DNA of 64,000 nt, from positions 29,358 to 93,357 of the forward strand of contig NZ_JAXMIH010000012.1 in NCBI RefSeq assembly GCF_034366625.1. The letters run 5' to 3'. The translations under genes and the position numbers were made by a program. Source of the stretch: Prosthecobacter sp. Lineage in GTDB: Bacteria > Verrucomicrobiota > Verrucomicrobiia > Verrucomicrobiales > Verrucomicrobiaceae. Positions 1-64,000 of the stretch are shown one piece after another. Under the pieces are notes generated by a model. That model made no database searches, had not been told where the DNA came from, and saw nothing but the letters and a program-made list of their open reading frames with translations. How positions within the stretch are numbered: position 1 is the stretch's first letter; each line of letters begins with the position of its first letter.

Positions 1-108
1 AGTGTGAACGATGTACTCATCGCCGAAGATCTCCCGGAAGTAATGCAGCGCCTTCTCTTCGTCATCGACGTAGAGAATGTGATAAGGCGATAGCTGCTGG
101 CTGGTCAT
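1..108 (-). CDS. Response regulator receiver domain protein, N-terminus only (runs off the window edge)
   Basis: Manual translation from ATG at 108: MTSQQLSPYHILYVDDEEKALHYFREIFGDEYIVHT. ILYVDD is the acidic pocket of a receiver domain. Starts 4 bp after the kinase stop. Confidence 0.85.
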   Translation of the reverse strand, partial: MTSQQLSPYHILYVDDEEKALHYFREIFGDEYIVHT

Positions 109-112
109 GACT

Positions 113-1543
113 TCAAGCCTTGTCAGGCTTTTTGAGGCTCAGAGTGAACTGCGTGTGGCTTCCCGCCTCCGTGTCGATCTTCACTTCGCCGCCCATCTGC
201 TGGATCATCCGAAAGCAGATGCTCAACCCCAGGCCCATGCCCTGGCCGACCTGCTTCGTGGTGAAAAAGGGATCAAAAACCTTCGAGAGGTTCTCTTTCG
301 GAATGCCCGTTCCGTTGTCCCTCACGATCAAATCGATGCCGCCCGCTGTTTCCTGCGCCTTGATCAAAATTGTCGGCGATGGTCGGCCCGCCAGCGCATC
401 CAAGCTGTTCTGTACCAGGTTGAGGAAGATTTGAATCAGATAGTTTTCGTCACCCTGGGCGATGACGCCCGCCGGAATCTCATCCACAAGCGTCACCCCA
501 CGATCACTGATCTCCTTCGCGAGCAAACGCAGCGCCTTGCGTGACACGTCCTGCAAATTCACCGGCCGTGCCCCGCGATTTTCAGGATGTGCGAACGTGC
601 GCAGATCAGAAACGATCGCTGCCACACGGTCGATGCCCTCGCCAATGTCCTCGGCGATGGTGTTGAACGCCTCCGCGACCTCAGGAGGCAACGCTTTGCC
701 CTTTTTCTTTAGCAGATACACCGCCGACTTCACGTAGTTCAGCGGGTTGTTGATCTCATGCACGATCCCGGCGCTGAGACGGCCGATGGACGCCAGCTTT
801 TCGCTCTGATCGAGCTGCGCCTCGGTTTCACGCAAACGTTTCAGCGTGGTGGTGAGTTCATCGTTGCGTGCGGCCAATTCCTCACGCTGGTCCTCCACTT
901 TGCAGCGGCTGGCAAATTCACGCAGGCGGATCGCATGATGCTGACGGCTGCCAAAGTAAAGCACCACGCAGTTCAGCAGGATGAAGCCTGTGTTGTTCAC
1001 AAAGATGCCCAGCGCACGCGGATCGTCACTGCCGCTCAGATTCGGCAGTGTGGAGGCCAGATACGCGAGCACGACGAGCCCCAGCGTGAGACCGATTTCG
1101 CGAAACGTCCAATGGAACACAAACGACGTCGCCACGATGCACAACGTCAGCCCGGCATAGTAGCCGGAGCCGGGATCACCACTCAGGTAGATCATGAAAC
1201 AGATCATGAGCGCCGGCAGCAGTGGCAGGATCACCGGATAAGCGCGGCAGTACTTTCTCCCCAAGGACCCATTCAGCGCCAGAAGCAGCGGCACACAGCT
1301 CGCCGCACAGGCCAGCCGCAGCACCAGAAACTCCCAGTAGCGCTCTGGATAGGCCATCCAGTCCAAAAAACTGCACAGCGGCACCAGAATCATCACGAAC
1401 CACGCTCCCATACGGGCATTGCGCAGATTCAACTCCTCCTGCTCTCGTTCGAAACGCCCGGACCGCGGCACTTCGCCACCATGAGCCCGTTGGCAGACGG
1501 GGTCATGCCTGGGAACGGTCATCGAGGAGGAAACCTCTGCCAT
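113..1543 (-). CDS. Membrane-bound sensor histidine kinase (about 6 TM helices, HisKA + HATPase_c)
   Basis: H-box GIVHEINNPL, N-box QIFLNLVQNSLDA, G1 VRDNGTGI, F-box VFDPFFTTK, G2 GMGLGLSI. Six hydrophobic segments and no large periplasmic domain. Start uncertain (1543 or 1522; track gives 1576). Confidence 0.93.
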   Translation of the reverse strand: MAEVSSSMTVPRHDPVCQRAHGGEVPRSGRFEREQEELNLRNARMGAWFVMILVPLCSFLDWMAYPERYWEFLVLRLACAASCVPLLLALNGSLGRKYCRAYPVILPLLPALMICFMIYLSGDPGSGYYAGLTLCIVATSFVFHWTFREIGLTLGLVVLAYLASTLPNLSGSDDPRALGIFVNNTGFILLNCVVLYFGSRQHHAIRLREFASRCKVEDQREELAARNDELTTTLKRLRETEAQLDQSEKLASIGRLSAGIVHEINNPLNYVKSAVYLLKKKGKALPPEVAEAFNTIAEDIGEGIDRVAAIVSDLRTFAHPENRGARPVNLQDVSRKALRLLAKEISDRGVTLVDEIPAGVIAQGDENYLIQIFLNLVQNSLDALAGRPSPTILIKAQETAGGIDLIVRDNGTGIPKENLSKVFDPFFTTKQVGQGMGLGLSICFRMIQQMGGEVKIDTEAGSHTQFTLSLKKPDKA

Positions 1544-1709
1544 GGCTGCGAAAGACATAAATTTTACAAATTCCATAAATTATAACCCTCTTTTGTCATG
1601 CCCGGCAATGGCTAATTACAAAATCCTGACACCTGACTGTCATTTGTCTCACAATCTCCTCAGCCTCGGCTTGGCAAATCTGGCCTGCAACGCCACCATC
1701 CGCCGCCCC

Positions 1710-2831
1710 ATGCGCATCCTCATCGCCATCGACAAGTTCAAAGGCTCCATCCCGGCCGCGGTGGCAGCAAAATCCATCGAAAAAGCCCTCAAACAGGCGA
1801 TCCCCGAAGTCGAATGCGACCTCTGCCCCATCGCCGACGGTGGCGAAGGCACCGCCGAGGCTGTGATCGCCGCCTTGAATGGCGAATGGTGCGAAAACGC
1901 CACCTTTGACGCCCAAAATCGTCCCGTCACTGCCCGCTACGGCCTCGTTCGCGATGAGGGACGGCTCGAAGCTGTCATGGAAATGAGCGCCGCCTCCGGC
2001 CTCGCCATGGTCAGCGACCTCTCCCTCGATCCCGCCACCGCCACCACCCACGGCACCGGTCTGATGCTGCTGGATGCGATCGAGCGCGGCACGGATCGCA
2101 TCGTCATCGGCATCGGCGGCAGCGCCACCAACGACGCAGGCATCGGCATGGCCGCGGCACTCGGCTTCCGTTTTCTCGATGCAGACAGCACGCCGCTTGA
2201 ACCAATCATCTCCCACATGGACAGGCTCGCGAAAATCGAACGCAGTTCGCTCTCAATGCCCGAAATCCTCGTTGCCTGCGACGTGAACAATCCCCTCCTC
2301 GGCCCCCACGGTTGCACCCGCATCTATGGTCCGCAGAAAGGAATACAAGATTTCGGGTTCTTCGAATCCCGCCTCCAACACCTCGCCGACATCATCAAAC
2401 GCGATCTCGGTGTCGATCATCGCGATATTCCGGGAGCTGGAGCCGCCGGTGGCCTTGGCTTCGGCCTCATGAGCTTCTGTGGTGCCAAACTCACCAGCGG
2501 CTTCGATTTGATCGCTGATCTCGTCCATCTGCGCCGCCGCATCGCCGCCGCCGACCTCGTCATCACCGGCGAAGGCCGTCTCGATGCCCAAACCCTCCAC
2601 GGCAAAGGCCCCATGGGCGTCGCCGACATGGCCCGCGAACTCGGCAAATCCGTCGCCGCCTTCGCCGGAGCCATTGAGGCCGAAAACCAACTCCGCACCC
2701 GCTTCGACTTCCTCTGCGCCATCAAACCCAAGGACATGTCCCTCGCCGAAGCCATGCAACGCGGCCCCGAACTCCTTCACAACGCCGTCTTGCAGCAATC
2801 ATCTGCGCTCCTTGTCCTCTTGACTCCTTGA
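1710..2831 (+). CDS. glxK: Glycerate kinase (GlxK/GarK family)
   Basis: MRILIAIDKFKGS, PIADGGEGT, GIGGSATNDAGIG, GAGAAGGLG, VITGEGRLDAQTLHGK. Start reassigned to ATG 1710. Confidence 0.93.
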   Translation: MRILIAIDKFKGSIPAAVAAKSIEKALKQAIPEVECDLCPIADGGEGTAEAVIAALNGEWCENATFDAQNRPVTARYGLVRDEGRLEAVMEMSAASGLAMVSDLSLDPATATTHGTGLMLLDAIERGTDRIVIGIGGSATNDAGIGMAAALGFRFLDADSTPLEPIISHMDRLAKIERSSLSMPEILVACDVNNPLLGPHGCTRIYGPQKGIQDFGFFESRLQHLADIIKRDLGVDHRDIPGAGAAGGLGFGLMSFCGAKLTSGFDLIADLVHLRRRIAAADLVITGEGRLDAQTLHGKGPMGVADMARELGKSVAAFAGAIEAENQLRTRFDFLCAIKPKDMSLAEAMQRGPELLHNAVLQQSSALLVLLTP

Positions 2832-2904
2832 CCACACTTGACCCGCCTTCTCGACCGTGCTCAATGCGCTCTTAACTCATCACTCCTAACAACCAGTTCC
2901 AACC

Positions 2905-3828
2905 ATGAACGCAGTCCTCCTCTTCGCCGGTCAAGGCGCCCAGAAAGTCGGCATGGGCAAAGACCTTGCCGAAGCCTACCCCGCCGTCCGCGACATCTTT
3001 GACCAAGCAAACATTGCCATCGGCCCCTGGCTTAGCAACGTCATGTTCGAAGGCCCGATGGAGGAACTCACCAAAACCAGCCGCTGCCAGCCCGCGCTTT
3101 ACGCCCATGGCCTCGCCATCCTCGAAGTACTGAAAAGCAAAGTGCCATCGCTCAACGTCACCGCCACCGCAGGTCTCTCCCTCGGTGAATTCACCGCGCA
3201 CGCCGCCGCCGGCACCTTCGACTTCGCCACCGGCCTCAATCTCGTCTTCCAACGCGGCAGCTTCATGGAAGAAGCCTGCGAAAACACCAAAGGTGCCATG
3301 CTCGCCCTGCTCGGCGGTGAAGAATCCGCCATCCGCGAACTCGCGCAGGAATGCGATGTCGATGTCGCGAACTTGAACGCCCCCGGACAGATCGTCCTCA
3401 GCGGCAGCGCTGAAGGCATCGCGGCCGCAGCCGCTAAATCGAAGGACAAAGGCATCAAGCGCGCCATTCCCCTGCCCGTCGCCGGTGCTTATCACAGTCG
3501 CCTCATGAAGTCCGCGCAGGACAAGCTTGCCATCGCTCTCGCCGCCGCGCCGATTCAAAGCCCGCGCGTTCCCGTCGTCTGCAACTTCGAGGCCCGCCCC
3601 GTCTCCACGCCCGAGGAAATCCGCGCCACCCTCACCAGCCAGGTCACCGGCAGCGTCCGCTGGGTGGAAAGCATGCAGCACCTCATCGCCGCCGGCCACA
3701 CCACCTTCATCGAACTCGGCCCCGACGCCACCCTCGCCGGCCTCATGGGCAAGATCGACAAATCCGTGAAGGTCATCAGCATCAAAGACGCCGCGTCACT
3801 TGATGCTGCCGTCGCCCAACTGCAGTAA
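2905..3828 (+). CDS. fabD: Malonyl CoA-acyl carrier protein transacylase
   Basis: LFAGQGAQKVGMG, CQPALY, AGLSLGE nucleophile motif, LPVAGAYHSRLM, FIELGP. Confidence 0.96.
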   Translation: MNAVLLFAGQGAQKVGMGKDLAEAYPAVRDIFDQANIAIGPWLSNVMFEGPMEELTKTSRCQPALYAHGLAILEVLKSKVPSLNVTATAGLSLGEFTAHAAAGTFDFATGLNLVFQRGSFMEEACENTKGAMLALLGGEESAIRELAQECDVDVANLNAPGQIVLSGSAEGIAAAAAKSKDKGIKRAIPLPVAGAYHSRLMKSAQDKLAIALAAAPIQSPRVPVVCNFEARPVSTPEEIRATLTSQVTGSVRWVESMQHLIAAGHTTFIELGPDATLAGLMGKIDKSVKVISIKDAASLDAAVAQLQ

Positions 3829-3832
3829 GACC

Positions 3833-4378
3833 ATGAAGCACCTGCTTTACGCTCTGCTGATGCTCACCAGCGTCGCCTCCGCGCTCGAACTGCCCGCCAC
3901 CGACGGCAAGACCCACGATCCTGCCGCCGCTGGCGACAAGAAGGCCGTCGTGCTCTTCTTCGTCTCGCCGTTCTGCTCCACCACGCGGCCTTTCATGCCG
4001 GAGATCAACCAGATCGCCGCCGATTACAGCGACCGCGTCGTCGTTTACCTCGTGCATTCCGATCCCGAGATCACCACCGAGGTCGCCTTGGAGCACGCCA
4101 TCCTCTCCGAGGTCAAAGCCACCGTGCTGCTCGACAAGGAGCAGGCTCTCGCCAAGCAGTTGAAGGCCAAAATCACGCCCGAGGCCGTTGTTCTCTCACC
4201 CAAGGCCGAGACACTCTACCAAGGCCGCATCAACGACCTCTACCTCGGCCCCACCAAGCGCCAGCGTGCCGCCACCACCAAGGATCTGCGCGACGCCCTC
4301 GACGCCATCCTCTCCGGAAAGCCCGTTCCCACGCTGCAACACGAGGCACAGGGCTGCAAAATCAGCAGCATGAAGTGA
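3833..4378 (+). CDS. Secreted redoxin / AhpC-TSA family thioredoxin-fold protein
   Basis: Signal peptide MKHLLYALLMLTSVASA, single Cys (SPFCSTT), ITPEAVV, YQGRIND, C-terminal QGCKI. Confidence 0.8.
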   Translation: MKHLLYALLMLTSVASALELPATDGKTHDPAAAGDKKAVVLFFVSPFCSTTRPFMPEINQIAADYSDRVVVYLVHSDPEITTEVALEHAILSEVKATVLLDKEQALAKQLKAKITPEAVVLSPKAETLYQGRINDLYLGPTKRQRAATTKDLRDALDAILSGKPVPTLQHEAQGCKISSMK

Positions 4379-5681
4379 CGAGGCTCGTTCTTGCGTCCGC
4401 TCTCGCGTTGTGCTTCCTGCGGTGCAGAGCCGTTCCATACTCGCGCAGCTTTTCGGCGCTGCTGCTCCATGAGAATTCCTGGGTGACGCGCTTCAGCGCA
4501 TTGTCAGCGATGGTTTTTCTCAGGGTGTTGTCCTTGAGCAGCCGCAGAACGGCCTCACTCAGCGACGGAGCATCGTCTGCTAGAAGGATGTCCTGCCCGT
4601 TGCGCATGTGAAGCCCCTCCGCGCCCACGGTGGTGCTGACAACTGGCACACCAGCGGCCATGGACTCAAGAATTTTAAGGCGCACCCCACTGCCTGCCCT
4701 CAGAGGGACGACGAGCAGGGCGCACTCACGAAGAGGCGTCAAAACCTCCTCCACCTTGCCGGTCACTTCGATTCCAATGCTTGCGGCAGCAAGTCGCTTC
4801 AGGGCCTCGGGAGGCTCACGGCCAATGACACGAAAGCGGACTTCAGGCATGGTTTCCCGTATGAGAGGCAATATCTTCTCGATGAACCAAAAGGCGGCGT
4901 CCGCATTCGGCGGCCAGTTCATGGAACCAAGGAAAGCGATGCAGGGAGATGGAGATTGCTCAAGCACTGCCGGCGGCAGTCCTCGTGCATCGGGATTGGC
5001 TCCTGCGGGAACGCAGCCAAGGATGTTGTCCAACTTGTAGCTGTCGCGGTGATAAGCGGCGTCTTGATCGGAGATGGTGGTGACACCTTCAAACAAACGG
5101 CACAGCTCAGGCTCGCGGCGCTTCATGCGGCGCGCCATCTCATAAAAAAAGAGGCGCAGGAAAGGATTGCGCTGCAACTCCGACAAGCGCCTCCAGATCA
5201 GGGCTTCGACGTTATGCTGGAGCAGAATGGCGGGAGTGGCGCGCTGTGTTGCCCAGCCATCGAAGACCGGGGCCACAAAGAGCCCGTCCACAATGATGAG
5301 GTCAAAACGGCCGGTCTGTTCAAGTTCACGTGCGCGCTGCGCGAGTTCTTCGCTGTTAAACATGGTCAGAGAGAAGGGCTCTCGGGAGGCGAACAGATTG
5401 CGCAAGATGGGCCAAAGGAAGCTGAAAAACCTGCGCGGAGCCCATTCAGGCATGAGTTGAGAGAAAACGCATTCCCGCTCATGCGCATAGGGAACGGATG
5501 AAGAATAGACAGCCTCCCTACGGCTGTGTGATTCCAGCACATGCACATGACAGTGCTGCATCAGGTGCGTCAGCAGGTGGTACGAATAAATGATACCGCC
5601 GTTGTGGAGTGGCTGGCAGCCTCCCACCCGGACCCATAGGATGCGTAAACGATCAATAGAGGGAGGGGAGGACAAGGTCAT
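4362..5681 (-). CDS. Glycosyltransferase family 4 (GT-B)
   Basis: FLGSMNWPPNADA, VPLRAGSGVRLKILESMAAGVPVVSTTVGAEGL (EX7E), LLQHNVE. Resembles the GT4 sugar transferases of exopolysaccharide/PEP-CTERM-type loci. Confidence 0.92.
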   Translation of the reverse strand: MTLSSPPSIDRLRILWVRVGGCQPLHNGGIIYSYHLLTHLMQHCHVHVLESHSRREAVYSSSVPYAHERECVFSQLMPEWAPRRFFSFLWPILRNLFASREPFSLTMFNSEELAQRARELEQTGRFDLIIVDGLFVAPVFDGWATQRATPAILLQHNVEALIWRRLSELQRNPFLRLFFYEMARRMKRREPELCRLFEGVTTISDQDAAYHRDSYKLDNILGCVPAGANPDARGLPPAVLEQSPSPCIAFLGSMNWPPNADAAFWFIEKILPLIRETMPEVRFRVIGREPPEALKRLAAASIGIEVTGKVEEVLTPLRECALLVVPLRAGSGVRLKILESMAAGVPVVSTTVGAEGLHMRNGQDILLADDAPSLSEAVLRLLKDNTLRKTIADNALKRVTQEFSWSSSAEKLREYGTALHRRKHNARADARTSLVTSCC

Positions 5682-5832
5682 GCTTGATAACGCTTAAAGG
5701 TCACCGCTGGCGATAGGAACTCTCAGGTTGGCTGCCGATGCATCAAAATGCAACATTCTCGCGGCTTGAACGCGCAAATGAGTCGTTGAAACCAGTTTTG
5801 TCAGCAGGTTCTGCCCGGAGTTCGGAAAGTTT

Positions 5833-6372
5833 TTACCACACCAGCACCTCTTCTTCCGCTTCCTGCGGCTCCTCCCTTTTAACAGTCGTCCAACGGTACA
5901 TAATCGGATATATCGGCCGTTTGTCCTCGAAGAAGTCGGAGACAAAAGGTGGGCCGAAGGTGGTGAACCCAAAATGCTGATAGAGCGACAGCAAGTGCTT
6001 GCCTGTTTTGGTGATCAGGTACTCAGCCTCATTTTTGACCGCGTACTCATTGATCCCCATGCACAAACTCAAGAGATGGACGCCGGCGCTCCCCTTGACG
6101 GTACAGGCGCGTGAAAGCTCAAGACTCAATTTGGCCGACGGCAGCACCAGATCCTTCAATTGGGACTCGCGCATCATTTCAAACTGCCTCACTTCATCGC
6201 TGCGCAGAACCCGCGTGACGCCCAGCACGCTTCCTTTTTTGTCGAAGAGGGCAAAATGATGGGCCGGCTCATCAAATTCATCCAACACGTGGGTTATGGT
6301 CTCGCCGTAGGAAGCGCGACGAAACTTCTCGATGAGTTTTTGATTTGATCTGAATTCAATTTCTCTAACCAT
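5833..6372 (-). CDS. GNAT-fold N-acyl synthase, LuxI/acyl-HSL synthase or FeeM N-acyl amino acid synthase-like
   Basis: FRRASY, LDEFD, LGVTRV and ELSR occur in the order of the LuxI conserved blocks (R..F, D.FD, G..R, E.SR); LYQHFGF near the C-terminus. The LuxI Trp is not evident. Start moved to ATG 6372. Confidence 0.72.
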   Translation of the reverse strand: MVREIEFRSNQKLIEKFRRASYGETITHVLDEFDEPAHHFALFDKKGSVLGVTRVLRSDEVRQFEMMRESQLKDLVLPSAKLSLELSRACTVKGSAGVHLLSLCMGINEYAVKNEAEYLITKTGKHLLSLYQHFGFTTFGPPFVSDFFEDKRPIYPIMYRWTTVKREEPQEAEEEVLVW

Positions 6373-6534
6373 TATTGCCGAAAAACAAGGTGTTCTATGG
6401 TGCTGTAGGAAGTGCCGTTGCCGCTCTCTTGAAACACAAAGTCTGCTGAAACCGGTAGTGCTAAAGATGCAGACCTGAAGCCTTGCGTCAATGTTCACTC
6501 TTGCCAGCCATGCGGCCTATGCGAAAGCTCAAGG

Positions 6535-7929
6535 ATGGGCAGACTGTTGAATCTTATTCGTGCGTCCAAATCGATCCGTCACGCCCAGAGCTTGAGCCGG
6601 CACGACATGCTGGCATTGCAGGAACGGCGTTGGCGCGCACTTGCCCGCCGTGTCTTTGCCACCAGTCCGTTTTACCGGCGCCAACTGGCTGGCATCGACC
6701 TTGACCGGTGTTCCCTGGCAGACATTCCGACACTGACCAAACCGATGCTCGTCGAACATTGGGACGAAATCGTTCCAGACCCACGGTTGCACTGGGCCGC
6801 GCTTGATAAGCATCTGAAGGATCCGAAAAACTGGGGCAGACTGCTTCATGGTCGATGGATGGTGAGCATGACATCAGGAACGTCGGGTGCCGCCATCGCC
6901 ATTCCACACGATATCGCCTCGGTGGACTGGAATCACACGGCCCATGCCACTCGAAATGCACCGTTGCCGGAATCAACCTCGACACCCCGGTTGCCGCTGT
7001 TCAGGAAACGCCCGATAGCGGCGGCGTTCATCTGCTCGTCCGCGCCTTCGGTCTCAGCGGCGCTTCTTGGAACACGTCCGTGGATTGGCTCCCTTTTTTG
7101 CGACTATCAGCCGATCAGTGTCACTGCACCCTGGGAGGAGATCATCGCCCACCTGCACCGGATGAAACCGGACATCCTCATTGGCTATGCCTCGTTGATC
7201 GGACGCCTCGCACAAGCCAAGATCGAAGGGACACTCAAACTGGATTTGCCGTCACCCGGTGGAGCCATATCCACGGGAGGTGACTGCCTCACGCCGGGCA
7301 TTCGGGCTCTTTGCAGGCAAGCCTTTGGCATTGAGCCCATGGATGGCTACGGCTGTGGTGAAACCCTCGGCCTTGCACGCCAATGGGCCGGCATGAACCA
7401 CATGGTTGTGTTTGAAGACCTGGCGGTCTTGGAGGCAGTGGATCAAAACGAACAGGAAACCGGCCCGGATGATCTTTCAGATCACGCCCTCGTCACCCCT
7501 CTGTTCAACACCGCCTTGCCCCTCCTGCGATATCGCCTTGATGATAGGGTGCGCTTCGGTCCGGTTCAAGAGGGGTGGCCGTTCAAAGTCATCCACGAAC
7601 TGAGCGGGCGAAGTGCCCTGACCTACACCTTTCAGGTGCCTGAAAAGCTGGTGTATGTCGGCACCAAGTTCATCGCGGTCATGCAGCACCAGCCCCAGGT
7701 GGCTTGTTACCAGTTCTGTCAAACAGGCCCGAGCTCCATTGAATGCCGCTTTGTCCTTCAACCCGGAGCGGATCAGGCCCAAATTCAGGCCCGGCTGGAC
7801 GCTTCCATACGCCAGTGCCTGGATGAGGGCGGCTGCGGAAAAGTATCGGCCAAAGCCACCTTGGTTTCCCATCTGGAGCCTGACCCACGCACAGGAAAGG
7901 TGGAGCAAAATGTGCCCCTCAAGGCCTAA
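6535..7929 (+). CDS. Phenylacetate-CoA ligase (PaaK)/CapK-like adenylate-forming enzyme, paralog 1
   Basis: SPFYRR, IPTLTK, P-loop MTSGTSG, DGYGCGE, PLLRYRLDD, TGK near the C-terminus. Confidence 0.85.
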   Translation: MGRLLNLIRASKSIRHAQSLSRHDMLALQERRWRALARRVFATSPFYRRQLAGIDLDRCSLADIPTLTKPMLVEHWDEIVPDPRLHWAALDKHLKDPKNWGRLLHGRWMVSMTSGTSGAAIAIPHDIASVDWNHTAHATRNAPLPESTSTPRLPLFRKRPIAAAFICSSAPSVSAALLGTRPWIGSLFCDYQPISVTAPWEEIIAHLHRMKPDILIGYASLIGRLAQAKIEGTLKLDLPSPGGAISTGGDCLTPGIRALCRQAFGIEPMDGYGCGETLGLARQWAGMNHMVVFEDLAVLEAVDQNEQETGPDDLSDHALVTPLFNTALPLLRYRLDDRVRFGPVQEGWPFKVIHELSGRSALTYTFQVPEKLVYVGTKFIAVMQHQPQVACYQFCQTGPSSIECRFVLQPGADQAQIQARLDASIRQCLDEGGCGKVSAKATLVSHLEPDPRTGKVEQNVPLKA

Positions 7930-8215
7930 TGAGCGCTTGGTCATCGGACTGGACCCGCTCAAAGGTTTGAATGGTGACCCGCGCGTCACGGACACCCAGG
8001 TGCGCCAGACCGGCCCCCGCAGTATTGGATATTTGTTTTGTGCCGCTGATGGCATGGATAGTCGCGGCATGGCTGACGAAATCATGGCCAGCATGCGCGC
8101 CTGCCTCGACATGTGTGAGTGCCAGCAGGTGATCTGCACCGTCAGACATGTGCCTTTTTTGGAACCCTCCCCCAATACCGGGAAGGTTGAGCGCTGGGTT
8201 CCATTCAGAGTTTAA
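7925..8215 (+). pseudogene. Free-standing extra copy of the PaaK-like ligase C-terminal domain (remnant, small protein or frameshift extension)
   Basis: Frame +1 relative to paralog 1 reads PNERLVIG...DPRVTDTQVRQTGPRSI...EIMASMRACLDMCECQQVIC...LEPSPNTGKVERWVPFRV. This is colinear with paralog 2 PEERVVVG...DPRVINWQARQTGPASI...EILANMRQHLDSCACHQVTC...IEADPRTGKVNQFVP. No in-frame ATG at its start; TTG at 7937 is possible. Confidence 0.75.
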
Positions 8216-8330
8216 GTCGGAGCAGACCTGTGGAGCATCACTTCTGGCAAATCATTTCCGCCCGGTCCGACCTGTCGAACTCACGCACGACTCCTTTGCA
8301 ACGGCATTTTGAGCCATCACATGTGCGTGA

Positions 8331-8990
8331 TCATGACTTTGTGAGATCAAACACGTAGCCGGCCGCAAAGTACTTCAGGAGGAATCTTTGTTTGAATCCG
8401 GGGGCAACCACATCTTCTAAATAAATTTTCTTCCTTTGATTCAATTTTAATCCCGTCTCGTTAAATGCAGCTCGGTAATGAGCTTGTGTGTGTCTGAAGG
8501 CGAAGGTGGTGAAGTTTTCAAGCAGCTTGATTTCCTTTGTTTTCGTCCGCCAGTGATCAGACCTCATGTCGGAAATAAGAACCCTGCCCCCCACCTTGGT
8601 GAGTCGCGCTATTTCCTTCATGGCTGAGCGCAGGTCTTCCACATGGTTCAAAACCAGGCTGCAGACAACCATGTCGAATGGCTCATCAAGCGGGATGGCG
8701 TTCAAATCCGAGTGCATAAATTTCACACCCAGTCCCGCCGCTTTTTTTCTGGCCACTTCCAGCATCTTTAGCGAAAAATCAACGCCGGTGACCTCCGCAC
8801 CGGCCTCTGCCATGCGGATCGCGTGCCGCCCCGTGCCGCACCCCACATCAAGAATTTTCTTTCCGGCCACATCGAACTCGATCTGCCTGAGGGTCTTCTC
8901 TTCGGCTCTCACCAAGAGGTTGGTGGGCTCATCATACATTTCTGCCCAACGTTGATAAAGCTCATGAACTTCGAGGTTCTGCATTTGCAT
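8331..8990 (-). CDS. Class I SAM-dependent methyltransferase
   Basis: Motif I ILDVGCGTGRH, VTGVDFS, FDMVVCSLVLNHV, GGRVLISD. Confidence 0.93.
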   Translation of the reverse strand: MQMQNLEVHELYQRWAEMYDEPTNLLVRAEEKTLRQIEFDVAGKKILDVGCGTGRHAIRMAEAGAEVTGVDFSLKMLEVARKKAAGLGVKFMHSDLNAIPLDEPFDMVVCSLVLNHVEDLRSAMKEIARLTKVGGRVLISDMRSDHWRTKTKEIKLLENFTTFAFRHTQAHYRAAFNETGLKLNQRKKIYLEDVVAPGFKQRFLLKYFAAGYVFDLTKS

Positions 8991-9115
8991 CCATGCTTAT
9001 GCTATATCGGGAACGCTTTCTCGCTGCAATTTCATTACTAGAGCTGATTTTTGACCAAATCTGATCCCTTCGAGCTTCAGGCTTGCCAGCTTTTGCCTGT
9101 GCGACATCATCCACT

Positions 9116-10528
9116 ATGGGCAGGCTGTTCAACCTCATCAGTGCGTCCAAATCCCTTCGTCACGCCCAGAACCTGAGCCGGCCCGCCATGCTGGCATTGC
9201 AGGAGAGGCGCTGGCGCGGGCTCGCACGCCATGCACTGAAGACGAGTCCGTTTTACCGCCGCCACATGGCGGGCCTTGATCCAGATCGCTGCTCCCTGGA
9301 AGACATCCCGCCTCTGACCAAGTCGATGCTCATCGAAAACTGGGATGAGATCGTGTCAGAACCCTGCCTTCGCCAGGCGGCTCTGGAAAAGCATCTGGAA
9401 AACCCGGCGAACTGGAACCGTCTGCTCCATGGGCGCTGGATGATCAGCCATACGTCTGGAACCACGGGGCAAAGCGTGATCATTCCCCACGACATCGAGT
9501 CGGTGGACTGGCTGCATGCCGTCCATGCCGCGCGCAACGGCCCCGCAAACACCGCCTCCCGCCCGCCGTGCCTGAATCTCTTTCAGCGCAGGCCTCGCCT
9601 CGCGGCATTCATCTGGGGAACGGCGCCCTCCACCTCCTCTGCCTTGTTTCACACACGTCCATGGGTAGGAGCTCTGTTCGGCAGCCATCACGCGATCAAT
9701 TCAGGCGCCGCTTGGGATGACATCTTGCGGCAACTGAACGAGCTCCAGCCTGACATTTTGATCTGCTACGCGTCCATGCTCGAACGTCTGGCGCTCTCCC
9801 AACTCAATGGCAGCCTCAAACTCGCTCTCTCCCATCCGGCTGCCAGTGTTTCGACCGGAGGCGATGTCCTCACTCCGGGCATTCGCGCCCTTTGTCGGCA
9901 GGCATTCAATCAAGAACCTCTCGACGGTTACGGCACCGGTGAATCACCCGCCATCGCACGGCAGTGGCATGGCATGGACCGTCTCATGCTGCTGGAAGAC
10001 CTGACGGCCTTCGAGGCTGTCGATCGTGACGAGAAACCTGTCACAGAGGGCGAAATCTCAGACCATGTGCTGGTGACTCCGCTCATCAACCGGGCGGTGC
10101 CTCTGCTCCGCTATCGCCTCGACGACCGAGTGCGCATCGGCCCCGTCCAGCCGGGCTGGCCCTTCCGCAGCATCGCTGAAATCCTGGGCCGCACCACGAT
10201 GACCTTCGCCTACCATATTCCGGAAGAACGGGTGGTTGTCGGCATGAACGTATTCGGCATCTACGAGACGGACCCCCGCGTCATCAACTGGCAGGCACGT
10301 CAAACAGGTCCAGCCAGCATCGAGTGCGTGTTCACCATCTTTCCAGGAGTCGATGTCGCGAAACTGACGGCCGAAATCCTGGCCAACATGCGCCAGCATC
10401 TGGATTCTTGCGCCTGCCACCAGGTGACATGCGCCGCGAAATGTGTGCCCTCCATCGAGGCCGACCCTCGCACAGGCAAGGTTAATCAATTCGTGCCTTT
10501 GCCTGCCAAGGTGCGCTCCGCCTCGTGA
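9116..10528 (+). CDS. Phenylacetate-CoA ligase (PaaK)/CapK-like adenylate-forming enzyme, paralog 2
   Basis: HTSGTTG P-loop, DGYGTGE, PLLRYRLDD. Colinear with 6535..7929 from MGRL(F/L)NLI onward. Start moved to ATG 9116. Confidence 0.85.
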   Translation: MGRLFNLISASKSLRHAQNLSRPAMLALQERRWRGLARHALKTSPFYRRHMAGLDPDRCSLEDIPPLTKSMLIENWDEIVSEPCLRQAALEKHLENPANWNRLLHGRWMISHTSGTTGQSVIIPHDIESVDWLHAVHAARNGPANTASRPPCLNLFQRRPRLAAFIWGTAPSTSSALFHTRPWVGALFGSHHAINSGAAWDDILRQLNELQPDILICYASMLERLALSQLNGSLKLALSHPAASVSTGGDVLTPGIRALCRQAFNQEPLDGYGTGESPAIARQWHGMDRLMLLEDLTAFEAVDRDEKPVTEGEISDHVLVTPLINRAVPLLRYRLDDRVRIGPVQPGWPFRSIAEILGRTTMTFAYHIPEERVVVGMNVFGIYETDPRVINWQARQTGPASIECVFTIFPGVDVAKLTAEILANMRQHLDSCACHQVTCAAKCVPSIEADPRTGKVNQFVPLPAKVRSAS

Positions 10529-10547
10529 CATCAGCGAGCTTCTTCGC

Positions 10548-12143
10548 CTACTTCCTCTTGCCCTTCCCTTTCTTCTTCGCCTCCGGCTTCGGCCCCGCCT
10601 GCGCGACGAATTCTTGCTCCAGTTTCTCCCAGCGCTCCGCCATCGCTTTCACCCGCTCCGGTTCCTTCGTTGCAAGGTTGTTCGACTCCGCACGATCCGT
10701 GCTGAGCTTGTAAAGCTCCCACGCATCGCCGTTGTCGGCGGCGCTGACGATCTTCCAGTCGCCTTCACGCAGCGCACGATTGCCAGAGTGATGCCAAAAC
10801 AGGAAATCGCGGCTGAGCGTCTCATCCTTCGCAAAAGCAGGCAGCAGACTGCGCCCTGGATACGGCGGCGCATTCTCCGGCATCACCGGCTTAGCGTCAC
10901 CCGCCAACGCGAGCAATGTCGGCACCACGTCGATCACATGACCCGGCGTGTGCCTCAGTTCACCCTTCGCGGCAATGCCCTGCGGCCAGTGCGCGATGAA
11001 CGGCGTGCTGATGCCGCCTTCATGCACCCAGATCTTGTGCCGACGAAACGGCGTGTTCGACACCGTCGAGCCTCCGGGCCCGAGGCAGAGATACGAAGCC
11101 GCTGCACCCATCGGCGCGGCCTTGTCGTGCCCCAGGCCACGCACCATCACCTCCGCGCTCGCGCCGTTGTCGGAGAGTAACAGAATGAGCGTATCCTCGA
11201 AGACATTCATCGCCCGCAGTTGCGCCAGCACGCGTCCCACTTCCTGATCGAGTCGGTCGATCATCGCCGCGTGAATCGCCTGTTTCGTAGCCTGAAACTG
11301 TTTCTGCTCATCCGTCAGACTCTCCCACGGCACCGCATGCCGTGTTTCACCGGCACCGAGGATTTCCAGATCGCTCTCCTTGCCGCTCGGTGCGGTGATT
11401 TGCGGTTCAGGATCAGACAATGTCGTGTCCACGAGCCCCATCCGCTTCTGCCGCTCGAATCGCGCCGCCCGCGTCGTCGGCCAGCCTTTCAGGTACGTGT
11501 CCTTGTACTTCGCGATGTCCTCCGGCAGCGCCTGAATCGGGAAATGCGGTGCGGTGAAGGCCAGGTAGGTGAAGAATGGCGTGCCTGCATGCTGCTGCGC
11601 ATGCTCTTTGAGAAAATCGATCGCATGCTGTGCCATCGCCGTGCTCGAATACCACGCACCCTCCGGCACCGGCAGCGGCTGGTCATCCAGCTCGTGCCTC
11701 TTTGGATGGAAGTGATTGTCCTGCTGCGCCACGTAGTAGGAACGCGTGAAGCCCCCGTCCGCCACCACCCGCGGCGCATTGCCCACATGCCACTTGCCCG
11801 AGTGGTAGCTGCGATAGCCCAGTTCCGACAGCCGTTGCGGCAGCGTGCGCACCCAGGCCGGAAACTTGCCATACTGCGGGTCCATCCCGATCTGCTGCGC
11901 ATAATGTCCCGTCATCAGCACGCTCCGCGTCGGCCAGCAGCGCGCCGTGTTGTAAAACTGCGTGAACCGCAGCCCGCCCGCCGCCAGCTTGTCCAGATTC
12001 GGCGTCGCAATCTCACTGCCATAACATCCGAGATCGGAGTAGCCGAGATCATCCGCCAGGATGATCAGGAAGTTGGGTTTTGCGGGAGCGGCGTGCAGCG
12101 TGATGCAGGCGAGAAGGAGAAAGGACAGTGGCAGGCGGATCAT
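10548..12143 (-). CDS. Arylsulfatase (sulfatase family S1), secreted
   Basis: KPNFLIILADDLGYSD, formylglycine motif CWPTR, SGKWH, LSDNG, HEGGISTP. Signal peptide from ATG 12143. Confidence 0.95.
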   Translation of the reverse strand: MIRLPLSFLLLACITLHAAPAKPNFLIILADDLGYSDLGCYGSEIATPNLDKLAAGGLRFTQFYNTARCWPTRSVLMTGHYAQQIGMDPQYGKFPAWVRTLPQRLSELGYRSYHSGKWHVGNAPRVVADGGFTRSYYVAQQDNHFHPKRHELDDQPLPVPEGAWYSSTAMAQHAIDFLKEHAQQHAGTPFFTYLAFTAPHFPIQALPEDIAKYKDTYLKGWPTTRAARFERQKRMGLVDTTLSDPEPQITAPSGKESDLEILGAGETRHAVPWESLTDEQKQFQATKQAIHAAMIDRLDQEVGRVLAQLRAMNVFEDTLILLLSDNGASAEVMVRGLGHDKAAPMGAAASYLCLGPGGSTVSNTPFRRHKIWVHEGGISTPFIAHWPQGIAAKGELRHTPGHVIDVVPTLLALAGDAKPVMPENAPPYPGRSLLPAFAKDETLSRDFLFWHHSGNRALREGDWKIVSAADNGDAWELYKLSTDRAESNNLATKEPERVKAMAERWEKLEQEFVAQAGPKPEAKKKGKGKRK

Positions 12144-12241
12144 GGAACCATCCAAAACGATGCATCGAATGAATTCATGCCCGAAAAGCGAGAGGAACGC
12201 GAACACTCCTTGTATGAGTGGCGGCGCGTTCTGCTCCGGCA

Positions 12242-12298
12242 GCGGACAAGAGTGTCCGCGCTCCCTTCAGCTTCGGCACGGCAGGGACCGTGCTCTCC
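12242..12298 (-). repeat. Two tandem REP-like palindromes (GGAG-tagged)
   Basis: Minus strand: GGAGA-GCACGG-TCCCTG-CCGTGC and GGAGC-GCGGAC-ACTCTT-GTCCGC. Each is a tag plus a 6-bp stem and 6-nt loop, intergenic after truB. Confidence 0.6.
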
Positions 12299-12301
12299 TG
12301 T

Positions 12302-13033
12302 TTAGGCCCCGCGCAGTTTGGACACGTCGTAGAGGCTGAGCATGGCGGCGAGGGCTTCGTCGCGTTTGCCTTCCTTGAGCATGTCGAAGGTGACGTGCTT
12401 GCCGGGGAGGAGTTTGAAGTGGCCGGAGCGGGTGCGGCGCAGGGCGCTCAAGTGCGCGCCGCAGCCGAGCTTCTGGCCGATGTCATGCGCGTAGGTGCGG
12501 ACGTAGAAGCCTTTGCTGCAGACGATGCGGAAGTCGATCTGCGGCGACTCAAAGCGGGTGATCTCGTAATCGTACACGTGGACGAAGCGCGGCTCGCGCA
12601 CGACTTCCTGGCCTTTGCGGGCGAGCTTATAAAGCGGCACGCCGCCGATCTTGATGGCGGAGACCATGGGCGGCATCTGGTAGAAATCCCCCTTGAGGGT
12701 ATCGAAGACGGCCTTTACCTGCTCGAGGGTGAGATCGGCAGGAACGGGCTTTTCTTCCACCGCTTCGCCTTCGGCGTCCTGGGAGTTGGTGGTTTTGCCC
12801 AGGGTGATGGTGCCGACGTATTCCTTGTCCTCGGACATGAGGAGATCGGACAGGCGGGTGCCGTTGCCGAGCACGAGGATGAGCATGCCGGTGGCCATGG
12901 GGTCGAGCGTGCCGCAGTGGCCGATCTTCTTCATGTTCAGGCAACGCCGCGCCACGGCGACGACGTCATGCGATGTCATGTCCTGGCCTTTGTCCACCAG
13001 GAGGACGCCGCTAATCAATTCGTCTGACTTCAT
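12302..13033 (-). CDS. truB: tRNA pseudouridine(55) synthase
   Basis: LLVDK, TSHDVV, GHCGTLDPMATG, PPMVSAIK, CSKGFYVR, LRRTRSG. Confidence 0.97.
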   Translation of the reverse strand: MKSDELISGVLLVDKGQDMTSHDVVAVARRCLNMKKIGHCGTLDPMATGMLILVLGNGTRLSDLLMSEDKEYVGTITLGKTTNSQDAEGEAVEEKPVPADLTLEQVKAVFDTLKGDFYQMPPMVSAIKIGGVPLYKLARKGQEVVREPRFVHVYDYEITRFESPQIDFRIVCSKGFYVRTYAHDIGQKLGCGAHLSALRRTRSGHFKLLPGKHVTFDMLKEGKRDEALAAMLSLYDVSKLRGA

Positions 13034-13997
13034 GTTCGAGTACGGTCAAAAATTTCTCTGCTGCTTCACCGATGGGGCCGCGCAACCGTGCGCCCGCCGC
13101 CATGCGATGCCCGCCGCCGCCAAACTGCCCGCAGATGGCCGATACATCGACCCGCGCATCCTTGGAACGCGCGCTGACGCGTACCTTGCCGCCGGGCACA
13201 TCCTCAAAAATGACGCAACTGACGACGGAGTCGATCATGCGCAGGGTGTCGATGAGCCCTTCGGTGTCGCCGGGGTCCATGGCGATCTGGTCCATGAACG
13301 ACTGCGTGAGCTGCCAACTGACGATGCGGCCGTCTGCGCGGAACTGCATCTCATTGAGCATGGTGCGCATCATTTCCAGCCGGCGCAGCGGGTAGGACTG
13401 ATAGACGAGCTGCGCGAGGCGTGCCGTGTCGAGCCCGGCCTCCATCATCTCGGCGGCGATGCCATGCGTGCGGGCATTGGTGCTGGAGAACTGGAAGGAG
13501 CCGGTGTCCGTGGAGATGGCGACGAAGAGATTCTGCCGGACGGCATCGTCGATGGGCAGGCCGTGCTCGCTGAGGAGATTGTAGATGATCTGGCCGGTGG
13601 CGGGTGAGCCGGCGTCGATGAGATTGAGCGTGCCGTAGCGCGGATTGGTGGGGTGGTGGTCGATGTTCACCAGCAGCGGTGCGGGATCGAGCAGCGCCTT
13701 GCATTTTTCCCCGATGCGCTCGTGCGTGGCGGTGTCGAGAGCGATGGCGAGATCGACCTGCAGCGGCTCCGTGCCGGGCTGAATCACGGTGTCTGTGCCG
13801 GGCAGGAAGGCCAGATTCTCCGGCACGCCGTCTTCGAGCAGGGCGATGACTTCCTTGCCCAAGGCCCGCAGGCTCAGCACCAGACCGAGCACCGAGCCGA
13901 CCGCGTCTCCATCCGGCCGAACATGGGCAACGACGGCAATGCGCTGCGCGGCGCGCATGGCGGCGACGATTTCGGCGGTGGTGTTGTTGGCGGGCAT
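13011..13997 (-). CDS. nrnA: DHH/DHHA1 bifunctional oligoribonuclease/PAP phosphatase
   Basis: HVRPDGDAVGS, NIDHH, ISTDTG, GGGGHRMAAG. Usual position between rbfA and truB. Start moved to ATG 13997. Confidence 0.9.
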   Translation of the reverse strand: MPANNTTAEIVAAMRAAQRIAVVAHVRPDGDAVGSVLGLVLSLRALGKEVIALLEDGVPENLAFLPGTDTVIQPGTEPLQVDLAIALDTATHERIGEKCKALLDPAPLLVNIDHHPTNPRYGTLNLIDAGSPATGQIIYNLLSEHGLPIDDAVRQNLFVAISTDTGSFQFSSTNARTHGIAAEMMEAGLDTARLAQLVYQSYPLRRLEMMRTMLNEMQFRADGRIVSWQLTQSFMDQIAMDPGDTEGLIDTLRMIDSVVSCVIFEDVPGGKVRVSARSKDARVDVSAICGQFGGGGHRMAAGARLRGPIGEAAEKFLTVLEHEVRRID

Positions 13998-14179
13998 CAG
14001 GAACCTGTCACAAAGCACTCCCAGACTCAGGCGCAAGAAGAAGATGCATTCGCAAGACCCGCCTCGATTCCCCTGCCCCGAGTTCCGCTCCGCGTGGCAT
14101 GCGGTCGTAGCGAGGCGGCTGTCATCGAGACCGAGCGCCCACCGCAAAAAATGTATCGTCAAACCGAACGGTTTGCGAT

Positions 14180-16279
14180 ATGACCACGCTTATGAGCACT
14201 CCTCCTAGACCAGCAGGTGATTGTTTCGCGCCGATCCCCGGCAAGCCCGTTTACCGGAGATACAACCTTGAGGGAAAGGATTCATCCGAATGCTGCGAGA
14301 AGCTCATCGTCTCAGTCCATGGCATGGGCGATCAGACGCGCAATGACATGACGCAGATCGTGGCGCGGTTGTTTGCCGAATGCGCCAAGAGTGGCGGCGA
14401 CCTGCCAGCGCAGGCCAGGAACCTGCCGATGAGCCTGTGGGAAGGCGGCAACGACTACCTCACGGACGACGCCATCGCCTTCGTGAGCGGGAAGACTGTG
14501 CTCGACGAGATGGCTTTCGCCGAGTTCCACTGGGCCGATCTGCCGCGCAAACTGGAAACCGAGTGCTACCGGCTGGAAGAACCGACGAAATGGGCGCGCA
14601 GCGTGGTGGAGCGGCTGAGCCAGCGCCACAATCTCACCGACAAGGACAAGTTCGGCACGCACGGGCCGGAGCTGGCGGCCAGCGTGCTGGAAGAAATCGC
14701 CGAGACCATCCGCCTGCTGAACCAACTGCTGTTCCTGGCGGGCAAGGCCGGCGTGTTCAACTTCGACCTGGGCATCCTGCTGGAGAGGTACCTGTGCGAT
14801 GTGCAGCAGGTCGCGGACTTCATGCATCAGCGGAAAAGCATCTTGGATCGCTTCCTGAAAAGGATGACGCACTTGCACAGCCTGTGTCCCACTGCGGAGA
14901 TTCATCTGGTCGCGCACAGCGAGGGTTCAGTCGTGGCGCTGTACGGCCTGCTCAAAGCGCTGAACCCCCAGTCGCTGACGAGTCCCGAGAGAAAGGATTC
15001 CAAGAACAAGGGTGGCGAAACAAAGGAATCCTACGATCTGACGTGGCTGGAGAAAGTGCGCAGCCTCACCACCTTTGGCTCACCCATCGACAAGCATCTG
15101 ATCCTGTGGCCGGAGATGTGGTTCTCGTTCAAGCGTGATGCCACACATTGGAACAAGCCAGATCCCTCCAGCCCGGAACAACGCATCCGCTGGCGCAACT
15201 ACTATGACCTGGCCGACCCTGTGGGCTACGGCCTGGACACGGCGCGGTGCCAGTTGAAAGCCTGGGGCTGCGAGGCCTTTGAATTCGAGCCATGGCACGA
15301 TCAAGGCTTCCGCCGCTACCCGCTGCCGGGGAAGGCGCATGTGGATTACTTCGGCGACACGAAGCTGTTTCAGCACATCTGGGATCATGCCATCAAGGAA
15401 CCTGCGGCCAGTGACAAACCGATCATACCACCCAAACTCGGCAACACCTGGAAGGGCCGCCTCAGTCCCTTCCTGCCGTTTTTGATTGTGGCGCTGCTGC
15501 ATGTGGCGGCGGTGTTTGTGCTGCACAAAGCCATCGTCGTTCATCCAGAGGAGGCGATGAAGCAAGCTGGACTCACTGGTCTGGAGGGGATGCACTCTCC
15601 CGCCACAGAAAGCTCTCTCGGCATTCTGGGCTGTGCCGCGCTGCTGCTGGGCACCACGGTGCTGGCACGCACCTGGCGGATCACCCGCGACTGGCGGCTG
15701 CCACGCGACTGGCAGCACTGGCAGCACCCTGGAGATTTTGTGGCACGCGTCGTGGCGCTGCTGGTTTTTGTCCTGGGGCTGACGGTGTTCTGGCAGATTC
15801 CGGGCTTCTACACGGCGGAGATCGCCCGGAAAATTCTATTTGGGACAAGAACGTGGAGTGACGTGTTGGGAGACGGGTTGGGCGTTGGCGAGATCCGCCG
15901 TATCACCACCATCGTGTTCGGCACGCTCGCTGTCGTGGTGCTGATCATCGCCTGTGTGGCCGACTGGTGGTCGCTGAAAAAGCAAAAACGGCCGATCTGG
16001 GGGCTGCGCTGGCTCATGCTGCTGGGCGGCGGCGGCACCGCTGCTCTCATGGTGTCCACCCGCATTGGCGACAACCATCCCGAAACCTCGATGCTCGCCC
16101 TGTTCGGCGGTGCGATAGGTTTCGTCTATCTCTGGTGGCTGGGCGCGCTGCTCTACGACCTCTCCTACGTCTGGATGCGCTACATCAACACCACCTACAC
16201 CCTTCTGGACCGGGTGAGTTCGAAGACCGAAAAATTCAGCGACGAGTCAATCATCGCTCCCGACGGCTCCCGGAAATAG
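14180..16279 (+). CDS. Hypothetical protein: alpha/beta-hydrolase-like N-terminal domain plus multi-pass membrane C-terminus
   Basis: VHGMGDQ (oxyanion-like), VAHSEG nucleophile elbow, LTTFGSP, NYYDLADPVG (Asp), AHVDYF (His), then about 6 hydrophobic segments. Confidence 0.7.
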   Translation: MTTLMSTPPRPAGDCFAPIPGKPVYRRYNLEGKDSSECCEKLIVSVHGMGDQTRNDMTQIVARLFAECAKSGGDLPAQARNLPMSLWEGGNDYLTDDAIAFVSGKTVLDEMAFAEFHWADLPRKLETECYRLEEPTKWARSVVERLSQRHNLTDKDKFGTHGPELAASVLEEIAETIRLLNQLLFLAGKAGVFNFDLGILLERYLCDVQQVADFMHQRKSILDRFLKRMTHLHSLCPTAEIHLVAHSEGSVVALYGLLKALNPQSLTSPERKDSKNKGGETKESYDLTWLEKVRSLTTFGSPIDKHLILWPEMWFSFKRDATHWNKPDPSSPEQRIRWRNYYDLADPVGYGLDTARCQLKAWGCEAFEFEPWHDQGFRRYPLPGKAHVDYFGDTKLFQHIWDHAIKEPAASDKPIIPPKLGNTWKGRLSPFLPFLIVALLHVAAVFVLHKAIVVHPEEAMKQAGLTGLEGMHSPATESSLGILGCAALLLGTTVLARTWRITRDWRLPRDWQHWQHPGDFVARVVALLVFVLGLTVFWQIPGFYTAEIARKILFGTRTWSDVLGDGLGVGEIRRITTIVFGTLAVVVLIIACVADWWSLKKQKRPIWGLRWLMLLGGGGTAALMVSTRIGDNHPETSMLALFGGAIGFVYLWWLGALLYDLSYVWMRYINTTYTLLDRVSSKTEKFSDESIIAPDGSRK

Positions 16280-16329
16280 CTCTCCCAACAGATTTTCCTG
16301 GCAAGGCTGGCGCTGTGCAGCTCCGACCT

Positions 16330-16719
16330 TTATGCCGGATCAGTCTTGGCATCTTCAGAACCCTCCTCCGGCAGATCAGGCAGCGGCGGCGGGAGGTTGT
16401 CGATGATGTTGAGGAGGGGGACGGCGCGCTCGATGGTTTTGTCGAGGCGGAAGAAGAGCTGGGGGCTGCTGCGCAGTTTGACGCGCTTGTAGAGATCACG
16501 CTGGATGGCGCCGCGGGCCTTGACGAGCTTTTCGACGGCGGCATCCTGCTGATGCGGTTTCCCGATGACGCCGACATAAACGAAGCACTGCCGCATGTCG
16601 GGCGTGGGGCTCACATCGTGGATGGTGACGAGGCAGTTCTCGAAACGGTAATCCTTTTCGAGGATGGTGCAGAGTTCACGGCGAATGAGTTCGCGGACTT
16701 TTTGGACTCGGAGGGACAT
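16330..16719 (-). CDS. rbfA: Ribosome-binding factor A
   Basis: LRVQKVRELIRREL, VSPTPDMRQ, KLRSSPQLFF. Follows infB. Confidence 0.93.
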   Translation of the reverse strand: MSLRVQKVRELIRRELCTILEKDYRFENCLVTIHDVSPTPDMRQCFVYVGVIGKPHQQDAAVEKLVKARGAIQRDLYKRVKLRSSPQLFFRLDKTIERAVPLLNIIDNLPPPLPDLPEEGSEDAKTDPA

Positions 16720-16730
16720 AAGGTGGAGCT

Positions 16731-16794
16731 AAAAGCAAAGGGCTGTGGGTTTGGGAGTTCTGGACTCTTTGCCCTTGGCTCTTTGCCCTTCGCT
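16731..16794. repeat. Short heptamer-based inverted/tandem repeat between infB and rbfA
   Basis: aaaagcaaagggc ... ctctttgcccttggctctttgccctt (units AAAG[A/G]GC). Confidence 0.5.
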
Positions 16795-19046
16795 TAGAGC
16801 GTTTGGGCGATTTTTTCGAGCTCGTAGCACTCGATGACATCGTTCTCCTCGTAGTCGCTGAAGCCGTTGAGCTTGATGCCGCATTCGAGGCCGTTGCGGA
16901 CCTCGCCCACTTCATCCGTAAAGCGGCGCAAGGTTTCAAAGCCGCCGTCATAGACGGCCTGGCCGTCACGCAGCACGCGGGCGCGTTGCTTGCGCTGCAT
17001 GGTGCCGTCGGTGACAACAGAACCGCCGACGAAGCCCTTGTTGACCTTGAAGACCTGCTTCACGCGGGCGTGGCCGAGGATCTTCTCGCGGGTGATCGGG
17101 TCGAGCAGGCCCTGCATGGCCTCTTTGACCTGATCGATCAATTCGTAGATGATGGAGTAGAGCTTCACCTGCACGCTCTCGCGCTTCGAAACGGTGAGGG
17201 CTTTGTTCTCCACCTTGACGTTGAAGCCGATGATGATGGCGTCGGAGGCGCTGGCGAGCAGCACGTCGGATTCGTTGATGGAGCCGACCTCCTTGTGCAG
17301 GATGTCGAGGTTGCACTTGTCGTTGTTGATGTCGGTGAGGCACTTGGCGATGGCCTCGACCGAACCCTGCACGTCGCACTTGAGGACGACCTTGAGGGCC
17401 TTCTTGTTGCTGTCCTCGATGCTGGCAAAGAGATGCTCCAGGGTGGAGCGGCGCGGGACGGTGAGCTTCTTCTGGCGGATTTCCTCCAGGCGTTCCACGC
17501 TGAGCTTTTTGACATCGCGCTCGTTCTTCATCACGACGACTTCGTCGCCGACGTGGGGCATGTCGCTGAAGCCGATGACCTCGCAGGGCATGCCGGGAAG
17601 GACTTCCTTGATGTTTTCGCCGCGGTCGTTGATGAGCGCCTTGACCTTGCCCCAGTAAGGACCGCAGATGAAGGGCTGGCCGACGGTGAGCGTGCCCTGG
17701 CCGATGATGACGGTGGCCACGGGGCCTTTGCCGGCGACCATCGAGGATTCAATGACGGTGGCGCGGGGTTCGGCCTTCGGATCGGCCTTGAGCTCCAGCA
17801 CTTCGGCCTGGAGGGACATGGTTTCGAGCAGGTTGTCGAGCCCGAGGCCGCTGCGCGCGGAGACCTCCATGCACTCGATCTCACCACCCCAGTCCACCGG
17901 TGCGAGGCCGATGTCTTGAAGCTGGCTTTTCACGCGCATGACGTTCGCGGTGGGCAGATCGCACTTGTTGATGGCGACCATGAGCTGCACGCCGGCCGCC
18001 TTGGCATGGCTGAGCGCCTCCTTGGTCTGCGGCATGATGCCGTCATCGGCGGCGATGACGAGGACGACGATGTCAGTGACGTTGGCACCACGGGCACGCA
18101 TGGCGGAGAACGCGGCGTGACCGGGGGTGTCGATGAAGGTGATGGGCTTGCCGTTGTGGAAGATGCAGTAGGCACCGATGTGCTGCGTGATGCCGCCCGC
18201 CTCTCCAGCGGTGACGGTGGTCTTGCGCAAGGCATCAAGCAGCGAGGTCTTGCCGTGATCGACGTGGCCCATGAAGGTGATGATCGGGGCGCGGAGTTCG
18301 AGCTTTTCCTGCGCCACCTCTTCGACGACCTGGGCGATCGGCTCGACGATGACTTCCTCAATCTTGTGGACTCCGCCGCCTTTCTCACGCTTGTCGCGCT
18401 CGAGCTTGAAGCCGTGCTTCTCACAGATTTTCTCAGCGATCTCGATGTCGATGGCCTTGTCCGCGCTGGCGAAGACTTTGAAGGCGATGAGCTCGGAAAT
18501 GATCTTGAAGGGCTTCAGGCCCATCTTGTCCGCCAGGTCCTTGACCACGATCGGCGGCTTCAGGTGGATGATTTTCTCACCGCTTTCGCCGATTTCAAAG
18601 TCGGGTGCCGGCACATCGGCAGGCGGGGCATGAACGATGGGGACGATCGGCTTCGGTGGTGGCTCGTTCAGCAGTGAGATCGGCGGCAGGGCGTTCTGCT
18701 GTGCGCTTTCATCCGTGACCCGGCGGCGCACCTTGGGCTTGTCGTCATCCTCAAAGAGATTGAGCGCGGCGGCTTTACGCTCGTCCAGCGTGGGTTTGGC
18801 GGGAGCGGCAGGCTCCTCATCCTCCTTCTTCGGCGCGGGTGGAGCTGCTTTTTTGGCTCCCAGATGCGGCAATGATGCATCTTGTTTGGCTGCTCCCCTG
18901 CTCCGGGGCTTCTTGTCCTCAATCAACGAAAGCACCTTGCCTTTGTCCGCTTTTTTGGGCTTGGCGCTTTCGACAGGCACTTCTCCGCTACCGACCTCGT
19001 CGGCGGGAGATTTGCTCTTTTTGGGGGATGAGGACTTGCTGGGCAT
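16794..19046 (-). CDS. infB: Translation initiation factor IF-2
   Basis: [53 protein letters not shown]. Confidence 0.98.
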
Positions 19047-19135
19047 GAGAGAGTTTGATCTGGCGAGCGGCGTGGGGTGCTGGCTGGTCGGAGAGTTGGA
19101 GGTTGTTTGAAAGTTTTTTCATGGCGGCACAGGGG

Positions 19136-20398
19136 CTACTCCTTTGCAGGAGCGGAAGCGTGTGCTTTGGCCTTGTCGAAAATCTGCTGCGCCAGGGCGC
19201 TGTCGCCACCGAGAATTTCCGTGAGATCGCTGACGTCGGCGTCGGCAAAACTGCGCAGGTCGGCGAGGCCGCCTTGAGTCAGCAGACGTGCGGTATCTTC
19301 GTTGATGCCCAGGGCATCCACCAGATGATGCACCGCGCTGCCAATCTGACCTTCAAAGACCTCGGCGGCGTGCTGATCCTTCTCGATGACGAGGTCCATG
19401 CCGACAAGGCGTGACGTCAGGCGTGCATTCTGACCGCGGCGGCCGATGGCCTTCGAAAGATCCTCCTCAGTGACCGTGAGGCGGGCCTCCTTCTTCTCCG
19501 GATTCACGTGGATGGACATGACCTTGATCGGTTTCAAGGCCTCACGGACGAACTCGGCGGGATCGGACTTCCAGCGGATGATGTCCACTTTTTCGTTGTT
19601 CAGCTCGCGCACGATGTTTTTCACACGCGCACCACGCAGACCGACGCAAGCGCCGACGGGGTCGACTTTTTCATCGGCGCTGTGCACGGCCACCTTGGTG
19701 CGATAACCGGCTTCACGCGCGATGCTGGCGATCTCGACCGTGCGGTCACCGATTTCGCTGACTTCAAACTCAAACAGACGACGAACAAAATTCGGATGCG
19801 CGCGGGAGAGGATGATCTCCGGTCCGCGACCGCTGTCTTTTTCCACCGCTTTCACATAGAAGCGCATGCGGTCGCCGGGCGTGTAGTCCTCGGTGGACAC
19901 CCGCTCCTTCGAGGTCATCACACCTTCGAACTTGCCGAGATCGACGATGACATCAGACTTCTCAAAACGACGCACCACGCCGCTGACGACGTCGCCGGTG
20001 CGGTCCTTGAACTCGTCATACAGGTTTTCCTTCTCCGCCATGCGCAGGCGCTGCAGCATCGTCTGCTTCGCAGTCTGCGCGGCGATGCGGCCCATGTTGT
20101 TCGGCGTGACTTCGACTTCGATCTCGTCGCCGATCACCGCGTTCTTCTTGAACCGTTTGGCGGTGGCGAGCGGGAGCTCCTCCCAGCGGTTGGTGACGGT
20201 CTCCACGGCAAGCAGCTTGGCGAAAGCCTTGATGGTTCCTTTGTCAGGATCAACGTCGATGCGCAGTTCACGCGCGGGACCGATGCTTTTCTTGGAGGCG
20301 GCGAGCAATGCCTGCGACAGAGCCTCGACCATTTTAGCACGGTCGATGCCTTTCTCTTTCTCGTAGTAGTCGAAAAGGGCTTTTAATTCGCTGATCAT
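19136..20398 (-). CDS. nusA: Transcription termination/antitermination factor NusA
   Basis: GRIAAQTAKQ, S1 domain, IILSRAHP, REAGYRTKVAV, DPVGACVG, AIGRRGQNARL. Confidence 0.98.
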   Translation of the reverse strand: MISELKALFDYYEKEKGIDRAKMVEALSQALLAASKKSIGPARELRIDVDPDKGTIKAFAKLLAVETVTNRWEELPLATAKRFKKNAVIGDEIEVEVTPNNMGRIAAQTAKQTMLQRLRMAEKENLYDEFKDRTGDVVSGVVRRFEKSDVIVDLGKFEGVMTSKERVSTEDYTPGDRMRFYVKAVEKDSGRGPEIILSRAHPNFVRRLFEFEVSEIGDRTVEIASIAREAGYRTKVAVHSADEKVDPVGACVGLRGARVKNIVRELNNEKVDIIRWKSDPAEFVREALKPIKVMSIHVNPEKKEARLTVTEEDLSKAIGRRGQNARLTSRLVGMDLVIEKDQHAAEVFEGQIGSAVHHLVDALGINEDTARLLTQGGLADLRSFADADVSDLTEILGGDSALAQQIFDKAKAHASAPAKE

Positions 20399-20422
20399 AT
20401 GAAATTCGTGATGTCACCAGAC

Positions 20423-20450
20423 AAAAAAGAGCGGGGAAGACCCCACTCTC
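20423..20450 (-). terminator. Intrinsic terminator/attenuator in the nusA leader
   Basis: Minus strand GAGUGGGG-UCUU-CCCCGCUC-UUUUUU ends about 25 nt before the nusA ATG. Confidence 0.75.
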
Positions 20451-20608
20451 GCCGTTAAAACGCTAATTCTGTCCGGGAAGGACGCGGATCATAAAGGCGT
20501 GTTAGGAATCAGCAAGCAGAAAAATGCGTGGAATTCCGCAGTGTCAGCAGGCGTTTTGATGATCGCGAATCCGGCCCGTTTCACCCGTGCTTTACCCCGC
20601 TCCCAACC

Positions 20609-22033
20609 ATGCGTCCCCTCCTGCTCGCCCTCCTTTCGTCATTCATCATTCCGCATGCGTCATTCGCCGCCACATCACCCAACATCGTCATCATCTTCAT
20701 GGATGACATGGGCTATGCCGACGTAGGTTGCTTCGGCGCGCAGGGCTACCAGACACCGAACATCGACAAGCTGGCCGCCGAGGGCCGCAAGTTCACCAAT
20801 TTCCACGTCGCACAGCCGGTGTGCAGCGCCTCCCGCACCGCGCTGCTGACGGGCTGCTATCCGAACCGCGTCGGCATTCATGGAGCGCTCGGGCCATCGG
20901 CCAAACATGGTATCAACGCCGACGAAATGACCATCGCCGAACTGGTGAAGCAAAAAGGCTACGCCACTGCCGCCGTCGGCAAATGGCATCTCGGTTCGCT
21001 GCCACAATTTTTGCCTGTGAAGCACGGCTTCGACGAGTACTACGGCATTCCCTACTCCAACGACATGTGGCCCTACCATCCGCAGGCCAAAAAGGGTGCG
21101 TATCCGAAGCTCCCGATGGTCGAAAATGACCGCATCGTCGATGAAGAGATCACGCCCGAGGATCAAACCCACCTCACCACCGATTACACTGAACGCGGCG
21201 TGCGTTTCATCCAGAAGAACAAGGACAAGCCCTTCTTCCTCTACCTCGCCCACAGCATGGTGCATGTGCCGTTGTTTGTGAGTGACAAATTCAAGGGCAA
21301 ATCCGGCAAGGGGCTCTTTGGCGATGTCATGATGGAGGTGGACTGGTCCGTCGGTCGAATCATTGACACGCTGAAGGAAAACGGCCTCGAAGACAACACC
21401 TGGGTCATCTTCACCTCCGACAACGGCCCCTGGCTCAGCTATGGCGAACACGCCGGCAGCGCCGGGCCGCTGCGCGAAGGCAAAGGCACCTGCTGGGAGG
21501 GTGGCACCCGCGTGGCGGGCCTCATGAAATGGCCCGGCAAGATTCCTGCCGGCACCACCACCGACACGATGATGATGACCATCGATCTCCTGCCCACCAT
21601 CGCCCACGTCATCGACGCGAAACTGCCTGAGCACACAATCGACGGCCTCAACTGCTGGCCCGTCGTTTCCGGTGAACCCGGCGCGAAGAACCCGCACGAT
21701 TTCTATGCGTTCTACTACGAGCAAAACCAGCTCCAGGCCATCACCAGTGGCGACGGGCGCTGGAAGCTCCAGCTTCCCCACTCCTTCCGCAGCCTGCCCA
21801 CCGACCTTCCCAAGGCCACGGGCGGCAAACCGGTGAACTACAAGCCGGTCAAGATCGTCCAGCCTGAACTCTACGATCTCTACACCGACATCAGCGAATC
21901 CAAAAATCTGGCCGCCGGAAATCCTGACGAGGTTGCCAGGCTCCAGAAGTTCGCGGACACCATCCGCGCTGAACTCGGGGACAGCCTCATGAAGTTGCCC
22001 AAGGGGGCGGGCAGCCGCGAAGCCGGAAAGTAG
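20609..22033 (+). CDS. Sulfatase (family S1), secreted
   Basis: PNIVIIFMDDMGYAD, CSASR variant motif, LLTG, VGKWHLG, FTSDNG, WEGGTRV. Confidence 0.94.
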   Translation: MRPLLLALLSSFIIPHASFAATSPNIVIIFMDDMGYADVGCFGAQGYQTPNIDKLAAEGRKFTNFHVAQPVCSASRTALLTGCYPNRVGIHGALGPSAKHGINADEMTIAELVKQKGYATAAVGKWHLGSLPQFLPVKHGFDEYYGIPYSNDMWPYHPQAKKGAYPKLPMVENDRIVDEEITPEDQTHLTTDYTERGVRFIQKNKDKPFFLYLAHSMVHVPLFVSDKFKGKSGKGLFGDVMMEVDWSVGRIIDTLKENGLEDNTWVIFTSDNGPWLSYGEHAGSAGPLREGKGTCWEGGTRVAGLMKWPGKIPAGTTTDTMMMTIDLLPTIAHVIDAKLPEHTIDGLNCWPVVSGEPGAKNPHDFYAFYYEQNQLQAITSGDGRWKLQLPHSFRSLPTDLPKATGGKPVNYKPVKIVQPELYDLYTDISESKNLAAGNPDEVARLQKFADTIRAELGDSLMKLPKGAGSREAGK

Positions 22034-22186
22034 GCAAGATGAGGTTGGTGGAGCGGCGGGACTTCAATCACGTCCAACCCAGCCGTTTCCATCATTTTTG
22101 CGAATGCCTGATTGCGAATTGTCATTGAGGCGGGCATAGGCTTTAATTTCCGCCCTCTCAAACCGTCTTCCGCCTCTCCCTCAGTC

Positions 22187-23152
22187 ATGATTGATGTTCA
22201 GAACCTCACCAAGCAGTATGCCGGGCGCACTGCGGTGAACAGCATCTCTTTCAAGGTGGAACCTGGGGAGATCGTGGGATTTCTCGGCCCGAACGGTGCA
22301 GGAAAATCGACCACGATGCGGATTCTCAGCGGCTACATGCCGGCCACCTCAGGCCGTGTGCAGGTGGCGGGTTTTGATGTCTTCCAGCAGTCGATCGCGG
22401 TACGGCAGTCGGTGGGCTACATGCCGGAGATGGCCCCGCTCTACACCGACATGAAAGTCAAAGAGTACCTGCGTTTCCGTGCGGAGCTGAAGGGCCTCTC
22501 CGGCCACGAGATGCGCCGCCGCGTGGGCGAGGTGATGGAGCTGACCGGAGTCACCGACATGCGAAAGCGTTTGATCGGCAATCTCTCCAAAGGCTACCGG
22601 CAGCGCGTGGCGCTGGCCGATGCACTGGTGCACAAGCCCAAGCTGCTCATTCTCGACGAGCCGACCAACGGCCTCGATCCCGTGCAAATCCGCCATGTGC
22701 GCGATCTGCTGCGCAGCTTAAAATCAAAGCACACCGTGCTTCTTTCCACGCACATCCTGCATGAGGTCGAGCAGACCTGCGACCGTGTGATCATGATCCA
22801 TCAAGGCCGCCTCCGCGCCAATGACACGCCGCAGAATCTAACGCGCCAGTTGCGCTCCACCACGCTGCTGCACCTGGAGATCGACGGCCAGGGCAATCTG
22901 GCGGAAAAACTCGCCGCCCTCCCCGGCGTGCGCAAAACCACGGAGGAAAAGCTGATCGCACATCCTTGGCGGCGTTTCTCCCTGCGCGTGGAGCCGGATC
23001 AGGACATTCGTGACGCGGTGATGGAACTCGCCATGAAGCAGAAATGGCGCATCCGCGAGATGCACCGCCAGCTTCCCACCTTGGAGGACGTCTTCGTCGA
23101 GCTCTCCATGAACGCGGGCACGCCCACCGACATTCCCACCCACGTTCTATGA
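22187..23152 (+). CDS. ABC transporter ATP-binding protein (GldA-like)
   Basis: Walker A GPNGAGKST, signature LSKGYRQR, LILDEPT, STH. Confidence 0.95.
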   Translation: MIDVQNLTKQYAGRTAVNSISFKVEPGEIVGFLGPNGAGKSTTMRILSGYMPATSGRVQVAGFDVFQQSIAVRQSVGYMPEMAPLYTDMKVKEYLRFRAELKGLSGHEMRRRVGEVMELTGVTDMRKRLIGNLSKGYRQRVALADALVHKPKLLILDEPTNGLDPVQIRHVRDLLRSLKSKHTVLLSTHILHEVEQTCDRVIMIHQGRLRANDTPQNLTRQLRSTTLLHLEIDGQGNLAEKLAALPGVRKTTEEKLIAHPWRRFSLRVEPDQDIRDAVMELAMKQKWRIREMHRQLPTLEDVFVELSMNAGTPTDIPTHVL

Positions 23153-23907
23153 GGATCTTTTGGATTCTGCTCAAGAAAGAGCTGCACGCCTTCTTCGTCT
23201 CGCCCGTCGCCTACGTGGTGCTGGCGCTGGTCATGGTGCTCAACGGCTTTGCTTTCCGCGCCGCCCTGTCCGTGCTGGAAAGCGCCCCAAGCGAAGGCTC
23301 CATCGTCAGTTGGACCTTCCACGCCATGTGGTTCTGGCTGTCCTACTTCTTCATCTTCCCGCTGCTGACGATGCGCCTCTTTGCGGAGGAGAAAAAGATG
23401 GGCACGCTGGAGACTTTGTTCACCGCTCCGGTGCGCGCCTGGCAGGTGGTGGGCTCCAAATACCTCGCCTCGGTCATCGTGTACTGCGTGCTCTGGCTGC
23501 CCAGCCTGTTCAATTTCAAATTCTCCCAGTGGATCTCCGCCGGACAGGTGGAAGTACCTGCCGGTGCAATGCAGGGAGCATTTCTCATTCTGGTCGTGAT
23601 GGGCATGTTCAACCTTGCCGTCGGTTGTTTCGCCTCGTCTCTGACGGCGAATCAGATTGTGGCCGCGATCCTTTCATTCACGCTGAGCTTGTTGCATTTC
23701 CTGATGGGCATCTTCATCATGGTCGTGGGTCGCAAGCTCTCCGACACCATCGTGGACATCGTCAATTACTTCGCCGCCACGGAGCATATCCGCATCTTCA
23801 CCGCCGGACTCATCGACAGCCGGGCGCTGGTCTATTATCTCAGCATGTCGCTGCTGTTCCTCACCTTCACGCATCACGTCGTCGAGTTCCGCCGCTGGCG
23901 TCCGTGA
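23149..23907 (+). CDS. ABC-2 type permease (GldF-like)
   Basis: KELHAFFVSPVAY, EEKKMGTLETLFTAPV, GLIDSRALVYY. ATGA overlap with the ATPase. Confidence 0.9.
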   Translation: MRIFWILLKKELHAFFVSPVAYVVLALVMVLNGFAFRAALSVLESAPSEGSIVSWTFHAMWFWLSYFFIFPLLTMRLFAEEKKMGTLETLFTAPVRAWQVVGSKYLASVIVYCVLWLPSLFNFKFSQWISAGQVEVPAGAMQGAFLILVVMGMFNLAVGCFASSLTANQIVAAILSFTLSLLHFLMGIFIMVVGRKLSDTIVDIVNYFAATEHIRIFTAGLIDSRALVYYLSMSLLFLTFTHHVVEFRRWRP

Positions 23908-23927
23908 ACGCCGACTGATTCACCACC

Positions 23928-25430
23928 ATGCCGGATTCTGTCCAGAAACACCCACCCGCCGCCGCGCAGGCAAAGCCGCTCGACATGCCCAAGCGCTACG
24001 GCATCGGCATCAATGTCGTCATCCAGATCATCCTCGCGCTGGCGCTGTTCGCAGGCATCAACCGTCTCAACTACCGTCACTACTGGCGCTGGGATCTCAG
24101 CCCCAGCCAGGATTACACCCTGAGTCAGGCCACGCTGAACTACCTGACCAGCCTCACCCGCGACGTGCAGATTTACATCGTTTTTGGCCGTGACTCCAAG
24201 GTGTATGGCGAGGCGCAGTCGTTGCTGGAGGAATACCGCCTGCATGGCAGGCAGCGTGTCAAAGTCCGCTCCATTGATCCCGTCCGTGACATCGAGCGCG
24301 CCGAGCAGCTCAAGGCAGACACCGGGCTCTCACTCGCGCAAAACGGCGTCCTCGTCCGCTGTGGTGTGAATAAACGCTTCATCACCGAGGAGGAGCTTGT
24401 CATCCGTGAGTCAGGCACCAGCACGAACAAGCAGATCATCGAGTTTCGCGGAGAGGACGCCATCAGCTCCGCCCTCATCTCCGTCGTCGAAGGCCGTGTG
24501 CGTCGATTCTACTATGTCGTCGGCAAGGGCAGCCGTTCAGACGCCGCCCAGAGTGATGCTCACAATGCCGCCATCGATCTTGGCAAGCAGCAGAATTTTG
24601 AAGTCATCCAGGCCAACCTCTCCGAAATCAGCCGCATCCCCGAGGATGCTGACGGACTGTTCATTCTGGGCGCACGCTATGACCTTTCCGAGCGTGAAAT
24701 CGGCATGCTCGACGATTATTGGAAAAGCAAACGTGCGGGCGTTTTCATCATGCTCGACCCAGGCGGCGAAACAACACGCCTCAACGCCTTCCTCAACGCC
24801 AACGGGGTGCGTCCGCGAGGAGACCGCGTGCTCACCGCCGAAAGCACCAGCACCGGTGCCAGAAAGGAGTTCTCGGTGATCGCCGAGTTCATGAAGGACG
24901 TTCCCTTTATCCGTCATCTGGCCTCGTCGGCAGTCACGCTGGCCGGACAGTCAGAATCCTTGGAACTGCGCGACCAGGACAACGCGCTCAAAGAGCAGTC
25001 CATCAGTGTTCAGCCACTCGTCCGAGCCTCGCCGCGCTATTGGGGGGAACGTCAATTTCTTGAGGAGCTGCCTGTCGTTGATGAGGAGGACACCCTGCCC
25101 CCCATTTATCTGGCAGCCAGCATCGAGCGTGGTGCCGTGCGTGACGAAAGCCAGCGAGCCGACAGCTCGCGCATGGTGGTGGTCTCCAATGCCACCCTGC
25201 TCGACAAGCAGACCATGCTTGCCGTGAACCGCGATTTCGTAGCCGCCGGGCTGAACTGGCTGATGAACCGCGAGAGTAACATCGGCATCCCCACCAAGTC
25301 CAAACGCTCCTACCGAATCCAGCTCACCTCACGCCAGCATGAGCTGATCTTCTGGATCACCTCCATCACCCTGCCCGGCATCGTCTTGGGACTGGGTTTC
25401 CTGGTCTGGGCCAGCCGGCGGGCCGCATGA
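23928..25430 (+). CDS. GldG-like ABC auxiliary component
   Basis: N-terminal TM, RWDLS...YTLS, IDP, large periplasmic domain, NRDF..AGLNWL, C-terminal TM. Confidence 0.8.
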   Translation: MPDSVQKHPPAAAQAKPLDMPKRYGIGINVVIQIILALALFAGINRLNYRHYWRWDLSPSQDYTLSQATLNYLTSLTRDVQIYIVFGRDSKVYGEAQSLLEEYRLHGRQRVKVRSIDPVRDIERAEQLKADTGLSLAQNGVLVRCGVNKRFITEEELVIRESGTSTNKQIIEFRGEDAISSALISVVEGRVRRFYYVVGKGSRSDAAQSDAHNAAIDLGKQQNFEVIQANLSEISRIPEDADGLFILGARYDLSEREIGMLDDYWKSKRAGVFIMLDPGGETTRLNAFLNANGVRPRGDRVLTAESTSTGARKEFSVIAEFMKDVPFIRHLASSAVTLAGQSESLELRDQDNALKEQSISVQPLVRASPRYWGERQFLEELPVVDEEDTLPPIYLAASIERGAVRDESQRADSSRMVVVSNATLLDKQTMLAVNRDFVAAGLNWLMNRESNIGIPTKSKRSYRIQLTSRQHELIFWITSITLPGIVLGLGFLVWASRRAA

Positions 25431-25443
25431 ACTGATTTTGAGC

Positions 25444-27297
25444 ATGAGCGCACGCACCACCCTTCTCCTGTTCCTGCTGGTCGCCGCTGTAGGCGCGATC
25501 ATCCTCGGCATTGAGCGCTACTTCCCCTCCGCCCAGGAGCTGCGTGAGATCAAACGCGGCCCCACCCGCTTCGAGGCGGAGAAGGTCACCCGAGTCGAGG
25601 TGCTCACCGCCGAGAACACACCGCTCACCCTCGTGCGTGACGGCAATGCCTGGCAGATCGAGGCGCCGTTCAATGACCTGGCCGATCCGCAAAAGGTCGC
25701 CGCGCTCATCCTCACTCTTGCCGGTGTTGAATGGATCGAGCGCATCCACCGCGAGGAATTCGATGACGGGGAGTGGCAAAAAACCGGCCTCGATCAGCCG
25801 CGCTACAAGGTGCGCCTGCTCGCCGGTGACGCCGTGGTGCATGAATGCTGGTTTGGTGCGCCGGCTGTCGTCGAAAACAGCATTTACATCGGCATCCCCG
25901 ATTCCAAAACCCAGGACACCGCGTGGTATCTCGCCAAGAGCGAGGCACCAGCCGTTCTCCAAATTCCCGCCGCCTCCTGGCGTGACCCGAAGCTGCTCCG
26001 CCTGCCCGCCGAAGTCATCACTGGCATCACCCTGAGCCAGGCTTCCGGCCAAATCGTGCTTTCCCGCGAAAACGAGCACACCCCATGGTCGCTCGACAAG
26101 CCGCTCAAAACCCGAGGCAGCAAGGAACGCATCACCGAACTGCTCTCCACGCTCCTCAACATCGAGATCGTCGAGGCCAGGGACAACTCCGCCACGACAA
26201 ACGGCCACACGGCCAAGGCTGCTGATGCCCAGACCACTCCTGTGGATGAGATCAAAGTGACCATCGAATCCAAACCACGCGGCAAGTCTTACGAGATCAC
26301 ACTGAAGAAACCCGCCGACGCGAAACAGGCGGTCACCTCTGCCACCGCGGCCCACCGCAAATCGGCCTTCACTGTGGCCGCTAAAAACCTCTCCAACCTC
26401 TGGGTCAATCCCAACTCGTTGCGTGATCACCTGCTCGCCCAGATCGATGGTGAGCGTCTTGATTTCATCACCATCACCAGCAAAACACACCCGGAGATCA
26501 ATCTGCGCAACGAAAACGGTTCATGGTATCTCCTGCGTCATGGCAAATGGGATCCTGCCAACGGTGACCGCATCGCCCGCTGCCTCAATGCGCTCAACAC
26601 CCATGAGATTCTCCAGTTCACCGCCGACACGGCCGCTGATCTCGCCCCTTACGGTCTCAATGATCCTTTCCAAACCATCACCTGGACCCCCTCACGCGAA
26701 AAGCCGGTGAAACTCATGTTTGGCCATAATGCCGACAACACCCAGTTCTTCGCCAAATACGACAACGAGCCGTTCATTTACCGCATTGATGCCTCCATAC
26801 TGCCTTCATTGCCCACCGACGGCATCAAATGGAAGGGCCTCGGCGCTCTGCGCTTCACCACCTTTGCCCTCCGCCGCATCACCATGTCCCGCGGTGCCAC
26901 GGCCACCATCACCCTCGACTACAATCCCGTCACTGCGGAATGGAAAGCAACGCGCGGCGGTCATGATGTCACCGAGGAAATCGACCGCGTGAAGGCTGAT
27001 CAGCTCGCCAACCATCTTGCCCGTTTTACCGTGCAGGATTGGGCTGCTGACCGCTCCGACGCGCTTCAGGCCCTGCAGAACCCTTTTCTCACCATCCAGG
27101 TCGTCCTTGGCGAACCCGGCCGTACAGACGGCCCTGTGCGAGAGGTTGAAATCCTCTTCTCCCCCACGCAGCCCAATGCCGAAACCGCGTTCTACTTTGG
27201 TCAGATCAAAGGCGACCCCGATATTTTCTACATGACCCGCACTGCGCTCCTCCAAAGTTTCGGCGAATCTGTCTTCAAGCCGAAGCCGGTGAGGTGA
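25444..27297 (+). CDS. DUF4340-like domain protein (N-terminal anchor, repeated domains)
   Basis: Follows the GldG-like gene. Recurring motifs LVRDGNAWQI/W.L.KP, DLAPYGLNDP. Confidence 0.7.
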   Translation: MSARTTLLLFLLVAAVGAIILGIERYFPSAQELREIKRGPTRFEAEKVTRVEVLTAENTPLTLVRDGNAWQIEAPFNDLADPQKVAALILTLAGVEWIERIHREEFDDGEWQKTGLDQPRYKVRLLAGDAVVHECWFGAPAVVENSIYIGIPDSKTQDTAWYLAKSEAPAVLQIPAASWRDPKLLRLPAEVITGITLSQASGQIVLSRENEHTPWSLDKPLKTRGSKERITELLSTLLNIEIVEARDNSATTNGHTAKAADAQTTPVDEIKVTIESKPRGKSYEITLKKPADAKQAVTSATAAHRKSAFTVAAKNLSNLWVNPNSLRDHLLAQIDGERLDFITITSKTHPEINLRNENGSWYLLRHGKWDPANGDRIARCLNALNTHEILQFTADTAADLAPYGLNDPFQTITWTPSREKPVKLMFGHNADNTQFFAKYDNEPFIYRIDASILPSLPTDGIKWKGLGALRFTTFALRRITMSRGATATITLDYNPVTAEWKATRGGHDVTEEIDRVKADQLANHLARFTVQDWAADRSDALQALQNPFLTIQVVLGEPGRTDGPVREVEILFSPTQPNAETAFYFGQIKGDPDIFYMTRTALLQSFGESVFKPKPVR

Positions 27298-27330
27298 TTC
27301 ATTCGTGCGCTTCAGCGCAGCGTATTAAAA

Positions 27331-27421
27331 TGGCGGTGAGGGAGGGATTCGAACCCTCGGTAGCTGTTAAGGCTACGCATCTTTAGCAAAGATGTGCTTT
27401 CGACCACTCAGCCACCTCACC
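27331..27421 (-). tRNA. tRNA-Ser (GCT), long variable arm, encoded CCA
   Basis: GGTGAGGTGGCTGAGTGGTCGAAAGCA-CATCT-TTGCTAA-AGATG-CGTAGCCTTAACAGCTACC-GAGGGTTCGAATCCCTC-CCTCACCGCCA. Confidence 0.97.
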
Positions 27422-27452
27422 GTTGCGCTCCGCCGGTCGGGCGGCGCGGCGC

Positions 27453-27482
27453 TATTTAGCGTGAAGCGTGGGAGATCGTCAA
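27453..27482 (-). promoter_or_regulatory. Putative sigma-70 promoter of tRNA-Ser with GC-rich discriminator
   Basis: Minus strand TTGACG, 17-18 nt spacer, (C)TAAATA, then gcgccgcgcc. Confidence 0.5.
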
Positions 27483-27513
27483 ACGAAATGTCATCTCGAA
27501 GCACAACTCAGCC

Positions 27514-28182
27514 TCACAGCAAATCCGGCCGGTTGGTCCGCGTGCGTTCGAGCGCTTGCTGCGCCCGCCATTCGGCTATTTTGGCGTGATTCCCGCTGAG
27601 CAGCATGTCCGGCACTTTCATGCCGCGATATTCTGCCGGTTTCGTGTATTGCGGCGCCTCCAGCAGACCGCTGGCACCGAAGCTTTCCTCCACCGCGCTC
27701 ATCTCATCCCCCAACACACCGGGCAGCAGCCGCACGATGGCATCCATGACCACCACGGCAGCAATGGCACCGTTCGTCAGCACGTAATCGCCGAGGCTGA
27801 TCTCCTCATCCACCCAGTGCTCGATGATGCGGTGGTCGATGCCCTCGTAATGACCGGAGAGGAAGATCAAATGCGGTTCTGCGGAGAGTCGTCTTGCCGT
27901 GGCTTGATCGAAGCGCTTCCCGGCCGGTGAGAGGTAAATCACCCGTGCCTCTGGCGTGTCGAGCCGGTCCAGCGTTTCAAACACCGGCTCAGGACGAATC
28001 ACCATTCCCTGTCCGCCGCCATACGGTGTGTCGTCCACGTGACGGTGCTTCCCCAGACCCTGCTCGCGCAGATCATGCACCCGCAGATCCAGAATCCCCT
28101 TCTCCTGCGCACGTCCCATCATGCTCAATCTCATCGGGACCGAGACGAGCTCTGGAAACAGCGTGACCACATCAATTTGCAT
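27514..28182 (-). CDS. trmD: tRNA (guanine37-N1)-methyltransferase
   Basis: [53 protein letters not shown]. Confidence 0.97.
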
Positions 28183-28250
28183 GCCTGCGTTATGCCGCAG
28201 CCTTTCCAGCCCGGCAAGCGCGGCATTCTTTCCGCAACCGGGAATGCGCC

Positions 28251-28278
28251 TTGACGCTTCGGGCCGCACTTCTACTAT
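28251..28278 (+). promoter_or_regulatory. Putative sigma-70 promoter of sucC
   Basis: TTGACG-N16-TACTAT, ending 24 nt before the ATG at 28302. Confidence 0.6.
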
Positions 28279-28301
28279 CGCCGCTCCCCCATTTCCCCGC
28301 C

Positions 28302-29486
28302 ATGAACATCCACGAGTATCAAGCCAAGCAACTGTTTGAAAAATTCGGCGTCGCCAGCCCCAAAGGCATCGTCGCCAGCACGGCGGAGGAAGCAGGAGCC
28401 GCAGCTCGCGAGATCGGTGGCACAGGACTGGTGGTCAAAGCCCAGGTGCATGCCGGCGGTCGCGGCAAAGGCACGTTCAAGAACGGCTTCAAAGGCGGCG
28501 TGCATCTCGTGAACACGCCCGAAGAAGCGCAGGACATCGCCGGCAAGATGCTTGGCCAGACGCTCGTCACCCATCAGACCGGCCCGGAAGGCAAGCTTGT
28601 GAGCAAGGTGCTCATCGCGAAGTCGGTGGACATCACGAAGGAATACTACTTCGCCATCCTGTTTGATCGCGGCACCAGCAGCCACGCCATCATCGCCTCC
28701 ACCGAAGGCGGCATGAACATTGAAGAAGTCGCTGAGAAGACTCCGGAGAAGATCAGCAAGGAGTTCGTTCACCCGACCCTCGGCTTGCAGGCCTACCAGT
28801 GCCGCAAGATCGCCGCGTCACTCGGTTTGCGCGGTGCGCTGATGAACCAGGCCGTGAAGCTCTTCACCGCGCTGTGGAATCTCTACCTGAAGGCCGACTG
28901 CTCCCTCGTGGAGATCAATCCGCTCGCCATCACGACCGACAATCAGGTCGTGGCCCTCGATGCGAAATTCAACTTCGACGACAATGCGCTTTACCGTCAG
29001 AAGGAAGTCACCGCCATGCGTGACACCACCGAAGAAGACCCGCGCGAGGTCGCCGCAAGCGAGTTTGGCCTCAACTACATCGGCCTCGACGGCAACATCG
29101 CCTGTCTCGTCAACGGTGCTGGCCTCGCGATGAGCACGATGGACATCATCAAGTTCCACGGCGGCGAACCCGCCAACTTCCTCGACGTCGGCGGCGGCGC
29201 GACGAAGGAACAGGTCACCGCGGCCTTCAAAATCATCCTCGGCGATCCCAAGGTCGAAGGCATTCTCGTCAACATCTTCGGCGGCATCATGGACTGCAAC
29301 ATCATCGCCACCGGCATCATTGCCGCCGCACAAGAGACGCATTTGAATATCCCGCTCGTCGTCCGCCTCGAAGGCAACAACGTCGAAGCCGGTAAAGCCA
29401 CGCTCGCCTCCAGCGGCCTCAAAATCACCAGCGCCAGCGATTTGACCGACGCCGCGAAGAAGATCGTGGCTGCGGTGAACGCATGA
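28302..29486 (+). CDS. sucC: Succinyl-CoA ligase (ADP-forming) beta subunit
   Basis: [66 protein letters not shown]. Confidence 0.97.
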
Positions 29487-29534
29487 TGAGGCACGCCAGA
29501 CGCCGGGTTCTGCCCTGAACCCCGCAAACAAGTT

Positions 29535-29576
29535 TGAAAACCCGATTTACGGCAGCGTGAATCGGGTTTTCATTTG
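29535..29576 (+). terminator. Strong hairpin, probably the (bidirectional) terminator after sucC
   Basis: TGAAAACCCGATT-tacg-gcag-cgtg-AATCGGGTTTTCA: 13-bp perfect arms plus a 4-bp inner stem, followed by TTTG. Confidence 0.7.
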
Positions 29577-29580
29577 CAGC

Positions 29581-30051
29581 ATGGCCAGCATCACCACCGA
29601 AGAACTCCTCGCTCATACCCAATGGCTTGAAAGCGGGGGCAAGAATGGACGCAAGATCGATGAGACCGGCATGAACCTCGCCGGTGCCACTCTCAATGAT
29701 CTCAATCTCGCCAAAGGGCAGTTTGTCGGCACCACTTTCACCAAGGCGAACCTCGCGGGCACCAATCTGTCCGGTGGTGATTTCAGCGGGGCCAATCTCG
29801 ACAACGCCAACCTCAGCGGAGCTGACCTGAGCGGTGCTGATCTCGGCGGTGTGTCGCTGCGCCATGCCAATCTCAGCCATGCCAACGTGCGTGGCGCGGA
29901 TCTCTCCGGCGCGAACCTGGAAGGCGCTGATTTGACGAACTCCGACTTCACCGATGCCGATCTCATCGCCGCAAATCTGACCGGAGCCATCCAGACGGGC
30001 ATGCGCCGCTCCGGTGCCAAGCTGGCGGACACACGCGGACTGATAGGGTGA
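29581..30051 (+). CDS. Pentapeptide repeat protein
   Basis: Runs of A(N/D)LSG; N-terminal EELLAHTQWLES GG. Confidence 0.92.
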   Translation: MASITTEELLAHTQWLESGGKNGRKIDETGMNLAGATLNDLNLAKGQFVGTTFTKANLAGTNLSGGDFSGANLDNANLSGADLSGADLGGVSLRHANLSHANVRGADLSGANLEGADLTNSDFTDADLIAANLTGAIQTGMRRSGAKLADTRGLIG

Positions 30052-30106
30052 GTGTGTATTGGAGTTGCAGACCGCAACATCGCTCCAGCATCGGCGTAAT
30101 TCGTTC

Positions 30107-31036
30107 ATGACTTCACGCCGCACTTTTTTGACCACCGGTATCAGCGCTCTCGCAGCGCGCAGTTTTGCTCAAACGGAAGCCGCCGCCGTGCCGGTCATCG
30201 ACATCCACCAGCACATGAACTACCACCTGCGCACGGATGAGCATCTGGTGCTGCATCAGAAGGCGATGGGCGTGACGAAAACGATCATCCTGCCCGCCGG
30301 AACCATGGTGAACCGGCCCTCGACGCATGAAGGCCGCTCCAACGGCCTCGCTGCAAAGTGTGTCGGAACCGCGTGGGCACGCGACTTCGCCCAGGCGCGT
30401 CCCGATGCTTATCTTTGGGCCTGCAACGAGGTGACAGATCTCAATTCCGCCCCGGCTGAGATCGAGATGTGGCTCAAGCAAGGTGCCTGCATGATCGCCG
30501 AGCAAAAGTTCAAGGTGGAGTGTGATTCAGCCGAGAGCCAGAAGCTCTACGAACTCGCCGCCGCCTACAAGGTGCCCATCCTCTTGCACTTCCAGCATCA
30601 GACCTACAACCTCGGCTACGAGCGCTTTCACACAATGCTGGCGAAGTTCCCCAACACGAACTTCATCGGCCATGCCCAGGCGTTTTGGGGAAATATCGAC
30701 AAGAATCATGATCAGAAGGTGAACTACCCGAAGGGCAAGATCACTCCCGGCGGCCTGACGGATCGCTACCTCGCCGATTACCCGAACATGTTCGCCGACA
30801 TGTCCGCTGGCAGCGGCCTGCTGGCCCTCACCCGCGATGAGGAGCACACCACCGCCTTCTTTCAGCGCCATCAGGACAAAGTCCTCTACGGCAGCGATTG
30901 CGCCGACCACTTGGGCCGCGGCCCCGGCTGCCAGGGCGCCGCCACCCTCGCCGCCATCCGCAAACTCGCCCCCAGCAAGGCCGTTGAGCGCAAAATCCTC
31001 TTCGAGAATTCCAAGAAGTTGTTCCGGCTGGCGTGA
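30107..31036 (+). CDS. Tat-exported amidohydrolase (amidohydrolase_2-like)
   Basis: SRRTFL Tat motif, IDIHQH, LHFQH, IGHAQ, YGSDC. Confidence 0.85.
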   Translation: MTSRRTFLTTGISALAARSFAQTEAAAVPVIDIHQHMNYHLRTDEHLVLHQKAMGVTKTIILPAGTMVNRPSTHEGRSNGLAAKCVGTAWARDFAQARPDAYLWACNEVTDLNSAPAEIEMWLKQGACMIAEQKFKVECDSAESQKLYELAAAYKVPILLHFQHQTYNLGYERFHTMLAKFPNTNFIGHAQAFWGNIDKNHDQKVNYPKGKITPGGLTDRYLADYPNMFADMSAGSGLLALTRDEEHTTAFFQRHQDKVLYGSDCADHLGRGPGCQGAATLAAIRKLAPSKAVERKILFENSKKLFRLA

Positions 31037-31221
31037 TGACCTGCCCCTGAGCCGGGCGTGCTGAACCTGTTCCAAGGTGATGAAAAGGCCAAGCACATGC
31101 CACCCATTGCTGGAACCCTCCTCCCTGCGTGGTCTGTTGCCGCTTCATCTTTTCCACAACCTGAGACGTTCGCCAGCGGCAAGACTCCTCTTCTGATTCG
31201 CGTCTCCCTGCATGCCCCCTC

Positions 31222-34200
31222 ATGCGCCGCTCTGATTCCATCTGCGTTTTCGTCCTCATGCTCTTCGGCATGAGCGTGACACAGGCGGTGGAGGCAAAGG
31301 TTCAGTTCAATCGCGACGTTCGTTCCATCCTCTCGAACAAGTGTTTTCGCTGCCACGGCTTCGATGAAAAGAGCCGCAAGGCGGACCTGCGGCTCGATCA
31401 ACGTGAAGGAGCCATCGCGAATCACGATGGCAAACAGGCTGTGGCCCCCGGAAAGCCGCAGCAGAGCGAATTGATTCATCGCATCAACACCACCGAGGCC
31501 GATGATCTCATGCCTCCGCCGGAGTCAAAACAATCGCTGACCTCCGCGGAAAAGAACATCCTGCGGCGCTGGATCGCCGAAGGCGCGGAATACGAAGCCC
31601 ACTGGTCCTTGATTCCTCCCAAACCGTCTTCCCCACCGCAGAACTCAATCGACGACTTCATCCTCGCTCGTTTGAAACAAGCAGGTCTCAAACCAGCACC
31701 CGCAGCCTCTCGCGAAACGCTGCTGCGCCGCGTCAGCCTCGATCTCACGGGCCTGCCACCGACTTTGGCGGAACTGGACGCCTTCATCTCCGACCAAGAT
31801 CCGCAAGCCTACGAGCACGCGGTGGACCGGTTTCTAGCCTCAAAGCATTTCGGTGAGCGCATGGCCGTCGAATGGCTCGACGCGGCACGCTACGCCGACA
31901 CCAACGGCTATTTCGGCGACAAGACACGCAGCCTGTGGCCGTGGCGCGACTGGGTGATCGACGCCTACAACCGCAACCTGCCCTTCGACAAGTTCACCAT
32001 CGAGCAGCTTGCCGGTGATCTGCTGCCGAACGCCACCACCGCGCAGCGCATCGCCACCGGTTTCAATCGCAACCACATGGCCAACAACGAGAGCGGCATC
32101 ATCGACGAGGAATACCGCGTCGAATACGTCGCTGACCGTCTCGAAACCACCGGCACCACCTGGCTCGGCCTCACCATCGGCTGCGCACGCTGCCACGATC
32201 ACAAATACGATCCCATCACCCAGCGTGAGTTCTACCAGCTCTTCGCCTTCTTCAACAACCTGCCGGAGCAGGGCCTCATCAAAGCCGACAATCCACCGCC
32301 GTTGCTGAGCGTGCCTTCGACAGAACAGGAGACAAAGCTGCAACAACTCACCGAGGCCAGAAAACAAGCCGAGCATGATTTCGCCCCCATGGCAGAGGCT
32401 TTGCGCCAGCAGATCGCACAATGGGAAAAAAGCCTCATACTGACGGCGTCACCGAGCGCGAAGCTCGTGACGCATCAGGATTTCAACGAGCGCATCGATG
32501 CCAGGCAGGTCGGAACGAGCTTCGAGTATCCCAGCGGCATCCTCGGCCAGTCGGCCAAGTTCGATGCCACTCAACATGCCGAATGGGACGGTCAGTTCGA
32601 TGCCGATGCCGCCTGGACCATCGGTGTGTGGCTGATGGCGGACACTTCGCTGAGCTGCGTGCTGTCCAAGATCGAACCGCAGGGCAATCGTCGCGGTTTC
32701 GAGGTGATCTGGCAGAAAGGCCGCTTCCAGATCAACCTAGTGAACCGCTGGGGATCGAAAGCCATCGAAGCCGTCACCGTGGAACCCGTCTCAGCGAAAA
32801 AATGGCATCATCTGGTGCTCAGCTATGATGGCTCACGCAAAGCCGCGGGCTTGAAAGTGTTCCTGAATGGCAAGCTGGCCGCGTTGAACCTCTTGAACGA
32901 CACGCTGGATGACTCCTTCGCCAACACGGAACCGCTGCGCATCGGCCGACGCGATTCTGGACTCGGTTTCTACGGCCAGCTTGATGAGTTGCGTGTCTTG
33001 CAACGCACCACGACTGCTGAGGAGGCCGAATCGTGGTTCTGGAGCGAGCGGCTGCGTGGCATCATCGCCCAACCCACCGCGAAACGCAGCAGTGCTGACG
33101 CGACATTGCTTCAAGATTACTTTGTCGATCATCAAGCTGATGCCACGACGAAGGGGTCACATCTGCGCGTGCAGAAAGCGAAACAAGCCGAAGCCGCTCT
33201 GCGCGAAAGCATTCCCACCACGCTGGTGATGCAGGAGATGGACAAGCCGCGCACAGCTCATGTGCTGACTCGCGGCCAGTACGATCATCCGACCGATCCA
33301 GTACAGCCGGGTGTGCCAGTGGCCTTGTCAGCGTGGCCTGCAAACGCGCCGAAGAATCGTCTCGGCTTCGCCAAGTGGTTGGTCTCGCCCGACAATCCGC
33401 TCACAGCACGCGTGGCGGTGAATCGGCTCTGGCAGCAATGTTTTGGCGAAGGACTCGTGCGCACCGTGAATGACTTCGGCTCGCAAGGTGAAGCACCGAC
33501 ACATCCCGAACTGCTCGATTGGCTGGCCCTGCGCTTCATGCAGAGCGGCTGGGATGTGAAGGCGCTGCTCAAGCTCATCGTGATGAGCGCAACGTATCAG
33601 CGGAGTTCACAGTTCTCCGTGCGTGATCCCTCCAACCTGTTGCTCGCACGCGGCCCCTCCTTCCGCCTCAGCGCCGAAATGGTGCGCGATCAAGCGCTCG
33701 CAGTCTCGGGTCTGCTCGTGCCGCACATCGGGGGGCCAAGCGTGCGGCCCTATCAACCGCCCGGCCTGTGGGAGGCGGTGTCTTACAACGGCGAGGAAAC
33801 TTATGTGCCCGATACCACTGACGGCCTGTGGCGGCGCAGCCTCTATTCTTTTTGGAAACGCCAGTCACCGCCCCCGGCCCTGCTCACCTTTGACAGCCCG
33901 ACGCGTGAAAAATGCACCGTGCGCCGCGCCCGCACCAACACACCGCTGCAAGCGCTCGTGCTGCTCAATGACGAGACCTATGTTGAAGCTGCACGCGCTT
34001 TGGCGGCGTGGACACTGAGCAACCAAGGCGTGGACGAGTCACGACTGACCATTGCTTTCCGCCGTGTGACCTCCCGCATGCCTGCGGCGGATGAGATTCA
34101 AACACTCACAACAATGCTGCGCTCACAACGCACGCGCTTTGCCGCTCATCGTGAGGAAGCAAGCAAACTCATCGCCATCGGCGCTTCCAAGCATGGCCGC

Positions 34201-34284
34201 GACCTCGATCCCGTCGAGCTGGCCGCCTGGACGGTGACGCTGCACGCGCTGTTCAACCTCGACGAAACCATCACCCGCCGATGA
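31222..34284 (+). CDS. Planctomycete-type cytochrome c with DUF1549, LamG-like and DUF1553 (PSD1) domains
   Basis: CFRCHG, CARCHDHKYDP, HFGERMA..WLD.ARYADT, LTARVAVNRLWQ, THPELLDWLA, TNTPLQAL. Confidence 0.93.
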   Translation: MRRSDSICVFVLMLFGMSVTQAVEAKVQFNRDVRSILSNKCFRCHGFDEKSRKADLRLDQREGAIANHDGKQAVAPGKPQQSELIHRINTTEADDLMPPPESKQSLTSAEKNILRRWIAEGAEYEAHWSLIPPKPSSPPQNSIDDFILARLKQAGLKPAPAASRETLLRRVSLDLTGLPPTLAELDAFISDQDPQAYEHAVDRFLASKHFGERMAVEWLDAARYADTNGYFGDKTRSLWPWRDWVIDAYNRNLPFDKFTIEQLAGDLLPNATTAQRIATGFNRNHMANNESGIIDEEYRVEYVADRLETTGTTWLGLTIGCARCHDHKYDPITQREFYQLFAFFNNLPEQGLIKADNPPPLLSVPSTEQETKLQQLTEARKQAEHDFAPMAEALRQQIAQWEKSLILTASPSAKLVTHQDFNERIDARQVGTSFEYPSGILGQSAKFDATQHAEWDGQFDADAAWTIGVWLMADTSLSCVLSKIEPQGNRRGFEVIWQKGRFQINLVNRWGSKAIEAVTVEPVSAKKWHHLVLSYDGSRKAAGLKVFLNGKLAALNLLNDTLDDSFANTEPLRIGRRDSGLGFYGQLDELRVLQRTTTAEEAESWFWSERLRGIIAQPTAKRSSADATLLQDYFVDHQADATTKGSHLRVQKAKQAEAALRESIPTTLVMQEMDKPRTAHVLTRGQYDHPTDPVQPGVPVALSAWPANAPKNRLGFAKWLVSPDNPLTARVAVNRLWQQCFGEGLVRTVNDFGSQGEAPTHPELLDWLALRFMQSGWDVKALLKLIVMSATYQRSSQFSVRDPSNLLLARGPSFRLSAEMVRDQALAVSGLLVPHIGGPSVRPYQPPGLWEAVSYNGEETYVPDTTDGLWRRSLYSFWKRQSPPPALLTFDSPTREKCTVRRARTNTPLQALVLLNDETYVEAARALAAWTLSNQGVDESRLTIAFRRVTSRMPAADEIQTLTTMLRSQRTRFAAHREEASKLIAIGASKHGRDLDPVELAAWTVTLHALFNLDETITRR

Positions 34285-35687
34285 ACCTCGAACTGACACG
34301 CCGGCAACTGTTTGGCAGAGCCTCCGCAGGCATTGGCGGCGCGGCGCTGGCTACGCTGCTGGGAGAGGGCCGTAGTTTCGCCGCGCCGCACTTCGCACCG
34401 AAGGCGAAGCGTGTGATTTACCTCTTCATGCACGGCGGGCCGTCGCAGCTCGATCTGTTTGACCACAAGCCCGGTTTGAAAAAGCTTCACGGCCAGGAGT
34501 TCCCCGCCTCCGTGCTCGGCGATCAGCGCCTCACCGGCATGACGAGCGGGCAAAAATCCAAACCCGTCACCGCTTCGCTATTTGATTTCAAACAGCATGG
34601 TCAATCCGGCGCGTGGATGAGCGAACTGCTGCCGAACATGGGCCGCGTGGCTGACGAACTGTGCCTCATCCGCTCCATGAACACCGAGGCGATCAATCAC
34701 GATCCCGGCGTGACCTTGCTGCAAACCGGCCATCAGCAGCCAGGCCGCCCGAGCTTCGGTGCCTGGGCCAGTTATGGTCTTGGCAGCGAAAACGCGAGCC
34801 TGCCAGCCTTCGTGGTGCTCATCTCACGCGGCAGCGCGGCACGTCCCGCTGATCCGCTTTATGCACGACTGTGGGGTTCCGGCTTTCTGCCATCGAATCA
34901 TCAAGGCGTCAGCTTCCGTAGCAGCGGCGATCCCGTTTTATATCTCTCCAATCCGCCTGGCATCGACTCACAGTCGCGTCGTGAACAACTCGATGCCATC
35001 CAGGCGCTCAACCGCCGTCAATTCACGCAGCAGCTCGATCCCGAGATCGAAACCCGCATCGCGCAGTATGAGATGGCCTACCGCATGCAGACCAGCGTGC
35101 CCGATTTGATCAGCCTGCGCGATGAAAGCGCCGCCACCCTCGATGCCTACGGCCCGCAATCACGCGTGCCCGGCACCTTCGCGGCGAACTGCCTGCTCGC
35201 ACGTCGCATGGCGGAAAGCGGCGTACGTTTCATCCAGCTTTACCATCGCGGCTGGGACCAGCACTACAACCTGCCCAGCGACCTGCGCCTGCAATGCGGC
35301 GACATCGACCAGCCCTGCGCCGCCTTGATCAGCGATCTCAAGCAACGCGGCCTGCTGGATGACACGCTCATCGTCTGGGGCGGCGAATTTGGCCGCACCA
35401 CCTATTCCCAGGGCAAATTGGAAGCCGCCAATCACGGCCGCGATCATCATGGCCGCTGCTTTACGATGTGGCTGGCCGGTGGCGGCGTGAAACCCGGCCT
35501 CCAGTTCGGCGAAACCGACAACTTCTGCTTCAACATCGCCCGCGATCCCGTGCATGTGCATGATTTGAACGCCACGCTGCTGCATCTCCTCGGCATCGAC
35601 CACGAGCACCTCACCTTCCGCGCCGAAGGCCGCGACTACCGCCTCACCGACGTGCATGGGCGGGTGATGAAGGCGCTCATCGCATGA
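34281..35687 (+). CDS. DUF1501 domain protein (Tat signal)
   Basis: TRRQLF, AKRVIYLFMHGGPSQLDLFD, GEFGRT, GRDHH, HVHDLNATLLHLLG. ATGA overlap with the DUF1553 gene. Confidence 0.94.
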   Translation: MNLELTRRQLFGRASAGIGGAALATLLGEGRSFAAPHFAPKAKRVIYLFMHGGPSQLDLFDHKPGLKKLHGQEFPASVLGDQRLTGMTSGQKSKPVTASLFDFKQHGQSGAWMSELLPNMGRVADELCLIRSMNTEAINHDPGVTLLQTGHQQPGRPSFGAWASYGLGSENASLPAFVVLISRGSAARPADPLYARLWGSGFLPSNHQGVSFRSSGDPVLYLSNPPGIDSQSRREQLDAIQALNRRQFTQQLDPEIETRIAQYEMAYRMQTSVPDLISLRDESAATLDAYGPQSRVPGTFAANCLLARRMAESGVRFIQLYHRGWDQHYNLPSDLRLQCGDIDQPCAALISDLKQRGLLDDTLIVWGGEFGRTTYSQGKLEAANHGRDHHGRCFTMWLAGGGVKPGLQFGETDNFCFNIARDPVHVHDLNATLLHLLGIDHEHLTFRAEGRDYRLTDVHGRVMKALIA

Positions 35688-35706
35688 TCCCAGCCAAGTA
35701 GAGCCC

Positions 35707-35769
35707 AACAGGAGAAAACGAAGGAAACAGAGATCAGAAAACCCTCCGTTGCCTCTGTTATCTCGTGTT
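35707..35769. repeat. Imperfect 26-bp inverted repeat built from ~9-nt units, between convergent genes
   Basis: AACAGGAGAAAACGAAGGAAACAGAG versus the reverse complement of the right arm, AACACGAGATAACAGAGGCAACGGAG. Confidence 0.6.
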
Positions 35770-35777
35770 TAAAAACT

Positions 35778-38700
35778 CTACTTTTTCACCAGCGACTCCA
35801 AGTAATCGAGCAGGCTGGCGAACTCCAGCACCGTGAAGTTCATCATCAAGCCGGGCGGCATCATGCTCATGGGCAGCTTCTGCCGGTCTTTGATCTCGCT
35901 GGTCTTAAACGTGAACTCCTGCGCGGCGATGTTCCGCAGTTTGACCTCGCTGGCTCCTTCCAGGGTGATGAAGCCCATCTGCGCGGTGCCGTCCTTCATG
36001 GTGATCATCTCGCTGGCGAAGCCCTGGGCGATGGTTTTGTTCGGATCGAGGATGTTTTGGGCCAGATCGGGGCGCTTGTAGGTTTGGGCGATGTTGCCGA
36101 GGTAGGGGCCTTTTTGGGCTTCGGTCTCCTTCACGGTGTGGCAGGCCACGCAGGTGGCTTTGGTGAAGATTTGCTCGCCGAGGGAGATGTCACCTTTTTC
36201 CTTCAAGACGGCGGCGAGGGCTTCCTCGGGCTTCAAGGTCATGAGCTTGGGCGTTTTGTCTTCGATCTTGGTGATGCGCATGGCCTTTGCAGCACGTTCG
36301 GCGGCGCCTTTGACCTCGGCATCGGGATCATCGAGCGCGGCGAGCACTTTGGCGGCGCTGGGCATGTGCTTGGAGGCGCTGATGGCGTCGATGATGAGCT
36401 TGCGGTGCTTCGGATCGGCCCAGCCTTTGTCGAGCGCCTTCTGCGTGAGCTGGATGGACTCCGGGCTGCCCGTCTTGCGGTTCGCGAGGTTCAGCAAGGC
36501 GGCATTGGCATACATCGACACCGGCCACTCGGCCTTCTCGGCGATCTGCTCAATGAGCTGATGGTGGTTTTCGAGCTTCGGCGCGTTCAAGAAGGCTGCC
36601 AAAGCGGCATCGTAGTCCTTGCCGGAGTCGGGGAGCTTCTTGAGCGGCTCCAGGGCGGCCAAGGTGGCGGAGACGCCGTCGGCGCTGTCGGTTTTGGAGA
36701 GGGCGGTGATCGCTTGGGAGAGAGTAGTGGGGCCATTCTTGGCCCCTGCATCAGAGGGGGCAGGAATGCCCCCATTACGGACCAGCTGGACCAGCAGCGG
36801 CACCGCCTCCGCCGGAATCTCCTCCGCTCCAGCTAGCTGCGCCGCCAACTCCGGTAGCACCTTCGGGTCCTGCTTCGCCAGGTCGAGGATGCGCTGCTGT
36901 GCCTCGTTGAACTGGATGCGGTTGCGGTTCAGTTCCTTCACCAAAAAGGCGGCTTCCTCCGGCGTGGCCTTCGCCAGCGCGTCCTTCAGTGCCACGGCGA
37001 TCTTCGGCGTCTCGCTCCAGGCCTCTGGCTGGTAATACGGCCCCCGCGTGTCCGGCCGCGTGCCCCACGAATCGCCCTTCCACTCGCCATCCTTGAAATG
37101 CAGTCGGCACAGCGCCGCGAGGATTACTTTGCGATGAACCTCTGCCAGCTTGGGATTCTCAGGGGAATAAGTGCTGACATTTCTTGTTCGAGAGAGTTCC
37201 TGCAACAGTCTGTCCACCACAGCCGGGTAGTGTAATAAAGCTAACACCTCACATCCACGTGCTGGATGGTCTGAGTTGAGCGATGGAGCACCAATCAAGT
37301 CGATTTCCGTTGGAGACAGAATCACTCCGGTTGTCCCGTCATTGCCGATCTGGTTGACGAGCTTCGTAAGGTCAGCCGTGCCTTCGATGGCGTTGGCTAA
37401 TGCTCTCCGTGCTGTATGAACCACGACTGCGTCGCCGGACAACCCTTGCAATGTCCCAGCCTCGTAGAGCCACGAAATTAAGTGATCGCTCAGAGGCGTT
37501 TTGCGCTTTGTTCGAAGCTCGTTACGATGATGCTCAAAGAGCCTTGCTCCAGAAACTAAAGCCGCGATTTGCGCCCGCACATCCTTGCTCTTAATCGCAT
37601 CGGCTACTGCCTTAGCTCCGCCAAGTTGAGGAGACATTCCAACGCTATTGGCTGATGAGTTTGCCGCTGCATCTTTTTCGCTCAGGCGACGAATGAGGAA
37701 AGGCAAAAGATCGGGATCAAATTTTCCGAAGGAATATTCACTGGTGGCAGCGAACACCTTTCCATCGCGTGCGTTTGATTTGGCATCAATACTCCAAAGC
37801 GCTGCGACCCGAGACGCCAATGCTCGATTGGCATCGAGAATAACCGATGAGACCGACTCTGCCTTTTCGGAAGATTTTGGCCGCCTCATGATTTCCCTCT
37901 GCGCCTCCATCCTCCGGCGATTGCTCGCGGACTCCAGCACCTTCACCAACTCCTCATCCTTCGCCTTCGGGAAATCCGGCAGCGGCTCGGCTTTGAAGCC
38001 CTTTGGCTTCACCTGCACGATGTAACCGACATCCGGGCCGGCCCAGCCGAAGGTGGCGCCTTTCCAACTGGCGCAATAGACGCGGCTCAGGCCATCGACA
38101 TCGGCGTCGGTGGGGCGGGTCATTTTGATGAAGGGCTCGGGCTTGCGGGTTTCTTCAAACGTCGCGCCTTTGGGCTTCACCTGATGATGCCAGAGGGCAC
38201 CGCTGCCCCAATCGCAGGTGAAGGGGGCGTTGTTCCAAGCGCCGAAGCCGGGTTCGTCGATATAGACCGCGCCGGTGCCGCTGCCGCCGCCGTAGTCGGC
38301 GAGGGGCTGGATGCACTCATCGTTGAAGTTTTTGTAGAGGCGCGGGTAACCGTGGTCGTCGAGGCCGGTGAAGTGGTGGAAGCGCACGTTCCAGCCGCCG
38401 CCGTCGTTCGTGTTGTCGCGGGCGAACATGTCCATCAGCGGGCTGATGGCGACTTCGAGGATGTTGCGCGTGCCGGTGGAGTAGATTTCGAGACCGGTGC
38501 CGTCGGGCCGCACGCGGATGACGCCGCCGCCGCGATGCTGGAGCGTTTTACCATCGGTGCCGGTGGCCTTCAGGAAACCGAAGTCGCCACCCGCGATGTA
38601 AAGCCAGCCGTCGATGCCGAGGCTGAGTCCGTTCGTGGTGTGATCCGCCGGGCGATCTTTGAAGCCGTAGGCGATGCCATTGACGAGGATGTTTTGCTTT

Positions 38701-40379
38701 TCGGCGACGCCGTCGTGATCGGCATCGATGAACTCGCTGAGATGCGGCGGATGCACGAGGTAGAGGCGATCATGGTCCCAAACGAGGCCGCGCGGACTGT
38801 CCACCTCGCAGAAGACCTTCGTTTCATCGGCACGACCATCGCCATCGGAATCGCGTAGGCGGATGATGCGGCCACGGTTGGGTTTGCGCTCCACGGAGCC
38901 GTTGCCATCGCTGCTGACGTAAAGCGTGCCATCCGGCTCCGCGGCGAGGAAGACGGGGTAGTTCGCGGCGGCGCTGTTCGCGAAAAGCGTGACCTCGAAG
39001 CCATCAGCGACCTTCACGTCCTTCAAAATGGCCGCTTCCTCCTCGGGCGTGAGTTTGACGATCTTCGGCGCGACGTTGCCGCCGTCTTTGTGGGGATCGG
39101 TGGCCTGGTTGTATTCCTTCTTTTGGTCAGCGCTCAGCTTCGGCGTGATGGCCTTGATGCCCGGCCCTTTGAGCCGCACCTCGCGGATGCTGGCCCAGCC
39201 ACCGCCCTTTTTGCTGAGGGCATGAATCTTCACAAAGCGGATGCCGTCGGCTTTGGCGAAGTCATTCGAGTAAGGCGCGTTCTTTTCGTTCGCGCTGCCG
39301 TCTGCGAGCGTGGTCCACGTCTTGCCATCGGTGCTGCCTTCGACTTTGAATTGATACACGCCGTTGTTTTCCCAGGTGGTCTCGATGCCGGTGAGCGCCT
39401 GCGGCTTCTCCAGCTCAAGCTGCAACCACTGCGGATATTCGCCGCCATTCGCGCACCAGCGGGTGCCTTCGTCATTGTCCACGGCACACCAGGCGAAGTT
39501 GTTCTTGCCCTTCTCCTCGCTGCTCGCGGTCGCCTTGATTCCCGTGGCGTCTTTCGGCACCGGCGGCGGCTTCGGAGCCTCGACAGGCTTCGCGGGCACA
39601 AACGTCACTTTGTTCTGCCCCTTGAACGGCGTGAGGAAATCCGGCGTGAGCTTGTCACAGGCCCAAAGCAGGCCGCGTGTGATGAGATCGAGATAACGTG
39701 CATCGGCGACAGTTTCCGTATTATGCCCGATGGTGGTGCTGAAGCTGCGGGCACCGACTTTTTCGTTCGTCCAGGCTACGATGTATTCCACGTCCTTCGT
39801 CGTGCCGTCCTTGTTTTTGACGGTCTGCTTGCCCATGGCCAGCGGATGCGCGTCGAAGAGGTTCACGTTGTTGTAAAGCTCCTCTTTGATCGTGGTCCAA
39901 TCCGCGAGCGTCTTGGTGATTGGGTGCTCCTTATCGACAAACGTGATCGCGATAGGCTCCTGCGGGCCGTGGGAGTTCGATTGCAGGCCGAGGCGCTTGA
40001 ACCAGCGATCCTCGCCCGTGCGGAAGCTGTGCATGGCGCAGTGAAGCTGGATGCTGGGGATGGTTTTGTGAGCGTCGAGGATGCGAGTGAGCGTCTCCTT
40101 GTTGTTCATGCTCGCCGCGCACTCGTCGTGGATGATGATGTCGTAGCCCTTCGCCCAATCTGCCTTGTCATAGACCGGCAGCGGCGGGTTGGTGCCTTTG
40201 TCGTCGGTCCAGATGACATCCACCTGCACATTCGCACGGCTTTGGATGCCGTTGGCGATGACTTCGTGCTGCTTCGCGTAGTCGTGGCAGCAGCCGCCGG
40301 CGATGAGAAGGGCTTTGAGGGGCTCGGCGGCAAAGAGCGAAGAGCTGAGGGCGGAGAGAACGAGGAATTTGCGCAGCAT
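35778..40379 (-). CDS. PVC-type heme-binding multidomain protein (ThuA-like, F5/8 discoidin, dehydrogenase-like beta-propeller, HEAT region, C-terminal cytochrome c)
   Basis: Signal peptide from ATG 40379; LLIAGGCCHDY; DNDEGTRWC; DHTTNG, RNILEV, RDNTNDGGGW; CVACH; SMMPPGL. Confidence 0.88.
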   Translation of the reverse strand: MLRKFLVLSALSSSLFAAEPLKALLIAGGCCHDYAKQHEVIANGIQSRANVQVDVIWTDDKGTNPPLPVYDKADWAKGYDIIIHDECAASMNNKETLTRILDAHKTIPSIQLHCAMHSFRTGEDRWFKRLGLQSNSHGPQEPIAITFVDKEHPITKTLADWTTIKEELYNNVNLFDAHPLAMGKQTVKNKDGTTKDVEYIVAWTNEKVGARSFSTTIGHNTETVADARYLDLITRGLLWACDKLTPDFLTPFKGQNKVTFVPAKPVEAPKPPPVPKDATGIKATASSEEKGKNNFAWCAVDNDEGTRWCANGGEYPQWLQLELEKPQALTGIETTWENNGVYQFKVEGSTDGKTWTTLADGSANEKNAPYSNDFAKADGIRFVKIHALSKKGGGWASIREVRLKGPGIKAITPKLSADQKKEYNQATDPHKDGGNVAPKIVKLTPEEEAAILKDVKVADGFEVTLFANSAAANYPVFLAAEPDGTLYVSSDGNGSVERKPNRGRIIRLRDSDGDGRADETKVFCEVDSPRGLVWDHDRLYLVHPPHLSEFIDADHDGVAEKQNILVNGIAYGFKDRPADHTTNGLSLGIDGWLYIAGGDFGFLKATGTDGKTLQHRGGGVIRVRPDGTGLEIYSTGTRNILEVAISPLMDMFARDNTNDGGGWNVRFHHFTGLDDHGYPRLYKNFNDECIQPLADYGGGSGTGAVYIDEPGFGAWNNAPFTCDWGSGALWHHQVKPKGATFEETRKPEPFIKMTRPTDADVDGLSRVYCASWKGATFGWAGPDVGYIVQVKPKGFKAEPLPDFPKAKDEELVKVLESASNRRRMEAQREIMRRPKSSEKAESVSSVILDANRALASRVAALWSIDAKSNARDGKVFAATSEYSFGKFDPDLLPFLIRRLSEKDAAANSSANSVGMSPQLGGAKAVADAIKSKDVRAQIAALVSGARLFEHHRNELRTKRKTPLSDHLISWLYEAGTLQGLSGDAVVVHTARRALANAIEGTADLTKLVNQIGNDGTTGVILSPTEIDLIGAPSLNSDHPARGCEVLALLHYPAVVDRLLQELSRTRNVSTYSPENPKLAEVHRKVILAALCRLHFKDGEWKGDSWGTRPDTRGPYYQPEAWSETPKIAVALKDALAKATPEEAAFLVKELNRNRIQFNEAQQRILDLAKQDPKVLPELAAQLAGAEEIPAEAVPLLVQLVRNGGIPAPSDAGAKNGPTTLSQAITALSKTDSADGVSATLAALEPLKKLPDSGKDYDAALAAFLNAPKLENHHQLIEQIAEKAEWPVSMYANAALLNLANRKTGSPESIQLTQKALDKGWADPKHRKLIIDAISASKHMPSAAKVLAALDDPDAEVKGAAERAAKAMRITKIEDKTPKLMTLKPEEALAAVLKEKGDISLGEQIFTKATCVACHTVKETEAQKGPYLGNIAQTYKRPDLAQNILDPNKTIAQGFASEMITMKDGTAQMGFITLEGASEVKLRNIAAQEFTFKTSEIKDRQKLPMSMMPPGLMMNFTVLEFASLLDYLESLVKK
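36724..36778. repeat. Inverted REP doublet (REPIN-like) inside a coding sequence
   Basis: GTAGT-GGGGCC-ATTCTT-GGCCCC, spacer TGCATCAGA, then the reverse complement of GTAAT-GGGGGC-ATTCCT-GCCCCC. Confidence 0.7.
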
Positions 40380-40444
40380 GGGAGAAAATGGGGACGCAGA
40401 AGCCGCACAAAAAGCGGGGTTTCTATCAGAAAAGTATCGACGCA

Positions 40445-41293
40445 TCAGCGTCCAAACCGCGCCTTGATCAGGTGGCTGCCGAGAATCCACACCTTGTGGA
40501 TGTTGTTCAGGCGGCAGCGCTTGGTGAAGACCGGGAACTTCTCGCGCTTGAGCTTCTCGAGGATGCGCGAGTAGATGGCAGCCATGATCTCGGAGGCGAC
40601 CATGTTTTTACGATCTTCGGGCGGCAGCGCCTTCTGCGCGGCCTGGTAGTAGTCACGCGCACGGCGATACTGAAACTCCATCATCTTGATGAAACGCGGA
40701 CTGGGCCGTGCGTCGAGGATTTCGCTCTCCAGCACGCCGAACTGGCGCAGTTCGCTCTGCGGCAGGTAGATGCGGCCGGTGTCGCGAGCGTCCTGGCCGA
40801 CATCGCGGATGATGTTGGTGAATTGCAGCGCGTAGCCGAGGTTGATGGCGTATTCGCGGGTGGCGGGGTTCGTGTGGCCGAAAATCTCGATGCTGACGAG
40901 GCCGACGACGCTGGCGACCTTGTAGCAGTAGCCGAGCAGCTCCTCGAAGGTCTCGTAGCGCGTCTTGGTGATGTCGCTGGCGACGCCGTCGATGATCTCG
41001 CCGAGCCAGGCACGCGGGAAGCCGTATTTGGCAGGCAGCAGCACCACTTCATCGAGCACCGGATGCCCCGGCGGCTTGCCTTCCTCCACACACTGCTTCC
41101 AGCGGGTCAGTTCGCGTTCTTTTTCCTCCTCGCCGACGTCCGGGGCATCGGCGATGTCATCGACAACGCGGCAGAAGGCGTAGAACGCGATCATGTCGCG
41201 GCGGCGTTCCTTCGGCAGGCAGGCGAGCGCAAAAGCGAGGTTCGACTTCGCCCGCCGCGTGATCTGTTCAGGAGAAAGCGTGCCGCTGGTCAT
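40445..41293 (-). CDS. Squalene/phytoene synthase family protein (HpnD/CrtB-like)
   Basis: KSNLAFAL, FYAFCRVVDDIAD, YCYKVASVVG, QFTNIIRDVGQD, GRIYLP. Confidence 0.92.
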   Translation of the reverse strand: MTSGTLSPEQITRRAKSNLAFALACLPKERRRDMIAFYAFCRVVDDIADAPDVGEEEKERELTRWKQCVEEGKPPGHPVLDEVVLLPAKYGFPRAWLGEIIDGVASDITKTRYETFEELLGYCYKVASVVGLVSIEIFGHTNPATREYAINLGYALQFTNIIRDVGQDARDTGRIYLPQSELRQFGVLESEILDARPSPRFIKMMEFQYRRARDYYQAAQKALPPEDRKNMVASEIMAAIYSRILEKLKREKFPVFTKRCRLNNIHKVWILGSHLIKARFGR

Positions 41294-42366
41294 GCGGAGG
41301 GGGAACGTGGGAAGCCGTGGCGCAACATGATGAGGAGAGCGGTCAGCAATAGCCAGCAATCGAGCATGGCAAGCACCAAAGCGCTCAGCGGCAACACCAG
41401 GATGCGCCAGATTGGCGAATCAACGCTCAAGGCTTGTCCCATTGTGGCGGCATAGTGGGCGAGAATGAAGATCGCCAGCGCGGTAATGCCAAACAGCAGC
41501 AGCGAAACCGCCGAACCGATCAAGATGCGCAGCGCGGCGGCTCCTTGATGCAGAAAATGCCCAGGCACCGCCGCCACGGCGAGCGGTAGGGCCGCAAACA
41601 CGAGCAACAGCTCAATCCAAAACCAGCCGCCAATGCTTTGCGGCGTGCTCATCTGCCACTGACGCCAGCTCATCCACAGCAGATTGAAACCTGCAAGGCA
41701 TGCGACGCCCTGCCAGCGCGCGAAGGAGTGCTCCAGCGCAGCGCTGGCATCGTTATCAGCCTCGGTGTCCTGCGGTTTCTCCCAGGCCATGACGAAACGC
41801 ACCAGCCACACCTGCATGCCCGCCGCCGCGAGCGCGGTGAAAACGTAGCGCAGGCCGAGCTTCACCGATTCCGCGCCCTCGGGCAGCATGCGTCTCAGGC
41901 TCATGCCTTCGAGGACCAGCCAGCCGAAACCGACAACGGTGACGACCAGCAGCGCTATCTTTTGCTCCGGCACAGGCCGCCGCTCGCCATAGCGATACGG
42001 CCAACGCCAGATGCGAATGGTCAAAATGGCAAGCACGACAGGCATCAGGCATGCGAGGGGCCAGGGTTGGAGAAAAACATGCGGCAATTGAGCCAGATGC
42101 GCCGCCGCATCGCGGGTGAGCGGCAGGATCAGCTCGCGCCAGTCTCCTAGCTGGACCAGCGAATAGGCCGCTGACCGCTCATCACCCAAAATGGAGGCCA
42201 GCAGCGCGGCTCCCGCCGCCCACACGATCAAAGCGGGCCGCAGGCGGACGAAATCCCACGCGTCCGACAAATGCCGCCGCAGCGGATGCCAGCGCAGATG
42301 CAGCGCCAGCCCGGCGATGAAGCCGAGAAGCGCGAGCGCGGTGGATTGCCAATGCGGGAGATTCAA
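41290..42366 (-). CDS. Hypothetical multi-pass membrane protein
   Basis: About 8-9 hydrophobic segments, TTG start, stop overlaps the synthase ATG. Confidence 0.7.
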   Translation of the reverse strand: MNLPHWQSTALALLGFIAGLALHLRWHPLRRHLSDAWDFVRLRPALIVWAAGAALLASILGDERSAAYSLVQLGDWRELILPLTRDAAAHLAQLPHVFLQPWPLACLMPVVLAILTIRIWRWPYRYGERRPVPEQKIALLVVTVVGFGWLVLEGMSLRRMLPEGAESVKLGLRYVFTALAAAGMQVWLVRFVMAWEKPQDTEADNDASAALEHSFARWQGVACLAGFNLLWMSWRQWQMSTPQSIGGWFWIELLLVFAALPLAVAAVPGHFLHQGAAALRILIGSAVSLLLFGITALAIFILAHYAATMGQALSVDSPIWRILVLPLSALVLAMLDCWLLLTALLIMLRHGFPRSPSA

Positions 42367-42433
42367 AGGAGACGATCAATTCGCGAAAACATCTCGACAT
42401 GCCAGCGCGTATTCGCTTCTCTCGTTTTCCGTC

Positions 42434-43783
42434 ATGAAACTCACCGCCGCCCTCCTTCTCACCTCACTTTCGTTTCAATCTGCTGCTCTCGCCGAAAACT
42501 GGCCGAACTGGCGCGGCCCCAATCAAGATGGTTCCAGCAGCGAAACCGGCCTGCCGGTGAAATTCAGCCCCACCGAGGGTGTGAAGTGGGCCGTGGCCGT
42601 GCCCGGCATCGCCGCGTCCGTTCCTGTCATCTGGGGAGACAACGTCTTCATCACCGCGCCCATCGCCGCCGAGAAAAAGCTCGTGGCCCTTTGCTACGAC
42701 AAACAAACGGGGAAAGAAAAATGGCGTGTCACCATCTCCGAGGGCGACGAGGTGCAGTGGGACGACAAGAGCAATCTCGCCAGCCCATCGGCTGCCACCG
42801 ATGGCGACCGCGTTTACTTCCTTTTTGCGAACGCCATCGCCGCAGCGTGTGATTTCAGCGGCAAGATCGTCTGGAAGCGTGATTTCAAGGAAACACATGG
42901 TGCCTTCGCCACGCAGTGGACCTATGGCAGCAGCCCGACCATCGACAGCGGCAAGCTCTACGTCCAAGTGCTGCAGCGCAACGAGACCTTCAAGTTCCAG
43001 GACAAATTCGAAAAAGGCACGGCGGGCAAGGATCTGAGCAGCTACATCCTCGCCATCGACCCGGCCAACGGGAAGGACCTCTGGAAGCAAATCCGTCCCA
43101 GCACCGCGAAGATCGAGTCTTTGGAGGCTTTCAGCAGCCCGGTGTTCACCACTTACAAGGATCAGCGCCTCATGCTCATCTCCGGCGGTGACACGCTCAC
43201 CATCCACGATGCCGCCACGGGCAAGGAATTCTCCCGTGTCGCCACCTGGAACCCGCCGGGCGAAGGCTACAACAGCTTCTTCCGTCTCGTCCCCTCACCC
43301 GTCGTCGGCGATGGCATGGCGATTGTCTGCGCACCGAAGAATTCGCCCATTTTTGCCATTCCTCTCGATGCCAAAGGCGAAACGCAGCCCGCCTGGCAGA
43401 CGGAACCGAAAGGCGTGACGAGCGACGTGCCCACACCCGCCTTCTACAAAGGCAAATTTTACGTCCTCGACGGCGGCAAGAAGCTGCTGAGCTGCCTGGA
43501 GCCGAAAACCGGCAAGGTGCTGTGGACGGGCGAACTCGGTGGCAAGACCAAGTTTGAGAGCAGCCCCACCGTGGCCGACGACAAAGTGTATTGCATCAAC
43601 TTCTGGGGCGAAGTCTATGTCGCCAAGGCAAACACCGACAAGTTTGAGCTTCTCGGCATGAATGAGATGGGCGACGGCTCCAAGCCGAACGGCAACGCCG
43701 CCAGCGTCCGCGCCAGCATCTCCGTCAGCGACAGCAGCCTTTTCATCCGCACGCAGGACAAGCTGTATCGCGTTGGTAAGTGA
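42434..43783 (+). CDS. PQQ-binding-like beta-propeller repeat protein, secreted
   Basis: AENWPNWRGP, VKWAV..PG...SVPVIWG, GSSPTI, SPVV, repeated TGK..W. Confidence 0.88.
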   Translation: MKLTAALLLTSLSFQSAALAENWPNWRGPNQDGSSSETGLPVKFSPTEGVKWAVAVPGIAASVPVIWGDNVFITAPIAAEKKLVALCYDKQTGKEKWRVTISEGDEVQWDDKSNLASPSAATDGDRVYFLFANAIAAACDFSGKIVWKRDFKETHGAFATQWTYGSSPTIDSGKLYVQVLQRNETFKFQDKFEKGTAGKDLSSYILAIDPANGKDLWKQIRPSTAKIESLEAFSSPVFTTYKDQRLMLISGGDTLTIHDAATGKEFSRVATWNPPGEGYNSFFRLVPSPVVGDGMAIVCAPKNSPIFAIPLDAKGETQPAWQTEPKGVTSDVPTPAFYKGKFYVLDGGKKLLSCLEPKTGKVLWTGELGGKTKFESSPTVADDKVYCINFWGEVYVAKANTDKFELLGMNEMGDGSKPNGNAASVRASISVSDSSLFIRTQDKLYRVGK

Positions 43784-43800
43784 TTCACTCCGTTGTCACC

Positions 43801-45168
43801 ATGTTCCGCTCCTTCCTTCTCTCACTTCTCGCAGCATCGGCTGCTTTCGCGGCCCCCGCCGAGCACGTCATCCTCGTCAGCATCGACGGCTGGGCGCATC
43901 ATTACTTTGATGATCCCAAGTGTCACATGCCGACGGTGAAGGCGCTCGCGGCGAACGGCGTGCGGGCGAAGCGCATGGAGTGCTCGTTTCCGACCGTGAC
44001 GTGGACAAACCACACCACGCTCGTCACCGGCGTGCATCCTGGCAAGCATGGGGTGCTGGCGAACGCCTATTTTGACCGTGCGACACGGAAGAAGGTGCCG
44101 CTCATCCCCGACCCGATCTTCAACAAGGACGAGATTGTCAAAACGCCGACGATTTACGACGCAGCCAAAGCCGCCGGCTTGACCACGGCGGGCGTCATCT
44201 GGCCCGCGTCACGCGGAGCTAAGACGCTCGACTGGACCGTGCCGGATGTGTTCGAGCAGGAGCTGTTCGAGAAATACAGCACGCCTTCGCTGCTTGAAGA
44301 AGCTCGCGCGGCAGGCATCCCCATCGAAAAGCAGATGGAATGGTGCAAACTGGGCAACGGGGGCAAGGCGCAGCGTGATTACATGTACTCGCAACTCGCG
44401 CAGCACATCATCAAGAAACACAAGCCGAACTTCCTGGCGATCCACCTCGTCAGCCTCGATTCCTTTGAGCACGCGCACGGCCGACAGGTGCCGGAGGCCT
44501 ACTGGGCGGCGAATGACTCGGACAATCGCGTGGCGGACCTGATTCGCGCCACGGAAGAAGCGGGTATTCGTGACAAAACGACTTTTGTCATCACCACTGA
44601 CCACGGTTTCGTCACTTACACAAAGTCCATCAACCCCAACGCGCTGTTGCGGAAGGATGGTCTCGTGAAATCCGTGCTCGGCAAGAGCCTCGCGCCCGAC
44701 TCCCAGGTCTTCGCCATGGCCGAAGGCGGTGCCTCCTTTGTTTATGTGCTCGATGAAGCCAATCGCGACAGCATTCTCAAGCAGATCACTCCCAAGCTCG
44801 CGAAGATGGAAGGCGTGAGCGGTATCGTGGAAGCCAAGGACTTCGACCGCAAGCTCCACCACCTCACCGCCGACAAAGATGGCCGCGAGCCTGATCTCGT
44901 GCTGCTCGCAGGCGATGGCTACACCTTCACCGATTCCCTGGCCGACTCGGCCGAAATCATCCCCAACGACCCGCCGAAGGGCGCACACGGCCATTTTCAC
45001 GGCGATGCGAATCTCTACGGTGCCTTTGTCATCAGCGGAGCCGGTGTGAAACAAGGCGCGGTGATCGAAGACATCAAGAATATCGACGTCACACCGACGA
45101 TGGCCAAGCTGCTCGGCGTCCCCTTCCCGAATGCGGACGGACGAGTGCTGGGCGAGGCGCTCAAGTAG
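43801..45168 (+). CDS. Alkaline phosphatase superfamily, nucleotide pyrophosphatase/phosphodiesterase
   Basis: VILVSIDG, FPTVTWTNHTTLVTG (Thr nucleophile), ITTDHG, GAHG. Confidence 0.9.
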   Translation: MFRSFLLSLLAASAAFAAPAEHVILVSIDGWAHHYFDDPKCHMPTVKALAANGVRAKRMECSFPTVTWTNHTTLVTGVHPGKHGVLANAYFDRATRKKVPLIPDPIFNKDEIVKTPTIYDAAKAAGLTTAGVIWPASRGAKTLDWTVPDVFEQELFEKYSTPSLLEEARAAGIPIEKQMEWCKLGNGGKAQRDYMYSQLAQHIIKKHKPNFLAIHLVSLDSFEHAHGRQVPEAYWAANDSDNRVADLIRATEEAGIRDKTTFVITTDHGFVTYTKSINPNALLRKDGLVKSVLGKSLAPDSQVFAMAEGGASFVYVLDEANRDSILKQITPKLAKMEGVSGIVEAKDFDRKLHHLTADKDGREPDLVLLAGDGYTFTDSLADSAEIIPNDPPKGAHGHFHGDANLYGAFVISGAGVKQGAVIEDIKNIDVTPTMAKLLGVPFPNADGRVLGEALK

Positions 45169-45177
45169 CCCTTTGTT

Positions 45178-45813
45178 TTACAGCATGCCCGGTGTGTAGC
45201 GCGGACGTGCATCCGAACCTGTGCCGATGCTCTGGCGCATGTTGGAGTCATCCAAGGCGCGATCCACGGCGTCTTGAAGCGCCCGGGAGGTCAGATCACG
45301 CAGCACGGGCACCGGGGAGCCACTGCCGGGGCGGTAGGCGTTGCTTTGGCGCTCCCCCTCATAGATTTTCGTGAAGATCACCCGGTTTGAACCGGCTTCG
45401 AGGATGTTCACCCGGATACGGGCGTAGCCGTAGGGATGCACCAGAAGCTGCGAGCGCAGGTCATGAATCTCACCCGAGAGGATGAAGCGGCCCTTTGAGT
45501 CGGGAGCCAGCATGCCGCGGGCTTCCAGGCCGTAGCCAAAGGAGTTGCGCACGATGTCGCTGATGGGCAGGCGGGTTTGCAGCGTCTCGATCTTCGGACC
45601 GATGGGCATGCGGACATGGCCAAGCGTCTGGGCCTGCACACCACGCTTGTCCTTGAACTGACCGAGGGAAAAATCGGGCGTCCCACGCAACGACTGGCCG
45701 GGCTGCGGCACATAGTCGAGGCTGACGACGGAGGAGCTGGAGCAGGCGGACAGACTGAAGACGGTCACAGCTCCGAGAATGACAGACAGGCATCGAAAAT
45801 TCATGATGGCCAT
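45178..45813 (-). CDS. Putative lipoprotein
   Basis: Hydrophobic signal ending in lipobox LSAC; function not recognised. Confidence 0.72.
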   Translation of the reverse strand: MAIMNFRCLSVILGAVTVFSLSACSSSSVVSLDYVPQPGQSLRGTPDFSLGQFKDKRGVQAQTLGHVRMPIGPKIETLQTRLPISDIVRNSFGYGLEARGMLAPDSKGRFILSGEIHDLRSQLLVHPYGYARIRVNILEAGSNRVIFTKIYEGERQSNAYRPGSGSPVPVLRDLTSRALQDAVDRALDDSNMRQSIGTGSDARPRYTPGML

Positions 45814-45877
45814 CCTTAGAACGCCTTGGCCACGAATCAATGAGCGAGTGCAAAGGGAACGAATCGCGGGTAAAAAA

Positions 45878-45948
45878 CAACCCTGCCGGAACTCGGAACT
45901 CAGGAAAAAAACCCCCAAAACCTGAATCCAATTAACCCGGCAGGGTTG
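45878..45948. other. 12-bp perfect inverted repeat enclosing a nested hairpin in a divergent intergenic region
   Basis: CAACCCTGCCGG ... CCGGCAGGGTTG with inner TCAGG/CCTGA arms; followed by TTTTTT on the minus strand. Confidence 0.55.
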
Positions 45949-45980
45949 ATTTAATGAATATATTCGGAAACAGCTTCCCC

Positions 45981-46754
45981 ATGCAATACCAAAAACTTTG
46001 TCATCAAAAAAAAGCGCTCATGCTCCCTCTGGCTGGACTCGTCATTTTCGCCCTGTTCCCCTCGGAATCTCACGCACAGCTCGGTCGTGCTGTCCGCCAG
46101 GTCATTGTTGCCCAGGCGGCCACTTGGGATTCCAACACAGCCACCTTGCAGTGCTGGCAGCGTGCTTCCAGCCGTGAGCCGTGGCAGGCGGCATTCGCCA
46201 AGCCCGTTCCTGTTTTACTGGGCAGGAAGGGCCTCGCCTGGGGCCGGGGAGTGTTCAACCCGCCACAAAACGGCGTTCCCGCCAAGGTCGAAAAAGACTG
46301 GAAGGCTCCGGCAGGCATGTTCCAGCTCGGTTCCCTGTTTGGCTACGCCACCACTGCTCCCGGCGGTGCTCGCTGGCCCTACATCCAGGTCGGACCGTGG
46401 GACGCGTATGTCGATGACTCGAACTCGCCGTATTATAACAAGCACGTCCGCATCGACCCACGTCAGGGCATTCCGCCGTGGTTTGAGAAGCAAAAAATGC
46501 GCCTCGGGGACGCCGCCTACAAGTGGATGCTGGAAATCCGCCATAATCAGCAGCCCGCCACACCCGGCTACGGCAGCGCCATCTTTTTCCATGTGCGTCG
46601 CGGTCCCACCACACCCAGCGCAGGCTGCACGACGATGGCTGAGGCCGATCTCACCCGCATGCTCCGCTGGCTGGATCCCTCCGCCGCTCCACACTACGTC
46701 CTGTTGCCCAAAGCCGACTATGCGGCCTTGCGCACGGCGTGGGGGCTGCCTTGA
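45981..46754 (+). CDS. L,D-transpeptidase family protein (YkuD fold)
   Basis: LLGRKGLAWG, KVEKDWKAPAG, GSAIFFH...SAGC catalytic His/Cys. Start uncertain. Confidence 0.85.
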   Translation: MQYQKLCHQKKALMLPLAGLVIFALFPSESHAQLGRAVRQVIVAQAATWDSNTATLQCWQRASSREPWQAAFAKPVPVLLGRKGLAWGRGVFNPPQNGVPAKVEKDWKAPAGMFQLGSLFGYATTAPGGARWPYIQVGPWDAYVDDSNSPYYNKHVRIDPRQGIPPWFEKQKMRLGDAAYKWMLEIRHNQQPATPGYGSAIFFHVRRGPTTPSAGCTTMAEADLTRMLRWLDPSAAPHYVLLPKADYAALRTAWGLP

Positions 46755-46771
46755 GCAAGATCGTGAGCCGG

Positions 46772-48472
46772 TCAGATCGCACGCTCCGCACGCTTGATGG
46801 TTTTCTTGAGCCAGTCACTCTCTTCTTTCCACGGTGCGGCCTGACGCATCTCAGCCACAGTCATGGGCAGGCGGGCGCTCCAGTTGCTGTCGGCGGCGAT
46901 GCCGGGGACGTTGAAGCGGTCTTCCAGGCCGAAGAGATCGGTGAGCATGAAGGCGGCGAAGCGGGCGTTGCTGGTGAGCAGGGCTTCGAGCAGGGCACGG
47001 CGGATGTGGCTGTCGTATTCCGGCCAGTCGGTGCCGGAGGTGAAGCGCAAGCCGGCAAAATCAGCGAGGGAACGCAGTTCTTTGTCAGCGCGCGCCCAGT
47101 CTGATTCATCGCTGCTGTGCGAATCGTGGCGGCGGTGGTCCCAGAGCGTTTTCATCGGCTCGTGGTCGTGCGTGGCATACGTGGTGAAGGCGCAGTTATC
47201 GTAATCACCGCCCATGACCACACGCCCCTGGCTGTCGTTCTCCCATTGGCACACCTTGAATCCGGGAACGTCGAGGCTAAGTAGGTGCGGTCGGACGTAA
47301 TCGGGCACGGTGCCGAGGTCTTCGGCCACCACCTCGGCCTTCCCGGCAGCAGCGAGGATGACGCGCAGGTATTTGTCCCCTTGGACAAGGTTGGTAGCCT
47401 TGTGCTCGGGCGTGTCGTCGTCGTTTTCGATGAAATGAGGCAGGCGGTCGCCGGTGAGGAGCCTGGCTTCTTCATCGGTGAGGTGGCAGAACTCGGCATT
47501 GCGCTGCGGCCGCCAGGGAAAGCTGTAGATGCGGTAGAAGCCGAGGACGTGGTCGATGCGGAAGATGTCGAAGACCTCGGTGAGCTTTTGGGTGCGCTGC
47601 CGCCACCACTGGAAGCCGCCGTGCTCCATGACATCCCAGCGATAGAGCGGGATGCCCCAGTTCTGCCCCCAGCGCTGCACAAAGTAGTCGTCCTTGAAAT
47701 AGGTTTCCGGCGGAGCGCCGCCAGACCATTCGAGATCAAACTGCTCGGGATGAAAGAACACATCCGCACTGCACCAGGAGATGCCGAAGGGGATGTCTCC
47801 CATGAGCTTGATCCCCTTCCCGTTCGCGTAGGCACGCACCTCGCGCCACTGGCTGAAGCAAAGCCATTGCACATAGGCATGGAAGAGAATGCGGTGATCG
47901 ATCTCGTCGGCCTGGGCATCGTCGCGCCAGGCACGGGCCTTGGCGGCGGTGTTGAGGTCTTCCCGCCAGTTCGTCCAATCCTCATGACCGTGCTCTTCCA
48001 TCAAGACGCGGAAGAGACAGAAATCATCGAGCCAGCCGGCTTCCTGCACGCAGAATGCCTCAAATTTCGCCAGCCGCTCCGGCTGAAGCTCGATCTGGCT
48101 GAAGGCACGGCGCAACAGCGTGTTTTTCAAACGGCGCACCTTCGGGTATTCCACCGAACCTTGCCGCAGCAGATCCGCGCGCAAAATGCCGGTGATGCTG
48201 TGGTAGAACTTGTCGTCCAGCTCCGGGATGACGGCGGGAGTGAGTTCGAGCGTGAGGTAGTCCAGCGCGACGGAACTGATGGCATTGTAGGGGCTGCTGT
48301 CGCCACCCGTGGCATTGATGGGCAGGAACTGCACAAAGCCGAGGCTGGTCTCCGCTGCCCAGTCAATGAGCTGCCGCACGCCTCCAGTGTCGCCTATGCC
48401 GAGGTCCTCGGAGGTGCGAAGGGCGAAAACGGGGATGAGAATGCCGGCGCGGCGCGGCTGAATGCTGGGCAT
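46772..48472 (-). CDS. malQ: 4-alpha-glucanotransferase (amylomaltase, GH77)
   Basis: GIGDTG, QFLPIN, SSPYNAISS, LMGDIP, QNWGIP, FRIDHVLGF, VAEDLG, ATHD, FNVPG...NW. Confidence 0.94.
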   Translation of the reverse strand: MPSIQPRRAGILIPVFALRTSEDLGIGDTGGVRQLIDWAAETSLGFVQFLPINATGGDSSPYNAISSVALDYLTLELTPAVIPELDDKFYHSITGILRADLLRQGSVEYPKVRRLKNTLLRRAFSQIELQPERLAKFEAFCVQEAGWLDDFCLFRVLMEEHGHEDWTNWREDLNTAAKARAWRDDAQADEIDHRILFHAYVQWLCFSQWREVRAYANGKGIKLMGDIPFGISWCSADVFFHPEQFDLEWSGGAPPETYFKDDYFVQRWGQNWGIPLYRWDVMEHGGFQWWRQRTQKLTEVFDIFRIDHVLGFYRIYSFPWRPQRNAEFCHLTDEEARLLTGDRLPHFIENDDDTPEHKATNLVQGDKYLRVILAAAGKAEVVAEDLGTVPDYVRPHLLSLDVPGFKVCQWENDSQGRVVMGGDYDNCAFTTYATHDHEPMKTLWDHRRHDSHSSDESDWARADKELRSLADFAGLRFTSGTDWPEYDSHIRRALLEALLTSNARFAAFMLTDLFGLEDRFNVPGIAADSNWSARLPMTVAEMRQAAPWKEESDWLKKTIKRAERAI

Positions 48473-48561
48473 GGAGGAAAAAAGGACGGAATCTGCCAAA
48501 GACGAAATGTTTGATGGTTGTCTGGTGCGATTTAGGTAACTTCGCAAGCGTATAGAGCACG

Positions 48562-49818
48562 ATGCGTTCCCGATTCCTGACGATGCTGTTGTTTTTAACG
48601 ATCTCCGCCGCCCATGCTGCGGAGACGAAGGAGCCACGGGTGATCGATTTCCGCTCGGCACCGCACTCCTACCTGGAATGGAAGCCGAAGGACCGCTTTG
48701 CCGAACTCCAGGAGAAGGCGCTGAAAGGCGAGGTAAAACTCGACACCAGCAACGACAAAGCCTTCCTGACCAGCCTGCTGGAGGCGCTGAACATCCCGAT
48801 CAGCTCGCAAATCATGGTCTTCTCGGCCAGTTCCCTGCAAAGCGAGATTATCAATCCGCGCAATCCGCGCTCCCTGTACTTCAATGAGGACACCTACATC
48901 GGCTGGGTGCCGGGCGGGCTGGTGGAAATCATCGCCGCTGATCCTGAGATGGGACCGATGTTTTATGTGTATGACCGCCTGCGCCCCGGCGGCCCGGTGC
49001 CCAACGTGACACGCTCGACGAAGTGCATGAACTGCCACGCCGGCAATGCGACACGGCGGCTGCCGGGCTTGATCGCGGAATCACTGCTCGTCTCGCGTGC
49101 GGGATCAAGCTTAGAGACATTCCGCCGCGATGAGCAGGGCCATCAGATCCCGCTGGAGAACCGTTTTGGCGGCTGGCATCTGACCGGCGACCACAACATC
49201 TCCAACCACAAGGCGAACGTGATGGGCATCCCGCAAGGCGGGAAAAACGAGATCACCTCGGTGAATCCAGGGCAGTTCTCGGATCTGAGCCTGCACCTGC
49301 TGCCGACGAGTGACATCCTGCCAAACCTGATCAACGAGCATCAGATGGGCTTCGAAAACCGGCTGGTCTATGCGATCTACACCGTGCGGCAGCTCAAGCA
49401 CGAGAACAAAGGCATGATGGGAGCCGCTGCGAAGGCGGAGATTGAAGAACGGGCCCAGGAACTGGCGCGCTACATTGTGTTCGCGGATGAAGCAAAGTTT
49501 CCGAGCAAGGGCATTGTGGGTGATCCCGCCTACATGAAGGATTTCCTGCGCGACCGGAAGATGACGAAGACAGGCTTGTCCTTGAAGGACTTGGACATGA
49601 AGACCCGCATGTTCAAGCACCGCTGCAGCTTCATGCTCTACACCGACACCTGGAAAGCTGCCCCGAAGGAGCTGAAGGAACGCGTCTATTACCACATGGC
49701 CCTCTACCTGCGCGATCAGCCCGATGCGCAGCATGCGCACCTTGCTTCGGCCGAACGGCTGGCGATTCGCACCATCCTCAAGGAGACGATGAGCGATCTG
49801 CCGGCGTGGTGGCGGTGA
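48562..49818 (+). CDS. Uncharacterised secreted protein with one CxxCH heme motif
   Basis: Signal peptide, NPRSLYFNEDTYIGWV, KCMNCHAG, RFGGWHLTG, LINEHQ. Confidence 0.75.
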   Translation: MRSRFLTMLLFLTISAAHAAETKEPRVIDFRSAPHSYLEWKPKDRFAELQEKALKGEVKLDTSNDKAFLTSLLEALNIPISSQIMVFSASSLQSEIINPRNPRSLYFNEDTYIGWVPGGLVEIIAADPEMGPMFYVYDRLRPGGPVPNVTRSTKCMNCHAGNATRRLPGLIAESLLVSRAGSSLETFRRDEQGHQIPLENRFGGWHLTGDHNISNHKANVMGIPQGGKNEITSVNPGQFSDLSLHLLPTSDILPNLINEHQMGFENRLVYAIYTVRQLKHENKGMMGAAAKAEIEERAQELARYIVFADEAKFPSKGIVGDPAYMKDFLRDRKMTKTGLSLKDLDMKTRMFKHRCSFMLYTDTWKAAPKELKERVYYHMALYLRDQPDAQHAHLASAERLAIRTILKETMSDLPAWWR

Positions 49819-49821
49819 CGA

Positions 49822-50763
49822 TCACCGGCTAAGCTCCAGCATCCGCAGGATCGGCTTCTCAGCACGCTGACGCAGGTCTTCAGGCATCTCGACACGCGGA
49901 GTGAGATCACGCAGGCAGTCGTGGAGCTTTTGCAGCGTGTTGAGCTTCATGTAGCGGCAGTCGGCGCAGGCGCAGTGGCCGGTGGGACCAGGAATGAAAG
50001 TCTTGCCCGGCACTTCGCGTTCCAGGCGATGCAGCATGCCGCTTTCTGTGACGATGATGAAGGCGCTGGCCGGGCTGTTGCGGCAATAACCGACCATTTT
50101 TTCCGTGCTGCACACCTCATCGGCCAGCATGCGCACCGCATACGTGCATTCGGGATGCGCGACGACCTTGGCGTCCGGGTATTCGTCTTTGATCTTTTGA
50201 ATGCTGTCGCGAGTGAACTCGACGTGAACATAGCACGCGCCCTTCCAGAGATCCATTTTGCGACCCGTGCGTTCCATGACCCACGAGCCGAGGTTTTGAT
50301 CCGGCACGAAGAGGATTGGGCGATCCTTCGGCGCGGCGGCGACGATCTTGTCGGCATTGCCGCTGGTGCAGATGCAGTCGCTCAGCGCCTTCACATGGCC
50401 GCTGCAGTTGATGTAGGCGATGACGTAGTAGTTTTTGGCCGCGTTCGCCTTCAAGAAAGCCTCAAGCTGCGGTCCGGGGCAGCTTTGCTCCAGTGAGCAG
50501 CCGGCATTCGCATCCGGCAGCACCACGATCTTGCCCGGATTCACGATCTTGGCCGTCTCCGCCATGAAATGCACGCCACAGAAGACGATCACATCCGCTT
50601 CGGTCTCCTTGGCCTTGTAGGCCAGGCCGAGTGAGTCGCCCACATAGTCGGCGATCTCCTGAATGGCGCGATCTTGGTAATTATGCGCCAGGATCACGGC
50701 GTTGCGTTCCTTTTTCAAGCGGCGGATTTCTTCGACGAGGCTGGGGGCGGCGGTGGCGACCAT
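49822..50763 (-). CDS. nadA: Quinolinate synthase
   Basis: ILAHNYQ, VGDSLGL, IVFCGVHFMAETAKI, AGCSL, YINCS, CYVH, AHPEC, CRYMK. Confidence 0.97.
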   Translation of the reverse strand: MVATAAPSLVEEIRRLKKERNAVILAHNYQDRAIQEIADYVGDSLGLAYKAKETEADVIVFCGVHFMAETAKIVNPGKIVVLPDANAGCSLEQSCPGPQLEAFLKANAAKNYYVIAYINCSGHVKALSDCICTSGNADKIVAAAPKDRPILFVPDQNLGSWVMERTGRKMDLWKGACYVHVEFTRDSIQKIKDEYPDAKVVAHPECTYAVRMLADEVCSTEKMVGYCRNSPASAFIIVTESGMLHRLEREVPGKTFIPGPTGHCACADCRYMKLNTLQKLHDCLRDLTPRVEMPEDLRQRAEKPILRMLELSR

Positions 50764-50790
50764 GGTAAAGGAGTAAAACAGACGGGAGCG

Positions 50791-50915
50791 GAAGCAAGAG
50801 GAGCGGTCAAGGAGTCAAGAATTGGTCAAAAGGTCAAGCAGTGGTGTACCATTCGTCATTCATCCTTCGCAGTCTTGCTACGGAGAACGGATTCGACATT
50901 CTTCATTCGGCATTC
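50791..50915. repeat. Short tandem heptamer-like repeats in the nadA/VC0807 intergenic region
   Basis: ggtcaaggagtcaagattggtcaaaaggtcaag, then attcgtcattcatccttc and attcgacattcttcattcggcattcc. Confidence 0.5.
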
Positions 50916-50927
50916 CAAAGTCATAGC

Positions 50928-51647
50928 GTGACCCAAAAACAGCCCCACCCACTCCTTGATCTCGCTCTGACCGTCATTCTGCCCTCTATCGCGCTGGAGA
51001 AGCTCAGCGCACCGGATCGTCTCGGCCCGGCTTGGGCGCTGGTTGTCGCGCTGTTGCTGCCACTGGGATATGGCATCTGGTGCTTCATCAACAAGCGAGG
51101 ATTGAACTTCTTCTCCGTGCTCGGCTTGATCGCCGTCATCGTCACCGGCGGTCTGGGGCTGCTCCAGCTCAATGCGACTTGGTTCGCAGCCAAGGAGGCC
51201 ATGTTCCCCATCTTCCTCGGCATCGCTTTCCCGCTCAGCCATCGCTGGGGCAAACCTCTCGTCAGCGAGATGCTGCTCAATCCGCAGGTCATCAATCAAC
51301 CCGTGCTGCATCAGGCGCTCGACACGCCGGAGAAACATCACGACTTTGCCGTGCTGCTCAAACGCGCCTCCTGGGGCATGGCTGGCACGATGCTCTTCTC
51401 CGCCGTGGCGAATTTCATCCTAGCGCTCTATCTGCTCGGCGACAAAGCACCCGGCAGCCAGGAATACGCCAAGGCCATTGGCCGCCTGAACTGGAGCGGT
51501 TTCTTGGTCATCGGCATTCCCCTCATGGGCGTGACGCTGGCGCTACTGCTCTGGCTGCTGCGTGCCATCACCCGCCTCACCGGCTTGGAACGCGATGATT
51601 TGATGAATCAAGGCACCACCGTGCGAAAGCAGGTGAACAACGGCTAA
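50928..51647 (+). CDS. VC0807-like membrane protein
   Basis: LDLALTVILPS, VALLLPLGYG, WFAAKEA, KPLV..MLLNP, AIGRLNWSGF. GTG start proposed. Confidence 0.7.
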   Translation: MTQKQPHPLLDLALTVILPSIALEKLSAPDRLGPAWALVVALLLPLGYGIWCFINKRGLNFFSVLGLIAVIVTGGLGLLQLNATWFAAKEAMFPIFLGIAFPLSHRWGKPLVSEMLLNPQVINQPVLHQALDTPEKHHDFAVLLKRASWGMAGTMLFSAVANFILALYLLGDKAPGSQEYAKAIGRLNWSGFLVIGIPLMGVTLALLLWLLRAITRLTGLERDDLMNQGTTVRKQVNNG

Positions 51648-51710
51648 ATCAGCGGGCAAAAACCGTTTGCCGAACCGGCACAGGTCATTTATACACTGCG
51701 CCCCGGAATC

Positions 51711-51785
51711 GCGCGATTAGCTCAGTGGTAGAGCATTACCTTGACATGGTAGGGGTCACAGGTTCGAACCCTGTATCGCGCACCA
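51711..51785 (+). tRNA. tRNA-Val (GAC), encoded CCA
   Basis: GCGCGATTAGCTCAGTGGTAGAGCA-TTACC-TTGACAT-GGTAG-GGGTC-ACAGGTTCGAACCCTGT-ATCGCGCACCA. Confidence 0.97.
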
Positions 51786-52890
51786 TCTCCCCTTCAAACA
51801 AGCTGTAGCTTGTACTCCTGCCACCGGCTCCATTTTTCGCCAGCACGCCACGCTCCACGAGCATCTTGATGTCCCGTAGTGACGTGTCTTCCGAGCACTT
51901 GGCGAGCTTGGCGTATTTGGAGGTCGTGAGCTTGCCTTCGAATCCATCCAACAGGCGGTTGATCACCTGGCGCTGTCTTTCGTTCAGCGGCTCCGCGTTG
52001 ATCTTCTCCCATGCCCGCGCTTTGTGCATGACACCGGAGAGCGCCTCGTCGGCGCGCTCAATCGCACGACCCAGGCAGCCGAGAAACCATTCCAGCCAGC
52101 CCGTGACATCGAGCGTGCCGCGTTGAGTGCGTTCGAGCTGGAGATAGTATTCCTTTCGCTCGGCTTCGATCTGCGTGGACATGCTGTAAAAGCGTTCCGC
52201 TGCTCCGTCGGCTCGTGCGAGCGCGAGATCGGCGATGGCTCGACCGATGCGGCCATTGCCGTCTTCAAACGGATGAATGGTGACAAACCAAAGATGTGCC
52301 ACGCCAGACTTGAGCACGGGATCGATACTGATCCGCGCTTCAAACCAATCGAGGAAGGATTGCATTTCGCCTTCCAGCTTTCCGGCAGATGGTGCAACGA
52401 AGTGAACGTTTTCCCGTCCGATGGGACCGGATACAACCTGCATGGCCCCAGCCTCAACCGGACGCCAGGCACCCACGGTGATGCGGTGCATGCCGCTCCG
52501 CCCCGTGGGAAACAAGGCCGCGTGCCAGCCAAACAGTCGCTCACTCGTGAGCGGTTGCGCATAGTTTTGCGTGGCGTCGAGCATCATCTCGACGATGCCC
52601 TCCACGTCACGGCTGGGAATGGCCGTGCCCGCGTATTCCAGTCCGAGGCGGCGGGCGATGGAGGATCGCACTTCCTCAGCATTGAGCTTTTCGCCTTCAA
52701 TCGCGCTCGATTTCACCACATCCGATGTCAGCGTGGTAAGCTGCGCTTCTGTGCGCAGGCGAAAGCCGAGTCCTTCCATCCGGCCCAGTAGCCGCCCTTG
52801 GCGATGCCGTACGTCAGCCAGCAAGGGAGAAAGTTTGGCTTCGTTCCAGTGCAGTTTTGGCCAGTCAGGCTGTTCGTGGATGTATTCCAT
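51736..52890 (-). CDS. Fic family protein (DUF4172-type N-terminus, C-terminal HTH)
   Basis: Canonical HPFEDGNGRIGR; N-terminal QPDWPKLHW; C-terminal GKLTTSKYAKLAKCSEDTSLRDI. Start moved to ATG 52890. Confidence 0.93.
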   Translation of the reverse strand: MEYIHEQPDWPKLHWNEAKLSPLLADVRHRQGRLLGRMEGLGFRLRTEAQLTTLTSDVVKSSAIEGEKLNAEEVRSSIARRLGLEYAGTAIPSRDVEGIVEMMLDATQNYAQPLTSERLFGWHAALFPTGRSGMHRITVGAWRPVEAGAMQVVSGPIGRENVHFVAPSAGKLEGEMQSFLDWFEARISIDPVLKSGVAHLWFVTIHPFEDGNGRIGRAIADLALARADGAAERFYSMSTQIEAERKEYYLQLERTQRGTLDVTGWLEWFLGCLGRAIERADEALSGVMHKARAWEKINAEPLNERQRQVINRLLDGFEGKLTTSKYAKLAKCSEDTSLRDIKMLVERGVLAKNGAGGRSTSYSLFEGEMVRDTGFEPVTPTMSR

Positions 52891-52905
52891 ATTCTCCGCT
52901 CGTTT

Positions 52906-52986
52906 TGCGGTGATTATGCCGCAGATTCCCCGCAGGCGCAATCATTCCCCGCGCTTTGTGCGGTGATTAAAGCGGATTTTCCCCGC
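52906..52986. promoter_or_regulatory. Cluster of repeated GCGG/CCGC palindromic half-sites upstream of the Fic gene (candidate operators)
   Basis: TGCGGTGATTA occurs at 52906 and 52959; TGCGG-N8-CCGCA at 52906-52923; GCGG-N7-CCGC at 52972-52986. Confidence 0.5.
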
Positions 52987-53025
52987 AAGTGCCGTCTGTT
53001 TAGCGTTTTCCTATCCATTTAAATC

Positions 53026-53155
53026 CTCCGGCTTTGGTGGGAAAAGTCTTCCCTTCGCGACTACTTCGTGGGCCGCTACCCCTTCCAACGGGAGGTATCC
53101 CGTAACGCCCTCGGCTCCGCTCACCCCCGCGAGCCATCTCACCTGAAGGCCGGAG
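53026..53155 (+). ncRNA. Candidate structured RNA, unidentified long irregular hairpin
   Basis: By-eye pairing on the + strand: CUCCGGCUUU-GGUGGGA/UCUCACC-(UG)-AAGGCCGGAG, UUCGCG/CGCGAG, GUGGGCCG/CGGCUCCGC, ACGGGA-GGUA-UCCCGU, separated by internal bubbles. Confidence 0.4.
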
Positions 53156-53209
53156 CTTTGGACGGTGATTTCGTCCCTTCAACGCCTGCATCACTCACCA
53201 CACTAACCG

Positions 53210-54646
53210 TCACGCCAGAATCTCGCTCACCACACGCGCCTGCGGATTCTCCACGAGCACCTGTTCGGTGCCGTTGCGCTTGTAGCTGAGCTTTTTGGCA
53301 TCAAGGCCGAAGAGGTGGAGCAGCGTGGCGTGGTAGTCGTAGTGGTTGACCACGTCTTTGACGGCATGGTGGCCGAACTCGTCAGTCTCACCGTGCATGT
53401 GGCCGGCTTTGAAGCCGCCGCCGGCCACCCACATGCTGAAGCCGTAGGTGTTGTGATCGCGGCCGACGGACTTGCGATCCTTGGCACCAGCGCGGTTTTG
53501 AATGACCGGCAAACGACCCATTTCACCACCCCAGTGAACGATGGTGGTGTCGAGCAGGCCGCGCTGCTTGAGATCGGTGACGAGCGCGGCTGCGCCTTGA
53601 TCGACATACAAGCAAGCGGCGGGCAACGAGGTGGAGATGTTGTTGTGGTGATCCCAGGTTTGATTGCCGGTGAACAGCGAGACGCAGCGCACGCCGCGCT
53701 CGACGAGCCGACGCGCAATCAAACAGCGCGTGCCGAACTCGGCGGCAGCGGGATTGTCGAGACCGTAGAGCTTCTTGGTGGCGGCGCTTTCCTGATCAAT
53801 GTTCAGCGCCTCTTTGGCGGCGGTCTGCATGCGGGCGGCAAGTTCAAAACTCTGAATGCGAGCTTCGAGATCGGCCTCGCCAGGACGTGCTTCAAGGTGC
53901 TCGCGGTTGAGGCGTTGGACGAAGTTGAGGTAGCGCGCCTGGGCATCGCCTTTGAGACTCAGCGGGGCGTCGAGATTCGGAATGCGCGGCTCTTTGGGCC
54001 GAATGACAGTGCCTTGATACAGCGAGGGCAACCAACCGTTGCTCCAGTTGTCCACGCCGAGCACGGGCAGGCCGCGAGGATCGGTGAGGGCGACGTAGGC
54101 GGGAAGATCCTGATTTTCAGAGCCAAGGCCGTACGTGAACCAACTGCCGAGCGTGGGTCTGCCGCCGGTGACCTGGCCGTTGAGCAAGGCGTAGATGGAC
54201 TGGCCGTGATTGTTTACGCCAGTGTGCATCGAGCGGATGAGCGTGACGTCATCGGTGATGCGTGAGAAGTGCGGCAGCAGTTCGCTGACATCCATGCCGC
54301 ACTGGCCGTGTTTCTTGAACTGCCACGGACTGCCCATGCACTCGCGACTGGCTCCGGCGGCATCGTCGTATTTGACTTCGCCGGGGAAATCCTTGCCATC
54401 GAGACGGGTGAGTTCGGGCTTGGGATCAAACAGATCCATGTGGCTCGGCCCGCCCTGCATGAACATCGAGATCATCGCCTTCGCCTGCCCAAATCCATGC
54501 GGAGCTTTCGGTTTGAGATCGAAATGACGGGTCGCCGCCTGCTCGCTGGTGGCGAGGAGGTTTTGCTCCTTCAGCAGCGTGGCCAAAGCGATGCCACCGA
54601 TGCCGTAGCAGGAACGGTTGAGGATGGAGCGGCGGGTGTGCAGCAT
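53210..54646 (-). CDS. DUF1501 domain protein (Tat signal)
   Basis: TRRSIL, AKAMISMFMQGGPSHMDLFDPKP, GGEMGRLP, GRDHN. Confidence 0.94.
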   Translation of the reverse strand: MLHTRRSILNRSCYGIGGIALATLLKEQNLLATSEQAATRHFDLKPKAPHGFGQAKAMISMFMQGGPSHMDLFDPKPELTRLDGKDFPGEVKYDDAAGASRECMGSPWQFKKHGQCGMDVSELLPHFSRITDDVTLIRSMHTGVNNHGQSIYALLNGQVTGGRPTLGSWFTYGLGSENQDLPAYVALTDPRGLPVLGVDNWSNGWLPSLYQGTVIRPKEPRIPNLDAPLSLKGDAQARYLNFVQRLNREHLEARPGEADLEARIQSFELAARMQTAAKEALNIDQESAATKKLYGLDNPAAAEFGTRCLIARRLVERGVRCVSLFTGNQTWDHHNNISTSLPAACLYVDQGAAALVTDLKQRGLLDTTIVHWGGEMGRLPVIQNRAGAKDRKSVGRDHNTYGFSMWVAGGGFKAGHMHGETDEFGHHAVKDVVNHYDYHATLLHLFGLDAKKLSYKRNGTEQVLVENPQARVVSEILA

Positions 54647-54686
54647 GATGCTCTAACCTACGGGCAAAAGGCACACATTCTTCCCA

Positions 54687-56030
54687 CTAGGCCTTCGCCA
54701 CGCTGCGCACGGTGCCGTTGGCGAGACGCGTGAGCAGTTCATCGCCTGCATGAACGTCGGCAGCGTCTTTGAGCACGCATCCATCCGCATTCGTGGTGTA
54801 GGAGAAGCCGCGGGCGAGGACGGCATCAGGGCCGATGTGCTGCATGAGTTCGTGACGCGATTGCACGCGGTCGGAAAGGCGGTCGAGACGATGCAGCAGG
54901 CTTTGACGCAGCCGCTGGGCACAGGTTTCAGCGCGATGCACGGCCTCGCTGAGTTGCACGCGAGGATGATGCGCGGTGAGAACGTGCTGCTTCTGCGTGA
55001 GATCATCGGTCCACACCTGCAACTGCTCGCGCACAGCGTCGCGCAGACGGGATTCGTGATCGTCGATGCTTTGCTCGGCCTGCTGGAGCAAACGCTCCGG
55101 CGCATGGAGCAGCGGGCCTTTGGCGGTGAGGTCGATGATATGCTGATGATGATCAAGCAGCGTGCCGACTCGGGCTTTCAGCGTGCGGGCGATGCTTTCA
55201 AAGTGCCGCTGCAACTCGGCGCTGTCGGGAGCGAGCAATTCAGCGGCGGCGCTGGGCGTCGGAGCACGCAGATCGGCGACGAAATCGGCGATGGTAAAGT
55301 CGATCTCATGTCCGACAGCAGAGATGATCGGAATGGGACATGCCGCGATGGCGCGGGCGAGCACTTCTTCGTTGAAGCACCATAGGTCTTCCAAACTGCC
55401 ACCACCACGGCCCACGACGATCGTGTCCGGCACAGGCAGGCCGAAATTTTCGGCATCACCGAGCACTTTGAGAGCGCGGACGATCTCCAATTCGGCCCCC
55501 TGCCCTTGCACACGCACAGGAAACACGAGCACACGCACCCATGGCGCCCGGCGCGTGAGGATGTTCAACATGTCCTGGATCGCCGCTCCGGTGGGCGAGG
55601 TGACGAGCGCCACGACACGCGGGAAGCGCGGGATGGGACGTTTGTTTTCTTCATCAAAGAGTCCCTCGGCATGCAGTTGGCGCTTCAGAGCTTCGAAGCG
55701 CTCCTGGAGCGAGCCTTTGCCCTTCGCCTGCACCTGCTTGACGACCATCTGATACTGGCCGCGTGTCTCATAAACGCTGATCTCGCCATGCACCTGCACG
55801 AGGGCGCCGTCTTGCAGGCGTGTGGTGCTGCGGGCGGCGGCCCCACGAAAAAAAACGCACGAGAGCTGCGCGCCGGCGTCCTTCAGCGTGAAGTATTGAT
55901 GGCCGGAAGATTGCAGGCGGTGGTTGCTGATCTCACCCTCGACCCAGACACTGCCGATGTGGCCCTCCAGCACCTCGCGAATCTCGCGCGTGAGCTGGGT
56001 GACGGAGAGGACTTCGCTGTCTTCGGGCAT
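54687..56030 (-). CDS. xseA: Exodeoxyribonuclease VII large subunit
   Basis: LSVTQL, VWVEGEISN, SGHQYFTLKD, TSPTGAAIQD, GRGGGSLEDLWCFN, SAVGHEID, PTPSAAAE, VLARGFS. Confidence 0.97.
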   Translation of the reverse strand: MPEDSEVLSVTQLTREIREVLEGHIGSVWVEGEISNHRLQSSGHQYFTLKDAGAQLSCVFFRGAAARSTTRLQDGALVQVHGEISVYETRGQYQMVVKQVQAKGKGSLQERFEALKRQLHAEGLFDEENKRPIPRFPRVVALVTSPTGAAIQDMLNILTRRAPWVRVLVFPVRVQGQGAELEIVRALKVLGDAENFGLPVPDTIVVGRGGGSLEDLWCFNEEVLARAIAACPIPIISAVGHEIDFTIADFVADLRAPTPSAAAELLAPDSAELQRHFESIARTLKARVGTLLDHHQHIIDLTAKGPLLHAPERLLQQAEQSIDDHESRLRDAVREQLQVWTDDLTQKQHVLTAHHPRVQLSEAVHRAETCAQRLRQSLLHRLDRLSDRVQSRHELMQHIGPDAVLARGFSYTTNADGCVLKDAADVHAGDELLTRLANGTVRSVAKA

Positions 56031-56073
56031 GATGCGCGTCATTTGGCGCAGATGCTGGCAAAGTCCAGCCGCG

Positions 56074-56886
56074 TCACACGACCAAGTGCCACAACCAGCC
56101 CACCACACCCGAGGCCACCGACCACCAGCAGCGTGCCACCTCCGCGATGCCAAGTCCTGGCGATGGCGATGCGGCGAGAAACAGAGCGATGAGCAGGAAG
56201 GCGTTGATGAGGAAAATGAGCATCATCGAGAAGAACTCGCCGTTGCGTTTGAGGTCCCCCTGCTCGGCGAGCACCGTTTTGACCGTGTAGGTAGCGTGAA
56301 AAAACCACGTCAGGCCGACCAAGGCGTAAAGAAAACGTGTCGGCTTCAGATGCACCGTCCATTTCCAGAGCGAGACCGCGTGCGCTTCCTGCATGTCCAG
56401 CGCCAGCCCGGCGATGCCGAAGACAATCATGATGATGAGCGTGTAGAATGGGATCAAATAAGGGGCCAGCGTGATCCAGGTGTTCGACTTGTCCGTCTCG
56501 ACGTAACCACCCGCCGCGCTGACTTTCCAGTCGAAGATGCGTCCGCCAAACATACGAGCGGTGACGAGATGGCTGAACTCATGGCCAAAAACGTAGGCCG
56601 TCACCGGTCGCAGGCCGGCCAGATAGGCCAGACCCCACAAAACCCCGCCGAAGGTGAAAAAGACAAATTCCTCGGACTTCAGGAAACCCATGCGCGTCAC
56701 CGCACGCCAGAGCATCAGGATCAGGGTGATCGCCGTCACCAGACAGGCCGGAGCCAGCAATGCGCCACCGATCCAACGCTTCGTGAGAAGGAGGAAACGG
56801 TCCCGATGCACGTCACGCCGGTTGTTGATGCCGGCAGGGCGATTGCGGGTCTCATGGAGGTGTCGGCGCAGGTTTGCGGTGGACAT
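56074..56886 (-). CDS. Peptidase M50B-like membrane metalloprotease
   Basis: HEFSH (HExxH) after a TM segment, GGYV, ITLAPY, several TM helices. Confidence 0.72.
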   Translation of the reverse strand: MSTANLRRHLHETRNRPAGINNRRDVHRDRFLLLTKRWIGGALLAPACLVTAITLILMLWRAVTRMGFLKSEEFVFFTFGGVLWGLAYLAGLRPVTAYVFGHEFSHLVTARMFGGRIFDWKVSAAGGYVETDKSNTWITLAPYLIPFYTLIIMIVFGIAGLALDMQEAHAVSLWKWTVHLKPTRFLYALVGLTWFFHATYTVKTVLAEQGDLKRNGEFFSMMLIFLINAFLLIALFLAASPSPGLGIAEVARCWWSVASGVVGWLWHLVV

Positions 56887-56965
56887 GGGAATACTGAGTT
56901 ATTTAACCTTTGTTAAACATCTTCACAATCCAAAATGTGAATATGTGAACAAGTCGCCCCCGATC

Positions 56966-57220
56966 TCAGCCTTTGAAGGCCCACCAGACCATCAGCGTCA
57001 CAGTCAAAATCACGACCACAAACCCTATCGCAATGCAGAACCAAGATTCAGGATCAGGCTTGCTTCGACCCAAGGTAACGATGCGCTCTGTCCAGGCTCC
57101 AATCCAGCCAAGAAAATCCACAAAGGCGCTCTCCAGCAATCCCTCGGCCAAACCTCCAATAAGCTCCACAAGGAACTTCAACAAGACAGCCAGACATCCA
57201 ACGCCTTCATTCAGCGGCAT
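56966..57220 (-). CDS. Small hypothetical membrane protein (84 aa)
   Basis: Acidic amphipathic N-terminus and a C-terminal TM helix; fills the gap between co-oriented genes. Confidence 0.5.
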   Translation of the reverse strand: MPLNEGVGCLAVLLKFLVELIGGLAEGLLESAFVDFLGWIGAWTERIVTLGRSKPDPESWFCIAIGFVVVILTVTLMVWWAFKG

Positions 57221-57241
57221 AAAAGTCCTCCCAGCGTGTGT

Positions 57242-57586
57242 TCATTTGCGAAACATGAAGTACACCGCCCCGCACATGCAGAGAGCGGCCCAGAGATAGT
57301 CCCACTTCAGCGGCTGCTTCATATAGAACAGCACGAACGGCACGAAAACCATCAGCGTGATGACCTCCTGAATGATCTTGAGCTGAGGCAGGCTTAGCGC
57401 CGTGCTGCCGATGCGGTTGGCAGGCACTTGCAGCATGTATTCAAAGAAGGCGATGCCCCAACTGATGAAAGCGGCGATAAACCACGGCTTCGCCTTCATG
57501 TCCTTCAGATGCGCATACCACGCGAAGGTCATGAAAACGTTCGACGCCACCAGCAGTCCGACAGCTTTGATCACAGGCCAGTTCAT
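57242..57586 (-). CDS. DMT family small membrane protein (DUF486-like)
   Basis: SNVFMTFAWYAHLK, SWGIAFFEY.LQVPANRIG, QLKIIQEVITL. Confidence 0.9.
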   Translation of the reverse strand: MNWPVIKAVGLLVASNVFMTFAWYAHLKDMKAKPWFIAAFISWGIAFFEYMLQVPANRIGSTALSLPQLKIIQEVITLMVFVPFVLFYMKQPLKWDYLWAALCMCGAVYFMFRK

Positions 57587-57605
57587 GGGTGAATGAGAGA
57601 GGTTT

Positions 57606-58517
57606 TCACACGCCACCCGCCAGGGCCGAGCCACGAACTAGCAGGTCGAGGAAGCGCTCCTCGAAGGCTTCATCGCTGGTCACCTGGAGGAAATCAATGC
57701 GATGGCTGGCACACTCGCGGGAGAGGTTTTCGGCGAAGGCGTCGAAGGTTTCGACATAGCGCTGCACATCTTTGCGGGTGAGCCAGAACCGGCGGCGTTC
57801 ACCGGTTTCGACCTCGGTGAGTTCGAGTTCGCCCTCCAACTCAGGCTGGCGCTCCTCAGGATGGACGATCTGGAGGAAATGATTCTCCCCGGGCCAGGCA
57901 GAAACGCGGGCAACCGCCTCGGTGGCACTGCCGATTTCGTGACCGAAAAAGTCGCTGATGACGAAGATGATGCCGTAGCGCTGCTTGCTGGGCCTGAACT
58001 CTTCAAAGCAGCGCTTCATGTTCGTCAGACCGTCGAACTTCAGTTTCGTCACCGCCTGGATGACCTTCTCGATGTTCCCCTGCCCGCGCAGCGGCGGCAG
58101 TTCTTGATGCACCGTGTCACTCATCGAGTAAACGCTCACCCGCTGCTGGGCGCTGAGGGCCAGATAAGCCAGCGCCACAGCGAAGCGGAGCGCCTGCCGC
58201 CGCTTCTCAGGAAAGGGCTGCGACATCGAGGTGCTGGTATCGAGCAGGATGTGCAGGTTCAGCTCCTGTGTTTCCTCGTAAAGACGCACGAAGAGCTTGT
58301 TGAGCCGCGCATAGAGGCGCCAGTCGATGGCGCGATAGTCTTCACGCGGCGTGTAGTGGCGGTAGTCCTTGAACTCACGCGTGAAGCCCGTCGCCGGAGT
58401 CGATTGTGACCCACGCCTCATCAACTGCCGTCGTTTGCGCAAGCGCAACGCCAGAACGCGCAGCCGGTCCAGAAAGGCGGCGTCGAAAAGGTCTTCGCGT
58501 TCGAGGGTTTCGGGCAT
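57606..58517 (-). CDS. DUF58 domain protein
   Basis: EFKDYRHYTPREDYRAIDW, LLDTSTSM, FVISDFF. Follows moxR. Confidence 0.92.
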   Translation of the reverse strand: MPETLEREDLFDAAFLDRLRVLALRLRKRRQLMRRGSQSTPATGFTREFKDYRHYTPREDYRAIDWRLYARLNKLFVRLYEETQELNLHILLDTSTSMSQPFPEKRRQALRFAVALAYLALSAQQRVSVYSMSDTVHQELPPLRGQGNIEKVIQAVTKLKFDGLTNMKRCFEEFRPSKQRYGIIFVISDFFGHEIGSATEAVARVSAWPGENHFLQIVHPEERQPELEGELELTEVETGERRRFWLTRKDVQRYVETFDAFAENLSRECASHRIDFLQVTSDEAFEERFLDLLVRGSALAGGV

Positions 58518-58537
58518 TCGAGCGGATGGCACCAAGG

Positions 58538-59527
58538 TTACGCGGCCTGCTGCGCTGGCGTTTTGACCTGATCGAGCAGCTTGGTGATGATGTCGTCCAC
58601 TTTGATCTGCCCGGCCTCGCCTTCGAAGTTCAGGATGATGCGATGGCGCAGCGAAACGTGGGCGATGGCGCGGATGTCGTCGGTGGAGACGGCGGTGGCT
58701 CCTTGGATGGCGGCCCAGACACGGGCACCGCGAATGAGGGCCTGCAAACCACGCGGGCTGGCTCCGTAACTGACGTAACGTTTCACGTCAGGCAAGGCAT
58801 CGGGCTGTTCGGGATGACTGCTGAGGATAAGGCGTGAGGCGTAGTGCGCGACGGGATCAGCGACGGGCATCTGTGAGAGCTTCTGCTGCAGTTCCATCAA
58901 CTGCGGGCCGTTGGTCATGTTCGCGAGCTTCGGCTCGGTGAAACCGGTGGTGCGGCGGGAGATTTCGACGAGCGAGTCGAGATCGGGAAACGGCACCTTG
59001 ATCTTGAACATGAAACGGTCGAGTTGCGCCTCTGGCAGCGGATAGGTGCCCTCCATTTCCATCGGGTTCTGTGTGGCGAGCACTAAAAAAGGTTCCGGCA
59101 CGAGGTGCCGCTCGCCACCAGTCGTCACGCAGCGTTCCTGCATGACTTCGAGCAGCGCGGCCTGCGTTTTCGGTGTGGCGCGGTTGATTTCATCGACCAG
59201 CAGCAGGTTCTTGAACACAGGGCCTTTTTCATAGCGCAGCGTGCGGTGGCCTTTTTCGTCTTCACCGACGATGTGCGTGCCAAGAATGTCCGCAGGCATC
59301 AAATCCGGTGTGCATTGCACCCGGCCCGGCTCCAAACCCACAACCTGCGACAGCGTGCGCACGAGGTAGGTTTTGCCGAGACCTGGAACGCCTTCGAGCA
59401 GCACATGCCCGCCAGAGAAAATGGCCACCAGCACGTCGCTGAGCAGTTCATCGTAACCGACGATGGCTTTTTGCATCTCGGCCTTGAGGTCAGTGAACAG
59501 GGTGCGGAATACGGCGTGGTCGGGCAT
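58538..59527 (-). CDS. MoxR family AAA+ ATPase
   Basis: LLEGVPGLGKT, QCTPDLMPADI, LLVDEINRATPKTQAALL, ATQNPMEMEGTYPLPEAQLDRF, GASPR. Confidence 0.96.
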   Translation of the reverse strand: MPDHAVFRTLFTDLKAEMQKAIVGYDELLSDVLVAIFSGGHVLLEGVPGLGKTYLVRTLSQVVGLEPGRVQCTPDLMPADILGTHIVGEDEKGHRTLRYEKGPVFKNLLLVDEINRATPKTQAALLEVMQERCVTTGGERHLVPEPFLVLATQNPMEMEGTYPLPEAQLDRFMFKIKVPFPDLDSLVEISRRTTGFTEPKLANMTNGPQLMELQQKLSQMPVADPVAHYASRLILSSHPEQPDALPDVKRYVSYGASPRGLQALIRGARVWAAIQGATAVSTDDIRAIAHVSLRHRIILNFEGEAGQIKVDDIITKLLDQVKTPAQQAA

Positions 59528-59567
59528 GGCGCGATTCTCGCCAGCGGCTCGCTTTGCGCAAGGCTCG

Positions 59568-62147
59568 TTAGTCCATCTGGACCAGAATCTCACGTGGCTT
59601 CGCACCTTCACCAGGGCCGATGATGCCGCGGTCTTCGAGGAGGTCGATCATGCGGGCGGCGCGACCGTAGCCGAGGCGCAGACGGCGCTGCAGCAGGCTG
59701 GTGCTGGCTTTTTTCTCCTGACGGATGACTTCGAGGCATTTCTCCAAACATTCCTGTTCTTCGGCGCTGACACCATCTTCATCACCTTCCTCATCGCCAA
59801 ACGCACCGCTTTCGTCATCGACTTTGACATCGAAAACCGGTTTGCCCTGCGCGACGCAGTGGCTCACGAGCGCGTGAATTTCATCGTCGGTGACGAGTGC
59901 ACCCTGGCTGCGCACCGGCTGCGCACCGCCGGGCGGGACGTAAAGCATGTCCCCTTTGCCAACGAGGTTCTCCGCGCCTTTGCGGTCGAGGATGACGCGG
60001 CTGTCGAGCGCGGAAGAGACCTGGAAGGCGATGCGGGTGGGAATGTTGGCCTTGATGACACCGGTGATGACATCCGCGCGCGGCGTCTGTGTGGCGACGA
60101 TGAGATGAATGCCTGCCGCACGCGCCATCTGCGTGATGCGCGCAATGGCGACTTCGATGTCCGCTGGCGCGGTCTGCATCAAATCAGCCAGCTCATCGAC
60201 GATGACGACGATGTAGGGCATCGTGTCGGGAATAATGACCTCCTGCTTGCGTGGCGGTGGCGGCTGGGAATCGCCAAGCCAGGTGCCGCTTGCATCGCGC
60301 ATCTCAGTATCGCCGTCCACGGTGCCGACTTGGGCCGTTTTCGGAGCGGCGGCTTCTTCAGCAAAGGCAGCGGAGACGCGGGCATCATCGACACCGGCTT
60401 TGATCGGTGGTGTTCCAGCAGCGTTGCGCGCGGCACGGGCAGCATCTGCCTCAGCCTTGCGCTTGCGATTGCGGTTGTTGAAGGCTTCAAAGTTGCGGCA
60501 GCCTTCCTGCGCGAAGATTTGATAGCGGTTCTCCATCTCCTTCACCACCCAGCGCAGCGCGAGAAGGGCTTTCTTCGGATCAGTCACGACAGGCAGGGCA
60601 AGGTGTGGCAGCTCCTCGTAGTTCTGCATTTCCACGACCTTTGGATCGATCATAATGAAGCGCAGCTCATCGGGAGCAAAACGGCACAACAAACTGGTGA
60701 TGATGCTGTTGATGCAGACCGATTTACCGGAGCCAGTTGCACCCGCGACGAGCAGGTGCGGCATCGCCGCGAGGTCGCCGATAATCGTCTTGCCATACAC
60801 GTCCTTGCCGAGAGCGACGGGAAGCTTGGACTTGCCGTTGACGAAGACATCGTCCTCCAGCAACTCGCGCAACGGCACGATGATCTTCTCCTTGTTAGCG
60901 AGTTCGATGCCCACCGTGTCTTTGCCGGGAATCGGAGCGAGGATGTTGATGCGCTCGGCTCGTGTCGCGCGGGCGATGTCGGCGTCAAGATTCGCGATGC
61001 GGCTCACGCGCAGGCCATCGACGGGGCGCACCTCGTAGCGTGTGATCGCAGGGCCGCGGGTGATGTCGCCGGGTTCGACACTGATGCCGAAACTGGCCAA
61101 CGCTTTGACGATGGTCGCCTGGATGCCGAGCAGTTCGGATTTGTCCGTCGGCGCACGGTTGCTTTCATCCGCCCACTGAAGGAGGTCCATCGGCGGCAGT
61201 TTGTAGTCCTTGAAGCGCACGGTGAGATTGCCCAGCGAGCCATGCGGAGCCTGTTCCATCTTCTGCGCGCGCTTTTTCTCCCACACTTCGGCCAGCTTCG
61301 GCTTGTCCGCGTTGTCTTCGTGCGAGCGCGGAATCGAGGAGTCGATGATCTTCGGTGCTGGCGGGTCAAATTTGAGCGGCAGTTCCATGGTGGTTGCCAC
61401 CGGCGTGTCGCCACGCAGCTCAGCGCCTTTTTTCTTCCGGCGGAGTTCGGTCGGCACAGGCGTCAGCGTGCCGGGAATCGTGTTCGCCGCTTCTTCCGCG
61501 AGTTTTTCCTCGATCAGTCGCTGGGCTTCACGTTCGGTCTTCCAGCGGGTCAGCTCAGTACGAATGCCACGGATCGCATTCAACGGATGCTGACCGGTGA
61601 CCAAAAACAGTCCAATCATGTAAACGACTCCGAGCAACAGCGTCGCTCCCACTTTGCCGAGCAGATTCTTCAAAAGGCTGCCGCCAATCACAAAACCGAG
61701 GCCGCCCGAACCTCCCAGCGGCGTGAAATGGTCCCGTTCGCTCAGCAAGTTCTGCACCTCCAGCAACGCCGCACCACTGATGATCATGACGGCCACACCG
61801 AGCCACGCCGACCGCGTGATTTTCATCTTCGAGTGCAGTTTGCACACGCCAAACCACGTCATGCTGAACGGCAGCAGGTAAGCCGCGAAACCCATCAACC
61901 ACAGCATGTGCCCCGCCACCAGCGCCCCCATGCGGCCCACGAAATTGTGCGTCACTTCACCTGAAGCCTCCGACAACGCCAGGAACGACCACGACGGCAT
62001 GTCCCGCGGGTCATATGACACCAGCGCCAGCAGCAGCATGGCCGCCACCATCAAGAGCAGGATGCCGAAGGCATCATTCCACGGACTTTCCTTCTCGTCC
62101 GTAGATCGGGCGCGAGGAGGGCGGGCGGCAGCAGCGACACGGCTCAT
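59568..62147 (-). CDS. ftsK: DNA translocase FtsK
   Basis: 4-TM N-terminus, PHLLVAGATGSGKS, IDPK.VE, DELADLM, GIHLIVATQ.P, GAENLVGKGDML, gamma domain STSLLQRRLRLGYGRAAR. Confidence 0.97.
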   Translation of the reverse strand: MSRVAAAARPPRARSTDEKESPWNDAFGILLLMVAAMLLLALVSYDPRDMPSWSFLALSEASGEVTHNFVGRMGALVAGHMLWLMGFAAYLLPFSMTWFGVCKLHSKMKITRSAWLGVAVMIISGAALLEVQNLLSERDHFTPLGGSGGLGFVIGGSLLKNLLGKVGATLLLGVVYMIGLFLVTGQHPLNAIRGIRTELTRWKTEREAQRLIEEKLAEEAANTIPGTLTPVPTELRRKKKGAELRGDTPVATTMELPLKFDPPAPKIIDSSIPRSHEDNADKPKLAEVWEKKRAQKMEQAPHGSLGNLTVRFKDYKLPPMDLLQWADESNRAPTDKSELLGIQATIVKALASFGISVEPGDITRGPAITRYEVRPVDGLRVSRIANLDADIARATRAERINILAPIPGKDTVGIELANKEKIIVPLRELLEDDVFVNGKSKLPVALGKDVYGKTIIGDLAAMPHLLVAGATGSGKSVCINSIITSLLCRFAPDELRFIMIDPKVVEMQNYEELPHLALPVVTDPKKALLALRWVVKEMENRYQIFAQEGCRNFEAFNNRNRKRKAEADAARAARNAAGTPPIKAGVDDARVSAAFAEEAAAPKTAQVGTVDGDTEMRDASGTWLGDSQPPPPRKQEVIIPDTMPYIVVIVDELADLMQTAPADIEVAIARITQMARAAGIHLIVATQTPRADVITGVIKANIPTRIAFQVSSALDSRVILDRKGAENLVGKGDMLYVPPGGAQPVRSQGALVTDDEIHALVSHCVAQGKPVFDVKVDDESGAFGDEEGDEDGVSAEEQECLEKCLEVIRQEKKASTSLLQRRLRLGYGRAARMIDLLEDRGIIGPGEGAKPREILVQMD

Positions 62148-62306
62148 GGCAAGAATCATGGGATTCTGGCAGACGAAATTATTTAAGGCTACCAAAATAT
62201 TTACCTTGCCTCACTTTTGTGAATCGGCTTCGATCCGGTCGGGGATGCAACTTGACCGCGAAATTCCCGCGAACATCTTCATCAGCCCCCAAGTCACACC
62301 ACACCC

Positions 62307-62741
62307 ATGAAAAACACACTCGCCCTCACCCTCGCCGCCGTGCTTGCTCTCGGCGCATCCATCACCTCCAGTACCAGCGCCCAGGACGCCGGCAAAGTGG
62401 ACTTTGAAAAACAGATCCTTCCCATCCTGAAGGAAAGCTGCTTCAAGTGCCACGAGAAGGAGCACGAAGACAACGGCAAGATCAAGAAACCCAAGGGCGG
62501 CCTGCGTCTCGATGGCGCCACAGCTATCACGAAGGGCGGCAAAGAATATCCAAATGAAACTGTCGTCACCGGCAAGCCCGATGCGAGCTGGCTCGTGAAG
62601 AGCATCATCCTGCCAGACACCGACGACCTCGCCATGCCTCCTGAAGGCAAAGGAGATCGCATCAGCGCCGCGAATGTGGACCTGATCAAGAAGTGGATCA
62701 CCGAAGGCGCCAGCTTCGGAGCCTGGAAAGGCGTCGAGTAA
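62307..62741 (+). CDS. Small secreted planctomycete-type cytochrome c domain protein
   Basis: Signal peptide, VDFEKQILPIL, CFKCH, KGGLRLD, MPP, WITEGA. Confidence 0.88.
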   Translation: MKNTLALTLAAVLALGASITSSTSAQDAGKVDFEKQILPILKESCFKCHEKEHEDNGKIKKPKGGLRLDGATAITKGGKEYPNETVVTGKPDASWLVKSIILPDTDDLAMPPEGKGDRISAANVDLIKKWITEGASFGAWKGVE

Positions 62742-62764
62742 TTTTCAGCACCACATCTCACCAC

Positions 62765-62798
62765 GGAGGGCGGAGCCACGGCTCCGCCTTTCTTTTTT
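62765..62798 (+). terminator. Intrinsic terminator (GGAG-tagged REP-like hairpin)
   Basis: GGAGG-GCGGAGC-CACG-GCTCCGC-CTTTCTTTTTT. Confidence 0.72.
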
Positions 62799-62805
62799 CA
62801 CCTTC

Positions 62806-63846
62806 ATGAACACTCCCTTTCGCTTCACCACCTGCCGCGCCGGATCTGAATCCACGCTCAAGCGTGACATCGCCACGCACTTTGCCGGTGAACTCACGCC
62901 TGCGTTCATGAAACCGCAGTTCATCACCTGGAAGGTGCGCAGTCCAGGCTTCAGCCCGCCACGGACACTCAGCACCTTCGCCCGCGTCAGCGGCATCTCG
63001 CTCGGACTTTGCAAAACGATCGCCGAACTTGTCGATCACGCCCGCAAACTCACCACCAAGCCGATTCGTCTTCACGTCTTTCCACGAGTCACTCCTGAAG
63101 ACGGCATCGAAGCTGCTCAATGGCAGCGCATCGACGCCCTCGAAGCCGAAATCACCCGCGCCCTCCTTCAGTCCGGCGTCCAACTCGAAACCCGGCTGCC
63201 TTATGTTGCTGGCGATTTGGTTCTCGATGTCATCGTCGGTGAGACTGATGCCGAACCGCTCTTCCTCGGCCATCATGAGCATCAAGCCAGTTCTCACACC
63301 CAACCCGGCGGCCTGCCACGCATCGCCTTGCCCGGCGACGTGCCCTCGCGTGCCTGGCTCAAGCTCGAACAAGCCCTCGCCTGGCGTGGCTGGGATCAAC
63401 TCGATCTGCGCGGCCAAACCGCCCTCGACCTCGGCTGCGCCCCAGGGGGAGCCACCTATGCGCTCCTGCAACGCGGGATGAACGTCCTCGGCGTCGATAC
63501 AGGCGAGATGGACCCAAGCGTTCTCCAACTGGCCAAAACTCAAGGTGTCAGATTCGATCATTGGCGCACCGCAGCGGGCCGAATCAACCTCACCGCCCTG
63601 CCCCAGGAAGTCGCTTTGCTGCTCAGCGACATCAACCTCGCTCCGCCTCTGGTGCTGCCGCAGATCGCACGCATTCAAGAGGGAATTCAGGCACGCCGGC
63701 TCATCCTCACGATCAAACTCAACACGCCCGCCCTCGAAGATCGTGCGCACGAGTTCATCGACGCCATTCGCGATTGGGCTCCCGCCCCCGTCTTTGCCAC
63801 GCAACTCGCGGCGAACCGCCGGGAAATCTGTGTGTGTGCCGGTTAA
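62806..63846 (+). CDS. RlmM/FtsJ-like SAM-dependent RNA methyltransferase
   Basis: PSRAWLKLEQA, ALDLGCAPGG, VLGVD, LLSDI, TIKL, REI; resembles the 23S rRNA C2498 2'-O-methyltransferase family. Confidence 0.78.
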   Translation: MNTPFRFTTCRAGSESTLKRDIATHFAGELTPAFMKPQFITWKVRSPGFSPPRTLSTFARVSGISLGLCKTIAELVDHARKLTTKPIRLHVFPRVTPEDGIEAAQWQRIDALEAEITRALLQSGVQLETRLPYVAGDLVLDVIVGETDAEPLFLGHHEHQASSHTQPGGLPRIALPGDVPSRAWLKLEQALAWRGWDQLDLRGQTALDLGCAPGGATYALLQRGMNVLGVDTGEMDPSVLQLAKTQGVRFDHWRTAAGRINLTALPQEVALLLSDINLAPPLVLPQIARIQEGIQARRLILTIKLNTPALEDRAHEFIDAIRDWAPAPVFATQLAANRREICVCAG

Positions 63847-63958
63847 AACCGGTCGCCGCTCCATTCCCGCATGCAAGCAATGGATGGTCTTTTGCACCTT
63901 TGCAGGAGAGGGCAGAAAGCTGCGCTTGCCCGTTGTCTCCGGCTCGATTTCATCCCGC

Positions 63959-64000
63959 ATGGCCGCCAATGAATTCCGCGACACCCCCGGTCGGCTGCTG
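63959..64000 (+). CDS. Possible 5' end of a gene running off the window (MAANEFRDTPGRLL)
   Basis: Open frame from ATG to the window end; too short to assign. Confidence 0.3.
   Translation, partial: MAANEFRDTPGRLL

Follow-up and report, generated by a model that had tools for sequence, protein, structure and literature searches.

The locus examined here lies in a 64-kb window (the whole stretch of DNA analysed, 64,000 nucleotides of one Prosthecobacter contig), and raises the question of what a small acyltransferase with the motif blocks of the LuxI-type synthases makes in its host, and how it relates to the CoA-ligase-like gene that diverges from it. A preliminary interpretation made from the letters of the window (hereafter the sequence-only reading) had proposed a non-canonical acyl-amide synthase in a probable verrucomicrobium; the host was identified correctly, the closest homologues and the syntenic loci all coming from Prosthecobacter (Verrucomicrobiaceae). 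The answer that we favour, and that we rate slightly above even, is that the gene encodes an N-acyl amide synthase, of the N-acyl amino acid type, forming the core of a portable cassette whose tailoring genes encode ligases, a methyltransferase and a GT4. Among the N-acyl amides that FeeM-, NasY- and LuxI-like enzymes produce are signals for quorum sensing, antibiotics, compounds that modulate biofilms (stieleriacines in Planctomycetota) and ligands for human receptors; in the literature searched we found no enzyme of this branch that had been studied in Verrucomicrobia or that was paired with PaaK-type ligases. With its two to six genes, the cassette offers a compact entry to verrucomicrobial secondary metabolism.

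The synthase gene and its cassette

The synthase gene occupies positions 5833..6372 on the minus strand, with its ATG at 6372 and its stop codon at 5833-5835, and encodes 179 amino acids. A longer GTG-initiated frame opening at 6498 found no support, since 14 of 14 homologues begin with M-V/I-x-E-I. Comparison with 11 orthologues gave dN/dS values of 0.02-0.11, and the gene is under strong purifying selection. Because these values were accompanied by an AlphaFold (AF2) model with a pLDDT of 86 and by a match to the Pfam family PF13444 (Acetyltransf_5) of 26.5 bits (E = 1.1e-5; gathering threshold 22.4), the open reading frame singled out in the sequence-only reading, with the motifs named there, proved to be a real gene.

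Divergent from the synthase, and adjacent to it throughout the orthologous clade, lies the gene for a 464-residue adenylate-forming ligase of the PaaK family (ligase 1; 6535..7929, plus strand). The protein gave weak matches to the NCBIfam PaaK, F390-synthetase-related and DVU_1553 profiles and matched PaaK in the PDB by sequence at E = 5e-7, while its AF2 model (pLDDT 87.5) retrieved PaaK1 and PaaK2 in Foldseek at E ~1e-22. The complete ANL core, namely the P-loop T-S-G-T-S-G, YGxxE, RYRxxD and the C-terminal Lys, was found within a PaaK fold, and G115 (in the TSGTSG stretch), E276, R332-Y333, D337 and G454-K455 were invariant. Judging from its sequence and model, ligase 1 is a complete ANL enzyme and a member of the PaaK family; it is not an orthologue of phenylacetate-CoA ligase, because it scored 29 bits against the PaaK equivalog cut-off of 646. 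It shares the fold, the P-loop, RYRxxD and the catalytic C-terminal Lys with the family, which includes PaaK1/2 and the aryl-acid adenylating ester/amide synthetases NatL2, AjiA1, ClxA and BagE, but identity to the solved members is just 15-20%, and the best curated NCBIfam score was 46 against 300 bits. The ligase family to which it belongs is essentially limited to Prosthecobacter and its relatives.

A second PaaK-family ligase (ligase 2), 57% identical to ligase 1, is encoded at 9116..10528 on the plus strand; its open frame begins at 9083, and its homologues begin at M-G-R-L-F, which corresponds to 9116. Orthologues of ligase 2 with 69-70% identity occur at loci L009-L012. A pseudogene fragment at 7925..8209 (plus strand) represents the C-terminal-domain remnant of a third ligase gene, being 36% identical to residues 369-463 of ligase 1 and resembling the C-terminus of ligase 2.

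Across genomes, a PaaK-type ligase adjoins the synthase at all 13 orthologous genome loci, at both loci of more distant relatives (L039 and L040) and at 12 of the 14 loci of the paralogous clade B. No adjacent ligase was present at the clade C loci or next to the clade B' genes, and two genomes whose sole synthase is clade-B-like (G077 and G062) carry no ligase of this PaaK-like family anywhere. Since some genomes keep the synthase without any such ligase, the partnership, though frequent, is facultative, and the role of the ligase is not obligatory for the family. The link to the divergent CoA-ligase-like gene emphasized in the sequence-only reading was therefore real and conserved, while the function suggested there, supply of the acyl donor, is just one of two live readings; by analogy with TyzB in tyrazolone synthesis, the ligase may instead activate the carboxylate of the product.

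The synthase and ligase 1 share a divergent intergenic region of 162 bp (6373..6534). Alignment of 14 such regions revealed a conserved element, TTCACTCTTGCC-N13-TGCGA, at approximately 6493-6525, just upstream of the ligase 1 start codon; a scan of the divergent region for promoter and terminator consensus sequences detected no sigma-70 consensus.

The remaining members of the cassette are optional. A GT4 glycosyltransferase of 439 aa (4362..5681, minus strand; Pfam Glyco_trans_1_4) lies directly downstream of the synthase, a position that its orthologues also hold at L010, L014, L016 and L039; it was found at 4 of the 14 orthologous loci (the window and 3 of the 13 genome loci), at one of the two distant relatives (L039) and at no clade B or C locus. 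A UbiE-like class I SAM-dependent methyltransferase of 219 aa (8331..8990, minus strand; Pfam Methyltransf_11/25/31), whose gene has a low GC content of 0.51, has orthologues at L009 and L012 (67-71% identity) and at L039 (50%). The cassettes at L039 and L040, which lie in a different genomic context from the orthologous loci, additionally encode a protein weakly matching the TRZ/ATZ amidohydrolase family, and the partners in the paralogous clade are a Zn-dehydrogenase and two FemAB-like proteins. No ACP gene was found in the cassette, the interval 4362-10528 containing, apart from the ligase remnant, neither an unassigned open frame of at least 60 aa nor a gap longer than 163 bp; a housekeeping ACP may serve as the partner of the synthase.

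The synthase family is limited to one genus and falls into three clades. Given that the cassette block has a lower GC content (0.51-0.53 against 0.61) and occurs in 20 of the 121 genomes of the taxonomic family and in one of the 15 genera, it was classed as accessory. The cultured strain Prosthecobacter fluviatilis KACC 12649 carries one orthologous and one paralogous locus. FabD and a histidine kinase with six transmembrane segments, both upstream, were considered as parts of the system and rejected, because they form a conserved chromosomal flank whatever the slot holds and the cassette occurs elsewhere without both. A metagenome scan with the FeeM-like sister group of the family returned a single 1.4-kb contig. 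On the short contigs available for the distant sister group, a class I methyltransferase lies immediately upstream in two of three cases and no ligase was seen; a conserved methyltransferase linkage was rejected, the similarity to the methyltransferase of the window being generic (25-28%).

The composition of this cassette would also fit decoration of a glycan, with the acyltransferase, a GT4 resembling the PEP-CTERM/XrtA stp1 type, the methyltransferase and the ligases acylating or aminoacylating a surface polysaccharide or glycolipid and no free small molecule being made. We hold this to be unlikely. Among curated families, the GT4 does match the PEP-CTERM/XrtA glycosyltransferase TIGR03087 best (stp1; 185 bits, and 183 bits for the L039 orthologue), the gene, where present, follows the synthase directly on the same strand, and at some loci this exopolysaccharide-associated type of GT4 is co-transcribed with the synthase. 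The synthase itself weakly matches the exosortase-associated acyltransferase profile TIGR03694, and the genome encodes three exosortases, one of them about 4 kb from a distant PaaK-like gene. However, all TIGR scores are far under their cut-offs (317 bits in the case of TIGR03087), the GT4 is sparse even among the orthologous loci, and the neighbourhood contains no gene for an exosortase, a flippase, a polymerase or chain-length control, the exosortase genes being on contigs 15 and 29 and the synthase on contig 12. To our knowledge, moreover, the characterised enzymes of the PF13444, FeeM and LuxI families all use an amino acid or SAM as the acyl acceptor and never a sugar, which we counted against glycan decoration.

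The C-terminal tail of the synthase

The paralogues, the portable cassette with its methyltransferase, GT4 and amidohydrolase, and an unusual C-terminus had all escaped the sequence-only reading. The protein ends in E173-E-E-V-L-V-W179-COOH (5836..5856, minus strand), at the end of a disordered linker, residues 165-179 having a pLDDT below 50 in the AF2 model. A terminus of the form (E/D)3-V-(L/F/M)-(V/I/C)-W was invariant in every sequence of the tailed clade examined, and of the 26,219 open frames in the genome that are 100 aa or longer, just the two GNAT paralogues carry it. Chemically, the terminus ...Glu-Glu-Glu-Val-Leu-Val-Trp-COOH equals an N-acylated tryptophan with a free carboxylate. 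The tail was also considered as an obligate dock for the ligase, an idea that was rejected, since G077 and G062 keep the tail without any ligase of the PaaK-like family present here.

A bolder interpretation, which we regard as distinctly unlikely, takes the tailed synthase as a previously undescribed sub-type, in which the tail would either mimic product or substrate and gate the active site or act as a docking tip for a partner; the cassette would then yield a new, Prosthecobacter-specific non-AHL acyl-amide signal or antibiotic, possibly an N-acyl aromatic amino acid, tailored by the PaaK-type ligases acting as amide- or ester-forming enzymes. Being specific to the family and kept despite saturated synonymous divergence, the tail poses a separate small puzzle in enzyme regulation.

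Placement within the GNAT superfamily

The synthase could in principle be a generic small-molecule GNAT acetyltransferase, serving detoxification or resistance, with a superficial likeness to LuxI and FeeM and a meaningless ligase adjacency. The lowest Foldseek E-value (1.2e-8) was in fact obtained with glyphosate N-acetyltransferase, many acetyltransferases ranked behind it, some family members weakly matched Acetyltransf_10 and Acetyltransf_1, and the PF13444 score of the synthase exceeds the threshold by merely 4 bits. The glyphosate N-acetyltransferase match, however, had a smaller TM-score than that with FeeM (2G0B; TM 0.66-0.69, E = 2.7e-7), which gave the highest full-length TM-score in the PDB; the LuxI-type enzymes TofI (0.66) and LasI (0.64) and MesI (within 0.64-0.66) followed, against 0.52-0.62 for generic GNATs. 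PF13444, the sole family threshold passed by the synthase itself, was matched by 18 of the 18 family members scanned. Searches of PDB sequences with the single sequence or with a clade profile returned nothing relevant, and LasI was reached only by the widened family profile (E = 7.5e-6, with BjaI at 0.03), which aligned three motif blocks and for which LuxI-type synthases alone were significant among the solved structures; the same profile gave an insignificant match to the FeeM sequence (E = 0.5).

The relation to FeeM was seen more clearly through the sister group. Its members P0022-P0026 passed the Pfam FeeM family PF21926 at 30-50 bits, and an hhalign comparison related this group to the target clade over the full length with a probability of 100% (E = 9e-41), whereas the synthase itself gave no match to PF21926 (threshold 27 bits) at E<=1 and P0016 reached 18 bits. 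The D-x-F-D, G-x-x-R and E-x-S-R blocks, moreover, are specific to the LuxI/NAS branch, and chance does not explain why the ligase linkage turns up in two paralogous clades and again in another genomic context. A generic acetyltransferase is thus very unlikely, and the sequence and model evidence supports placing the synthase in the LuxI/FeeM/OlsB-like acyl-amide synthase branch of the GNAT superfamily, as the sequence-only reading had argued. In the profile comparison that it had recommended, PF13444 was matched and the sister group passed FeeM, but neither Autoind_synth nor FeeM was reached by the target. Counting against the favoured N-acyl amide synthase, the protein stayed under the curated thresholds for FeeM, for NasY (TIGR03694, 15.9 bits over 33 residues against 111.95) and for OlsB (NF052554, 24.1 against 350 bits). 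The clade B paralogue scored 23.9 bits with TIGR03694.

The motif blocks named in the sequence-only reading were confirmed in their LuxI order by a block-for-block alignment with LasI. Alignments showed R18/R19, D31-E-F-D34, G51-V-T-R54 and E85-L-S-R88 to be invariant across the family. D31-E-F-D34 (6271..6282, minus strand), invariant in both alignments, aligned with D-G-Y-D of LasI and is followed by A37-H38-H39 (6256-6264, minus strand) and then F; G51-V-T-R54 (6211..6222, minus strand), with its invariant R54, aligned with G-C-W-R. E85-L-S-R88 (6109..6120, minus strand), the presumed general base and oxyanion/thioester-binding motif, aligned with E-L-S-R and sits on strand beta4 (E83-91 of the AF2 model), its residues E85, S87 and R88 being invariant in 18 of 18 family sequences. 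The missing Trp was likewise borne out, residues 1-161 being free of Trp in the target and in every clade member aligned. The residue concerned is the conserved Trp of the N-terminal SAM-binding segment, W34 of LuxI and W33 of LasI.

A true LuxI-like synthase, which would acylate SAM with an acyl- or aryl-CoA made by the ligase, in the manner of RpaI and BjaI, and so produce a homoserine-lactone-type signal for a non-LuxR receptor, would agree with several of these observations. Like the LuxI-type AHL synthases (LasI 1RO5, BjaI 5W8C, TofI 3P2F; PF00765), the synthase shows the order R...[FY]...D-x-[FY]-D...G-x-x-R...E-x-S-R, and LasI and the CoA-dependent BjaI are its top profile matches among solved structures. 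One distant sister-group member, alone among the 18 family members, of which eight gave a weak match, reached the Autoind_synth threshold (PF00765; 26.2 against 24 bits), an aryl-acid ligase of PaaK type adjoins the gene throughout the orthologous clade, and the TRZ/ATZ family of the amidohydrolase at L039 and L040 includes MTA/SAH deaminases. The amidohydrolase match, however, is weak and is explained equally well by the adjacent SAM methyltransferase, and the synthase gave no Autoind_synth match at E<=1. It lacks the SAM-pocket Trp together with about eight residues of the N-terminal segment, the stretch Y22-D31 being shorter by that amount than in LasI. A search of the genomes with the PF00765 profile returned zero matches, but so did the positive controls, and the result carries no weight by itself. 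The LuxR-type autoinducer-binding domain PF03472 was absent from the window, as the sequence-only reading had noticed, from the whole 6.6-Mb genome (96.7% complete) and from all 81 genomes of the genus, with E. coli SdiA detected as a control; the literature searched, in turn, yielded no verrucomicrobial AHL system. The synthase is not a member of the LuxI family, and nothing points to AHL-type signalling, because the LuxI-specific features examined (Autoind_synth, the Trp and the receptor) were all missing; a LuxI-like function is accordingly highly improbable. The earlier description as a non-canonical acyl-amide synthase holds with respect to family and fold, but not as an indication of AHL-type signalling.

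Least probable of all is a membrane aminolipid synthase of the OlsB/GlsB type that would produce lyso-lipids of ornithine, glycine or another amino acid. OlsB L-ornithine N-acyltransferase is the best NCBIfam match and PF13444 is the OlsB family, but that match scores far below its cut-off, and with 179 residues the protein falls short of OlsB-type proteins by about 80-100. No gene for an OlsA-type O-acyltransferase was found in the vicinity, a bifunctional OlsF-like gene is already present on contig 5 of the genome (406 bits), and an accessory gene is unlike a core membrane lipid function.

Proposed pathway and comparison with known systems

The analysis establishes the family and fold of the synthase, its conservation, how often it is linked to ligases and that LuxI/LuxR components are lacking; for the favoured N-acyl amide pathway, the chemistry, the substrates and the order of steps given below are inferred. 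The synthase would take an acyl group from a phosphopantetheine thioester, either acyl-CoA or acyl-ACP, and attach it to an amino-acid-type acceptor at the primary amine, giving an acyl amide. The Glu85-x-Ser87-Arg88 strand would be catalytic, and the Asp31, Asp34 and Arg54 blocks would bind the acceptor. As the constant core of a genus-restricted Prosthecobacter accessory cassette, the synthase would be served by varying partners, with one to three PaaK-type ligases and, optionally, the SAM methyltransferase, the GT4 and the amidohydrolase. The ligases probably act in the same pathway, either by supplying a CoA thioester or by adenylating the free carboxylate of the N-acyl product for coupling or cyclisation; we slightly prefer the latter. 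After tailoring, possibly by methylation or glycosylation, the end product would be an N-acyl amide and not an acyl-homoserine lactone sensed by LuxR.

Among characterized enzymes, FeeM, the N-acyl tyrosine synthase from soil eDNA, resembles the synthase in fold (TM 0.69), in size (~180-200 aa) and in the E-x-S-R catalytic strand, and its Pfam family includes a sister group homologous to the target clade over the full length. FeeM reportedly works with the ACP FeeL. The synthase differs from FeeM in its lack of a PF21926 match and of a nearby ACP gene, and in its acidic-VLVW tail and PaaK-type neighbours.

The cassette as a whole is best compared with the NasY/TyzA clusters (tyrazolone, stieleriacine and thalassotalic acid; TIGR03694, PF13444). 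TyzA, a synthase resembling FeeM and BjaI, draws on acyl-CoA, after which TyzB adenylates the carboxylate of the product and cyclises it (PMC10404671), and clusters of NasY with a methyltransferase and a ThiF-like protein produce N-acyl tyrosines in Planctomycetota (PMC12479983), a sister phylum of Verrucomicrobia within the PVC group. Both kinds of locus combine a PF13444-type synthase, an ATP-dependent adenylating enzyme and a UbiE-like methyltransferase. The adenylating enzyme, however, is of the ThiF type there and a PaaK-type ANL ligase here, the nitroreductase is absent here, the synthase of the window is about 60 residues shorter, and the GT4 and the amidohydrolase are extra partners. 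On present evidence, the Prosthecobacter cassette does not represent a new kind of system; it is an orphan module for biosynthesis that belongs to a known enzyme class.

The synthase and its family

The synthase is encoded by a 179-codon reading frame (5833-6372, minus strand) whose start codon was set by 14 homologues, all opening with M-V/I-x-E-I, and a longer frame beginning at an alternative GTG at 6498 was unsupported by them. Comparison with 11 orthologues gave dN/dS values of 0.02-0.11 with near-saturated synonymous sites, and the AlphaFold2 model reached a mean pLDDT of 86 and a pTM of 0.80, the last 15 residues being not confident. The target is a genuine, functional protein-coding gene under purifying selection. 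The nearest homologues and the loci in synteny with it belong to genomes and MAGs of Prosthecobacter (Verrucomicrobiaceae), so the host is verrucomicrobial, as the sequence-only reading had thought probable.

Among Pfam models, the protein passed PF13444 alone (Acetyltransf_5, N-acyl amino acid synthase/OlsB family; 26.5 bits, cut-off 22.4), Autoind_synth and FeeM giving no match at E ≤ 1, and it fell far short of the NCBIfam models for OlsB (24 bits, curated cut-off 350) and for the exosortase-associated NasY-type acyltransferase (15.9 bits, cut-off 112). Relatives are few: a profile search run exhaustively over 1.84 billion representative proteins retrieved just 61 with E ≤ 1e-3, of which 13 had E ≤ 1e-10. 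The nearest outgroup (proteins P0022-P0026; 29-37% identity) scored above the Pfam FeeM threshold (30-50 bits), with one member also narrowly over that of Autoind_synth (26.2 bits), and hhalign revealed full-length homology between this outgroup and the target clade (probability 100%, E 9e-41). When the target model was compared with the PDB by Foldseek, FeeM gave the top full-length TM (0.69), followed by TofI, LasI and MesI (0.64-0.66) and ordinary acetyltransferases (0.52-0.62), one of which had the best E-value despite its lower TM. The Pfam and NCBIfam scores, the FeeM matches of the outgroup, the hhalign result and the TM values together place the target in the LuxI/FeeM/NAS branch of the GNAT superfamily with FeeM nearest, and outside every curated sub-family. 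Clustering with generic acetyltransferases, the contrary outcome considered in the sequence-only reading, was seen neither by HMM nor by profile or fold.

All motif blocks read from the sequence were recovered and coincide with the most conserved positions in the family alignments, namely R18, Y22, D31-x-F-D34, A37-H38-H39, G51-x-x-R54, E85-L-S87-R88 and C90. The sole significant match of the family profile among all PDB sequences was the AHL synthase LasI (E 7.5e-6), whose D-x-Y-D, G-x-W-R and E-L-S-R blocks pair one to one with the profile; the CoA-dependent AHL synthase BjaI came second (E 0.03), and FeeM reached merely E 0.5. The LuxI Trp was rightly noted as missing, since the target has no Trp before residue 162; the segment that bears it in LasI is about eight residues shorter here.

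Distribution and gene context

The gene was present in 20 of the 121 genomes of the taxonomic family, all within one of its 15 genera. A maximum-likelihood tree resolved three well-supported clades: clade A, comprising the target and 12 orthologues (80-90% identity; more distant relatives, about 68%), clade B (40-46% identity to the target) and clade C (52-59%), which includes a second copy in the same genome (contig 19, 184523-185050, minus strand; L003/L033; 176 aa, 53% identity, C-terminus DDSVFVW) that adjoins dprA and has no ligase.

Mapping of the window proteins onto 27 genome loci revealed a PaaK-like ligase divergently adjoining the synthase in 13 of 13 clade A loci, all in one chromosomal slot with a redoxin gene on one side and a sulfatase gene on the other. 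These loci variously carry a second ligase (4), a methyltransferase (2; 8331-8990, minus strand, in the window) or a GT4 glycosyltransferase (3; 4362-5681, minus strand), the last always immediately downstream of the synthase. In metagenome locus L004, a clade C gene fills this slot. The target and methyltransferase genes have a GC content of 51-53% against about 61% in the flanks. The two relatives of about 68% identity (L039 and L040) carry this gene set in another genomic neighbourhood, with two ligases divergent to the synthase, an amidohydrolase downstream of it and, in the single contig long enough, the methyltransferase and GT4 thereafter; the cassette is therefore portable. The amidohydrolase, a short protein of the TRZ/ATZ family, immediately follows the synthase (L039, 5769-6596; L040, 8504-9424), with all scores far below cut-offs; its family includes aminofutalosine, MTA/SAH and 5'-deoxyadenosine deaminases, and it could hint at the handling of SAM by-products or be unrelated. 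FabD, redoxin, glycerate kinase and a 6-TM histidine kinase form an upstream chromosomal flank conserved irrespective of slot content, and were excluded from the system because they are missing in the second context. Among three distant FeeM-family relatives, two have a class I SAM methyltransferase no more than 20 bp upstream of the synthase on the same strand (L037, 1047-1757; L038, 821-1594), with generic similarity only to that of the window.

The PaaK-like ligases 1 (6535-7929, plus strand) and 2 (9116-10528, plus strand), 57% identical, both have the ANL P-loop, a C-terminal catalytic Lys and the motifs YGxxE and RYRxxD; in sequence, each matched phenylacetate-CoA ligase (E 5e-7). Structurally, the ligase 1 model (pLDDT 87.5) matched PaaK1/PaaK2, BT_0428, NatL2, AjiA1, ClxA and 2-hydroxyisobutyryl-CoA ligase (E 1e-17 to 1e-22). 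A third PaaK-like ligase survives only as its 3' end (7925-8209, plus strand; 36% identity to ligase 1 residues 369-463), in the interval from ligase 1 to the methyltransferase; loci L009 and L012 have an intact ligase of this third type adjoining the methyltransferase. Upstream of the ligase 1 start codon, the element TTCACTCTTGCC-N13-TGCGA (about 6493-6525, plus strand) is kept in 14 loci, including the differently placed L039, amid otherwise divergent intergenic sequence, and may be a promoter or operator. Elsewhere in the genome, one of the three exosortase genes has a distant PaaK-like gene (30% identity) roughly 4 kb away (contig 29, 32818-33423 and 37359-38144), which suggests an independent PEP-CTERM/exosortase locus equipped with an adenylate-forming enzyme of its own. 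The membrane amino-acid lipids of the organism probably derive from a bifunctional OlsF-like aminolipid synthase of 623 aa with GlsB-like and GlsA-like halves (contig 5, 86572-88443; L001, 412-2283; 406 bits, cut-off 620).

In clade B, 12 of 14 loci have a ligase heading a same-strand operon. The clade B operon runs in the order PaaK-like ligase (where kept), Zn-dependent MDR dehydrogenase, two FemAB-like proteins (paralogous, about 390-410 aa each, weak PF13480) and tailed synthase (L019, 4952-10555; L031; L041; L042). Clade C and some clade-B-like synthase genes are solitary, and two genomes with the dehydrogenase-FemAB-synthase operon had no ligase of this PaaK-like family genome-wide. Ligase linkage is thus frequent but facultative.

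Throughout clades A, B and C, all members share the C-terminus (E/D)(E/D)(E/D)-V-(L/F/M)-(V/I/C)-W-COOH, which follows a low-confidence linker variable in length and sequence. The genome has 26,219 open frames of 100 aa or more, and this terminus occurred in the two synthase paralogues only; the FeeM-like outgroup lacks it. An obligate ligase-docking role was rejected since genomes without any ligase keep the tail. We speculate that the tail, formally an N-acyl-tryptophan at the C-terminus, might represent a tethered product or substrate mimic.

Search for a quorum-sensing partner

A search for PF03472, the autoinducer-binding domain of LuxR, gave no match in the whole 6.6-Mb genome (96.7% complete) or in any of 81 genomes of the genus but did pick up the E. 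coli control; the lack of LuxR noted for the window thus holds genome-wide. Genome searches with PF00765 gave no match but carry no weight, the positive controls being likewise undetected, and a literature search yielded no described verrucomicrobial LuxI system. The 6-TM histidine kinase of the flank (113-1576, minus strand; MASE8-type in L004) is unsupported as a cognate sensor because the flank is kept whatever fills the slot and the L039/L040 cassettes occur without it. The sequence-only reading stood in its observations of gene and motifs and in part of its interpretation. No evidence of AHL-type signalling by the cassette emerged.

Predicted chemistry and known counterparts

By analogy with FeeM, LuxI, OlsB and TyzA chemistry, the synthase would acylate a primary amine, drawing the acyl group from a phosphopantetheine thioester and using Glu85 as the base, and its product would be modified by the methyltransferase, GT4 and amidohydrolase. 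For the ligase, we lean slightly towards tailoring of the product's carboxylate, for which TyzB offers a precedent (PMC10404671) and with which the retention of the synthase where the ligase is lost, the ligase copy number of 1 to 3, and the ester- or amide-forming activities of the PaaK-type enzymes NatL2, AjiA1 and ClxA are consistent. That the ligase instead supplies the acyl donor is nearly as probable, given that CoA ligation is the archetypal chemistry of the PaaK family, that the CoA-using BjaI and TyzA are precedents, and that the synthase-ligase pairing is invariant in clade A.

With its activity predicted by analogy, the locus is an orphan FeeM-like acyl-amide synthase cassette, accessory, portable and restricted to Prosthecobacter; the invariant tail and the pairing with a PaaK-type ligase are new details within a known kind of enzyme. 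Its nearest described analogue is found in the Planctomycetota, where clusters of NasY, a methyltransferase and an adenylating enzyme produce N-acyl tyrosines (PMC12479983).

Follow-up and report, generated by a model that had tools for sequence, protein, structure and literature searches.

The closest described systems are the PaaK-family ligases, represented by PaaK1 and PaaK2 of Burkholderia cenocepacia (PDB 2Y27, 2Y4N and 2Y4O), together with BT_0428 (4R1L), NatL2 (6TM4) and AjiA1 (6WUQ). Their fold is common to the two complete ligases of the locus studied here, P1 and P2, and to B, the parent of a gene piece that we call B'. HMMER connects the PaaK family with P1, P2 and B at an E value of ~1e-6, although the solved PaaKs are just 16-20% identical to the ligases of the locus. 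Compared with a PaaK ligase, B' covers most of the C-terminal cap and retains its GK lysine motif, but the adenylation domain, the hinge and the first cap strand are missing. In the window, meaning the whole 64,000-nucleotide stretch of Prosthecobacter DNA that was analysed, B' occupies positions 7925-8215. We consider it likely that this piece is the 3' remnant of a third, B-type ligase gene, left by a deletion or a cassette exchange and carrying no selected function.

P1 and P2 are 57% identical to each other and both fall below the Pfam thresholds. They give weak NCBIfam matches to PaaK, F390-synthetase-related and DVU_1553 ligases, none of them near the curated cut-offs. For P1, an AlphaFold2 model that drew on 49 homologs reached a pLDDT of 91, and its best fold matches were PaaK1/PaaK2, BT_0428, NatL2 and AjiA1 (Foldseek E ~1e-21, probability 1.0). 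Because of these matches, P1 and P2 are assigned to the PaaK-like members of the ANL superfamily. Orthologs of P1 (69-84% identical) stop at the same codon position, one residue past ...VP(L/F)(K/R), and 3' of them lies unrelated spacer DNA with no cap. Across its two domains P2 shares 68-70% identity with its A-type counterparts in G007, G076, G061 and G071; these sit between genes d and e, and P2 is displaced from that usual place. The gene caller may use a TTG at 9083 as the start of P2.

The features of the locus are collected in Table 1, in which d stands for a thioredoxin-like gene, e for GNAT, f for sulfatase, MT for methyltransferase and GT for glycosyltransferase. Gene e, an N-acyl-synthase-like GNAT gene beside the variable slot, has the same position in G007, G061, G056, G001, G071 and G076; it is 82-86% identical to the first five of these copies and 71% identical to that of G076. 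Gene f is 84-88% identical across all the loci compared. A Pfam search of the B' piece and of two antisense ORFs (7477-8175 and 7919-8149) gave no match, and scanning of the forward strand between P1 and MT for terminators and promoters returned nothing informative.

Table 1. Features of the locus (window coordinates) and gene orders in the genomes and contigs compared
Feature	Position	Strand	Description
Gene e	5833..6498	-	GNAT-like, Pfam Acetyltransf_5; divergent from P1; left border of variable slot, conserved
P1	6535..7929	+	Complete PaaK-like (ANL superfamily) ligase by modelled fold, 464 aa; own C-terminal cap; stop at native position
ATG of B' frame	7910..7912	+	In-frame; overlaps P1 codons 459-460; candidate start, 101-aa product
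CCC_C	7915..7918	+	Proposed +1 slip site; P461 of P1
P1/B' junction	7924..7933	.	At or a few bases from the P1 stop codon (7927-7929)
B' (likely remnant)	7925..8215	+	Final 96 codons and stop of a B-type PaaK-like ligase gene (~residues 369-464)
MT	8331..8990	-	SAM-dependent methyltransferase, 219 aa; convergent with B'; Pfam Methyltransf_31/11/25
P2	9116..10528	+	Complete PaaK-like ligase, A-type
Gene f	10548..12206	-	Sulfatase, Pfam Sulfatase; right border of variable slot, conserved
G007 and G076 (MAGs)			Gene order d-A-e-B-MT-f
Logan contig L083			Gene order d-A-e-B-f
G061			Gene order d-A-e-P1-f
G071			Gene order d-A-GT-e-P1-f
G056 and G001			Gene order d-e-P1-f
JGI metagenome contig L080			Gene order e-P1-MT
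Present genome			Gene order d-GT-e-P1-B'-MT-P2-f

An earlier, sequence-only reading had described an open +1 frame with cap homology behind the end of P1, and the sequence confirms it. The 3' end of P1 reads GTG CCC CTC AAG GCC TAA (7912-7929), and in the +1 frame no stop occurs between 7655 and the one at 8213-8215. From 7925 it encodes 96 residues that begin with PNERLVIG (PNERLVIGLDPLKG) and end with TGKVERWVPFRV. The piece aligned by BLASTP, with no gaps, to residues 380-473 of P2 (42/94 identical, 45%, E 3e-25) and to residues 369-464 of P1 (34/96 identical, 35%, E 6e-15); it is thus closer to P2 than to P1, as had been claimed. Judged by these scores, the homology of B' to ligase caps is far beyond chance. 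The catalytic lysine motif TGKV is kept. All 36 genus homologs share the glycine and lysine of this motif, K455 does not vary among the 49 aligned sequences, and B' keeps all the residues that are invariant or nearly invariant in the wider family.

The same reading took the piece for an intact copy of the domain that starts exactly at the domain boundary, and neither description survives comparison with the complete ligases. Both the P1 model and a HMMER alignment of P2 with PaaK1 (2Y27) place the end of the N-domain at the hinge G358-R359, which is invariant in 49 homologs, whereas the homology of B' begins only at residue 369 and is secure only from ~371-372. In the P1 model the first cap strand spans residues 363-368 (TYTFQV) and the second spans 370-375; with homology beginning at 369, the hinge and cap strand 1 are therefore absent from B'. 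The residues that the +1 frame encodes at the positions of the hinge and strand 1 are unrelated, out-of-frame sequence of P1. When B' was modelled alone with the same homologs, residues 26-80 were confident (pLDDT ~90), and the first ~25 residues had no secondary structure, with pLDDT values of 44 and 59 for the first two ten-residue blocks. Thus B' has the homology and the lysine motif of a cap domain but neither the hinge with the first strand nor a link to an adenylation (N-terminal) domain, as its reading frame differs from that of P1, which is complete.

Where the piece came from is indicated by its relatives. Homologs of B' were searched for in 41 and then 13 further Prosthecobacter genomes. 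Its closest matches are the last 96 residues of full-length, 464-aa genes on contigs G007:C19 and G076:C330 (62-64% identical), and the B gene of the Logan metagenome contig L083 is 61% identical. In a maximum-likelihood tree of 38 cap domains, B' joins the B-type genes with support of 100/98, P2 falls in the sister A-type clade, and P1 falls in a distant clade with its own orthologs. As it is only 35-45% identical to P1 and P2, B' is not, by this sequence comparison, a recent copy of either. Its position tells the same story. A full-length B ortholog occupies the syntenic position in G007, G076 and L083, and the MT gene that follows B' is 67-71% identical to the orthologs lying directly 3' of intact B in G007 and G076. 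Taken together, the gene orders and the orthologous MT indicate that P1 and B are alternative occupants of a single slot between e and f. The remnant of a third paralog, one of three options offered by the sequence-only reading, is thus the one borne out by the relatives. That reading leaned instead toward function or a recent origin; the relatives hold an intact third gene, an outcome it had itself named as speaking against that lean.

The missing part of the gene is not found elsewhere in the assembly. When all of its contigs were searched with an intact B protein, just P2, P1, B' and five distant PaaK-like matches came back, with no B-type N-domain among them. Metagenome scans for closer relatives of B', made with the single sequence and with a three-sequence alignment, found none; of two scans of genome contigs, one found nothing and the other gave only the two B-type MAG loci. 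A chimeric query, in which the P1 N-domain was joined to B' and matches were scored over residues 369-464, was used to look for a closer full-length B-type protein and retrieved only that of G007 (63%). We also considered the N-domain of P1 as the old B N-domain with a swapped-in cap. This was rejected, as B resembles the P1 N-domain (57%) no more than other types do, and a cap swap in P1 is also contradicted by its full-length orthologs, which share 69-84% identity with it.

Alignment of the P1 ortholog 3' ends shows P1-like DNA continuing through CTCAAGG, and alignment with the B genes of G007 and G076 shows B-like DNA to be secure from the CGC at 7934; the join therefore lies within 7924-7933, at the stop codon of P1 or just after it. 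At the other end, the stop codon of B' and the next bases (T[AG]AGTC) align with their counterparts in the B genes. L079, the closest relative of P1, resembles the window weakly over ~15 nt beyond its stop; this was judged not significant and indicates only that the join may fall just after, rather than just before, the stop codon of P1. Two features of the piece stand as counterpoints to a remnant. The break lies close to, not at, the domain border, where a random deletion would hit only occasionally, and there is no stop or indel in the 96 homologous codons.

With this in mind, we propose the following history for the remnant. The slot between e and f carries differing cassettes across Prosthecobacter (P1, B, P1 with MT, and B with MT), and P1 and a B-MT cassette would first have come side by side in the present lineage. 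A deletion or illegitimate recombination would then have joined the end of P1 to approximately codon 369 of B. In its simplest form this would have been a single event of ~1.1-1.2 kb that took the spacer and B codons 1-368, and with them the B promoter, its start, the whole adenylation domain, the hinge and the first cap strand, leaving P1, MT and P2 intact. The homology of B', its clade, its synteny, its uniqueness, its missing parts and the absence of a B N-domain from the assembly are observations, whereas the sequence of events and the loss of function are inferred. B' lacks parental residues 1-368, which comprise the whole adenylation domain and are indispensable for the activity of the parent, and it is most likely not needed. 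The locus itself appears from these comparisons to be one that is rearranged more than once, since P2 and GT have also moved here. A related event is seen at the same locus in G063, where a deletion has joined e and a P1 ortholog, each without its 5' part (residues 160-463 of the P1 ortholog are left). This P1 remnant of 304 codons is still open though certainly dead.

Constraint on the piece was assessed by several comparisons, each limited to 96 codons; according to the control chosen, p lay anywhere between 0.0025 and 0.7. Compared with the two B genes, B' has dN/dS values of 0.24 and 0.35, which remain far short of 1; the corresponding controls gave 0.14-0.18 for B7 versus B76 and 0.07-0.16 for P2 and MT in the same three genomes (MT 0.13-0.14). 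On the branch of the present genome in a three-taxon comparison, raw N/S is 1.79 for B' versus 0.87-1.06 for the controls (Fisher p ~0.07). Changes specific to B' fall at codon positions 1/2/3 in numbers of 15/18/23, indistinguishable from uniform (p 0.42). Second positions take 32% of the changes in B'. Their share is smaller on the B7/B76 branches, at 7% (p=0.0025), in P2, at 11% and 17% (p 0.01 and 0.02 against B'), and in the pooled controls, at 19% (p=0.03); that of MT, 28%, is similar to B' (not significant). The tree branch of B' measures 0.40 versus 0.19 for P2 in the sister clade. At columns that are at least 90% conserved, B' departs at 3/17 and each full-length sequence at no more than one. 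At 16 positions it has a residue that none of 36 full-length homologs shows (the runner-up has 10 such positions), and its unusual substitutions include L379P, in a helix of the model, and E403G. These patterns suggest mildly relaxed constraint over part of the B' branch, which over 96 codons is not decisive.

Based upon the clean boundary and the lack of internal stops, the sequence-only reading favoured function or a recent origin, but the boundary is not clean and an open frame is easily kept. Of simulated B-type caps, 55% still had no stop after 20 random substitutions, and 27% had none after 50. Since 27% of the simulated neutral copies are open, and so is the dead remnant of G063, the open frame of B' carries little weight for function. 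We attribute its survival to a frame that is short and GC-rich and to a truncation that is probably not very old.

Three other explanations were weighed against the remnant. A programmed +1 frameshift at CCC_C (7915-7918), also put forward by the sequence-only reading, would yield a two-cap P1 (...EQNVP-SRPNERLVIG...). There is indeed a run of four Cs three codons before the stop of P1, with a +1 frame open into the cap and a GGTGGAG motif 9 nt upstream, and the arrangement is reminiscent of prfB, where a slippery run also lies near a stop codon with a purine-rich, Shine-Dalgarno-like motif upstream. In prfB this motif stands ~3 nt from the slip site. The P1 site differs in the 9-nt distance of its motif, in having no poor or stop codon in the A site, and in an arrangement that is not conserved in P1 orthologs. 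These orthologs end at the same codon without a downstream cap, so there is nothing for a slip site to conserve, and CCCC is present in only some of them. The A-site codon CUC is the commonest leucine codon (40.4 per 1000), hence no pause would be expected, and CCC_C itself is common (P1 contains 4, and 22 occur across 32 long ORFs in the window). No structured stimulator is evident. The product would be a complete cap followed by a second, hinge-less cap, for which we know of no precedent. The probability of frameshifting is accordingly close to negligible. An assembly artefact, in which the P1/B' junction would be a chimeric join of a co-occurring P1 strain and a B-MT strain, is very improbable. 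It would draw on the presence of both cassette types at the same slot in the genus and on the fact that many genomes of the genus are MAGs. However, P1-type and B-type sequences share just a few bases at the junction, and a k-mer mis-join needs a long exact overlap, which makes a chimera unlikely. In addition, the locus lies on contig C12, which is 138 kb long; the assembly comprises 6.6 Mb in 30 contigs, with a completeness of 96.7% and 1.5% contamination, and synteny is conserved on both flanks.

The third explanation holds that B' is translated, from ATG 7910 coupled to P1 or from TTG 7937, into a product of 92-101 aa that acts in trans on P1/P2, e.g. as an alternative cap, a decoy or a regulator. 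The case for it begins with the open frame, the GK motif and the retention of all the residues conserved across the family, to which may be added a domain core (B' residues 26-80) modelled at pLDDT ~90 and a dN/dS below 1. Low dN/dS is nevertheless what would be expected of a sequence that once belonged to an intact gene. In addition, B' has neither hinge nor strand 1, the model shows its N-terminal ~25 residues as disordered, and the unusual substitutions include a proline in a helix. As for its translation, an AAGGTGG (7897-7903) stands at a workable distance before ATG 7910, and an ATG with a Shine-Dalgarno-like motif overlapping the end of P1 makes coupled translation possible; the motif is, however, merely the GKVE codons of P1, and most nearby genes have no Shine-Dalgarno motif. 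The gene caller predicted a 92-aa protein (P0010) starting at TTG 7937-7939, the start suggested by the sequence-only reading, which had overlooked the in-frame ATG upstream at 7910-7912. Judging from these start codons, low-level translation from ATG 7910 or TTG 7937 is possible. Against a selected trans-acting cap, neither the 105 genomes of the genus nor two very large libraries of proteins yielded a second example. In the 105 Prosthecobacter genomes there is no other free-standing cap and no other case of the arrangement with P1 that had been proposed for a search of relatives. The open frames that hold the other matches there are never shorter than 311 aa, and apart from the P1 remnant of G063 they measure 464-633 aa. 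Among 5.8 billion proteins, with candidates restricted to 55-175 aa, the sole match was the genome's own 92-aa call; a HMMER filter-only search of 1.84 billion cluster representatives returned this call and one 478-aa ligase. Looking up the exact sequence of the 92-aa call returned no record. A literature search for natural trans-acting ANL caps found nothing pertinent. Furthermore, P1, P2 and a distant PaaK-like paralog all carry their own caps, so there is no cap-less partner among the ligases examined. The distant paralog, on contig C4, had been the one candidate for this role, as its alignment ended at 369, and was rejected because it has its own C-terminal domain. With no second example in the genomes and libraries searched, we regard the function of a trans-acting cap as improbable.

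A narrower version, in which B' was co-opted as a P1-coupled, ~11 kDa, hinge-less cap that docks in trans on P1/P2 with its catalytic lysine, is more doubtful again. If true, it would alter the adenylation or transfer step of P1/P2, and B' would represent an ANL cap that is naturally split or exchangeable, seen soon after gene truncation gave rise to it. More generally, if a small product is made and active, B' would be an unusual, naturally split ANL enzyme.

On our preferred reading of B' as a truncated remnant, the 92-aa gene call is better flagged as a PaaK-like ligase fragment than as a small protein, and 'open frame' and 'domain-sized' are not to be taken as evidence of function. The locus also draws attention to a recombination-prone Prosthecobacter slot beside a GNAT-like gene, at which ligase and methyltransferase cassettes (P1 or B, with or without MT) are exchanged, and which may interest work on the cluster's putative acyl-amide or glycan-decoration product.

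In conclusion, B' fits an ordinary category, that of truncated gene remnants at variable bacterial loci. As in other such remnants, an intact ortholog stands at the same site in relatives, and the gene has lost its promoter, its start and ~80% of its coding sequence. The junction lies directly against a neighbour that is intact, and the piece occurs in a single genome. Its substitutions hint, though not decisively, at relaxed constraint. Unlike the typical truncated remnant, B' has a frame that is still open and a break that falls ~10 residues inside the domain border; it therefore looks almost like a whole domain and may be taken, wrongly, for a small gene.

All loci compared share a conserved gene pair in which a PaaK-like ligase gene diverges from a GNAT (Acetyltransf_5) gene. 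This suggests that the two products serve a common pathway of acyl activation and subsequent N-acyl transfer. The comparison of the slot bounded by the GNAT-like gene (e) and the sulfatase gene (f) drew on window positions 5833-12206 and loci L016, L072-L076, L080 (a JGI metagenome contig) and L083 (a Logan contig). Among the Prosthecobacter loci compared, its contents differ: the ligase P1 or the third ligase type, B, occupies it, either alone or with a methyltransferase gene (MT). In the window, the slot holds P1, the probable 3′ remnant of B (B′), MT and the A-type ligase P2. The A/P2-type ligase usually has the thioredoxin-like gene (d) and e as its neighbours, but MT and f flank it in this genome.

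Features at the ligase locus and at related loci
Feature	Location	Strand	Remark
GT4 glycosyltransferase	4362-5681		only in this genome and G071 (loci compared)
GNAT (Acetyltransf_5) gene	5833-6498	-	divergent from P1
PaaK-like ligase P1	6535-7929	+	divergent from GNAT gene
Fused truncated genes	L032 (G063:C42), about 1270-2427		5′-truncated GNAT gene joined directly to 5′-truncated P1 ortholog
Distant PaaK-like paralog	L082 (G000:C4), 1465-3156	-	26% identity to B-type

The longest P2 ORF starts at a TTG at 9083 (region 9083-9118), but its 11-residue extension is probably not real, since the ATG at 9116 (MGRLFNL...) agrees with where all homologs start. The distant paralog was called at 563 aa, with about 100 extra N-terminal residues.

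Within the conserved GKVEQN codons of P1 (7897-7912, GGA AAG GTG GAG CAA AAT G), an SD-like AAGGTGG is followed by an out-of-frame ATG. This start context is a chance by-product of those codons. At the protein level, the GKVEQN residues are retained in most P1-type and related ligases, and their codons could therefore create similar accidental internal starts.

The fusion in G063 is the product of a deletion, and retains only residues 123-204 of the GNAT gene and residues 160-463 of the P1 ortholog (80% identity, without stops). This P1 copy is an independent and clearly inactive remnant at the same locus as B′, and its frame is still open.
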